Shown here: positions 1 through 32,000 of the stretch, piece after piece
Layout: each line of letters starts with the position of its first letter
Numbering within the stretch: the first letter of the stretch is position 1
DNA from: Nitratidesulfovibrio vulgaris str. Hildenborough
GTDB taxonomy: Bacteria > Desulfobacterota > Desulfovibrionia > Desulfovibrionales > Desulfovibrionaceae
Direction of reading: 5' to 3'
NCBI RefSeq assembly: GCF_000195755.1
Contig: NC_002937.3
Coordinates: forward strand, 420,001 to 452,000
DNA length: 32,000 nt
Translations under genes and position numbers: made by a program
Notes under the pieces: model-generated
Seen by the model: only the letters and a program-made list of their open reading frames with translations
Databases searched by the model: none
Told to the model about the DNA's origin: nothing

Positions 1-135
1 TTAGGGGGATGCCCGCGATGCCCGACAGGTTGTGGGGCTCCGGGACCCATGTCTCCTTACAGGGATTGTCTTTGGTGCGACCCGCAACGCAACGGTGCAG
101 GCTGTCTGGGGCGGGGTGACGACTGCCTGATGCTC

Positions 136-828
136 TCAGGCGCTTCTGCGGGTGGCCGCAAAGGCGAGGATGAGGCCCAGCATGATGCCGAGAGCGGCTG
201 CGAACAGCATCTGGAATTCGCCCGGAAGCATGAAGGTGATGGTGTGCGCGGGTATCCAGAAGAAGGGGATGGTCTTGCGGAACACGAAGTTCCACATGAT
301 GTCCCAGTCTATCCTGCGCAATATCCCCGCCACGTCCATGGGGCGCAGGGCTCCGGCAAGAGTGCCGCCGGTGTCGCTGATGTGGGTGTCGGTGACCTTG
401 TGCAGGGTCATCATCCACGGCCCGAAGACGCAGTTCAGGGTGGCGCTCACCGCGAAGGCGGTGAGCAGCTTCAGCCCGAGCGGGCCTGAGGCCAGTGTCG
501 CTGAGGAAACGCCGAGCCCCATGGCCCCGAGAAGGGCAGGAACCCCCACTGCGAAGATGCTGAACGCTCCCTTGATGATGACGCCAAGCAGCCCCCAGAC
601 CAGCATCTTGGGCAGCACGCCGAAGCCGGGGCGGTCATACGCCCCGCTCACGAGCCGGAGCGCAAGACACTCCCCGAAAGTGGCAAGGACGGCGAATTTC
701 ACGAAGCTCATGGAGTAGCCGTGATGTTTGCTCAGGTCTTCGAAGGTCTCCATGGCACCGGGGACGAACGAGAAGAAAGCCAGCACGGAACAGACGGTCC
801 CGATGGCGATGATGTCGGATCGTTTCAT
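136..828 (-). CDS. Integral membrane protein, family uncertain (possibly Mpv17/PMP22-like)
   Basis: 230-aa ORF with ATG at 828-826 and TGA at 138-136. Hydrophobic segments run throughout (IIAIGTVCSVLAFFSF, MLVWGLLGVIIKGAF, LFAAALGIMLGLILAF). It is the last gene of the co-directional cluster, 57 nt after the acyl-CoA synthetase stop. Confidence 0.7.
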   Translation of the reverse strand: MKRSDIIAIGTVCSVLAFFSFVPGAMETFEDLSKHHGYSMSFVKFAVLATFGECLALRLVSGAYDRPGFGVLPKMLVWGLLGVIIKGAFSIFAVGVPALLGAMGLGVSSATLASGPLGLKLLTAFAVSATLNCVFGPWMMTLHKVTDTHISDTGGTLAGALRPMDVAGILRRIDWDIMWNFVFRKTIPFFWIPAHTITFMLPGEFQMLFAAALGIMLGLILAFAATRRSA

Positions 829-847
829 GATGGTGTTCGATATGGTT

Positions 848-876
848 CGGGGCGGTGCCTTGTGGTCACCGCCCCG
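848..876 (-). other. Intercistronic GC hairpin (acyl-CoA synthetase / membrane protein junction)
   Basis: CGGGGCGGTG (848-857) pairs with CACCGCCCCG (867-876). No U tract follows on the minus strand. Confidence 0.5.
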
Positions 877-885
877 GTTGGTTAG

Positions 886-3297
886 CTAGATGGCTGCCTC
901 GGCGCGGAGGGCGTCGGCGTGGAGTCGTGCCTCGATGTACTGCGCGAGGGTCGCAACGGCCCGGTCGCATACCGGGAATACCGGAATGCCGCAGGCGTTG
1001 AGGACGTCACGCAGGGGGTCGTACAGCTTGCCACCGTCGATGACGCCAAGGATGGGCTTGTCGCAGCCTGCGGCAACACTGCCGAGAAGGGAGGCGATGC
1101 CATTCGCCGCTGTCATGTCGAACGCGGGCACGTCCGTCCCGGACAGGGTGTGCATGGCGGGCGAAAGGGGGTCGAGGCCTATGACGACGGCGTCCACTCC
1201 GTCATCGCTGGCGAGAATCCCCGCTACCGTGGCGTGGGCCTCGTCATCGGCCGAGGGGTTGATGTCCAGCGGGTTGTGCACGCTGACAAGACCCGCCAGC
1301 TTCTTGGCCTGTAACACTGCGGTGATCCTTTCGTGCGTTGCTTCAGAGAACGAGGCAAGGCGAATCTGGTAGTCGTCAGACTGGATGGAGTCTGCCATGC
1401 CGACGGCCTCGAAACCTGCACCGCTGACTGCGGCAAGGCGGTTGCCGCGTATCCTCTTGGAGGCGAGAGTCTCTGCCAGCATGAAAAGGTCCTGAAACTC
1501 CGTGAAGTTGCGGGCGACCATGGCCCCGGCCTGACGCACGCACGATTCGCAGACCATGTAGTCGCCTGCGAGTGAGGCCGTGTGGCCGCTCGTGGCGTTT
1601 TTGCCCTCGGGGGTGCGTCCTGCCTTGTAGAAGAGTACCTCCTTGCCTGCGAGGACGGCTTCACGCACGGCAGTGCAGAACTCGAGCCCGTCGAGGTCGT
1701 TGAACCCTTCGGCGTATACGGCGATGACATCCACCTTGTCGGAGTCTTTGAAGTACTTCACCATGTCGCCAAGGGTCAGGTCTGTCTGGTTGCCCATGGA
1801 GACCATGTAGGCGGGGTTGAGTTCAGGGCATTGACTCGAACGGTGAAGCATGAACGCACCCGACTGGCTCACCAGCGCGGCACGGTGGTAGCTGGCCTCA
1901 CGGTTCTTGGGCAGCTTCTCTTCAGGGATGAACCACGTGTCGTACCTGCCGGGGTGCGAGACCACACCCATGCAGTTGGCGCCGAGGAACACGGGGCCCC
2001 CGTCGCCCTTGCCGTGTGCTTCGTTGATGGCGGCGATGACCTTGGCGGCACGTTCGCGGCTCTCTTCGGTCTCGCCCATGCCACCGGGGATGAGCATGGC
2101 GGTGTTGGCAGCGTCGAGACGGATGACCTCGTCAACGAGGTCGGGAACCTGTGCCGCGCCGACAGCCACGACGAACAGGTCGAGCTTCTCGGGCAGAGAC
2201 GCGAGATCGGGAAAGCACTTCACCCCGTCGATCTCGTCAGCGCCCTCGCGCAGAAGGTACACATCCTCTTTCGCGTAGCCCGCGGAAAGGACGTTGTCGA
2301 GGATGATGCGGCCGAAGTTCTTGCGCGTCGTGGAGACACCGACGATGCCTATCTTGCGGGGGTGCAGCAGGCGGTCGATCTTGGCGATGGGCCGCCCGCT
2401 TTCGCGCGGGGTGGGTCTGCCGAAACGGCACATGCCGTCGAGCGGCACCATGAGAAAATCGGTGAAGGCGTAGGGGTTGATCTCCATTTCTTCGATCACG
2501 AACTCGGTGTCGGGGTTCGTGGGCGAGTAGCGGCGGCCCATCTCGATGAACGAACTGAAGCATTCGACGAGCTGTTCGTCCGTCACGACACGACGCTGAC
2601 CGCGGGTGAGACCGGCGAGCTTCTTGTAGGAGATGGTCTTGCGGAAGAGTTCGAAGAAGGTCTCGCCGTCGGTCAGTTCGCACGAGGCCGCCACGATGGC
2701 CTGCCCCTTGCGGAAGCGTTCGGCGTACAACTCCGTGTCGGTGCCGCCGAGACCGGCGCTGACGACCATGCCGAATTCGCGGGTGTTGCGCAGGCCCACG
2801 ATGAGTTCGTTGCCGAAGGACGAAGAGTCGGGGGGCATGAACTGCACCATGAGCACGCCCTTGAGGTCGCCCCGTATCGCCGTGACCAGCGCCTCGCCGG
2901 ACAGCCCGCGGTAGGCGGACGGCGCGTGGGCGGGGTCGAGGTTGATCATGTTGGCATAGTTCTCGGGCACTTCGCAGAGCATGCGGCGCACGGCGGAGCG
3001 GATCTTCTCGGGGCTCTTGGGAACGATGCGCACTCCGCCCACTTCGGTCTTGTGGATGATGGTGGGCGAAACGATCTTCAGCACCACCTTCTCGCCGGGC
3101 AGGGCCATGAGTTCGTCATCGGAGGGGCGGGCACCGCGGGGGATGAGGATGCACTTGGGCGGGGTCTCCGCACCGGAGCTTCCAAGCAGATTGTACACTT
3201 CGTATTCAAGCAGGTAGTCGCGTCCCTCGTCTCGCGCGCTCCTGAAAAGCGACGTGATGGCGTCGTGGTCGATGAAGGCGCCGTTCTGTTCTTCCAT
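886..3297 (-). CDS. ADP-forming acyl-CoA synthetase (NDP-forming), fused beta-alpha: ATP-grasp, then CoA-binding, then ligase domain
   Basis: N-terminal ATP-grasp-like region (VLKIVSPTIIHKTEVGGVRIV). CoA-binding Rossmann (KIGIVGVSTTRKNFGRII), SQSGAF, and a phosphohistidine-type loop SGHTASLAGD. The ORF extends to a GTG at 3339. I prefer the ATG at 3297 (MEEQNG...), which has GGAAAGGG 8 nt upstream. Confidence 0.85.
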   Translation of the reverse strand: MEEQNGAFIDHDAITSLFRSARDEGRDYLLEYEVYNLLGSSGAETPPKCILIPRGARPSDDELMALPGEKVVLKIVSPTIIHKTEVGGVRIVPKSPEKIRSAVRRMLCEVPENYANMINLDPAHAPSAYRGLSGEALVTAIRGDLKGVLMVQFMPPDSSSFGNELIVGLRNTREFGMVVSAGLGGTDTELYAERFRKGQAIVAASCELTDGETFFELFRKTISYKKLAGLTRGQRRVVTDEQLVECFSSFIEMGRRYSPTNPDTEFVIEEMEINPYAFTDFLMVPLDGMCRFGRPTPRESGRPIAKIDRLLHPRKIGIVGVSTTRKNFGRIILDNVLSAGYAKEDVYLLREGADEIDGVKCFPDLASLPEKLDLFVVAVGAAQVPDLVDEVIRLDAANTAMLIPGGMGETEESRERAAKVIAAINEAHGKGDGGPVFLGANCMGVVSHPGRYDTWFIPEEKLPKNREASYHRAALVSQSGAFMLHRSSQCPELNPAYMVSMGNQTDLTLGDMVKYFKDSDKVDVIAVYAEGFNDLDGLEFCTAVREAVLAGKEVLFYKAGRTPEGKNATSGHTASLAGDYMVCESCVRQAGAMVARNFTEFQDLFMLAETLASKRIRGNRLAAVSGAGFEAVGMADSIQSDDYQIRLASFSEATHERITAVLQAKKLAGLVSVHNPLDINPSADDEAHATVAGILASDDGVDAVVIGLDPLSPAMHTLSGTDVPAFDMTAANGIASLLGSVAAGCDKPILGVIDGGKLYDPLRDVLNACGIPVFPVCDRAVATLAQYIEARLHADALRAEAAI

Positions 3298-3362
3298 GGT
3301 ATTCGCCCTTTCCGGTGAGTGTTTCGTGACAGTCGGCACGGCCTTCAGGCGGGCCGACGAGA

Positions 3363-3384
3363 GGGGGGAGGGGACCCTCCCCCC
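3363..3384 (-). other. Intercistronic G/C hairpin (IOR / acyl-CoA synthetase junction)
   Basis: GGGGGGAGGGG (3363-3373) and CCCTCCCCCC (3375-3384) are almost contiguous complementary runs. Confidence 0.5.
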
Positions 3385-3402
3385 GGGTCGGAACGTACTA
3401 GT

Positions 3403-5901
3403 CTACAGAAGGCCTCGGCCCACGTTGAAGGCCGCATGGTTGGCAGTCCAGATGGCAGGCTTGGGGCTGACGTTGCGCAAAGCCTGCAACCACAGTTCGG
3501 CGGGGAAGCCGTCGAACGGGGCGAGGGTGCTGAGTGCGCCGATCATGACCACGTTGGCGATGCGGCCTGTGGGGTCGCCCAGTTCAAGGGCGGCCTTGAG
3601 TACGTCGATGATGATGACGTTGTATCCGTCCAGCGTGCCGAGGATGGCGTCGCGGTGCGGGTAGGCGTCTTCGCTCACGCCATAGGGCAGGACGCGGGTG
3701 TCGGCCAGCAGCACGGTGCCTCCGGGGCGCAGCATGCCCACATAACCGGGACGCAGCACTTCGCTCATCTCCATGCTGACGAGACAGTCTGCGGTGCCGG
3801 GCAGCAGTACCGGAGAGACGACCTTGCCGCAACTGAAGGTCGAGATGACGGGCCCGCCCATCTGGGCCATGCCGTGCGTCTCGCCCTTGACCACGTTGGT
3901 GTCGCCGTATCCGGCGAGGAATGCCAGCTGGGTCAGCACGCGGCCGAAGAACAGGTTGCCCTGCCCACCCACACCGCGGATGGCCACGGCGATCTTCTCG
4001 GGCAGCGTGAAGGAGCCGGGTGCGGGCATGGCGATTTCTTCAGGCGCTTTGGGCAGTTCGACACGCGCGGTGGCCCTGGTGTCAACGGCCTCGGCGGCCT
4101 TGATGGCGTGCACGGGGCACATCTGCCCGCAAGCCGCGTTCTGGCTCACGCAGCCGGAGCACAGGTTGTTGAACGAAGGCAGGCCTTCGGCGTCGGCGCT
4201 GATGCCGGGGCATATCTGGCACTGGCCGCAGCGTTTGCAGAGGTCTGCGTCGACCGTCATGCGCGTGCCGTAGGCGGACTTGGGCATCTTGCGGATGCAC
4301 ACGCCGGTGACGACCATCGTGGTGAACTCGCCGTTCGCCGCATCTTCGAGGGCACTGGTGAGCGCCGTGCGGATGCCCTTGCGGTCATAGCCGTTCACCA
4401 CCACGACCTTGGCCCCGTGTGCCTTGAGGGATGCCTGAAGGTCGAAGGTGTTCTCCTGTCCGGCGAGGTTCACCGGCGAGGTGGGGCCGGGCTGGCCACC
4501 GGTCATGGCCGTCCAGTTGTTGTCCAGCACCACCTTCACACCGGCGATGTGGCGGAAGATGGTGTTGCGGGTGGCGTCCATGCCGCTGTGGCATTCGGTG
4601 CCGTCGCCGAGCAGCGAGATGCATTTGGCGGCCTTGTCCGGGTTGGCGACGATGAAACCTGCCCTGTGGGCCTCGCCGGCTCCCATGGCCACGTTGGTGT
4701 CCATGGCATCCATGAAGTACAGCAGGGTGTTGCAGCCGATGTCGCCGAAGCAGGCCTCGATCTTGCCGCGCTTCTTCATGGAGCGCACGGTCTCGCCGAA
4801 GAGGCGGTACGGGCAGCCCGCACAGATCATGGGCGCGCGAGGCAGCGGTGCCACGTCCGAGGCTGCGGGGGACTTCAGGCTGTAGCCGAGCAGGGCGGCG
4901 ATGCCGGCGGGGTCCCACTCGGTGACGGTGTCGGCGGGAGACTTGCCCTTGACGGCAAGACCGGCGCGCTCAAGTTCTTCCTGAAGGTAACGGTACCCGT
5001 CCTCGACAACGTAGACGTCGCCCTCGATGGAGGCATGGAACTCGCGGATGAGGTTCATGGGGAGCGGACAGGTGAAGCCGAGGGAGAGGATGTCTATGTC
5101 TTCTCCGAGGGCCTGCTTCACTTCACGGACCATCATCTCGCCCACGCCGAAGGTGATGACGCCGACCTTGCGCGAGCCGCGTTCCCAGACGTTGAGCGGG
5201 CTCTTCTCGACCATGTCGGCAAGGGCGGGCATGCGTTCAGTGACGACCTTGTCGTAGTTGCGCCGGGCGGTGACGGGCAACGTGTTGAATGCCTTCAGCG
5301 GTACGCTGGAGACGACGCGTTCACGCGTGCGGATTTCGGAGAGGCGGACAAGCCCTTCGCTGTGGCACAGGGTGCCGCTGGCGAGAATGACCACGGGGGT
5401 CTTGTACTGGCGGCTGATGTCGGCGGCGATTTCCGCAGCCTCGTGCATCTCCTGATGGTTGCGCGGTTCGAAAATGGGGGTGAAACAGCTTCTGATGAAG
5501 GGACGCGGGTCCACCAGATGCTGGGTCGAACTGGGCGTGAAGTCGGATGCGAGGTAGTATACCAGCGCACCGCGGTCTTCCGTGAAGAACGCGCTGCTGG
5601 AGAAGGGGTCGCCCGCCTGGAACAGGCCGGGTATCTTCATGGTCACGATGCAGTCTTCGCCCGCCAGCGAGTGCCCGTGCCCCATGGACACGGCGACGGC
5701 CTCGCTCACGGACCAGCCCACCTTGATCATGTCCTGAACATTGGAGAGGCCCTTGTCGATGACTTCGGTGGACGGAGTGCCCGGGTAGCCGTCAACGGCG
5801 TGGATGCCGGAGCGGACGCACCCTGCGGCAAAGGCTATGTTGCCCTGCAGGACGGCGGCTTCACCCGCGTTCTGGGTGCAGAGTTGCTTGATGGCGTTCA
5901 T
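3403..5901 (-). CDS. Indolepyruvate/2-oxoacid:ferredoxin oxidoreductase, IorA-IorB fused in one polypeptide
   Basis: 832 aa. N-terminal IorA-like region (GNIAFAAGCVRSGIHAVDGYPGTPSTEV), a TPP region (GDIGCNTL...LLGDGTECHSG), two Cys clusters (CKRCGQCQICP; CSGCVSQNAACGQMCP) and a C-terminal gamma/IorB-like region (AIRGVGGQGNLFFGRVL). Confidence 0.88.
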   Translation of the reverse strand: MNAIKQLCTQNAGEAAVLQGNIAFAAGCVRSGIHAVDGYPGTPSTEVIDKGLSNVQDMIKVGWSVSEAVAVSMGHGHSLAGEDCIVTMKIPGLFQAGDPFSSSAFFTEDRGALVYYLASDFTPSSTQHLVDPRPFIRSCFTPIFEPRNHQEMHEAAEIAADISRQYKTPVVILASGTLCHSEGLVRLSEIRTRERVVSSVPLKAFNTLPVTARRNYDKVVTERMPALADMVEKSPLNVWERGSRKVGVITFGVGEMMVREVKQALGEDIDILSLGFTCPLPMNLIREFHASIEGDVYVVEDGYRYLQEELERAGLAVKGKSPADTVTEWDPAGIAALLGYSLKSPAASDVAPLPRAPMICAGCPYRLFGETVRSMKKRGKIEACFGDIGCNTLLYFMDAMDTNVAMGAGEAHRAGFIVANPDKAAKCISLLGDGTECHSGMDATRNTIFRHIAGVKVVLDNNWTAMTGGQPGPTSPVNLAGQENTFDLQASLKAHGAKVVVVNGYDRKGIRTALTSALEDAANGEFTTMVVTGVCIRKMPKSAYGTRMTVDADLCKRCGQCQICPGISADAEGLPSFNNLCSGCVSQNAACGQMCPVHAIKAAEAVDTRATARVELPKAPEEIAMPAPGSFTLPEKIAVAIRGVGGQGNLFFGRVLTQLAFLAGYGDTNVVKGETHGMAQMGGPVISTFSCGKVVSPVLLPGTADCLVSMEMSEVLRPGYVGMLRPGGTVLLADTRVLPYGVSEDAYPHRDAILGTLDGYNVIIIDVLKAALELGDPTGRIANVVMIGALSTLAPFDGFPAELWLQALRNVSPKPAIWTANHAAFNVGRGLL

Positions 5902-5949
5902 GTGAGGTCTCTTCTGGTGTGGCGCGAGGCCTTTCTGTGCGGTGATGGG

Positions 5950-5975
5950 GCGGGCCGCCCATGCAGGCGGCCCGC
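5950..5975 (-). other. Intercistronic GC hairpin (dehydrogenase / IOR junction)
   Basis: GCGGGCCGCC (5950-5959) pairs with GGCGGCCCGC (5966-5975). The loop is CATGCA. Confidence 0.5.
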
Positions 5976-5985
5976 AATGCCTGTA

Positions 5986-7215
5986 CTAGTGCATCAGCTT
6001 GTGCAGCACGGTCTTCAGCGAAGCGGCGAGCAAGTGGTTCTTGCCGGTGGCTGCCGCGCAAGACTCGGTGAGGGCGTTGCGGATGACTTCGGAGACATCC
6101 TGGAAGATGGCGCTCTCGTCGAGGTCGACCTTGCTGCTCATCAGGTAGTTGAAGGCACGGGCCATGCCGCAGTTGGCGATGAAGTCGGGAATGACGTCCA
6201 CCACGCCGTCGGCGTATTCGGCCGTGGGGCCGTAGAAGATGTTGTCGTCCCTGAACGGCACGTTGGCACCGCAGGCGATGAGGCCGAGTCCGTTGTCCTT
6301 CAGGGTGGCGACCTGTTCGCGGGTCACGAGACGGGATGCGGCGCACGGCAGGAAGACATCTGCCCCGACGCTCCACACCAGCTTCTGGGTGTCTTCGGCG
6401 GAAAGCAGGTTGTCACCGGTGAGGGTGTTGCCGACGCGCTTGGCCAGCAGTTCCTTCACCTGTTCGAAGGTGAGGCCCTCGGTGGAGACGAGGCCAGCGG
6501 CACGGTCGATGATGCCGACGACCTTCGCGCCATTGGCGGCAAGGTAGTAGGCTGCGGTGCCGCCCACGTTGCCCCATCCCTGCACGATGACGCGCTTTCC
6601 GGCGACGCTGTCACCCTTGATCTCGTAGTAGTGTCTGACCGATTCGGAAACGCCGAAGCCGGTGATCAGGTCGGCCACGAGATACTTCTTCGCCGGGTCG
6701 GGGGTGTAGGCCGGGTTCACCACGGGCATGGTGACGCCGCCGCGCAGCTGGCAGATCTTCTGGATGCGCAGTTCTTCGGAGGGGTGGAAGTGACCGTTGA
6801 CGATGCCCTCCTGCGGGTGCCAGAGGCCGTATTCCTCGGTGTTGGGGATGACGTCCTTGATCTCGCAGACGTTCAGGTCGCCACCGGTGCCGTAGTAGCT
6901 CTTCAGCAGCGGCATGACAGCCTTGTACCAGCGGTTGAGCACGTCGTTCTTCCGGGGGTCTGCCGGGTCGAAGTTGATGCCCGACTTGGCGCCGCCGATG
7001 TGCGGGCCCGATACGGCGAACTTGATTTCCATGGTCTTGGCGAGCGACACGACCTCGTGCTTGTCCAGCCCCTTGCGCATGCGGGTGCCGCCACCGGCGG
7101 CGCCACCGCGCAGCGAGTTGATGACGGCCCAGCCGGTGGCGTCGGTTTCCGCATCGTGCCATTCGAACACGATTTCAGGGGCCTTGTTTTCGAATGCGTT
7201 CAGAAGGTCTTTCAT
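5986..7215 (-). CDS. Glu/Leu/Phe/Val-family amino acid dehydrogenase
   Basis: 409 aa. Catalytic-Lys motif region (FAVSGPHIGGAKSGINFDP) and dinucleotide fold (VIVQGWGNVGGTAAYYL). AAGGAG lies 7 nt before the ATG at 7215. Confidence 0.88.
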   Translation of the reverse strand: MKDLLNAFENKAPEIVFEWHDAETDATGWAVINSLRGGAAGGGTRMRKGLDKHEVVSLAKTMEIKFAVSGPHIGGAKSGINFDPADPRKNDVLNRWYKAVMPLLKSYYGTGGDLNVCEIKDVIPNTEEYGLWHPQEGIVNGHFHPSEELRIQKICQLRGGVTMPVVNPAYTPDPAKKYLVADLITGFGVSESVRHYYEIKGDSVAGKRVIVQGWGNVGGTAAYYLAANGAKVVGIIDRAAGLVSTEGLTFEQVKELLAKRVGNTLTGDNLLSAEDTQKLVWSVGADVFLPCAASRLVTREQVATLKDNGLGLIACGANVPFRDDNIFYGPTAEYADGVVDVIPDFIANCGMARAFNYLMSSKVDLDESAIFQDVSEVIRNALTESCAAATGKNHLLAASLKTVLHKLMH

Positions 7216-7236
7216 GACAAACTCCTTGAATAGCTT

Positions 7237-7503
7237 TTATTTTTCGTTCAGTCCCCGTGCCAGCCAGCTTGCGAACTGCGCCAGGACGGAGTCATCCAGT
7301 GAAGCGAACTGATACATGCGGCCTTCGACGGAAATGACGGGGGTCTTCCCTTTCAGGCCCTGCCTCGACAATTCGAGGTAGCAGGTGACCTCCTGGACGT
7401 GAGCCAAGACCCCCTCCTGCGCGAGGAGGGTTTTCAGGCGCCTTGAGATGCGCTGGGCTTGGTTCGTGTCCGGGGTCAGTACGGTTATCCGCAACCCCGT
7501 CAT
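7237..7503 (-). CDS. Small thioredoxin-fold protein (MTH895/Thioredoxin_3-like) lacking the CXXC pair
   Basis: 88 aa. It aligns by eye to small archaeal Trx-like proteins: RITVLTPDTNQAQ against KIQIYGTGCANCQ, and the cis-Pro region KTPVISVEG against ALPGLAVDG. Its ATG lies 3 nt after the trxB stop (TAA-TAC-ATG) with no SD, which suggests translational coupling. Confidence 0.6.
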   Translation of the reverse strand: MTGLRITVLTPDTNQAQRISRRLKTLLAQEGVLAHVQEVTCYLELSRQGLKGKTPVISVEGRMYQFASLDDSVLAQFASWLARGLNEK

Positions 7504-7506
7504 GTA

Positions 7507-8424
7507 TTAGGCGGGGGCGCTGTGGATGAAGCGCTCTGCTTCGAGGGCTGCCATGGTCCCGTCTGCCATGGCGGTGGTGAGCTGGCGATATTTCTTCTGG
7601 CGCACGTCTCCTGCTGCGTACACGCCGGAGAGGCTGGTGGCCATGTTCTCGTCGGTCACGATGTAGCCTTGCGCGTCCATGTCGAACTGGCCCCGGAACA
7701 CTTCGGTACCGGGCTTCTGGCCCATGAACACGAAGATGCCGTCGAATTCCCGGGTGAACACTTCGCCGGTGGCGACATCGCGCAGCGTGACAGAGCGCAG
7801 GGTCTCGTCGTAGTCCACGGAGACCACTTCCGTGGAGCGCATGAGCGTGGCGTTGGGGCGGGCGGCAAGGAGGTCTTGCGCCTTCTGGGCGGCGAAGAAG
7901 CGGTCCATCCTCTCGACGAGGGTGAGTTCCGCGATGCCCTGGTCGAGAAGGGCGAGAGATTCGTCGAACCCGCTGTTGCCGCCCCCCACCACGAGCACGC
8001 GCTTGCCGATGTAGGGCGCGCCGTCGCAGATGGCGCAGAAATGCACCTGTTCGCATTCCCCGGCGGCTTCGAGGGGCACCGGCTTGCGTCCGGTGGCGAC
8101 GATGACGGCCTTGGCGGTGTACACTTCGCCATCAGCCTCCACGCGCTTCTCGGGGCCTGTGAGGTCCATGCTGTCGATGCACACGGCCTCTTCGACGGTG
8201 ACGCCGAGATTGTTCACCTGTTCCTGCATGCGTTGTGCGAGTTCCATGCCCCCGATGGACGTGTACGAAGGCATGTTCTCGACGACCTTGGTCCAGTTGA
8301 CGAGCCCGCCGCAGGCATTCTCGTCCAGTATGAGGACGCGCAGGTTGGCGCGTGCGGCGTATATCGCCGACGTCATACCGGCGACGCCTCCCCCGAGGAT
8401 GATGAGATCGAATGCATGACTCAT
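7507..8424 (-). CDS. trxB: Thioredoxin reductase-like flavoprotein (low-Mr TrxR type)
   Basis: 305 aa. FAD motif ILGGGVAGMTSA, redox dithiol CAIC (HFCAICDG), second dinucleotide motif VVGGGNSG. The usual HRRxxxR NADPH motif reads VERMDRF instead. Confidence 0.88.
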   Translation of the reverse strand: MSHAFDLIILGGGVAGMTSAIYAARANLRVLILDENACGGLVNWTKVVENMPSYTSIGGMELAQRMQEQVNNLGVTVEEAVCIDSMDLTGPEKRVEADGEVYTAKAVIVATGRKPVPLEAAGECEQVHFCAICDGAPYIGKRVLVVGGGNSGFDESLALLDQGIAELTLVERMDRFFAAQKAQDLLAARPNATLMRSTEVVSVDYDETLRSVTLRDVATGEVFTREFDGIFVFMGQKPGTEVFRGQFDMDAQGYIVTDENMATSLSGVYAAGDVRQKKYRQLTTAMADGTMAALEAERFIHSAPA

Positions 8425-8442
8425 TGCAACAATTCTCCGGAA

Positions 8443-8757
8443 TTAGATGGACGCGTACAGGGCCTGCAATTCACGCGGGTTCATGATGCCGGAAAAGACC
8501 TTGGCGACCTTGCCGTCCCGGATGAAGACCAGTGTGGGTACGCGCTCGAATCCAAGTTCCTTCATGAGTTCGGGGCGGGCCTCGCTGTCCACGCTGGAGA
8601 TGGCGACCTGGGGCGCTCTGGCACCGAACTTGTCCAGCACCTTTTCCATGTTCTTGCAGTGCGGGCACAGGTTCTTGTGGAAGAAGACGATGGCGTCGGA
8701 AAGCCCTTCGAAATGGGCCATGCCGGCTTCTGTGGTGATGTCCCTTATTGCACTCAT
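8443..8757 (-). CDS. trx: Thioredoxin with atypical CPHC active site
   Basis: 104 aa. The active site C-P-H-C is encoded at 8656-8667 (TGC CCG CAC TGC on the minus strand). cis-Pro region ERVPTLVF. AAGGAG lies 8 nt upstream of the ATG at 8757. Confidence 0.88.
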   Translation of the reverse strand: MSAIRDITTEAGMAHFEGLSDAIVFFHKNLCPHCKNMEKVLDKFGARAPQVAISSVDSEARPELMKELGFERVPTLVFIRDGKVAKVFSGIMNPRELQALYASI

Positions 8758-8779
8758 TCCAAAAACTCCTTGAAGCTGA

Positions 8780-9457
8780 TCAATGGTTGGCGAGAGCGGC
8801 CAGCGCCTCTATGTTCAGCACCTGCAACCTGTTTTCGTTCAGCAGCTTGATCAGCCGCATCTTCTCCATGGTCTTCAGTGCCCTGTAGAGGGTGGCCCTG
8901 TGTACGCCAAGGATGCTCGCCACATCCTTCATGCGCAGTGTCCCGAGTGTCATGAGGTCTGCATCAGCAAGGTTCATCAGGTTGTAGCGGAGCAGTATGA
9001 ACTTCGCTATGCGCTGTTCGAGTGTGTCGAGACCTAGCGATGCGATCTGGTTGCTCAGTACACTGACCTTCATGGATAGCGTACGGATGATGTCCTTTGC
9101 GATGCACGGGTACATCTCGAGTATGTCGTCGACCACCTCTTTCGAAAAACAGTATACGACGGCATCACGATGGCAATTGAAAGAGCTGTGGATCTCGTCA
9201 CCCGTGAAGAATGGCACCTCGCAGAAGAGTGAACTCCGTTCGATGTGCATGAGGATCTTCTCGTTACCGTCCAGTGTCGTACGTTTCATACATACAGACC
9301 CTGATTCAAGGTAACGGAGCTGGGTCACGAGCTCCCCCGCACTGACGATCTGTTCACCTTTCTTGAACTCTCGTCTGGTCCCACGGTGAAGCACCTTGGA
9401 CCATGCCGTGCTGTCCACGTTGATGCACCAGAATTCATCGACAAGATGTCTCTGCAT
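8780..9457 (-). CDS. Crp/FNR-family transcriptional regulator
   Basis: The ORF track starts at a GTG at 9574, which overlaps the sulfatase gene. I place the start at the ATG at 9457 (MQRHLVDEF...), with GAGG 5 nt upstream. It has a cNMP-binding-like beta-roll and a C-terminal HTH (MKDVASILGVHRATLYRALKTME). There is no FNR-type N-terminal Cys cluster. Confidence 0.82.
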   Translation of the reverse strand: MQRHLVDEFWCINVDSTAWSKVLHRGTRREFKKGEQIVSAGELVTQLRYLESGSVCMKRTTLDGNEKILMHIERSSLFCEVPFFTGDEIHSSFNCHRDAVVYCFSKEVVDDILEMYPCIAKDIIRTLSMKVSVLSNQIASLGLDTLEQRIAKFILLRYNLMNLADADLMTLGTLRMKDVASILGVHRATLYRALKTMEKMRLIKLLNENRLQVLNIEALAALANH

Positions 9458-9500
9458 GGCAGACCTCGTTGATGCGGGGGAGCTATAGTGTTCTTGTCGC

Positions 9501-11063
9501 CTACGACGTGCGCAGCTCGCCGATGAAGAGCTTGAGCTTCTGCAGAAGCTCCTTGGCCTTTTCCGGCTGCTCACCGATGAGGTTCTTCAGCTGGAACTGG
9601 TCGTTCCGCCTGTCGTACAGCTCGTCGGTGTGGGGGACGGATACTTCGGCCCCCGGCACGCAGGTCCACATCTCTTCCTTCATCTCCAGCTTGGCAGACT
9701 GGGCACCGGCGTTGCCGCCCTTGCCGGAGCCGTCGTAGAAGACCTTGTTCATGGAATCCGTGTCGATCTCCCTCTGCAGCCAGTGGATGTAGCTGTAGTC
9801 GTGATCGATGATGGACCATGACATGCCGTAATAGCCCGCGATGGCGAAATCGCGCACCTTGTCGGTCTCGCCGCGCATGACGGGCAACAGGCTGATACCG
9901 TGCATGTCGTCGCCTGCATAGGTGGTGATGCCTTCGTGTCCGGCCTCGGCAAGGGCTTCGAGCCCCATGCCCAGACCATCGACCACCGTGGCGGTGATGT
10001 CCACGTTCTGTACGAACGACGATATGCGCTTGCCACCCTCAAGGCCGGGGACCCGGATGAGCAGGGGCACGTGCACCAGTTCTTCGTAGGGCCACGGACG
10101 GCATTTGCGCATCAGTCCATGACCGTGTTCGCCGCTGCCCATGGGCTGTCCGTGGTCGGAGGTGATGACGATCATGGTGTCGTCCCACAGCCCCTGCGCC
10201 TTGAGCGAGTCGAACAGTTTGCCGAGCCATTTGTCGACGAGGGTCACCTTCTCCGCGTAGAGGGCGCGGATGTGTGCGCATTCCTCTTCGGTCATGACAC
10301 CGTCGATTTCGGTCCACGGGGCGAGCAGCAGCGGGTTGCCCGTGTAGTCGGGGTCGTAGGGGCAGGGCTTCTTCTCCCACATTGACGGCGGGTCCCAGGG
10401 CTCATGCGGGTCGAACGAGTCGAGCCACAGGAAGAAGGGGCGCTGCGGGTTGCGCTTCATCTTCAGCCAGTTGTCGGCCTCGGAGATGACCACGGAGGCG
10501 TAGTTGTCCGCATCGGAAGCCCAGAACTGGCGCTGGCGCAGGTAGCATTCCGTCTCGCGGATGAGCGACTTGCTCGACGAATCGTATTCGCCGTTCTCAT
10601 CCTTCTTCAGCCAGTTGGGCGAAAGGTAGTCCTCGGCCTTGAACTCTTCGTCAAGCGGCACGTTGCAGAAGGTCTCGTGGTCCAGTTCGTGACCGTTGCA
10701 GAAACGTACGTAGTCGAACCCGCGAGAGTAGCCGTACTTGGGAAGGCGCATGGGGGGGGTGTCATACACCAGCGCTGTCTGCACCTCACGGCACCAGAGC
10801 ATGTCCGTGATGGAGGTGTCTTCGGTGGTCAGCGGACGCCAGCCGCTGTAGGGCAGCGTGAAACGGCCGGTCATGATGGCGCGCCGCACGGGGATGGTGG
10901 GCAGCCCTTCGCTGTAGGCGTTCTCGAACAGGAAGCCGTTTTGGGCGAACTTGTCGAGGTTCGGCGTCTTCACCACATCGTTGCCGTAGCAGCCAAGATA
11001 GTTGAACTGCAACGTGTCGAGCATGATGAAGATGACGTTCTTGATGTTGTCTTTCTTTGACAT
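9501..11063 (-). CDS. Sulfatase-family (alkaline-phosphatase superfamily) hydrolase, cytoplasmic, with Thr at the formylglycine position
   Basis: 520 aa. Metal-site strand NVIFIMLDT at the extreme N-terminus, so there is no signal peptide. The signature reads LPTIPVRRAIMTGR where canonical sulfatases have (C/S)xPxRxxxxTG. A later ITSDHG motif is present. AAGGAG precedes the ATG. Confidence 0.82.
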   Translation of the reverse strand: MSKKDNIKNVIFIMLDTLQFNYLGCYGNDVVKTPNLDKFAQNGFLFENAYSEGLPTIPVRRAIMTGRFTLPYSGWRPLTTEDTSITDMLWCREVQTALVYDTPPMRLPKYGYSRGFDYVRFCNGHELDHETFCNVPLDEEFKAEDYLSPNWLKKDENGEYDSSSKSLIRETECYLRQRQFWASDADNYASVVISEADNWLKMKRNPQRPFFLWLDSFDPHEPWDPPSMWEKKPCPYDPDYTGNPLLLAPWTEIDGVMTEEECAHIRALYAEKVTLVDKWLGKLFDSLKAQGLWDDTMIVITSDHGQPMGSGEHGHGLMRKCRPWPYEELVHVPLLIRVPGLEGGKRISSFVQNVDITATVVDGLGMGLEALAEAGHEGITTYAGDDMHGISLLPVMRGETDKVRDFAIAGYYGMSWSIIDHDYSYIHWLQREIDTDSMNKVFYDGSGKGGNAGAQSAKLEMKEEMWTCVPGAEVSVPHTDELYDRRNDQFQLKNLIGEQPEKAKELLQKLKLFIGELRTS

Positions 11064-11110
11064 GGTAGCTCCTTATTGCAAGGCGTGGTCGTCGTACGCC
11101 GCAGGATCGC

Positions 11111-12502
11111 CTAGGCGTTCTTGGGCGTTGTTCTCATGATGCCGATACCTGTGATGGCGCAGGCCATGGAGAAGACCGGAACAAGATAGTTGAGGAAGGC
11201 GTAAGGCATGTAGTCGGTTGCACTGACCCCGAGGACACCGAGGATGTAGAAGGCGTGCACGCTCCACGGCACCAGCGGGCAGCCGAGGGTCCCTGCGTCT
11301 TCGCACGTCCGCGAGAGCACCACCTGTTCGATGCCCGCTCTTCTGAACGATTCGCCGAAGGCGCGCCCGGGAACGACCACGGCGAGCATCTGGCTGCCTG
11401 TGCCGAACAGGATGATGTACGCCGCGGCCACGGTGGCGCCGACGAGCGACACCGCAGAGGTGGCACCGCGCAGGATGGCGTCGAGCAGCACTTCGAGCAC
11501 ACGGGCCTTTTCGAGGATGCCGCCGAAGGCCATGCCGCAGGTGAGCAGCAGGGTGGTGGCCATGATGCTCATGAGGCCGCCGCAGGAGAGGAGCTTGTTC
11601 AACTCGGGAGAAGGGGTTGCGGCTTTGTAGCCGGTCGTCAGGAACTTGGCGAGGTTGACCACCGACACGCCTTCGAACAGGGCGATTGCCAGTGCGCTGA
11701 CCACGCACACGACCATGACGGGCAGCACGGGAAGGCGCTTGTAGGCGAGCACGATCATCAGCACAGGGGGGATGAGGGCCACGGGGGAAAGCGAGAACGA
11801 GCCTTCGAGAGTGGTCAGGATGGTGTTGATGTTCCCCACGCTTTCTGCTGTGCCCGTGTGCATGGACCCGAGAATGGCGTACCCGATGATCGAGACGACC
11901 AGTGCGGGCAGCGTTGTCCAGAGCATCGAGGCGATGTGCGTGAAGAGCGGCACTTCACAGACGGCGGCGGCGATGTTCGTGGAGTCCGAGACCGGTGACA
12001 TCTTGTCGCCGAAGTATGCCCCGGAGACGATCGCCCCCACGGTCCATGCAGGGTCATAGCCCATGGCGGTACCCACGCCCAGCAGGGCGACGCCTATGGT
12101 GCCCATGGTGCCGAACGAGGTGCCAGTGGCCAGTGATGCCACGGCACAGAGTATGATGGTCGAGACGAGGAAGTGGTTGGGGGCGATGAGTTTGAGCCCC
12201 CAGTAGATGATGGTTGGAATGGTGCCCGAGGCCATCCATGCGGCGATGATCATGCCCACGAGCATGAGAATCGCCACGGCTATCTGGATGCGCCCCACGG
12301 CGGAGAGCATGCCTTCCTGCAATTCCTCCCAACTGTAGCCTATCCTGAGGCACATCGCCCCGGCAACGACCACAGCCACAAGGAGGGGCAGGACCGGAGG
12401 CCTGACCGCGACGACAACCGTTCCGTAAAGAATGATGGCTACGGGAACGATGAAAGTGAATACAGCCCACAAAAGTGATGGTTTTCTTGTGTCGGAACTC
12501 AT
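11111..12502 (-). CDS. nhaC: Na+/H+ antiporter, NhaC family
   Basis: 463-aa polytopic membrane protein whose length and sequence are typical of NhaC-type antiporters (from memory). It is the first gene of the minus-strand array. Confidence 0.8.
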   Translation of the reverse strand: MSSDTRKPSLLWAVFTFIVPVAIILYGTVVVAVRPPVLPLLVAVVVAGAMCLRIGYSWEELQEGMLSAVGRIQIAVAILMLVGMIIAAWMASGTIPTIIYWGLKLIAPNHFLVSTIILCAVASLATGTSFGTMGTIGVALLGVGTAMGYDPAWTVGAIVSGAYFGDKMSPVSDSTNIAAAVCEVPLFTHIASMLWTTLPALVVSIIGYAILGSMHTGTAESVGNINTILTTLEGSFSLSPVALIPPVLMIVLAYKRLPVLPVMVVCVVSALAIALFEGVSVVNLAKFLTTGYKAATPSPELNKLLSCGGLMSIMATTLLLTCGMAFGGILEKARVLEVLLDAILRGATSAVSLVGATVAAAYIILFGTGSQMLAVVVPGRAFGESFRRAGIEQVVLSRTCEDAGTLGCPLVPWSVHAFYILGVLGVSATDYMPYAFLNYLVPVFSMACAITGIGIMRTTPKNA

Positions 12503-12739
12503 AGAGGCCCCATTATCGATGAGTTGCAGTGACCATTTGTTGCAGCGCCTTCCGCCAGTGATGTTCCTTGTGCGGGCTTCGTCTTGTGTGGGCGACTCCG
12601 CCAGCAGCTAATCCATGTGTTCACAATACGGAAAGCGGAAATGAGTGTCGGTTGCACCCGCAACAGTCCTCATCCGCCAGCGGATTATCATGCGGCATCC
12701 AGAAGATGCATGCAGCATAACTGCCCGTCGGCATGGCTG

Positions 12740-12779
12740 TTTTTTTCACAAATGGCGGGTTGGGACGTTGTGAAAAAAA
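12740..12779. repeat. Perfect 12-bp inverted repeat TTTTTTTCACAA-N16-TTGTGAAAAAAA (candidate operator)
   Basis: The left arm is 12740-12751 and the right arm is 12768-12779, read directly. It lies in the AT-rich patch of the divergent nhaC / cytochrome-ORF control region. Confidence 0.5.
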
Positions 12780-13063
12780 AACATGAAGAACGCCTCGTGC
12801 ACATATGTCCCGCGCACGTCGGAAGTCGCAGGGAGTGGGCTTCACCGATCCCCATGGGCTGGTTGTCGCGCCCATATGTCTGAATTCATGGGGGTTGATG
12901 GAGAGGCGTCGGGGGTGGACGCCTTGTGCGTCTTTTCTCATGCGCTGCGGAGGGGCATGCGGGAAGACCGCGTGGATTCCTGAAACCCTGATGGTGCGAT
13001 TCATCTGTTGCAGCCCCGCCTGACGTGTCATGATGGACGCATATCTGCATCAGGAGGTTCATC

Positions 13064-13453
13064 ATGTCGCGTCACGCAGTTGTGTCCGCCGTCCCCGGGC
13101 GACGTCATCCGTCCCGGTGCCCCGCCATGTGCGTGGGGCGTCTCCTCTCAGGCGTTGTGCGGGAGGAGGCCTGCCATCCATTCCGGGCTGTCGTGGTGGT
13201 GCTGGGGCTTGTCCTCTTCGGGTGTGCGGGAGGGGGGCAGGACAGGGGTGAGGAAGTCACCATGCGTGCCTGCCGTGTCTGTCACGGTGCCGACCGTCTG
13301 TGCGCGGGGCTGGGCAGGCTGGACGAGAAGGGGTGGGACGAGGTCGTCGGGCGTATGGTGACCCATGGTGCCAGCCTGACCGCAGAGGAACGTAACCTTG
13401 CCGTCGGCTGGCTGGTGTCACGTAAGCCCGGCGACAAGCCGCCCTGTCCATAG
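13064..13453 (+). CDS. Putative small monohaem c-type cytochrome lipoprotein
   Basis: 129-aa ORF. AGGAGG at 13052-13057 lies 6 nt before the ATG. It has a hydrophobic stretch with a lipobox (VVVLGLVLFGC), a CXXCH motif (CRVCH, 13271-13285) and GC-rich third codon positions. An alternative start is the ATG at 13127. Confidence 0.5.
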   Translation: MSRHAVVSAVPGRRHPSRCPAMCVGRLLSGVVREEACHPFRAVVVVLGLVLFGCAGGGQDRGEEVTMRACRVCHGADRLCAGLGRLDEKGWDEVVGRMVTHGASLTAEERNLAVGWLVSRKPGDKPPCP

Positions 13454-13728
13454 TCGGGGCAAGGATTCCCCGAGTCGGGACGCTGCGCCTTCTGGCCCTG
13501 CACGATGCAGGCTTCCGGGCATGCCGCTTTGGTCTGCATTCGGTGTGCGTCGGGGAGGCTTCCCTTGCCGCGTGCGTCGCCCCCTCTCTCCTCCGCTTCT
13601 TTTGGGGGCCGGTTCCCTCCGCCAACCGGAGAGGCCTGACGGAGATATGCCCAGACAGCGTAAGCGAGGGATTCCCGCGTTGACGGTGTCTACGGAAAAC
13701 CGGCGTTGCGGCGCTTCGCATCACGCAG

Positions 13729-13761
13729 GAAGCCCGCACCATGTAGCATGGTGCGGGCTTC
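13729..13761. terminator. Perfect 15-bp hairpin between the convergent cytochrome ORF and flavoredoxin
   Basis: GAAGCCCGCACCATG (13729-13743) pairs with CATGGTGCGGGCTTC (13747-13761). It lies 50 nt downstream of the flavoredoxin stop. Only a weak T tract (TCTTCC) is present on the plus strand. Confidence 0.45.
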
Positions 13762-13811
13762 TCTTCCGGTCGCATCGTGGCGGTGGCGCACCGCCGTGGT
13801 CGGGCCTGTCG

Positions 13812-14384
13812 CTAGCGTCGCAGCGACTTGCCTGCGGAGAACGCCTTGGCGATGAAGCCGCCCACGGCGTGATAGGCGCGGGCACCGGGCGCGAAGATGA
13901 CGGGGTCGACCTTGTTGATGTCGGGCAGCCCATCGGCGTCGAGGCAACTGCTGTCGATCTTCACGTCCATGATTTCACCGATGAACTGGGTATGCAGTCC
14001 GATATCCAGCGTATGCGTGAGGCGCAGTTCGACAGCCATGGGAAATTCGGCGACGTAGGGAGCGTCCACATGTTCGCCCGCCACGGGCGTCAGCCCCAGT
14101 GCCTCGAACTTGTTCTCCTCTTCGCCGGAGAAGATGCCCGCATAGTCGGCATGGCTGGCGAAGCGGGTGGACGGCACGCATACGGTGAAGGCGCGGCGTT
14201 CCATGATGGCGTTGTATGTCCAGCGGTTCTTGCGGATGGAGACCGCGATGCTGGGGGGCTGCGAAGAGCAGATGCCGCCCCATGCCACGGTCATGATGTT
14301 GGGCTTGCCTTCGCGGTCGTAGCTGCCCACGAGGAAGATGGGGGTGGGAAAGACGAGGGGGCGCGCCCCCAGTGACTGGAACAT
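13812..14384 (-). CDS. flr: Flavoredoxin (flavin reductase-like FMN-binding protein)
   Basis: 190 aa. Flavin-reductase-like N-terminus (ARPLVFPTPIFLVGSYDREGKPNIMTVAWGG). AGGAGA lies 7 nt upstream of the ATG. Confidence 0.82.
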   Translation of the reverse strand: MFQSLGARPLVFPTPIFLVGSYDREGKPNIMTVAWGGICSSQPPSIAVSIRKNRWTYNAIMERRAFTVCVPSTRFASHADYAGIFSGEEENKFEALGLTPVAGEHVDAPYVAEFPMAVELRLTHTLDIGLHTQFIGEIMDVKIDSSCLDADGLPDINKVDPVIFAPGARAYHAVGGFIAKAFSAGKSLRR

Positions 14385-14431
14385 CGTAGACTCTCCTGAA
14401 TGATGTCATGCCCGAGTGGTGCGGGCCTTTC

Positions 14432-14446
14432 AAGTTTGGCAAACTT
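14432..14446. promoter_or_regulatory. 15-nt palindrome AAGTTTGgCAAACTT (candidate operator) between flavoredoxin and the ABC operon
   Basis: Read directly. A second copy of the core on the opposite strand (TTGCCAAA, 14480-14487) lies 34 nt downstream, in the AT-rich stretch. Confidence 0.4.
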
Positions 14447-14627
14447 CGACTGCACAAACAAGAGGCTTATGGCGATAAATTGCCAAAATTGATATATAGC
14501 AACCTTGCGCGGTGGGGCGCTTTCTGGTAGCGCAACAAAGAGTGTGCATTTCCGGTGCGTTCGGCACGGCAGCGGGTCGTGGTGCGGCCGGTGGACTCCA
14601 ACATCGAAGCCAGGAAGGAAGAGTCGC

Positions 14628-15377
14628 ATGAAGAGATCTTTCGTCTATACCGTCGTCATGGCTCTGGTGCTCGCCTTCGCCAGCGTGGCCGCAGCCGAAG
14701 AGAAGACCTACATCAACGGCATCGACGCCAACTATCCGCCCTTCGCCTACGTCGACAAGGACGGCAAGCCCGCCGGTTTCGACGTGGACTCCATGAACTG
14801 GATAGCCGCCAAGATGGGGTTCAAGGTCGTGCACAAGCCCATGGACTGGGACGGCATCGTGCCCAGCCTGCTGGCGAAGAAGATCGACATGGTGTGCTCC
14901 GGCATGTCCATCACCGACGCGCGCAAGAAGCAGATCACCTTTTCCGAGCCCTACTGGACGGTCTCGCAGGTGTTCGTGGCCAAGAAGGACAGCAAGCTCT
15001 CCGTGGATGACGTCTACAAGGGCAAGAAGAAGCTGGGCGTGCAGCGCGGCACCTCTGAAGCCGACGCCCTCCAGAAGCAGGCCCCCGAAAAGGGCTGGAA
15101 CTTCGAACTGCGCTTCTACGATTCGGCCCCGCTCGCCATCGAGGACGTGCTGAACGGACGCATCGACGCCGCAGGCATGGACATCCTGCCCGCCGAAGAC
15201 GCCGCCGCCAAGAAGCCCGTCAAGATCCTCGGCACCTTCGGTGAGCCCGAAGACTTCGGCGTGGCCACCCGCAACGAAGACACCGAACTTCGCGGCAAGA
15301 TCAACGAAGGCTACAAGCTGCTCATGGCCGACCCCTACTGGCAGCAGCTGAAGGACAAGTACCTCCAGAAGAAGTAG
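14628..15377 (+). CDS. Amino-acid ABC transporter, periplasmic substrate-binding protein (family 3)
   Basis: The ORF track starts at 14505. I prefer the ATG at 14628, which is preceded by AGGAAGGAAGAG. Signal peptide MKRSFVYTVVMALVLAFASVAAA. SBP_bac_3-like sequence (INGIDANYPPFAYVDKDGKPAGFDVD). Confidence 0.9.
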   Translation: MKRSFVYTVVMALVLAFASVAAAEEKTYINGIDANYPPFAYVDKDGKPAGFDVDSMNWIAAKMGFKVVHKPMDWDGIVPSLLAKKIDMVCSGMSITDARKKQITFSEPYWTVSQVFVAKKDSKLSVDDVYKGKKKLGVQRGTSEADALQKQAPEKGWNFELRFYDSAPLAIEDVLNGRIDAAGMDILPAEDAAAKKPVKILGTFGEPEDFGVATRNEDTELRGKINEGYKLLMADPYWQQLKDKYLQKK

Positions 15378-15405
15378 CCACAGCCCGCAGGGGCAAGGCT
15401 TTGCC

Positions 15406-15450
15406 GTCCGGAAGGCGGGGAATTCTCCTGTCGCCTTCCGGACCTTTTTT
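15406..15450 (+). terminator. Intrinsic terminator/attenuator between the ABC binding-protein gene and the permease gene
   Basis: Perfect 12-bp stem GTCCGGAAGGCG (15406-15417) / CGCCTTCCGGAC (15432-15443), followed by C then TTTTTT (15445-15450). Confidence 0.7.
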
Positions 15451-15518
15451 CGGTATGACTTCCGCTCGCGCCGTGACGCGACAGAAACAGAGGAGGGCGG
15501 GAACCACCCCGCGGGCGT

Positions 15519-16196
15519 ATGCTGGACAAACTCTTGGTCATATGGGACGCGCTTCCCTATATTCTCGAAGGCTCGGCCGTCACCATCGCCACGGTGCTGG
15601 GGTCGCTGGCCCTCGGGTTCTGTATGGGCGTACCCATGGCCGTGGCGCAGGTCTACGGCGGTCGCCCTGTGCGGTATCTCGTGGGGCTGTATGTCTGGTT
15701 CTTCCGGGGTATGCCCATTCTCGTGCTGCTCTTTCTCTTCTATTTCGGTCTGTTTCAGGCTCTCGACCTCAATCTGAGCGCGTTCACGGCCTCGTGTCTC
15801 GTGCTTGGCATGGCGAGTGCCGCCTACCAGTCGCAGATATTCCGCGGTTCGATACTCGCCTTGCCGCAAGGGCAGCTGAAGGCGGCCCGCGCACTGGGCA
15901 TGAGCGACGGTGCGGCCATCCGCAGCATCGTCCTGCCGCAGGCGTTGCGTCTTTCCATTCCGGCGTGGTCCAACGAATACTCCATCCTGCTCAAGGACTC
16001 GGCACTTGCCTTCGTGCTTGGCACCCCGGAAATCATGGCCCGCACCCACTTCGTGGCATCGCGGACGTATGAGCACCTGCCATTGTACATGACGGCGGGG
16101 GCCCTCTACTTCATCATCACGCTGGCGGGGCTGAAGGTGCTGCGCCACCTCGAACGCAAGACCCGTATCCCCGGTTACGCCGGGTACGGCATCTGA
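15519..16196 (+). CDS. Amino-acid ABC transporter permease (His/Glu/Gln/Arg family)
   Basis: 225 aa with multiple TM helices. EAA-like loop (QGQLKAARALGMSDGAAIRSIVLPQALR). Confidence 0.9.
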   Translation: MLDKLLVIWDALPYILEGSAVTIATVLGSLALGFCMGVPMAVAQVYGGRPVRYLVGLYVWFFRGMPILVLLFLFYFGLFQALDLNLSAFTASCLVLGMASAAYQSQIFRGSILALPQGQLKAARALGMSDGAAIRSIVLPQALRLSIPAWSNEYSILLKDSALAFVLGTPEIMARTHFVASRTYEHLPLYMTAGALYFIITLAGLKVLRHLERKTRIPGYAGYGI

Positions 16197-16204
16197 GGAC
16201 GAGC

Positions 16205-16972
16205 ATGACCGACAACGCAACACCCATCCTGCGGGTTGAACATCTTTCCGTGGCCCTTGGCGGTCGTCCCATCCTCCGTGACGTGTCCCTCGATGTGGAC
16301 AGGGGACAACTCAAGGTGCTCATCGGGCCTTCGGGGGCGGGCAAGAGCACTCTCCTGCAGTGCATCAACCATCTCATCCTGCCCGATGCCGGTACGGTGT
16401 CGCTGGAAGGGCGCGCCGTCGACGCACACCGCAAGGCCGACCTCTATGCCTTCAGGCAACAGGTTGGCATGATCTTTCAGGAATTCAACCTGTTCGACCA
16501 CCTCGACGCGCTTTCCAACGTGAGCATCGCGTTGCGCAAGGTGCGCGGCATGAGTCGCGCTGCCGCCCGTGAACGGGCCATGGCCGAACTCGAGCGTGTG
16601 GGGCTTTCTTCGCGTCATGCCCTTTACCCCGCACAGCTTTCGGGTGGGCAGAAGCAGCGTGTGGCCATCGCGCGCGCCCTAGCCATGGACCCCAAGGTGA
16701 TGCTGCTCGACGAACCCACCTCCGCCCTCGACCCTGAACTGGTGGGCGAAGTGCTGGCGGTCATCCGCGACCTCGCCAAGGGGGGCATGACCATGGTCAT
16801 GGCCACACACCAGATGGATTTCGCGCGTGCCCTCGCCAACGAGATCGTGTTCATGGAGCGTGGCGCCATCATCGAACGGGGGTCGCCCGCCGAATTGCTG
16901 GCGCCCGGCGCCGGAACCCGTACGCAGGACTTCTGTAGTCGCCTCACCGACCTGTGCGAGGAGAGCTGCTAG
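16205..16972 (+). CDS. Amino-acid ABC transporter ATP-binding protein
   Basis: Walker [10 protein letters not shown], signature [15 protein letters not shown], Walker [12 protein letters not shown]. Confidence 0.93.
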
Positions 16973-17646
16973 TGTTCGATCCGGATTTCGTCTTCGGGGA
17001 GATGCTCCCCGCGCTGAACCGGGGGCTCATCACAAGCATGATGCTCATCGTGCCGTCGGCCACGCTTGGGCTTCTCTTCGGCATCATCGTGGGTACGGGC
17101 CGCGTGTTCGGCCCGGCATGGGTCCGCAAGGCGGGCGACATCTACACGGCAACCTTCCGGGGCGTGCCGCTGGTCGTGCAGCTCATGATCATCTATTTCG
17201 GGCTGCCCAACATCGGCATCTACCTCGAACCCTTCCCCGCCGCCGTGCTGGGCTTCGTGCTGTGCAGCGCGGCCTACAACTCCGAATATGTGCGCGGTGC
17301 CCTGCTCTCCATCAGGCAGGGCCAGCTCAAGGCGGCGCAGGCCCTTGGCTTCAGCAAGCTGAAGACCGTGCTCTTCATCGTCGTGCCGCAGGCCGTGCGT
17401 CGTGCCCTGCCCGGTTGCGGGAACGAGATCATCTATCTCATCAAGTACTCATCGCTGGCGTATGTCATCACCTGTATCGAGCTCACGGGAGAGGGCAAGG
17501 TGGTGGCGGCGCGCAGTTTCCGGTTCACCGAAGTGTTCCTGTTCGTCGGCGCCTACTACCTGTTTCTGGTGACGCTGGCGTCGTGGATTCTGCACCGGGT
17601 GGAACAGCACTTCAGCATCCCCGGTTTCGGTCGCGCCAAGCAGTAG
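16972..17646 (+). CDS. Amino-acid ABC transporter permease (second subunit)
   Basis: EAA loop QGQLKAAQALGFSKLKTVLFIVVPQAVR. The track starts at a GTG at 16954. I prefer the in-frame GTG at 16972, which overlaps the ATPase stop (TAGTG) and has GAGGAG 8 nt upstream. Confidence 0.85.
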   Translation: MFDPDFVFGEMLPALNRGLITSMMLIVPSATLGLLFGIIVGTGRVFGPAWVRKAGDIYTATFRGVPLVVQLMIIYFGLPNIGIYLEPFPAAVLGFVLCSAAYNSEYVRGALLSIRQGQLKAAQALGFSKLKTVLFIVVPQAVRRALPGCGNEIIYLIKYSSLAYVITCIELTGEGKVVAARSFRFTEVFLFVGAYYLFLVTLASWILHRVEQHFSIPGFGRAKQ

Positions 17647-17668
17647 CCCTCCGCAACCGGGCGGAGGG
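17647..17668 (+). promoter_or_regulatory. Hairpin that occludes the SD of the glcD-like gene
   Basis: CCCTCCGC (17647-17654) pairs with GCGGAGGG (17661-17668). The right arm contains the GGAGGG SD, 3 nt before the ATG at 17672. The hairpin starts directly after the permease stop codon. Confidence 0.4.
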
Positions 17669-17671
17669 TTC

Positions 17672-19054
17672 ATGACCGTATCGACGACGAGACTCACCCC
17701 CGCACTCCGTACCGCCATCATCGACGCCGTGGGACGCGATGCCGTCCTCGACACTGCGGGTGCCCCCTACGACCGCGACGCCTCTGAATTGCGCGCGACG
17801 CCGGACATGGTCGTGCTTCCCGAAAGCGTCGGGCAGATACAGGCGCTCATGCGGCTTGCCACCGAACATCGCTTCCCCGTCATTCCGCGCGGTGGTGGCA
17901 CCGGACTCGCCGGAGGATGCCTTGCCCTCATGGGCGGGGTGGTGCTGTCGGTGGAACGCATGAACCGTGTACGTGCCATCGACACCCGTAACCTCGTGGC
18001 CGAGGTCGACGCGGGTTGCATCACGCAGACCTTGCGCGACGCTGCGGCTGCCGCGAATCTCTTCTACCCGCCCGACCCTGCGGGCATGGACCGTTCGACC
18101 GTGGGCGGCAACGTGGCCACCAACGCGGGCGGCCCTGCCTGCGTCAAGTACGGCGTCACCCGCGACTATGTGCTGGGTGTCGAGGCGGTGCTGCCCGACG
18201 GTGAACTCCTCCGTGCCGGGGTACGCACCCGCAAGGGCGTTGTGGGGTACGACATGGCGCACCTCCTGTGCGGGTCCGAGGGTACACTCGGCGTCATCAC
18301 GGGGCTGACCATGAAGCTCATCCCCCTGCCTGCCGCCACCGTGGGCATGGCTGTGGCCTTTGCCGACATGCCCTCCGCCATGCGCGCCGTCGCTGCCGTA
18401 CTCGGGGCCGGACATCTTCCCTCGGCCATTGAATTCATGGACCACCGCTGTCTTGCGCTGGTGGGCGAGATGCTGCCGTTTCCCGTGCCGGGAGCGCGTC
18501 CTTCATTGCTCATCATCGAACTGGACGGACAGCGGGCCACCATCGAACCGCAGCTTGACGCCGTGGCCGCCATCTGCCGGGAACAGGGGGCCACGCAGGT
18601 TCTGCCCGCCCCGACCGACGCGGAACGCGCCACCATCTGGGGCGTGCGACGGCAGGTCTCGCTTCGCATCCACGACTATGCGGGGCTGTACCTCTCCGAG
18701 GACGTGGCGGTGCCGCTTGTGGCCATCGCCGACCTCGTGGCGGAATTGCCCGCCTTCGAAGAACGCTACGGTCTTGAGATTTTCGCCTTCGGGCATGCCG
18801 GGGACGGCAACATCCATCTCAATGTCACCTCCTCCAGCACTGACAACCGTGAACGTGCGGAAGAAGGCGTTGTCGCCCTTGCCCGACGTGTGGTTGAACT
18901 GGGCGGGACCATCTCCGGTGAGCACGGTATCGGAGAGGCCAAGAAGCACCTCGTACCGCTTGAACTCTCGGCGCGGTCCATTGCGTTGCAGAAGGGCATC
19001 CGCGGCGTGTTCGACCCCCTCGGCATCATGAACCCCGGCAAGGTCTTCCCCTAG
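17672..19054 (+). CDS. glcD: FAD-linked oxidase, GlcD / D-lactate dehydrogenase-like
   Basis: 460 aa. PCMH-type FAD-binding region (PVIPRGGGTGLAGG) and a C-terminal FAD-oxidase domain (GHAGDGNIHLN...GTISGEHGIG). No adjacent GlcE/GlcF-type partner gene is present. Confidence 0.88.
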   Translation: MTVSTTRLTPALRTAIIDAVGRDAVLDTAGAPYDRDASELRATPDMVVLPESVGQIQALMRLATEHRFPVIPRGGGTGLAGGCLALMGGVVLSVERMNRVRAIDTRNLVAEVDAGCITQTLRDAAAAANLFYPPDPAGMDRSTVGGNVATNAGGPACVKYGVTRDYVLGVEAVLPDGELLRAGVRTRKGVVGYDMAHLLCGSEGTLGVITGLTMKLIPLPAATVGMAVAFADMPSAMRAVAAVLGAGHLPSAIEFMDHRCLALVGEMLPFPVPGARPSLLIIELDGQRATIEPQLDAVAAICREQGATQVLPAPTDAERATIWGVRRQVSLRIHDYAGLYLSEDVAVPLVAIADLVAELPAFEERYGLEIFAFGHAGDGNIHLNVTSSSTDNRERAEEGVVALARRVVELGGTISGEHGIGEAKKHLVPLELSARSIALQKGIRGVFDPLGIMNPGKVFP

Positions 19055-19082
19055 CCGCATCGCTGACAGCCATGCGTTGAAC

Positions 19083-19115
19083 GCCCCGGTATCTGTACGG
19101 ATGCCGGGGCTTTTT
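19083..19115 (+). terminator. Rho-independent terminator after the glcD-like gene
   Basis: GCCCCGGTATC (19083-19093) pairs with GATGCCGGGGC (19100-19110), with one G-U pair and a 6-nt loop. A TTTTT run follows at 19111-19115. It sits between convergent genes. Confidence 0.75.
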
Positions 19116-19879
19116 CAGGCCGGGAAGACGGCGTGAAGATGCGACGCGAGTGTGGTGACGCCCTTGCGGTTGCTGACCGAGAGTGTCAGGTCTGCGTCTC
19201 GGCACACGGCTTCGATACGGTTGGTGGTGTCGAGGCTGGCGGCGAGTCCATCCACGAAGCCGTCGTCGAAGGCGGTGATGCGTACCTTGGAGGGGTCGCG
19301 CCCCTTGCCGCGCAGCGAGTCCGCCAGTTGTCCGGCGTCACGCCTGCCCCGGCGCAGGATGTGTAACACGCCGTCCTGCGGCAGCCAGCCTGCCACCCGT
19401 TCTATCTTGCGGACAGCGATGTTGCCGCAGTCGCCCCACAGGCGCACCTTGCCATCCGCATCCCGGATGACCACATCGGGTTTATAGTGCCAGCCGACCC
19501 CCATCTCCACCTGCGGCTCATGTTCCATCCACAGGATGAAGGCGATGAGCTTGAGCGCGATGTGCCATGCCAATTCACCCTCGGCGGCCTGCAGCAGAAA
19601 CCGGCGTTGCAGGTCGGGTACGGTGGCCTGCCGCGGCGATGGCGCGAGGGTGCCGGGGGCAAGGGTGGCTGTGCCGAAGGGTGATTGGGGTGTGGCGTTG
19701 GCGCTGCGACCGTGACGGAACGGGTCGTTCTTGGGCGGCCCCGTGCGGCGGGACACACCGGACTCGCCGTGCGTGATGCTCCCGGCTGCCCGCACGCCGG
19801 CGAGAGGCGCTGGTAGCAGCGAGAATGGCGGCCCGGGAATCCCTTGGCGTGTGACCGTGCAGGTGTACTTCATCGGCAT
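19115..19879 (-). CDS. YaeQ-family (PD-(D/E)XK-like fold) protein with an N-terminal low-complexity insertion
   Basis: The C-terminal ~155 aa align by eye with E. coli YaeQ (recalled sequence): IALKLIAFILWMEHEPQVE / KPDVVIRDADGKVRLWGDCGNIAVRKIERV / VRITAFDDGFVDGLAASL. The ORF runs to 20056. The only plausible ATGs are at 19879 and 19873. Confidence 0.55.
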   Translation of the reverse strand: MPMKYTCTVTRQGIPGPPFSLLPAPLAGVRAAGSITHGESGVSRRTGPPKNDPFRHGRSANATPQSPFGTATLAPGTLAPSPRQATVPDLQRRFLLQAAEGELAWHIALKLIAFILWMEHEPQVEMGVGWHYKPDVVIRDADGKVRLWGDCGNIAVRKIERVAGWLPQDGVLHILRRGRRDAGQLADSLRGKGRDPSKVRITAFDDGFVDGLAASLDTTNRIEAVCRDADLTLSVSNRKGVTTLASHLHAVFPA

Positions 19880-20310
19880 ACCCCATCGAAGGGAGAGGAA
19901 CGTTCGCGGCGGGTCTCGACGTCGCGCGGGAATGGGATGCCACCCGGGGCGGTGCGGATGCCCGGATGTACAAGCCTCGAAGGCGATGGTCCATGCCGAT
20001 TGCCGCACTCCAGCAGTGTTGGCCTCCTCCCGTGCCGAACATAACTGTGACGGCATCCGCTGTCAGCCCGTGACCATCGGGCGCGGGCAGGTCACCGCGG
20101 CACGCCATGCGTCCGTTGCGGCTTGCGCCGAGGGGGGCTATAGCCAAGGGCGGCACAGGCGACAGGGGCCTGCCGCAGCGAGTGTACCGCAGGGAGAGGG
20201 CCAGCGGCCATTGACGCTGCCTGCGTCGTCGGTCGGCCCGCAGCATGCGCCCCTCCGCGTTCGTCCGTGTCCACAATCCGCGCCATTCGCGCAGTCAGCA
20301 AGGAGCCAAC

Positions 20311-21510
20311 ATGTCCGACGTCTTTCGCGTGTCACGCCGAGTGCAGCAGATACGCATCTCCGCCACCAAGCTCATGCCCATGCTCGCCGCCCGCGTGGGC
20401 GGTTGCGTTTCACTCGGTCAGGGCGTGCCTTCGTTCCGCACACCCGAACACATCGTCGAGGCCGTATGCCGTGCCCTGCGGGACAAGGCCGATGCGGGGC
20501 GCTACACCCTGCAACCGGGTATGCCTGCTCTCCGCGAGGCCATCGCCGCCGACCTTGCCGCCCGCAAGGGCTACATGGTGAACCCCGACTCTGAGGTCGG
20601 CGTCACCGTGGGAGCCATGGAAGCCCTGCTCATGGCCCTGCTCACGGTGGTGGACAGGGGCGACGAGGTGATCATTCCCTCTCCGGGGTATGCCTCGCAT
20701 GCCGAACAGGTGCTCATGGCTGAAGGGGTCCCGGTGCACGTTCCGCTGCGTGCCGACGACTGGGGGCTGGATGTGGACGCCATCCGCGCTGCGGTGACGC
20801 CGAGGACGCGCGCCGTCATCGTCTGCAATCCCGGGAATCCCACCGGAACGGTCTATGACGATGCCGACGTGCGCGCCCTGTGCGAACTCGCACTGGAGCG
20901 CAACATCATGCTCATCTCCGACGAGACCTACGACTACATGGTCTATGGCGGGGGTGAACCCCTGAGCCCCGCCAGTCTGCCGGAGATGCGCCGCCATGTC
21001 ATCGTGGTCAACTCGTTCTCCAAGAAGTACGCCCTCACGGGCTGGCGTGTCGGCTACTGCGCCGCAGACGCCGCATGGATGGGTGAACTGCTGAAGGTGC
21101 ACGACGCGGCAGCCATCTGCGCCCCCGCCGTCTCGCAGTATGCCGCCCTTGCCGCCCTCACCGGGCCGCAGGATTGTGTGGATGACATGCGTGCGGCCCT
21201 TTCCGCGCGGCGCAACCTCGCCTGTGCGCGACTCGACGCCATGGCCCCCCACTTCGACTATGTGCAGCCACGCGGTGCGTTCTACATCATGGCGCGGTAC
21301 ACGTTCACCGATGCCCCGTCGGACATGGTCGCCCGTAGGCTGCTGGAAGAGGGGCGTGTCATCACCGTGCCGGGCGCGTCGTTCGGCCCCACGGGCGAGC
21401 GGCATCTTCGCCTCTCGTTCGGCATGGAAGAGGCGGAATTGGACGAAGCCTTCGACCGTATGGCGGCGTGGACACAGCGCGTCGTGGCGTCGGGCGGGCT
21501 TGGAGGCTAG
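20311..21510 (+). CDS. Class I/II PLP-dependent aminotransferase (aspartate/aromatic type)
   Basis: The ATG at 20311 is preceded by AAGGAG. PLP-Lys motif SFSKKYALTGWRVGY and NPGNPTG motif. The track ORF begins upstream at 20245. Confidence 0.9.
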   Translation: MSDVFRVSRRVQQIRISATKLMPMLAARVGGCVSLGQGVPSFRTPEHIVEAVCRALRDKADAGRYTLQPGMPALREAIAADLAARKGYMVNPDSEVGVTVGAMEALLMALLTVVDRGDEVIIPSPGYASHAEQVLMAEGVPVHVPLRADDWGLDVDAIRAAVTPRTRAVIVCNPGNPTGTVYDDADVRALCELALERNIMLISDETYDYMVYGGGEPLSPASLPEMRRHVIVVNSFSKKYALTGWRVGYCAADAAWMGELLKVHDAAAICAPAVSQYAALAALTGPQDCVDDMRAALSARRNLACARLDAMAPHFDYVQPRGAFYIMARYTFTDAPSDMVARRLLEEGRVITVPGASFGPTGERHLRLSFGMEEAELDEAFDRMAAWTQRVVASGGLGG

Positions 21511-21763
21511 GGTGCCACGGCGCAGGTTCCGTGTCGGAGATACGCACGAGGGGTGTGCGCGTACGCCTGAAGGCCCGTTGCCGCAGCCGGAAGCACGATG
21601 CGGCAGTATGCAGGCCCCTGCACATGGCGCGACGCATCGTCCCCCGAAGGGAGGGGGCGATGCCGGGCCGAGTGTCGTGGCAACTGTCGAAGCCTCCGTC
21701 GGGGCTGCTAAAGGGCCTGAAACTCTGGCAACAGCCGGGGCCGCAGCCGGGAATCGTGAACAT

Positions 21764-22501
21764 ATGCGCGACCCGCTTGCCGGGACGGGCTGGCTTGAGG
21801 CCGTCCCGTTGCTGGGTGACGGCGCGCATCTGGAGGTTTTCTCCCGTGTGGAGGCGTTGCGGCGGAAAGGACGTGTGGTCTATCCCCCGTCCGGTCAGGT
21901 CTTCGCCGCATTGCGCGCCACCCCGTGGGACAGGGTGCGTGTGGTGGTGCTGGGGCAAGACCCCTACCACGGCGAAGGGCAGGCCCACGGGCTTGCCTTC
22001 TCGGTGCCGGAGGGGGTGCCAGCCCCGCGTTCACTGCGGAATGTCTTCCGTGAGATAGAGACCGACCTTGGTCATGCCTCGGATGAAGGCAAGAAGCGTC
22101 ATGCTGATGCGCTACCTGAAAAGACTGCTGCCGGACATGATGGTGGCGGTCTTCGTCCGCCCTCCACGGACCTGACCCGGTGGGCCCGCCAAGGGGTGTT
22201 ACTGCTCAATACGGTGCTCACTGTGGAGGCGGGACAGGCACACAGCCATGCCCGACTCGGCTGGCAGGAGGTGACGGCTGCGGTGGTGGAGGCGCTGGGG
22301 CGGTGTCCACGTCCGATGGCCTTTCTGCTGTGGGGGCGTCATGCCGCTGCATACGGCGAAGGGCTGGCGGCCCATCACCTCGTGCTTCATGCGGCGCACC
22401 CCTCCCCGCTGTCGGCCTTTCGAGGCTTCTTCGGCTGCCGTCATTTCTCGCAGGTCAATACATGGCTTCGAGCAAGAGGCCTCGACCCCATCGAGTGGTG
22501 A
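21764..22501 (+). CDS. ung: Uracil-DNA glycosylase, family 1
   Basis: Motifs GQDPYHG, GVLLLNTVLTV and HPSPLS are present. The ATG at 21764 gives an N-terminus the same length as E. coli Ung. An in-frame ATG at 21608 is a less likely alternative. Confidence 0.87.
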   Translation: MRDPLAGTGWLEAVPLLGDGAHLEVFSRVEALRRKGRVVYPPSGQVFAALRATPWDRVRVVVLGQDPYHGEGQAHGLAFSVPEGVPAPRSLRNVFREIETDLGHASDEGKKRHADALPEKTAAGHDGGGLRPPSTDLTRWARQGVLLLNTVLTVEAGQAHSHARLGWQEVTAAVVEALGRCPRPMAFLLWGRHAAAYGEGLAAHHLVLHAAHPSPLSAFRGFFGCRHFSQVNTWLRARGLDPIEW

Positions 22502-22740
22502 GCCCGACGCGTACCGGGGGCAGGGGCGGTGTCGCTAGCAAATACGGTGTCGTACCGTGCGGTCTGGGGGGGCGGTGTCGTCCCTCTGCCACGGCCCCTG
22601 TCATCCCTTGTAAGGCTGGAGACGGGAACAGATGTACCGTGTCCGGGCTTGTCATGGCGGGTTTGCCCAGTGGGGTTTGCCAAGTCTGGCCAGACATGAC
22701 AGGCGGCCCACACATTTTCAGGCAGTATGGCCCATCTGTG

Positions 22741-23763
22741 TCAGGTGAGGGTGTAGTCTTCGGTGTCGTCCCATACGACTTCGGTCAGCCCCAGTGCCGC
22801 GTAGCGTGAGGCAAGGCGGTTGTGCTGTCCGTACAGGAGACCGCGCCATCGTGCCGGTGCATGCAGCCTGTGCGGCGTATGCCCGTGGCGGGCCGTGAAA
22901 TAGGCCACTTGCGAGGCGATGTGGCGAAGAAGGGCTTCGGCCTTCGCCATCTGCCCCAAGGCGGGGTGCCACGGCCCTGCCAGCAGGGCGGCGCGCAACC
23001 CCTCATCCTGCGCCAGCCCGAGGCGGATGACCCGGATGCCTTGCCCCCATGCCAGCAACAGGGCGTCGGCAAGCACATCCAGCGTCGTGTCCACATCCCA
23101 TGGTCCATAGCGACCTTCGCGCCACAGGCGGGCAAGCCCCGTACCTTCAAGGACGAGGCATGGATACAGCCGCAGGCAGTCGGGGCGCAACGAGGCGACC
23201 ACCTTCATGTCGGCACGGAAGATGTCCGGGGTGACACCGGGCATTCCGGGCAGCAGTTGCAGCCCTAACCCCAATCCGGCGTCGCGCACCCGTCGGGCGG
23301 CTGTCAGTGCATCATCGCCATGGCAGCCCCGCCCCGCATGGGCGAGGGCCGTGTCGTCGAATGTCTGCACCCCGAGTTCGATGAGATTCATCCCAAGTCC
23401 GGCGAGGGCTTCGGCCTTGCCGGGGGGCAGTGCGTCGGGTCGGGTGGAACAGCGTACGGCGACCACCATACCGCGTTCGCGCCAGCGGGCGGCAAGGGCG
23501 AGGCAGGCGTGCTGGTCGTCCTCCGGCAGGGCCGAGAACGTTCCGCCATAGAAGGCTATCTCCACGGCGGGGCGATTGTGTCGGGCCCTTTCTTCAAGGA
23601 TGGCATCAACCCGGCGCAGGACGTCCGCCACAGGTTCGACGGATTGCCCGGTCTGGGCGTCCTGTGCGCAGAAGACGCAACGTTGCGGGCATCCGGCGAA
23701 GGGCAGGAAGACAGGAAGGATGCGGTGGCGCGGTGTTTGTGGTTCCGGATGGGGAAAAATCAT
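22741..23763 (-). CDS. Radical SAM protein (HemN/ELP3-like class, subfamily unresolved)
   Basis: CX3CX2C cluster motif (GCPQRCVFCAQ) and a FYGGTFSAL motif. I prefer the ATG at 23763 because a TATAGT -10-like box (minus strand, 23797-23802) lies upstream of it. The track start is a GTG at 23838 with no SD. Confidence 0.78.
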   Translation of the reverse strand: MIFPHPEPQTPRHRILPVFLPFAGCPQRCVFCAQDAQTGQSVEPVADVLRRVDAILEERARHNRPAVEIAFYGGTFSALPEDDQHACLALAARWRERGMVVAVRCSTRPDALPPGKAEALAGLGMNLIELGVQTFDDTALAHAGRGCHGDDALTAARRVRDAGLGLGLQLLPGMPGVTPDIFRADMKVVASLRPDCLRLYPCLVLEGTGLARLWREGRYGPWDVDTTLDVLADALLLAWGQGIRVIRLGLAQDEGLRAALLAGPWHPALGQMAKAEALLRHIASQVAYFTARHGHTPHRLHAPARWRGLLYGQHNRLASRYAALGLTEVVWDDTEDYTLT

Positions 23764-23990
23764 GGTTGGGGGATTGCCTTGTATTGCCAGCTTGTTACTA
23801 TAAGGCTGGCGTAGATGTGCCGCCTTTGAGGATGTCACGTCGGAGGCTCATGTGGCAAGCCCTGCAATATATGGTAATTGTAGAAAAAAAGCCTTGCGGT
23901 TGTGACTTTGACTGATTATATAACTAGTTGCATGTCTTCAGTTCCGGGCCTTGTGGAAGGCCGGGATGTCCAACGTTGAAGGAGAACCCC

Positions 23991-24410
23991 ATGTCCCAGA
24001 GCGATTGCATCTTCTGCAAGATCATACGTGGCGAGATTCCCTGTGCGCAGCTCTATGCCGACGACCACGTCATCTCCTTCATGGATATCGGCCCTGTCAA
24101 GCGCGGGCACGCGCTCGTGGTTCCTCGTGAACACCACGCCACCGTCTTCGACATGCCCGCCGAACTCGGCGCGCATGTCATGGGGGCGGCGCAGCGGGTA
24201 GGCAGGGCCATCATGGCTGCTACCGGTGCTGAAGGTTTGAACATATTCCAGAACAACTTCGCGGCGGCGGGCCAGGTGGTCTTCCATGTCCACTGGCACC
24301 TCATCCCCCGTTTCTCCGACGACGGCCTCGAACTGTGGTCGCAGGGGCAATACGGGAGCATGGACGAGATGCTGGCGCTCGCGGAGGCCATCAGGGAACG
24401 CATGGACTAG
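23991..24410 (+). CDS. HIT-family (histidine triad) nucleotide hydrolase/transferase
   Basis: The ATG at 23991 is preceded by GAAGGAG. N-terminal CIFCKI motif and histidine triad HVHWHLIP. Confidence 0.9.
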   Translation: MSQSDCIFCKIIRGEIPCAQLYADDHVISFMDIGPVKRGHALVVPREHHATVFDMPAELGAHVMGAAQRVGRAIMAATGAEGLNIFQNNFAAAGQVVFHVHWHLIPRFSDDGLELWSQGQYGSMDEMLALAEAIRERMD

Positions 24411-24437
24411 CCGGCAACGGGCCGGCCCGGAGGACGT

Positions 24438-24725
24438 ATGAGCAAGACCCTGACCAAAGCGGAAATAGTCGATGCCATCTACGAGAAGACCGACCGCAAT
24501 CGCGCCGAAGTGAAAGGCGTGGTCGAATCGCTGCTTGGCATCATGAAGCAGGCCATCAAGAAGGACCATGCGCTGCTTATCAGCGGCTTCGGCAAGTTCG
24601 AGGCCTATGACAAGAAGGCGCGCAAGGGCCGCAACCCCCAGACGGACGAGACCATTACCCTGCCTCCGCGCAAGGTGGTGGTGTTCCGTCTCTCCCGCAA
24701 GTTCAGGGCCGAACTCAACGAGTAA
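24438..24725 (+). CDS. HU/IHF-family DNA-binding protein (IHF-like)
   Basis: 95 aa. GFGKFE...RKGRNPQTDETITLPPRKVVVFRLS is the typical beta-arm region. GGAGG lies upstream of the ATG. Confidence 0.9.
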   Translation: MSKTLTKAEIVDAIYEKTDRNRAEVKGVVESLLGIMKQAIKKDHALLISGFGKFEAYDKKARKGRNPQTDETITLPPRKVVVFRLSRKFRAELNE

Positions 24726-24751
24726 CGCACTGTGCGGGCATAGCCCTATTT

Positions 24752-24797
24752 CAGGACGCCGTTCTCCGTGAGGAGGGCGGCGTCCTGTGATTGTTGG
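24752..24797 (+). terminator. Probable terminator after the HU/IHF gene
   Basis: CAGGACGCCG (24752-24761) pairs with CGGCGTCCTG (24778-24787). The stem extends inward through CTCC/GGAG around a GTGA loop. TGATTGTTGG follows. It starts 27 nt after the stop codon. Confidence 0.55.
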
Positions 24798-25072
24798 CCT
24801 GCGGTTGCCGCCCCGTGGCGGCGACCCGGATAAGCGGGTCGGCTGGGGGGCTTGGGCCGACAGCGAGCACCTGCCGTACCTCCCGCTTCGCGAGGTTGCA
24901 CACTGGTGGCACCAACGCACGGAAAGGGCGTCGGCGTTCGCATGTCGTCGCCGTTCACCGCAAGGAGGGCGGCGTTGTTCCATGTCCTGAGACCGTGGCA
25001 TCCCATGCAACGCGGCGTCACCTCTCCCCATACAGGGATGGAAGTGACGCCGCGGCAGTGCGAGGGAGCGTA

Positions 25073-25804
25073 CTATTCTGCGACGACGAAATCGCCGGGG
25101 AACTCGGAGCGCAGTTGCTGGCGCATCCGCTCGGCTTCACTCAGCGTCGACCACGGGCCCACCTGTACACGCCAGAAGCTGACAAGCTCGGCATAGTAGA
25201 AGCGTGCCTTGAAGCCGCGCTGTTGCATCCGTGCAGAAAGGCGGCGGGCGTTCTCCTGACTGGAGAAGGCTCCTATCTGGACATAGAAGCTGCCGGACAG
25301 GTCGCCATCCTGCATGAGTCCGGGAACGTCACCGACGGTCTCGAGCCTTACGCGTGCCGTGCCGGGGCCTATCATGCCGATGCGGCTTGCCCCGGTGTGC
25401 GTGAGGTCGATGATGCGGTCGCCGACGAAGGGCCCGCGGTCATTGACGCGGACGATGATCTGCTTGCCGTTGGCGAGGTTGGTGACGCGCAGGTTGGTGT
25501 TGAACGGCAGCAGCTTGTGCGCCGCCGTCATGGCGTACATGTCGTAGCGCTCACCGTTGGCGGTCTTCTTGCCGTGGAAGTCGCTCCCGTACCACGAGGC
25601 GACCCCTTCTTCGACGAAGCCATGGGCGGACTTGAGGGGATAGTAGGTCTTGCCGCGTACGGTGTAGGGCTTGGCGCGCGGCCCTGAAGGCTGGCCCTTG
25701 GGATAGGATACACCGGAGCGTGATGAGCCGCACCCCGAGACGAGGCTGGCGGTGCAGAACAGGAGAAGTGAAACGAGAAGAAGGCGCAGGATGGTGTTTG
25801 GCAT
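25073..25804 (-). CDS. rlpA: Rare lipoprotein A (RlpA): DPBB domain plus C-terminal SPOR domain
   Basis: Lipobox LVSGC. DPBB region (ASWYGSDFHGKKTANGERYDMYAMTAAHKLLPFNTNLRVTNL..NDRGPF). C-terminal SPOR-like region (FYVQIGAFSSQENARRL). Confidence 0.9.
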   Translation of the reverse strand: MPNTILRLLLVSLLLFCTASLVSGCGSSRSGVSYPKGQPSGPRAKPYTVRGKTYYPLKSAHGFVEEGVASWYGSDFHGKKTANGERYDMYAMTAAHKLLPFNTNLRVTNLANGKQIIVRVNDRGPFVGDRIIDLTHTGASRIGMIGPGTARVRLETVGDVPGLMQDGDLSGSFYVQIGAFSSQENARRLSARMQQRGFKARFYYAELVSFWRVQVGPWSTLSEAERMRQQLRSEFPGDFVVAE

Positions 25805-25815
25805 CGTTCCTTGAA

Positions 25816-25842
25816 GGGGAGGCCGCCCGTGGCGGCCTCCCC
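25816..25842 (-). terminator. GC-rich perfect hairpin between the HMGL gene and rlpA (terminator or mRNA-stability element)
   Basis: GGGGAGGCCGCC (25816-25827) pairs with GGCGGCCTCCCC (25831-25842). On the minus strand only TT follows, and then the rlpA SD (AAGGAA). Confidence 0.4.
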
Positions 25843-25884
25843 CGGGGTTGAGGTTGACGGGGCGTGGCCCCGCGCAGTGCGGGG

Positions 25885-27711
25885 CTATTCGTCCTCGTCC
25901 TGTGCCACGTCATCCTCGATGGCGTCGGCACGGCGCAGCAGTTGCTCTATCTGGATGTCGGCACCGATGATGCCGGTGATGTTGTCGTGCTCGTCCGTGA
26001 CCGCCGTGGAGACGGTGAGGATGAGCTGCCCTGTGAACTGCGACTGGTACACGTCGGTGATGTGCAGTTCACCGGTCTGCATGGGCCTGATGAACCACTG
26101 GCGGTTGGAGAAGTCGTAGCCGATGGGCAGCTGGTCGTACTTCGCCTGATAGGCCGGGTCGGTGATGGCTGCCGAGAGCAGCTTGCCGCGGTTGTCGGTG
26201 AGGTACAGGTACTGGATGAAGGGGTATTCCTGCACGAACTCGCGCATGCAGGGGTACTTGTCGTCGCCCACGCCCATGATCTGGCATTCCTTGGCCAGCT
26301 TGATGATGAGGCCCGCCGAGAGCTCGCCCGCCATCTTCTTGATCTGGTCGAACTCGGAGCCGAACAGCTCGGGCATGAAGCGGCGCACCAGCGTCTGCAT
26401 CTCCTTGTTGGAGAACGAGGTGTTGCGGCCGTCTTCGTAGGCCTTCATGATCTTGTTGTAGATGTGTCCCACGGCGGGGTGCTTCTTCGACACCTGATTC
26501 TCGACGGGCAGGCCGAGGTACTGGTTGATCCAGTAGGCGACCCCGGCGCGGCCCGACTTGTCGGTGATGATGATGGGCACCGGGCGGTTGAGAATCTTGC
26601 GCGTGTCGAAGATGTTGTAGATTTCCTCGTTCTTGGCGAGGCCGTCCACATGGATGCCGGCGCTGGTGGCGTTGAAGTCCTTGCCGACGAACGGGTAGTT
26701 GTCGGGGATGCGGTAGTCGAGTTCGGTCTCGAAGTAGTGGGCGATTTCCGAGATGACCTGCGTCTCGGCCGCGTCGTCGTCGCCGGTGAGCGAGATGTAT
26801 TCGATGACGAGGGCTTCGAGGGGCGTGTTGCCGGTGCGTTCGCCGAAGCCGAGAAGGGTGCAGTTGACCCCGGCGCATCCGTACATCCACGCCGTGACGC
26901 CGTTGATGAGCACCTTGTGGAAGTCGTTGTGCCCATGCCATTCGAGCCATTCGCCTGGGACGCCGGCCTCGTCTGTGAAGGCGCGCACGATGCGCTGCAC
27001 GGAACGTGGCAGGGTGGCACCCGGATAGGGCACCCCGTAGCCCATGGTGTCGCACAGCCGTATCTTGACCGGCAGGCCGCTGTCCTTGGACATCTCCATG
27101 AGTTTCTGCGCAAAGGGCAGGCAGAAGCCGGGGATGTCGGCGCGGGTGATGTCCTCGAAGTGGCAGCGCGGGATGATGCCCCATTCAAGGGCCTGTCCCA
27201 CCACCTTGAGGTAGTTCTGAAGAGCCTTCTCGCGGTCGAGACCCAGCTTGAGGTAGAGATGGTAGTCCGACACGCTGGTCAGCATCCCCACTTCATCGAA
27301 CTCCATGTCCCGCGCGATCTTGAGGTCGTCGACGTTGGCCCGTATCCAGCCCGTGATGCGCGGGAACTTGTAGCCCTTGGCCCTGCATGCCTCGATGGCC
27401 CGGCGGTCCTTCTGCGAGTACATGAAGAACTCGGAGGCGCGGATGAGCCCGCTACGCCCGCCCAGCTTGTGGAGCAGGTCGTACATATGGGCCATCTGCT
27501 TCACGGTGTACGGCGGGCGGGCCTGTTGGCCGTCGCGGAACGTCGTGTCGGTGATGAACATGGGCTCGGCGGGGCGCGGCATCAGAAAGATGTCGTCGAA
27601 CTCCACGCGGCTTATCTTCGAATAGGGGAAGATGTCGCGATACAGTTCGGGATTGTCTCTGTTCTCAAGCCTTACCCTTGTGGAGGCTCTGTTCAGATGG
27701 AGCAGGGTCAT
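25885..27711 (-). CDS. HMGL-like (2-isopropylmalate / homocitrate / Re-citrate synthase family) enzyme with a C-terminal Cache-like domain
   Basis: 608 aa. Catalytic motifs ITDTTFRDGQQ and EWHGHNDF. The C-terminal ~140 aa carry a Cache_1-like pattern (YLYLTDNRGKLL...DFSNRQWF...VYQSQFTGQLILTVSTAV...ITGIIGADIQIEQL). Its ATG overlaps the upstream stop (ATGA at 27711-27708). Confidence 0.88.
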   Translation of the reverse strand: MTLLHLNRASTRVRLENRDNPELYRDIFPYSKISRVEFDDIFLMPRPAEPMFITDTTFRDGQQARPPYTVKQMAHMYDLLHKLGGRSGLIRASEFFMYSQKDRRAIEACRAKGYKFPRITGWIRANVDDLKIARDMEFDEVGMLTSVSDYHLYLKLGLDREKALQNYLKVVGQALEWGIIPRCHFEDITRADIPGFCLPFAQKLMEMSKDSGLPVKIRLCDTMGYGVPYPGATLPRSVQRIVRAFTDEAGVPGEWLEWHGHNDFHKVLINGVTAWMYGCAGVNCTLLGFGERTGNTPLEALVIEYISLTGDDDAAETQVISEIAHYFETELDYRIPDNYPFVGKDFNATSAGIHVDGLAKNEEIYNIFDTRKILNRPVPIIITDKSGRAGVAYWINQYLGLPVENQVSKKHPAVGHIYNKIMKAYEDGRNTSFSNKEMQTLVRRFMPELFGSEFDQIKKMAGELSAGLIIKLAKECQIMGVGDDKYPCMREFVQEYPFIQYLYLTDNRGKLLSAAITDPAYQAKYDQLPIGYDFSNRQWFIRPMQTGELHITDVYQSQFTGQLILTVSTAVTDEHDNITGIIGADIQIEQLLRRADAIEDDVAQDEDE

Positions 27712-28496
27712 GGCGTGGTCGCCCTCCTTGAGGATGTGGGGTGGGACATCTGTGCGACGGCGTTGCGGAGTGCGAGGGCCTCGGGGCAGTCCGGGCGCAG
27801 CGTCTCGGCTTCGTCGATGGCACGCAGGGCCTCGTCGGGGCGGCCTCCTTCAAGCAGCGCCTCGGCTGCCTGAACGTACAGAAGTTCGGGCCTGTCGCCG
27901 TACAGCGCGGCTACGAGGCGGGGGTGGTCGTCGCCGAACACGTCGCGCACAAGACCTGCGCGGTCATGCAGAAGACGGGCCAGAAGCCTGTTGTCGCCGT
28001 GTGTGGCGAAATACAGGCACAGCAGCCTGCGGCTGCTGGCGAGAATATAGCGTATACGGCGAATCTCGCGGTCCATGCTCTCGCGGGTCTGCGCCAGCAT
28101 GGAGGCGAGGGGTTCGACGATGGCGAGCAACTCCTCGTCCATGAGCCTGCCCTGAAGGGCACGGTACTGCGGGGCGTAGTGCTGGTGCTGGTAGGCGTCT
28201 TCCTTGAGCTTGATGCACTCGTGGAAGACATAGCCGATGGCCCAGTCCAGCATGAGCGCCACGGGGCTGGCATGCGGGTCGCTGCGGAACAGGTGATGTG
28301 CCGTGTCCTTGAGGCGCCAGAGAAGCCCCTTGTTGACGGCTTCGCCAAGCAGGTCGCGCATGACGGGAAACGACACCGCGCCGGAGGCTTCGAAACGCTC
28401 GAACTGTGCTTCGAGGACGGCGCACGCCATGCAGTAGTCGCGCATGACGTCACGCGCGAATTCGGAAAGGTTGGCCTGTACCCAGCGTCTCGACAT
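27708..28496 (-). CDS. Hypothetical protein, predicted helical with a TPR-like C-terminus
   Basis: 262 aa. GGGAG lies ~9 nt upstream of the ATG at 28496. The stop overlaps the HMGL start codon. I recognise no motif. Confidence 0.65.
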   Translation of the reverse strand: MSRRWVQANLSEFARDVMRDYCMACAVLEAQFERFEASGAVSFPVMRDLLGEAVNKGLLWRLKDTAHHLFRSDPHASPVALMLDWAIGYVFHECIKLKEDAYQHQHYAPQYRALQGRLMDEELLAIVEPLASMLAQTRESMDREIRRIRYILASSRRLLCLYFATHGDNRLLARLLHDRAGLVRDVFGDDHPRLVAALYGDRPELLYVQAAEALLEGGRPDEALRAIDEAETLRPDCPEALALRNAVAQMSHPTSSRRATTP

Positions 28497-28580
28497 GGTG
28501 CGTCACTCCCGGAAGATGCGCTTATAGCCGTTTTTTGCGTAGACCGGAAGCGGGCGGGCGAATGTGCGGGGCGGGGCCGT

Positions 28581-29132
28581 CTACAGCAGGCAGACCGACT
28601 CGTCGCAGCATCGCTTGAGAAATTCGCTGTAGGCGTAAAGAATCCGCTGCTCTGCGGCGCGTCGCGTATCGTCCATGGGAGGGACGGGATGCGCTGCGGC
28701 AAGGTGGTCGATGTCGGCGTGCCGTGGCAGCGCACGCATGCCCGAGGCCAGTTGCGTGCCATCGGCCACGGCATAGAGGGCAGCGTCGCGCAGGTCGGAC
28801 ACCGCCACCAGCGGTGCGGGCCCTCCGGTCATGAGGCGTGCTGCGGCCAGGCTTTCGCGGGCGAAGGTGTTGACCTGACCGGGGCAGAAGAAGACCAGCA
28901 TGAGAGGGCTGCCGTCAGGGGCTGTCACGGTCAGGTCGACCGTACGGCAGTATTCCCCGTCGTCGACGGGAAACCGCACGGCAAGGCGCGGCACGACCCT
29001 CTCGGCGGGATACCCGAGTCCTTCGACCAGCAGCCGCGCAAGGGCCTGCCGCAGGTCCTCGTAGGTCGTGGCCTCGATGGATTCTCCGGTGAGGTAGTCG
29101 CGAAGCGTCTCGCCAAGGCTCGTCTCGTGCAT
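28581..29132 (-). CDS. HsdR_N-like (type I restriction enzyme R N-terminal / PD-(D/E)XK fold) domain protein, apparently catalytically degenerate
   Basis: The ATG at 29132 is preceded by GAAGGAGA. The pattern YEDLRQALARLLVEGLGYPAERVVPRLAVRF...RTVDLTV...PLMLVFFCPG matches the HSDR_N consensus layout, but the ExK position reads F-F-C. The C-terminus is RCCDESVCLL. The track ORF extends to 29294. Confidence 0.55.
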   Translation of the reverse strand: MHETSLGETLRDYLTGESIEATTYEDLRQALARLLVEGLGYPAERVVPRLAVRFPVDDGEYCRTVDLTVTAPDGSPLMLVFFCPGQVNTFARESLAAARLMTGGPAPLVAVSDLRDAALYAVADGTQLASGMRALPRHADIDHLAAAHPVPPMDDTRRAAEQRILYAYSEFLKRCCDESVCLL

Positions 29133-29149
29133 GGGGTCTCCTTCGCGTG

Positions 29150-29416
29150 CTAGAGGCTGCCGGCCTCCTTGAGCAGGGCGCGTGCCACGGCCTCGTCGTA
29201 CAGGAGCATGGGGTCTGTCTCGCGGCCCATGTCGCGGTACATGGCGGCGGCGTTGCGGATGACTTCGAGCGGAATCCAGCCGTGCTTGTCCCATACCTCG
29301 GCATGGTCGGCCTGCCAGAGTCTGAATTCGATGGCGCCGTCTGTCACGCGCACGTAGACACGGGCGCGGCGGTTGGTGGGGTCGGGGTAGTAGTAGAGGC
29401 CTCGTTCGTCCTGCAT
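29150..29416 (-). CDS. Small hypothetical protein (88 aa)
   Basis: The ATG at 29416 has GGAG 6 nt upstream (MQDERGLYYYPDPTNRRARVYVRV...). It is followed 17 nt later by the next gene. The track ORF extends to 29701, but the upstream part looks non-coding. Confidence 0.5.
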   Translation of the reverse strand: MQDERGLYYYPDPTNRRARVYVRVTDGAIEFRLWQADHAEVWDKHGWIPLEVIRNAAAMYRDMGRETDPMLLYDEAVARALLKEAGSL

Positions 29417-29694
29417 GGTCGCTCCATCTGGGAAATTACCGGAAGAACCGGTGACAGGTGGGAATCTGCCCGCTTCGCGGTGTATCGTCAACAGGGGGAG
29501 GGCGTTCGGGGTGCACAGGGCCGTGAAGCGTTTTAAGGATACATGGGTTGATCGGGCGGGGTGTTGTCTAATCCGTCTGCTTGGGATAGGGTGCCAGAAG
29601 TTGCATCGTCCATGCTTCCCTCTTGTCCGGAGGGGAACATGCGCCATGATGCACTGATGACAGGGGTTGCAGCCGTGCCGGAAGGCCGCCGCAC

Positions 29695-29723
29695 TTGACA
29701 AGGTGGCGGAATCATTCTAGCAA
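29695..29723 (+). promoter_or_regulatory. Candidate sigma70-type promoter for dsrAB
   Basis: Perfect -35 TTGACA (29695-29700), a 17-nt spacer, then a weak -10 TAGCAA (29718-23). This implies a leader of ~155 nt before the dsrA ATG. Confidence 0.35.
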
Positions 29724-29733
29724 TGGCCCTACT

Positions 29734-29751
29734 TTGTCCAAAAAATCACGA
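29734..29751. promoter_or_regulatory. Degenerate CRP/Rex-like palindrome TTGTCC-N6-TCACGA in the dsrA leader
   Basis: Read directly. It matches 9 of 12 positions of TTGTGA-N6-TCACAA and lies just downstream of the candidate promoter. Confidence 0.3.
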
Positions 29752-29887
29752 GTTTTTCGCGCGCCAGGGCCGCACCGACCGAAGTCCGGGCCGCGAGAAA
29801 GCAGAAAGCCCCGTGCTGCCATTCGGCAGGACGGGCGCGCCAACGTCGGTAGTGAGACTACAACCAAACCAATGTGGAGGTAAGGCA

Positions 29888-31201
29888 ATGGCGAAACATG
29901 CAACTCCCAAGTTGGACCAGCTCGAGTCCGGGCCCTGGCCCAGCTTCGTGTCCGACATCAAGCAGGAGGCTGCGTACCGGGCGGCCAACCCGAAGGGGCT
30001 GGACTACCAGGTACCCGTCGACTGTCCGGAAGACCTGCTCGGCGTTCTCGAGCTGTCCTACGATGAGGGTGAAACCCACTGGAAGCACGGCGGCATCGTC
30101 GGCGTGTTCGGTTACGGCGGCGGCGTCATCGGCCGTTACTGTGACCAGCCCGAAAAGTTCCCCGGCGTGGCGCACTTCCATACCGTGCGCGTGGCCCAGC
30201 CTTCCGGCAAGTACTACTCTGCCGACTACCTGCGCCAGCTGTGCGACATCTGGGACCTGCGCGGTTCCGGTCTGACCAACATGCACGGCTCCACGGGTGA
30301 CATCGTTCTCCTCGGCACGCAGACCCCCCAGCTCGAAGAAATCTTCTTCGAACTGACCCACAACCTGAACACCGACCTTGGTGGTTCCGGTTCGAACCTG
30401 CGTACCCCTGAATCGTGCCTCGGCAAGTCGCGTTGCGAATTCGCCTGCTACGACTCTCAGGCCGCCTGCTACGAACTGACCATGGAATACCAGGACGAAC
30501 TGCACCGTCCGGCGTTCCCCTACAAGTTCAAGTTCAAGTTCGACGCCTGCCCCAACGGCTGCGTGGCCTCCATCGCCCGTTCCGACTTCTCGGTCATCGG
30601 TACCTGGAAGGACGACATCAAGATCGACGCCGAAGCCGTCAAGGCCTACGTGGCCGGTGAGTTCAAGCCCAACGCCGGTGCCCACTCCGGTCGTGACTGG
30701 GGCAAGTTCGACATCGAAGCCGAAGTCGTCAATCGCTGCCCCTCCAAGTGCATGAAGTGGGACGGTTCCAAGCTGTCGATCGACAACAAGGAATGCGTCC
30801 GTTGCATGCACTGCATCAACACCATGCCCCGCGCCCTGCACATCGGCGACGAGCGTGGCGCCTCCATCCTCTGCGGTGCGAAGGCTCCCATCCTCGACGG
30901 TGCCCAGATGGGCTCTCTGCTGGTTCCCTTCGTCGCCGCCGAAGAGCCCTTCGACGAGATCAAGGAAGTCGTCGAGAAGATCTGGGACTGGTGGATGGAA
31001 GAAGGCAAGAACCGCGAGCGCCTCGGCGAGACCATGAAGCGCCTCAGCTTCCAGAAGCTGCTCGAAGTGACCGAAATCGCTCCGGTGCCCCAGCATGTCA
31101 AGGAACCCCGCACCAACCCGTACATCTTCTTCAAGGAAGAAGAAGTACCTGGTGGCTGGGATCGCGACATCACGGAATACCGCAAGAGACACCTGAGATA
31201 A
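29888..31201 (+). CDS. dsrA: Dissimilatory sulfite reductase alpha subunit
   Basis: 437 aa beginning MAKHATPKLDQLESGPWPSFVSDIK, with GGAGGTAAGG upstream. Siroheme/FeS Cys motifs and a ferredoxin-like insert (CPSKCMKW...CVRCMHCIN). I recognise it as Desulfovibrio DsrA. Confidence 0.97.
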   Translation: MAKHATPKLDQLESGPWPSFVSDIKQEAAYRAANPKGLDYQVPVDCPEDLLGVLELSYDEGETHWKHGGIVGVFGYGGGVIGRYCDQPEKFPGVAHFHTVRVAQPSGKYYSADYLRQLCDIWDLRGSGLTNMHGSTGDIVLLGTQTPQLEEIFFELTHNLNTDLGGSGSNLRTPESCLGKSRCEFACYDSQAACYELTMEYQDELHRPAFPYKFKFKFDACPNGCVASIARSDFSVIGTWKDDIKIDAEAVKAYVAGEFKPNAGAHSGRDWGKFDIEAEVVNRCPSKCMKWDGSKLSIDNKECVRCMHCINTMPRALHIGDERGASILCGAKAPILDGAQMGSLLVPFVAAEEPFDEIKEVVEKIWDWWMEEGKNRERLGETMKRLSFQKLLEVTEIAPVPQHVKEPRTNPYIFFKEEEVPGGWDRDITEYRKRHLR

Positions 31202-31219
31202 GAAGAGGGGTGCAGAAAG

Positions 31220-32000
31220 ATGGCATTCATATCTTCCGGGTACAATCCCGAAAAGCCGATGGCAAACCGTATCACGGACATCGGCCCCCGCAAGTTCGAC
31301 GAGTTCTTCCCGCCGGTCATTGCCAAGAACTTCGGTTCGTGGCTGTACCATGAGATCCTCGAGCCCGGCGTGCTCATGCACGTGGCCGAGTCCGGCGACA
31401 AGGTGTACACCGTACGCGTTGGTGCTGCTCGCCTGATGTCGATCACCCACATCCGCGAGATGTGCGACATCGCCGACAAGTACTGCGGCGGTCACCTGCG
31501 CTTCACCACGCGTAACAACGTGGAATTCATGGTCGCCGACGAGGCTAGCCTCAAGGCCCTGAAGGAAGACCTCGCCAGCCGCAAGTTCGACGGCGGCTCG
31601 CTCAAGTTCCCCATCGGCGGCACCGGCGCTGGCGTGAGCAACATCGTTCACACCCAGGGCTGGGTACACTGCCACACCCCTGCGACCGACGCCTCCGGCC
31701 CGGTCAAGGCGATCATGGACGAAGTCTTCGAAGACTTCCAGAGCATGCGCCTTCCCGCTCCGGTTCGCATCTCGCTGGCTTGCTGCATCAACATGTGCGG
31801 CGCCGTTCACTGCTCCGACATCGGCGTTGTGGGTATCCACCGCAAGCCCCCGATGATCGACCACGAGTGGACCGACCAGCTGTGCGAAATCCCGCTGGCC
31901 GTTGCCTCCTGTCCCACCGCTGCGGTGCGTCCCACCAAGCTGGAAATCGGCGACAAGAAGGTCAACACCATCGCCATCAAGAACGAACGCTGCATGTACT
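31220..32000 (+). CDS. dsrB: Dissimilatory sulfite reductase beta subunit (3' end truncated by the window edge)
   Basis: The ATG at 31220 lies 18 nt after the dsrA stop. It translates to [39 protein letters not shown]... and stays open to the window end. It is absent from the ORF track because no stop is reached. Confidence 0.95.

Follow-up and report, generated by a model that had tools for sequence, protein, structure and literature searches.

In synthases such as LeuA and CimA the catalytic domain is succeeded by a regulatory domain at the C-terminus, and the 608-residue product of DVU_0398 has a similar layout. It has the HMGL-like catalytic barrel and post-barrel subdomain in common with LeuA, CimA and NifV/HCS of the DRE-TIM metallolyase superfamily. 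D. vulgaris has been cited as a user of Re-citrate synthase with an incomplete TCA cycle (PMC12016533). The locus described here lies in a window of 32,000 nucleotides of Nitratidesulfovibrio vulgaris str. Hildenborough (NC_002937.3:420001-452000), where DVU_0398 is the last of four minus-strand genes that a first reading, made from the sequence alone, had proposed as an uncharacterised operon transcribed divergently from dsrAB.

The four genes and their expression signals

All four open reading frames were confirmed (Table 1), as was the head-to-head arrangement with dsrA across a control region that had been given as 470 bp and was measured at 471 bp. Relatives at 45-90% identity exist for each of the four genes, which are therefore real genes and not chance ORFs; 261 relatives were counted for the 183-aa protein, 387 for the 262-aa protein and 76 for the 88-aa protein, the last by an exhaustive HMMER search in which about 55 of the matches were small proteins. 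The genes for the 88-aa, 183-aa and 262-aa proteins are abbreviated P1, P2 and P3. In GenBank, DVU_0401 of Hildenborough begins with a TTG at 29701 and is 183 aa long; the 88-aa form is supported because homologues of 85-97 aa all start with M-x-D. The rlpA-like gene downstream belongs to a conserved backbone of RlpA, HU and HIT that is also found in L083, L088, L169 and the gut loci.

Table 1. Features of the DVU_0398-dsrA locus, in window coordinates.
Feature	Position	Strand	Description and evidence
rlpA-like lipoprotein gene (DPBB_1 + SPOR)	25073..25804	-	downstream, same strand; Pfam, NCBIfam
13-bp G+C hairpin	25815..25843	-	between DVU_0398 stop and rlpA start; RNA fold
DVU_0398	25885..27711	-	608 aa, Re-citrate synthase by sequence comparison; exact match to AAS94881
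DVU_0398 C-terminal PDC/Cache-like domain (dCache_1/MCP-like PDC)	25933-26265		aa 483-593; Pfam
DVU_0398 HMGL-like/DRE-TIM catalytic domain	26800-27555		aa 53-304; Pfam HMGL-like, E 3.4e-30
DVU_0399 (P3)	27708..28496	-	262-aa all-helical protein; exact match to AAS94882
DVU_0400 (P2)	28581..29132	-	183-aa HsdR_N-like PD-(D/E)XK-fold protein; exact match to AAS94883
DVU_0401, short form (P1)	29150..29416	-	88 aa; exact match to ABM29549 and ADP85534
DVU_0401-dsrA spacer	29417..29887	.	471 bp up to dsrA start codon (29888)
dsrA (DVU_0402), dissimilatory sulfite reductase alpha subunit	29888..31201	+	TIGR02064, 693 bits; exact match to AAS94885

The first two genes, DVU_0401 and DVU_0400, are separated by a 17-nt gap that holds AAGGAG, in agreement with the strong SD seen earlier, and the P2-P3 spacer is unstructured in the RNA fold. 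DVU_0399 and DVU_0398 overlap in gccATGAcc, with AAGGAGG upstream. The overlap had been taken to imply translational coupling and probably fixed stoichiometry. For fixed stoichiometry it is weak evidence because it is not conserved, gaps of 54, 65 and 168 nt being found in its place in other lineages. The minus strand of 25800-25890 folds at -50.2 kcal/mol (z = -4.16) and none of 200 shuffles folded as well; the G+C hairpin within it is likely the 3′ end of the transcription unit. Co-transcription of the four genes in Hildenborough is plausible since they point the same way and lie close together, and no spacer ahead of the strong terminal hairpin is structured; it would probably start at a promoter between dsrA and DVU_0401 and end at the hairpin after DVU_0398.

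DVU_0398 as a probable Re-type citrate synthase

On sequence comparison DVU_0398 is an already-known Re-type citrate synthase (EC 2.3.3.3) of the C. kluyveri/Syntrophus type. Characterised sequences were taken from Table S1 of PMC12016533, and DVU_0398 is 51% identical over 602 aa to SYN_02536 of Syntrophus aciditrophicus, the Cache-like tail included, 46% identical over 447 aa to CKL_0973 of Clostridium kluyveri, and only 28% identical to HM1_2993, of the other Re-CS type. The metal-ligand motifs are kept, D60 in DTTFRDGQQ and H259/H261 in HGHND, and align with both characterised enzymes. As a synthase of this type, tail included, the enzyme belongs to a known pathway; the sequence-only reading, which described an HMGL-family enzyme with a Cache-like tail that fitted no known pathway, was right about the domains and mistaken about the pathway. 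Models for homocitrate, isopropylmalate and citramalate synthases (nifV, LeuA and CimA) all scored far under their cut-offs, nifV reaching 135 against a required 463 bits. Relatives in the PDB reach E 1e-20 only, and within the Desulfovibrionaceae the family is 72-87% identical.

DVU_0398 would thus act as a Claisen-condensing enzyme of the DRE-TIM/HMGL type, condensing acetyl-CoA and oxaloacetate to citrate, which would feed the oxidative branch of the incomplete TCA cycle towards 2-oxoglutarate and glutamate synthesis. In one metagenome-assembled locus, L173, an isocitrate dehydrogenase gene comes next after the gene of a 73%-identical homologue, and an aconitase gene is close by; no genes for enzymes of the oxidative TCA branch stand beside the synthase gene in the window or in the Bilophila and D. 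litoralis loci. With transposon insertion densities of 0.08 and 0.19 relative to the median gene, DVU0398 was nevertheless called non-essential in rich medium. The Cache-like tail, which would be cytoplasmic, is inherited as part of the enzyme, for the same domain is present in the characterised protein from Syntrophus. Isopropylmalate and citramalate synthases carry regulatory domains at the C-terminus, and by analogy the tail may be an allosteric effector-binding module.

The small proteins

The families of DVU_0399, DVU_0400 and DVU_0401 appear from their sequence relatives to be three conserved families confined to the Desulfovibrionales. The sequence-only reading had called the three proteins uncharacterised, and PADLOC, PDB-sequence and fold-library searches gave no convincing assignment for any of them; the profile searches for known families returned nothing for the 88-aa protein, a sub-threshold TPR for the 262-aa protein and an HSDR_N_2 fold call for the 183-aa protein.

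The 183-aa protein matches Pfam HSDR_N_2 (PF13588) with E 5.3e-8 and 33.4 bits against a cut-off of 25, and its AF2 model (pLDDT 86) has a predicted alpha-beta-beta-beta-alpha-beta core, for which the best Foldseek neighbours are BsaXI, 3ijm and DrdV (probability 1.0, E about 1e-3, TM 0.36-0.49). The third core strand ends in F81-F82-C83 in place of the expected E-x-K, and the Cys-rich C-terminus CCDESVCLL reads CCx4C, so that Pfam, alignment and AF2 model bear out the earlier description of an HsdR_N-like fold with F-F-C for ExK and a CCx4C end. Across 16 aligned family members the E-x-K positions read L/I/F/D - F - C/V/G/A, D66 alone is invariant, and the catalytic D ... (D/E)-x-K triad is absent throughout. 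The Pfam match, the restriction enzymes BsaXI and DrdV among the fold neighbours and a weak NCBIfam match to the MADS2 N-terminus (E 0.008, far under cut-off) could be signs of a locus for restriction-modification, or for another anti-phage defence, that has degenerated. This is highly improbable: the PADLOC defence-system search gave no match for the 183-aa protein, the E-x-K residues are missing family-wide, and no methylase, specificity or helicase genes recur beside its gene across the 80 loci that were kept from a genome-representative scan yielding 147 relatives. The recurring neighbours in these loci are nuo, glgA, a dynamin-like GTPase gene, dsrA and P1. Nearly all 80 loci are labelled Desulfovibrionales and the top protein matches are at least 49% identical, and for this reason the distribution looks like that of a vertically inherited core gene and not of a mobile defence gene.

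The 262-aa protein was modelled by AF2 with pLDDT 92.9 as 11 helices, the C-terminus being weakly TPR-like. Pfam gave no above-threshold domain and a single sub-threshold TPR motif at 206-242, which accords with the helical protein of no recognisable motif described before. Assignment as a TPR protein was rejected; the best score was 22.5 bits against a cut-off of 23.5, any TPR model was matched by only 3 of 24 family members, and no fold match to a TPR protein was found at significant E. No fold neighbour in the PDB and no profile match was obtained either. In the family alignment NKGLLWRLKD, H67, W85, Y89, H92, K96, E99 and D100 are invariant. Among the 387 relatives all named ones are Desulfovibrionales, to which the family therefore appears restricted on present sequences.

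Gene order in relatives

The full four-gene arrangement was found in 6 of about 170 related loci (L002, L003, L004, L076, L088 and L144), a sample that is biased by the anchor proteins and in which many metagenome loci are redundant. The order is thus not limited to this strain, and being syntenic in at least three named genera, Nitratidesulfovibrio and Oleidesulfovibrio among them, plus MAGs, it is more than a single-strain accident. The sequence-only reading had asked whether the genes are always together and always beside dsrAB. They are not: the full order is confined to a few related genera, and no two of the genes stay adjacent in all of the other Desulfovibrionales that retain them. When the 183-aa gene served as the anchor for 80 species-level loci, 4 of them had the full arrangement, and in about 57 this gene was without the other three and without dsrA, often coming straight after a nuoN-like or glgA-like gene. 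The synthase gene often stands by itself. As for the 262-aa gene, it follows a LonC-like protease gene (L081), stands alone (L085, L171), precedes LysM-RlpA (L169), or precedes the synthase gene without dsrA in Desulfobaculum (L170). Gut Desulfovibrio loci have the order dsrA / P1-(11 nt)-P3-RlpA, with the HsdR_N-like and synthase genes absent, and P1 and P3 are separated by 8-29 nt in many gut lineages.

These data bear on whether the four genes are a functional module, in which the small proteins would serve the Re-citrate synthase as dedicated accessory factors, for instance in metal loading, protection of this oxygen-sensitive enzyme or regulation, and translational coupling would bring the 262-aa protein into a complex with the synthase. 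Such a module would explain the common strand, the 17-nt spacing of the first pair, the ATGA overlap of the last pair with its internal SD and the same order in Nitratidesulfovibrio, Oleidesulfovibrio and several MAGs; P3 also adjoins the synthase gene in Halodesulfovibrio and Desulfobaculum, and its invariant His, Glu and Asp suggest a defined site. We nonetheless consider it quite unlikely, as the synthase gene occurs without P3 in Bilophila and D. litoralis, where it stands alone, and in MAG L173, and P3 occurs without the synthase gene in gut Desulfovibrio, Solidesulfovibrio, Desulfonatronum, Desulfohalovibrio and D. inopinatus. The tailed enzyme is moreover characterised from the unrelated Syntrophus, whereas the named P3 relatives are all Desulfovibrionales, and the overlap is replaced elsewhere by gaps of 54-168 nt. 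Pairwise functional links may exist between some of the genes, because the P3-synthase pair recurs away from dsrA (L170) and P1 and P3 are so closely spaced.

The explanation that we find best, with good though not full confidence, is that of independent genes in a decaying ancestral order round a housekeeping Re-citrate synthase, the small proteins being lineage-restricted. The locus would be a lineage-specific row of four independent genes and not a dedicated four-part system, since the large gene encodes an already-known enzyme and the small genes are apart in most relatives. Of the operon proposed as a new system there remain co-orientation, tight spacing and uncharacterised small genes, and not a novel conserved unit. 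The arrangement is probably a remnant of the ancestral Desulfovibrionaceae order dsrA / P1 ... P3 ... RlpA / HU, HIT, in which the HsdR_N-like and synthase genes are present in some lineages and absent in others; the head-to-head pair of the 88-aa gene and dsrA is the sole persistent junction.

The 88-aa gene and dsrA

In 30 of 43 informative lineages the 88-aa gene and dsrA stand head-to-head; on its other side the 88-aa gene has P3 in some lineages, P2 in others, either on the same strand or convergent, and none in still others. In relatives dsrA is followed by dsrB, dsrD and a CbiA/GATase_3 gene, presumably dsrN. Alignment of 18 DVU_0401-dsrA spacers showed a block at about 29693-29760 that is conserved across genera; on its plus strand it holds TTGACA (29695-29700) and TACTTTGTCCAAAAAATCACGAG, the 23-mer being exact in 7 loci and the core unique in the window. 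A link between central-carbon status and sulfur metabolism had been suggested from the proximity to dsrAB, and it was not supported, for only position ties the synthase to dsrAB and just the 88-aa gene is persistent there.

Alternatively, the 88-aa protein could be tied to dissimilatory sulfite reductase, possibly together with the 262-aa protein, as a small regulator or a maturation or assembly factor whose promoter region is also that of dsrA. The dsrA junction, kept though the gene on the other side changes, the conserved spacer block, the P1-P3 spacing of 8-29 nt in many lineages and the detection of DVU0401 in two proteomic studies are consistent with this. However, 11 lineages have no dsrA for at least 1.5 kb around the 88-aa gene and in 2 more it is 7 kb off, with paaK-like or unrelated genes among the neighbours where it is distant. 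The association could be gene order inherited inside one family, and the block, with which promoter-like and hairpin-like matches coincide, may be just the dsrA promoter. The protein itself gave neither fold nor family match in Pfam and PDB, as expected of the motif-less protein reported earlier, and we regard the tie as unlikely. In its specific form it would make the DVU_0401 family, possibly with DVU_0399, a Desulfovibrionaceae-specific accessory factor for control of dsrAB expression through the conserved divergent promoter region that it shares or for DsrAB maturation, and DVU_0399 would have a novel helical fold bearing a conserved His/Glu/Asp site; this too is a doubtful proposal.

Comparison with known systems

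None of DVU_0398-DVU_0401 is a described dsr gene. In the dsrABD(N) cluster of the Desulfovibrionaceae the 88-aa gene is often the immediate divergent neighbour of dsrA, but about a quarter of the lineages lack this adjacency, and the synthase, HsdR_N-like and 262-aa genes are often away from the cluster. The 183-aa protein has in common with the HsdR N-terminal nuclease domain (PF13588) a profile match above cut-off and a restriction-endonuclease-like core, and differs from it in being stand-alone, in having F-F-C for E-x-K and a Cys-rich tail, and in being without partner genes. DVU_0398 is most like SYN_02536, with which it aligns over its full length, the C-terminal PDC/Cache-like region included, and has DTTFRDGQQ and HGHND in common. 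The C. kluyveri enzyme is without the tail of about 150 aa and CKL_0973 aligns with the catalytic 447 aa, and the C-terminal domain of DVU_0398 is of Cache/PDC fold, unlike the LeuA-type regulatory domain.

Gene content of the locus

The four minus-strand genes divergent from dsrA are a known Re-citrate synthase gene, DVU_0398 (hereafter the synthase), preceded by three conserved orphan genes. The gene calls of the sequence-only reading were borne out: the four open reading frames lie where it had placed them and have the lengths it proposed (see the table), and the control region shared with dsrA, put at 470 bp, is a spacer of 471 bp. As read from the sequence, the claimed 17-nt gap between the first two genes carries AAGGAG, and the last two genes do overlap by ATGA with AAGGAGG upstream. 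The domain assignments also held. Pfam HSDR_N_2 matches the 183-aa DVU_0400 above its cut-off (E 5.3e-8), the 608-aa DVU_0398 combines HMGL-like with a dCache_1/MCP-like PDC domain as its Cache-like tail, and the 88-aa DVU_0401 and 262-aa DVU_0399, described as lacking recognisable motifs, gave nothing in Pfam and a TPR below threshold, respectively. In a 16-member alignment, F81-F82-C83 of DVU_0400 stands where E-x-K would close the third core strand, as had been noticed, and the CCx4C ending is present in the C-terminus CCDESVCLL.

Features of the locus; protein accessions equated with DVU_0398, DVU_0399, DVU_0400 and DsrA are exact sequence matches
Feature	Coordinates	Strand	Length	Accession or remark
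DVU_0398 (synthase)	27711-25885	-	608 aa	AAS94881; Tn-seq table genome positions 445885-447711, which puts the window at roughly 420001-452000
DVU_0399	28496-27708	-	262 aa	AAS94882
DVU_0400 (HsdR_N-like)	29132-28581	-	183 aa	AAS94883
DVU_0401, short form	29416-29150	-	88 aa	ATG start
DVU_0401, annotated long form	29701 (start)	-	183 aa	AAS94884; TTG start
5′ extension of the long form	29417-29701	-		
DVU_0402 (DsrA)		+		AAS94885
rlpA	25073-25804	-		
HU-family gene	24438-24725			
Hairpin between DVU_0398 and rlpA	25815-25843	-		13-bp stem
Second hairpin	25867-25885			7-bp stem
Terminator-like hairpin	24752-24787	+		16-bp stem
Conserved promoter-like block	29693-29760			in the dsrA spacer
TTGACA	29695-29700	+		in the conserved block

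Gene order across relatives

Comparative loci were anchored on each of the four proteins in turn, and all-versus-all clustering of raw locus ORFs, which was cluttered by G+C-rich shadow ORFs, was used only for naming recurrent neighbours. A species-representative genome scan with the 183-aa anchor gave 147 relatives and 80 retained loci, almost all labelled Desulfovibrionales. The full order of synthase, 262-aa, 183-aa and 88-aa genes divergent from dsrA was found in 4 of these 80 loci (L002, L003, L004 and L076). Three had dsrA divergent from the 88-aa and 183-aa genes without the synthase and the 262-aa gene, in about 12 the 183-aa and 88-aa genes converge, and in about 57 none of the others occurs within 8 kb of the 183-aa gene. 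Among these solitary loci the 183-aa gene immediately follows a nuoN-like gene in about 10, many labelled Pseudodesulfovibrio (L027, L041, L042, L057, L063, L067, L071, L074, L077 and L078; about 7800-8550), on the same strand and 100-450 nt 3′ of the last antiporter-like gene of the nuo operon; the remaining HsdR_N-like loci cited beside this group are L039, L045, L050, L058, L066, L072 and L075. In Desulfohalobiaceae the HsdR_N-like gene comes 6-140 nt after a glycogen synthase-like (glgA-like) gene, and in Solidesulfovibrio it adjoins a dynamin-like GTPase gene.

The other anchors gave similarly varied orders. In Solidesulfovibrio (L081:3501-6771, L082) 4 nt separate the 262-aa gene from a LonC-like (AAA_32/Lon_C) protease gene before it, an adjacency that suggests a possible partner other than the synthase. 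The 262-aa gene stands alone in Desulfonatronum and D. inopinatus, and in Desulfohalovibrio the order is TetR, 262-aa gene, LysM, RlpA, HU, HIT. Halodesulfovibrio has dsrDBA divergent from a gene for an 85-aa protein, followed by the 262-aa gene, synthase, RlpA, HU and HIT, with the 183-aa gene absent. With the synthase as anchor the full four-gene cluster was found in Oleidesulfovibrio alaskensis, and the synthase without all three small genes in Bilophila, D. litoralis and the MAG locus L173. In the O. alaskensis cluster a further ORF of 66 aa is called between the HsdR_N-like and 262-aa genes (L088:5977-6177), and this ORF has no counterpart in the window. The commonest pattern with the 88-aa anchor, which was run on metagenomes, came from human-gut Desulfovibrionaceae: dsrA divergent from the 88-aa gene, a gap of 8-29 nt, the 262-aa gene and RlpA, with neither the 183-aa gene nor the synthase present. 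The ATGA overlap is not conserved, the two genes being 54 nt apart in L144, 65 nt in L002 and 168 nt in the Desulfobaculum locus L170, where the 262-aa gene precedes the synthase with no dsrA nearby.

The proposal of a conserved four-gene unit failed in this neighbourhood comparison, since the small genes and the synthase are found apart in many related loci. The four genes are no novel conserved system, and their arrangement is common to a few genera. The gene orders point to an ancestral Desulfovibrionaceae backbone, now eroded, in which dsrA was divergent from the 88-aa gene, with the 262-aa gene and RlpA further along and HU and HIT beyond another junction. Its erosion has been piecemeal, with the 183-aa gene and the synthase as the least fixed members. 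The best-supported reading is that the three small proteins are obligate partners neither of the synthase nor of one another.

Transcription signals and the 88-aa gene beside dsrA

Each of the four start codons has an SD-like sequence ahead of it, and shuffled sequences fold just as well as the 84-nt spacer before DVU_0399. The 80-nt spacer between the DVU_0398 stop and the rlpA start holds a perfect G+C hairpin, and the 91-nt region containing it folds at -50.2 kcal/mol (z = -4.2). A single transcript from DVU_0401 to DVU_0398 is plausible. A second, shorter hairpin overlaps the DVU_0398 stop codon, and the HU-family gene is immediately followed by a terminator-like hairpin, which separates it from the convergent rlpA. 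Rfam matched nothing in the whole window.

The dsrA spacer aligns poorly between genera except for the dsrA ribosome-binding site and one conserved block. On the plus strand this block reads TTGACA, TTCTAG and then TACTTTGTCCAAAAAATCACGAG, and on the minus strand TGGACA-N15-TAGAAT. It is probably the promoter of dsrA and/or DVU_0401, and because it is promoter-like on both strands it could serve either gene or both. Associated with it is a putative operator, TTGTCC-N6-TCAC, some 140-190 nt ahead of the dsrA start codon (ATG).

The annotated length of DVU_0401 is 183 aa in Hildenborough; in two other strains, DP4 and RCH1, it is 88 aa. The long form was rejected: the homologues, about 25 taken from related loci and 21 found in databases, span 79-99 aa and begin M-x-D-x-x-G-x-Y-Y, and the added 5′ stretch overlaps the conserved promoter-like block. 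The GenBank entry for Hildenborough is almost certainly too long, and its start codon should be shifted to give the 88-aa form. Two proteomic lists include DVU0401, so its product is made. The family is tiny: when 1.84 billion representatives were searched exhaustively with HMMER, 76 sequences matched, about 55 of which are small proteins, the others being long, repetitive proteins matched in patches. Neither Pfam nor the PDB yielded a relative.

Collapsed at about 90% identity, the 88-aa proteins formed 52 lineages, 43 of them with enough flank. In 30 of the 43, dsrA is the immediate divergent neighbour of the 88-aa gene; in two it lies 7 kb off, and in 11, where the genes upstream are paaK-like or unrelated, no dsrA occurs within at least 1.5 kb. 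The persistent head-to-head position speaks for a real functional link to DsrAB, which we regard as unlikely. The suggested coupling of carbon status to dissimilatory sulfur metabolism is unsupported, and the analysis removes the tempting idea of a system dedicated to linking carbon status with sulfite reduction.

The small protein families

The three small proteins appear to represent well-conserved families restricted to Desulfovibrionales. None matched in PADLOC, and PDB sequence and profile searches returned only noise. Literature searches by locus tag (DVU0398 to DVU0401, Dde_0520 to Dde_0525) gave nothing or list mentions in proteomics tables, and searches for fitness or citrate synthase text found nothing.

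In the 16-member alignment of the 183-aa family D66 is invariant, and the relatives carry L/I/F/D, F and C/V/G/A at the F81-F82-C83 positions. The AlphaFold2 model of DVU_0400 (pLDDT 86) has the expected alpha-beta-beta-beta-alpha-beta core, and its best PDB neighbours are the restriction-endonuclease-like folds BsaXI, 3ijm and DrdV (E about 1e-3, TM 0.36-0.49). A role in defence or restriction was rejected on the lack of a PADLOC match and on a pattern typical not of a mobile defence gene but of a core gene that the order inherits vertically.

The 262-aa family gave 387 matches, all named sources being Desulfovibrionales. Across 24 diverse members NKGLLWRLKD, H67, W85, Y89, H92, K96, E99, D100, T137, S140, R143, E144 and R147 are invariant. 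The DVU_0399 model is confident (pLDDT 92.9, eleven helices), and the PDB contains no structure significantly similar to it (best E 0.09, TM 0.25); the profile search gave no match. The modest interest that remains lies in the 88-aa gene beside dsrA and in this well-conserved protein without a structural match, both of them inexpensive to pursue in a model organism for which mutant libraries exist.

DVU_0398 as a Re-citrate synthase

DVU_0398 was compared with the experimentally characterised Re-citrate synthases whose sequences are given in Table S1 of PMC12016533. It is 51% identical to SYN_02536 of Syntrophus aciditrophicus over 602 aligned residues, the match running from residue 6 to 600 and covering the whole Cache-like tail, and 46% identical to CKL_0973 of Clostridium kluyveri over 447 residues, as against only 28% to HM1_2993 of the second Re-citrate synthase lineage. 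The metal-ligand motifs are intact, with D60 in DTTFRDGQQ and H259 and H261 in HGHND. Homocitrate synthase and isopropylmalate synthase were rejected as identities on model scores far under the cut-offs, and the citramalate synthase model also scored far under its own; the closest solved structures are homocitrate, isopropylmalate and citramalate synthases, with E 1e-20 or worse. Judged by its sequence, DVU_0398 is a known Re-citrate synthase of a known pathway, and the description of a C-C bond-forming enzyme with a ligand-sensor domain outside any known pathway falls with the match to SYN_02536.

Synthase, aconitase and isocitrate dehydrogenase jointly convert acetyl-CoA and oxaloacetate to 2-oxoglutarate. 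In L173 (1654-8537) the gene next after a 73%-identical synthase homologue encodes isocitrate dehydrogenase, and aconitase is encoded 3 kb away on the opposite strand, which makes a compact cluster of the oxidative TCA branch. D. vulgaris has been cited as a user of Re-citrate synthase with an incomplete TCA cycle (PMC12016533). In published Tn-seq data the insertion density of DVU0398, relative to the median gene, is 0.08 in the wild type and 0.19 in JW710, and DVU0398 was nonetheless called non-essential on rich medium; we infer that the low density fits an important biosynthetic enzyme whose product is partly supplied by yeast extract.

The DVU_0398 family is 72-87% identical across Desulfovibrionaceae, Bilophila wadsworthia included. 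Its public names are inconsistent and mostly wrong, among them histone-lysine N-methyltransferase, triose-phosphate isomerase, cache domain-containing protein and HMGL-like domain protein (P0250, P0281, P0249 and P0344). DVU_0398 and hundreds of near-identical relatives, those of the gut pathobiont Bilophila among them, should be renamed Re-citrate synthase.

The C. kluyveri enzyme lacks the Cache-like tail, unlike DVU_0398, whereas the S. aciditrophicus enzyme has it in common with DVU_0398. Because the characterised Syntrophus enzyme carries the same tail, the tail is no Desulfovibrio novelty. LeuA and CimA carry C-terminal regulatory domains, and by analogy with them the tail of DVU_0398 may be an allosteric domain.

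Follow-up and report, generated by a model that had tools for sequence, protein, structure and literature searches.

Citrate formation opens the oxidative branch of the TCA cycle, and anaerobes like Desulfovibrio use this branch only for producing 2-oxoglutarate and glutamate. In the LeuA and CimA enzymes of the same superfamily, a C-terminal LeuA_dimer add-on binds the amino-acid end product of the pathway and inhibits the enzyme, and in the Sulfolobus homocitrate synthase a RAM domain serves as a lysine sensor. Here, we describe a gene from Nitratidesulfovibrio vulgaris str. Hildenborough, found in a stretch of 32,000 nucleotides (the window), whose product combines a catalytic domain of this superfamily with a C-terminal Cache module.

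The closest described relative is SYN_02536 from Syntrophus aciditrophicus (Kim et al. 2013; PMC12016533 Table S1), which belongs to another lineage. It has the same full architecture, Cache-like tail included, and the same R, W, Y, and D pocket residues, but differs in that its equivalent of Y121 (numbering of the receptor PctA) is not a Tyr; our literature search found no analysis of its tail. CKL_0973 from C. kluyveri (Li et al. 2007), CAC0970, and Clo1313 fall in the same catalytic clade and share its motifs (46-51% identity over residues 6-450), whereas they end at ~445-455 aa and lack the Cache tail. More distant are LeuA and CimA (~24% identity), which match the catalytic domain structurally but carry a regulatory domain whose fold is unrelated to Cache. 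Another member of the superfamily is the Sulfolobus homocitrate synthase (PDB 6KTQ, RAM-deleted), with which the catalytic part has its closest sequence match in the PDB; it differs in its substrate and in the unrelated fold of its C-terminal RAM domain.

For the tail, the relatives are sensors. Typical Cache domains are extracytoplasmic, flanked by TM helices, and coupled to a signalling output (PMC4822843). The dCache_1AA sensors PctA, Tlp3, Mlp24/37, and CtaA (Gumerov et al. 2022, PMC8915833) share the PDC fold with our protein, in which all five of their motif positions are found; yet they are two-module, extracytoplasmic, and TM-flanked with a signalling output, whereas the module described here is single, cytoplasmic, and fused to an enzyme. 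The top match in both sequence and fold is KinD from Bacillus subtilis (PDB 4JGO/4JGP, pyruvate-bound; 31 bits), which shares the Arg position but is extracellular and two-module and has an Ala at the position of D585.

The gene and its catalytic domain

The gene lies on the minus strand and has a GC3 of 0.89. The region to which an earlier note on this DNA had drawn attention (positions 25888-26300) corresponds to residues ~471-608 of the 608-aa ORF. The features are as follows, with the source of each assignment in brackets.

25885..27711, minus strand: complete gene for the 608-aa Re-citrate-synthase-type enzyme with C-terminal Cache module (ORF list)
27723..27729, minus strand: Shine-Dalgarno-like AAGGAGG, with the ATG 11 nt downstream (sequence inspection)
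27709-27711, minus strand: ATG start of the ORF
27556..27711, minus strand: N-terminal extension with the clade-typical ...FPY... segment, residues 1-52 (alignments)
26800..27555, minus strand: HMGL-like TIM-barrel catalytic domain, residues 53-304 (Pfam PF00682)
26377..26799, minus strand: post-barrel helical subdomain, HCS_D2-like, residues 305-445 (weak Pfam match and CKL_0973 alignment)
26272..26376, minus strand: long connecting helix, residues ~446-480, helix 451-475 (AF2 secondary structure)
25933..26271, minus strand: single Cache/PDC module, residues 481-593 (Pfam, PDB phmmer, Foldseek)
26092..26118, minus strand: N-terminal half of the putative pocket, Y532-D-F-S-N-R537-Q-W539-F540 (PctA alignment)
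26041..26049, minus strand: Y555-Q-S557, equivalent of PctA Y144 plus an invariant Ser (alignment)
25957..25959, minus strand: D585, equivalent of PctA D173, which contacts the ligand's amino group (alignment)
25888..25932, minus strand: C-terminal acidic helix/tail with poor conservation, residues 594-608 (alignments)
25885-25887, minus strand: stop codon of the ORF

The motifs that the earlier note had quoted (TTFRDGQQ, HGHNDF, TDNRGKLL, SNRQWF, SQFTGQLILTVS, and ITGIIGADIQIEQL) are all present in the ORF, and its assignment of the catalytic domain to the HMGL family is borne out by Pfam (E 3.4e-30). In agreement with this, Foldseek matched the catalytic part of the AF2 model to HCS/IPMS/CMS catalytic domains, and R59, D60, E186, H259, and H261 are invariant in fused and unfused members of the clade. 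The N-terminal extension is kept in Desulfovibrionaceae homologues and is also present in SYN_02536 and CKL_0973. Behind the barrel, the Pfam match to HCS_D2 is weak (residues 348-405); residues 305-445 align with the C-terminal part of CKL_0973, which stops there.

Within the HMGL family, the sequence points to the Re-citrate synthase type, as the earlier note had proposed. Identity is 50.7% to SYN_02536 from end to end (602 aa, tail included) and 46% to CKL_0973, both sequences being taken from Table S1 of PMC12016533, as against merely 24-28% to enzymes of the NifV/LeuA/CimA types. In an NJ tree, the protein falls in a clade with both characterized Re-citrate synthases, the clade node having a bootstrap of 50%, and D. 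vulgaris has been named as a Re-citrate synthase user (PMC12016533). An orthodox LeuA, NifV, or CimA identity was rejected because all NCBIfam equivalog scores lie far under their cut-offs (best 134.7 vs 462.9 bits). The enzyme is thus very probably a cytoplasmic Re-face citrate synthase, converting acetyl-CoA and oxaloacetate to citrate.

A Cache module at the C-terminus

The C-terminus was claimed to be a Cache domain in place of the LeuA domain, and this held up in every search. Pfam places dCache_1 (PF02743) at residues 483-593 (50.3 bits, cut-off 45, E 3e-13) and MCP-like_PDC_1 (PF22673) at residues 495-591 (45.2 bits, cut-off 27); with the tail searched alone, both profiles are found again (E 2e-14 and 2e-12, respectively). 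A phmmer search of PDB sequences with the tail returned KinD, PctA, and Tlp3. In Foldseek, two AF2 models placed the tail among the Cache/PDC sensor domains with a probability of 1.0 (KinD, with the top TMq of 0.60, as well as Tlp3 and PctA), and the matches of both models were Cache/PDC sensors only, the majority being amino-acid receptors. The match of the tail to Cache is far beyond chance. A LeuA-type regulatory domain was rejected, as Pfam gave no LeuA_dimer (PF08502) match to the protein even at E <= 10 and the folds matching the tail were all Cache/PDC.

The tail-only AF2 model (pLDDT 79.7, pTM 0.75) displays the PDC fold, namely a long N-terminal helix, a five-stranded sheet, and intervening helices, while the extreme C-terminus has low pLDDT. 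In the model, the connecting helix is the predicted equivalent of the Cache N-terminal stalk helix; P447 and F450 in this region are 96% conserved. The full-length AF2 model was left out of any analysis of interdomain geometry because its mean pLDDT is 61 and it is poor in the barrel.

Two properties set the module apart from the typical Cache domain. First, a double Cache consists of two tandem PDC modules, whereas this tail of ~130-160 aa holds one, covering positions 57-157 of the 240 in the dCache_1 profile, and it appears to resemble the membrane-distal dCache_1 module most closely. Second, it does not sit between TM helices with a signalling output: there is no hydrophobic segment, and it is joined to a metabolic enzyme. 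The highest 19-residue Kyte-Doolittle window of the protein is 1.08, meaning that it is soluble, with no TM helix or signal peptide, and supporting the claim of the earlier note that it is cytoplasmic.

The putative pocket and its candidate ligands

In PctA, the motif of amino-acid-binding dCache_1 domains (AA_motif) comprises Y121, R126, W128, Y144, and D173, its halves being separated by a short spacer (PMC8915833). All five positions are present in our protein as Y532, R537, W539, Y555, and D585, although the motif was defined on two-module extracellular dCache_1 domains and is found here on a single cytoplasmic module. The spacing from W to Y is the same as in PctA, and F540 aligns with PctA Y129. 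Among 74 fused homologues from many phyla, W539 and F540 are 100% conserved and R537 95%, D585 and S557 are present in 74/74, and the Y555 position holds a Tyr in 61 and a Phe in 6 more. The equivalent of Y121 is variable (Glu in 34/74, Tyr in 12/74), so that family-wide four of the five AA_motif positions are conserved. Exceptions occur at other positions too: Bilophila-type sequences have a His or Asn at the Y144 position, and in the divergent fused members P0121, P0132, and P0153 the Arg is replaced by Lys or His. Taken together, the tail looks like it keeps a putative amino-acid-type pocket, in which Arg and Trp would hold the carboxylate and Tyr and Asp the amino group.

On this basis, we lean slightly toward a Re-citrate synthase under the allosteric control of a cytoplasmic amino-acid sensor tail as the best explanation of the whole. 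The HMGL barrel and its helical subdomain would be followed by the long helix and then by one Cache/PDC module; an amino acid would bind the putative Cache pocket, and the signal would reach the catalytic dimer via the connecting helix, adjusting its activity. The Cache tail would then be the counterpart of the LeuA regulatory domain (leucine, isopropylmalate synthase). Ligand binding, the identity of the ligand, and its allosteric effect are steps that we infer, and so is the role of the tail as an "allosteric control point" put forward in the earlier note. That the tail is a ligand-binding regulator is probable, and the chances that its ligand is an amino acid seem about evenly balanced. Our first guess for this ligand is glutamate, the end product of the pathway, with glutamine and aspartate as alternatives; for glutamate specifically, the case is doubtful.

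The module may instead sense a metabolite other than an amino acid and regulate the enzyme accordingly. We judge this unlikely for the candidates taken jointly: organic acids such as pyruvate (the ligand of KinD), citrate, 2-oxoglutarate, or oxaloacetate, amines or polyamines, and nucleotides. The single PDB entry that matches best in sequence and fold is, after all, the pyruvate-binding KinD, and the single-module CitA and DcuS, which bind citrate and C4-dicarboxylates, are also structural matches. Moreover, conservation is not strict at the Y121 and Y144 positions, and retuning to amines and purines has happened repeatedly among dCache_1 pockets. However, the invariant Asp585 is a hallmark of amino-group binding and corresponds to the Ala of KinD in the PDB alignment, and a buried Asp would disfavour polycarboxylates. 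The carboxylate-binding Arg, conserved here as stated, is not conserved in amine sensors; it is at this position that amino-acid sensors and amine sensors separate.

Quite improbable, in our estimation, is a tail that binds no small molecule and acts as a structural, oligomerization, or protein-docking domain, its likeness to Cache being an evolutionary relic. PAS and Cache domains often mediate dimerization, the Syntrophus enzyme is reportedly a homotetramer, and the activity of the unfused clostridial enzymes implies that the tail is dispensable for catalysis. Nevertheless, although the tail drifts (mean top-residue frequency 0.57 vs 0.77 in the barrel), its invariant positions are canonical pocket residues only (R537, W539, F540, S557, T560, and D585) and not surface patches, the pattern expected of ligand binding and not of a pure scaffold.

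Returning to the amino-acid sensor, the enzyme it would control is the one through which glutamate synthesis is entered in Desulfovibrio, Bilophila, syntrophs, and many uncultured anaerobes. Tentatively, and with somewhat more doubt than confidence, this may be the first case of a Cache domain that serves within the cell as an allosteric amino-acid sensor built into an enzyme of central metabolism, with feedback of glutamate or another amino acid on Re-citrate synthase across many anaerobic phyla. If so, the "universal amino-acid sensor" motif would reach beyond membrane receptors into enzyme regulation, and sensor biology would gain a Cache module that acts inside the cell on an enzyme and not on a signalling output. 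It would also show how sulfate reducers and syntrophs control the glutamate branch of their split TCA cycle.

Distribution and genomic neighbourhood

The tail is carried by 77 of the 80 best species-level loci, spread over many anaerobic phyla, and the HMGL plus dCache_1 architecture is common to all of the at least 120 homologues among the matches listed. Because the tail is this common in the enzyme clade, the fusion is a standard architecture in many anaerobes and not a peculiarity of this genome, and the gene is an ordinary member of a widespread Re-citrate synthase family with a built-in Cache module. The earlier note had allowed that the domain might prove both common and already characterized in this enzyme family. 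Common it is, also given its presence in SYN_02536; as to the second part, our literature search found no paper on the Cache tail and no characterization, binding, or kinetics of the domain.

In other members of the clade, the Cache module is replaced by a receiver domain or by a weak ACT-like tail, the ACT tails in P0166 and P0196 being a hint only at 20-21 bits (Pfam cut-off 27). Such replacements would fit a set of interchangeable regulatory add-ons. The unfused clostridial enzymes form a tight group nested among the fused lineages in the NJ tree; that the tail is ancestral and was lost in Clostridia is only suggested, since the tree is NJ only and its deep support is weak. Enzymes of the C. 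kluyveri type function without a tail, which we counted against the proposed regulation.

In related Desulfovibrionaceae, genes for an NADP-IDH (492 bits, cut-off 490) and an aconitate hydratase (907 bits, cut-off 612) come directly after the fused gene, in the order ReCS-icd-acn at the relative locus L018, and 16/80 loci have an IDH homologue just downstream of the fused gene. The window, searched by tblastn, contains no IDH or aconitase, and Rfam and tRNA scans of it gave no match. The upstream neighbour, a 262-aa ORF, is found in 1/80 loci and RlpA in 7/80, leaving the window gene without a fixed operon partner; nothing in the window itself ties the gene to glutamate specifically.

The gene order in these congeners also bears on the substrate: although the top NCBIfam matches are homocitrate and isopropylmalate synthase models, the JGI label for the family reads isopropylmalate/homocitrate/citramalate synthase, and specificity can shift at 50% identity, it is very improbable that the enzyme condenses acetyl-CoA with pyruvate, 2-oxoglutarate, or 2-oxoisovalerate and that its tail senses Ile, Lys, or Leu, given a similarity to the two biochemically proven Re-citrate synthases about twice that to any LeuA, NifV, or CimA, the low equivalog scores noted above, and orthologues that cluster with icd and aconitase genes and not with leu, ilv, or lys.

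With a Re-citrate synthase as the preferred identity, the annotation could be corrected as well: public records use "histone-lysine N-methyltransferase," "triose-phosphate isomerase," or "cache sensor protein" and not Re-citrate synthase, and "cache domain-containing protein" is already in use as a database label for the family.

Enzyme identity and domain architecture

The interval singled out in the earlier note (25888-26300) corresponds to the final ~138 codons of the longer of two overlapping reading frames:

25885..27711, minus strand: 608-codon ORF, Re-citrate synthase (ReCS)-type gene with Cache tail
27708-28496, minus strand: 262-aa ORF, ending in an ATGA that overlaps the ReCS start codon

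The longer ORF has a strong third-position bias (GC3 of 0.89) and a ribosome-binding site (AAGGAGG) 11 nt 5' of its ATG, and its translation contains every peptide motif that the note had named. Pfam places an HMGL-like domain at residues 53-304 (E 3.4e-30), a dCache_1 match at residues 483-593 (50.3 bits, cut-off 45), and an MCP-like_PDC_1 match at the C-terminus (45.2 bits, cut-off 27), whereas LeuA_dimer finds no match in the protein. As the peak 19-residue hydropathy is only 1.08, a transmembrane helix and a signal peptide are both absent. The protein is thus, as the note had it, a soluble HMGL enzyme ending in a Cache module rather than a LeuA-type domain, and both that observation and its interpretation hold.

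An orthodox LeuA, NifV, or CimA identity was rejected, since the corresponding NCBIfam equivalogs score far under their cut-offs (at best 134.7 bits versus 462.9). ReCS reference sequences were taken from Table S1 of PMC12016533, where SYN_02536 of Syntrophus aciditrophicus is entered as a known Re-citrate synthase; the same paper counts Desulfovibrio vulgaris among the organisms that use Re-citrate synthase and have an incomplete TCA cycle. In BLASTP comparisons the protein shares 50.7% identity with SYN_02536 over 602 residues, 46% with the characterised Clostridium kluyveri enzyme CKL_0973 (residues 6-450), and 47-51% with the C. acetobutylicum and C. thermocellum homologues, versus only 24-28% with NifV, LeuA, CimA, HM1_2993, and CAI83711. 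By Foldseek versus PDB, the N-terminal part resembles the catalytic domains of homocitrate, isopropylmalate, and citramalate synthases. A different 2-oxoacid substrate fits the above identities poorly. On sequence grounds, the protein is a soluble Re-citrate-synthase orthologue, in line with the suggestion of the note. This architecture is shared by a characterised enzyme, since the alignment to SYN_02536 spans the tail; CKL_0973, by contrast, ends at ~445 aa.

A neighbor-joining tree of the catalytic region groups the protein with both characterised enzymes in a 31-sequence clade, whose node has only 50% bootstrap support. The tail is present in 22 of the 31 members, with a clostridial group that lacks it (bootstrap 99) nested inside the clade. 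The name "Re-citrate synthase" also covers a second, unrelated HMGL-superfamily lineage (only ~27% identity between the two), which is NifV-like and lacks the Cache tail (HM1_2993, CAI83711, and Teth514_0415).

Fold and putative ligand pocket of the tail

The full-length AlphaFold2 model is mediocre overall (mean pLDDT 61), with a better tail (10-residue blocks over 441-590 average 64-90, mostly 74-90). Modelled by itself, the tail is predicted well (pLDDT 79.7, pTM 0.75, core blocks 86-94), and the Cache/PDC fold expected from the note is recovered: Foldseek matches in the PDB are exclusively Cache/PDC sensor domains, all with probability 1.0, namely KinD (TMq 0.60), Tlp3, PctA, PctC, Mlp24/37, CtaA, WalK, DcuS, and CitA. 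The modelled order of secondary structure (long helix, helix, two strands, helices, three strands, C-terminal helix) fits a single PDC module. The dCache_1 profile, 240 positions long, is matched only at positions 57-157, a stretch that corresponds to the membrane-distal, ligand-binding module.

In the dCache_1 amino-acid motif, the ligand carboxylate is contacted by Y121, R126, and W128 and the amino group by Y144 and D173 (PMC8915833). In a phmmer alignment to PctA, these residues correspond to Y532, R537, W539, Y555, and D585, with W and Y spaced identically in both proteins; F540 takes the place of Y129, a structural aromatic without ligand contact (PMC10589655). In a set of 74 homologues with the tail, drawn from many phyla, the mean top-residue frequency is lower in the tail than in the barrel (0.57 versus 0.77), yet five positions (W539, F540, S557, L563, and D585) never vary, T560 is kept in 99% and R537 in 95%, and the Y555 position holds Tyr in 61 and Phe in 6. 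Only the Y121 equivalent drifts (Glu in 34/74; Tyr in 12/74, mostly Desulfovibrionaceae). Such conservation shows a predicted pocket under strong purifying selection. As selection centres on the canonical residues of the pocket, a functional ligand site is the likelier reading, and a purely structural tail the less likely one.

A ligand other than an amino acid is a less likely alternative. In three more divergent tails (P0121, P0132, and P0153), Lys or His replaces the Arg, while W and D are kept. The Arg is not conserved in amine sensors, and the pyruvate-binding KinD differs in having Ala at the position of D585. Together, R and D favour a ligand that carries a carboxylate as well as an amino group. 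The residue following Ser557 is Arg or Lys in 51/74 homologues (Gln in the window protein), a weak hint, as it could pair with an acidic side chain. The added evidence points to an amino-acid-type allosteric sensor.

As such a sensor, the Cache module would bind an amino acid in the cytoplasm, and the signal would reach the catalytic dimer along the conserved connecting helix (451-475; P447 and F450 are each conserved at 96%). LeuA and CimA carry regulatory domains at their C-termini that bind Leu and Ile, and the proposed role of the tail would be parallel. Because the oxidative branch in these anaerobes serves glutamate synthesis, glutamate would be the simplest candidate, with glutamine or aspartate next in line.

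Cache domains are principally extracellular (78% confidently predicted so), in agreement with the note, and are attached to signalling outputs, with only Diacid_rec and YkuI_C, both families of small size, being intracellular (PMC4822843). An intracellular dCache_1-type module on a metabolic enzyme is therefore atypical. If real, the sensor role would give Cache domains a new job and account for glutamate-branch control in many anaerobes.

Distribution and public names

HMGL and dCache_1 occur together in each of the 120 close homologues listed (identity 72-100%; Bilophila, Oleidesulfovibrio, Desulfovibrio, and Mailhella). The species-representative genomes hold at least 600 matching stretches, and among the best 80 loci, which we analysed, the alignment reaches through the tail in 77. 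These loci come from Desulfovibrionaceae, Syntrophales, Syntrophobacterales, Desulfobacterales, Desulfomonilales, Nitrospirota, Omnitrophota, Armatimonadota, Spirochaetales, Lentisphaerae, and Termititenax. The note had allowed for the domain being common and already characterised in this family; common it is, SYN_02536 included, but no discussion of the tail was found in the full texts searched, a set outside which the key primary papers Li 2007 and Kim 2013 fall. The gene itself is unexceptional within its family, which is widespread and partly characterised.

A 50%-identity representative library yields 247 relatives at E <= 1e-30, both tail-bearing (40-49% identity) and unfused (~440-476 aa). 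On the same catalytic clade we also observed a response-regulator receiver domain at the N-terminus (P0124), an ATP-grasp/L-amino-acid-ligase module at the C-terminus (P0145, 833 aa), and ACT-like tails that are weak and sub-threshold (P0166 and P0196). Judged by these sequences, the clade resembles a modular toolkit for regulation.

The fused architecture is already visible in database naming: the D. alaskensis G20 protein is a "putative cache sensor protein" in GenBank and now a "cache domain-containing protein" at NCBI. Other homologues are called "histone-lysine N-methyltransferase", "triose-phosphate isomerase", or "isopropylmalate/homocitrate/citramalate synthase". The public names (records P0010, P0041, P0087, and P0009) conflict and are partly wrong, and Re-citrate synthase is absent from the public records of the close homologues examined.

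Gene neighbourhood

In the window, RlpA lies downstream of the ReCS gene and the 262-aa ORF upstream, neither being kept across the best 80 loci. The latter matches TPR only weakly, at its C-terminus, and nothing in NCBIfam; owing to the ATGA overlap, it is probably co-transcribed with the ReCS gene, and a homologue adjoins the synthase in one of the 80 loci (L010).

Two arrangements recur. In the first, hisS-aspS-ReCS, aspS lies directly upstream on the same strand in 39/80 loci (L020-L078, e.g., L020:5291-8457), mostly Syntrophia/Desulfobacteria-type MAGs, and is usually preceded by the histidine-tRNA ligase gene. This order could be plain synteny or hint at an aspartate/oxaloacetate link. 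In the second, ReCS is followed by an isocitrate dehydrogenase (IDH) homologue and/or aconitase-family genes; the IDH homologue is found 3' of ReCS in 16/80 loci, seven of them Desulfovibrionaceae. Locus L018 carries ReCS(Cache), NADP-isocitrate dehydrogenase (492 bits, cut-off 490), and aconitate hydratase (907, cut-off 612) in that order, a full route from oxaloacetate and acetyl-CoA to 2-oxoglutarate. Neither IDH nor aconitase was found within the window.

In several Desulfovibrio-type loci (L003, L007, L009, L011, L012, L015, and L017), the aconitase-family gene near ReCS is not a canonical aconitase but encodes a "hydratase" of the YbhJ type (NF008503; 1157 bits in L015), and this protein may isomerise citrate there. 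Two of these loci, on contigs labelled Odoribacter splanchnicus (L017) and Betaproteobacteria (L009), hold ReCS copies that are Desulfovibrionaceae-like (63-66% identity) and have the YbhJ-type neighbour too; they probably reflect mis-binning or contamination rather than transfer.

Other window features include three entries for amino-acid metabolism, 4-20 kb from the synthase and none adjoining it, and a fourth entry:

5986-7215, minus strand: Glu/Leu/Phe/Val-dehydrogenase-family gene
14505-17646, plus strand: polar-amino-acid ABC transporter (SBP_bac_3 and two permeases)
20245-21510, plus strand: class I/II aminotransferase
9501-12502, minus strand: sulfatase-family gene beside a Na+/H+ antiporter-family gene

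The GC content falls to 0.57-0.59 around 8-10 kb, versus ~0.63 elsewhere in the window.
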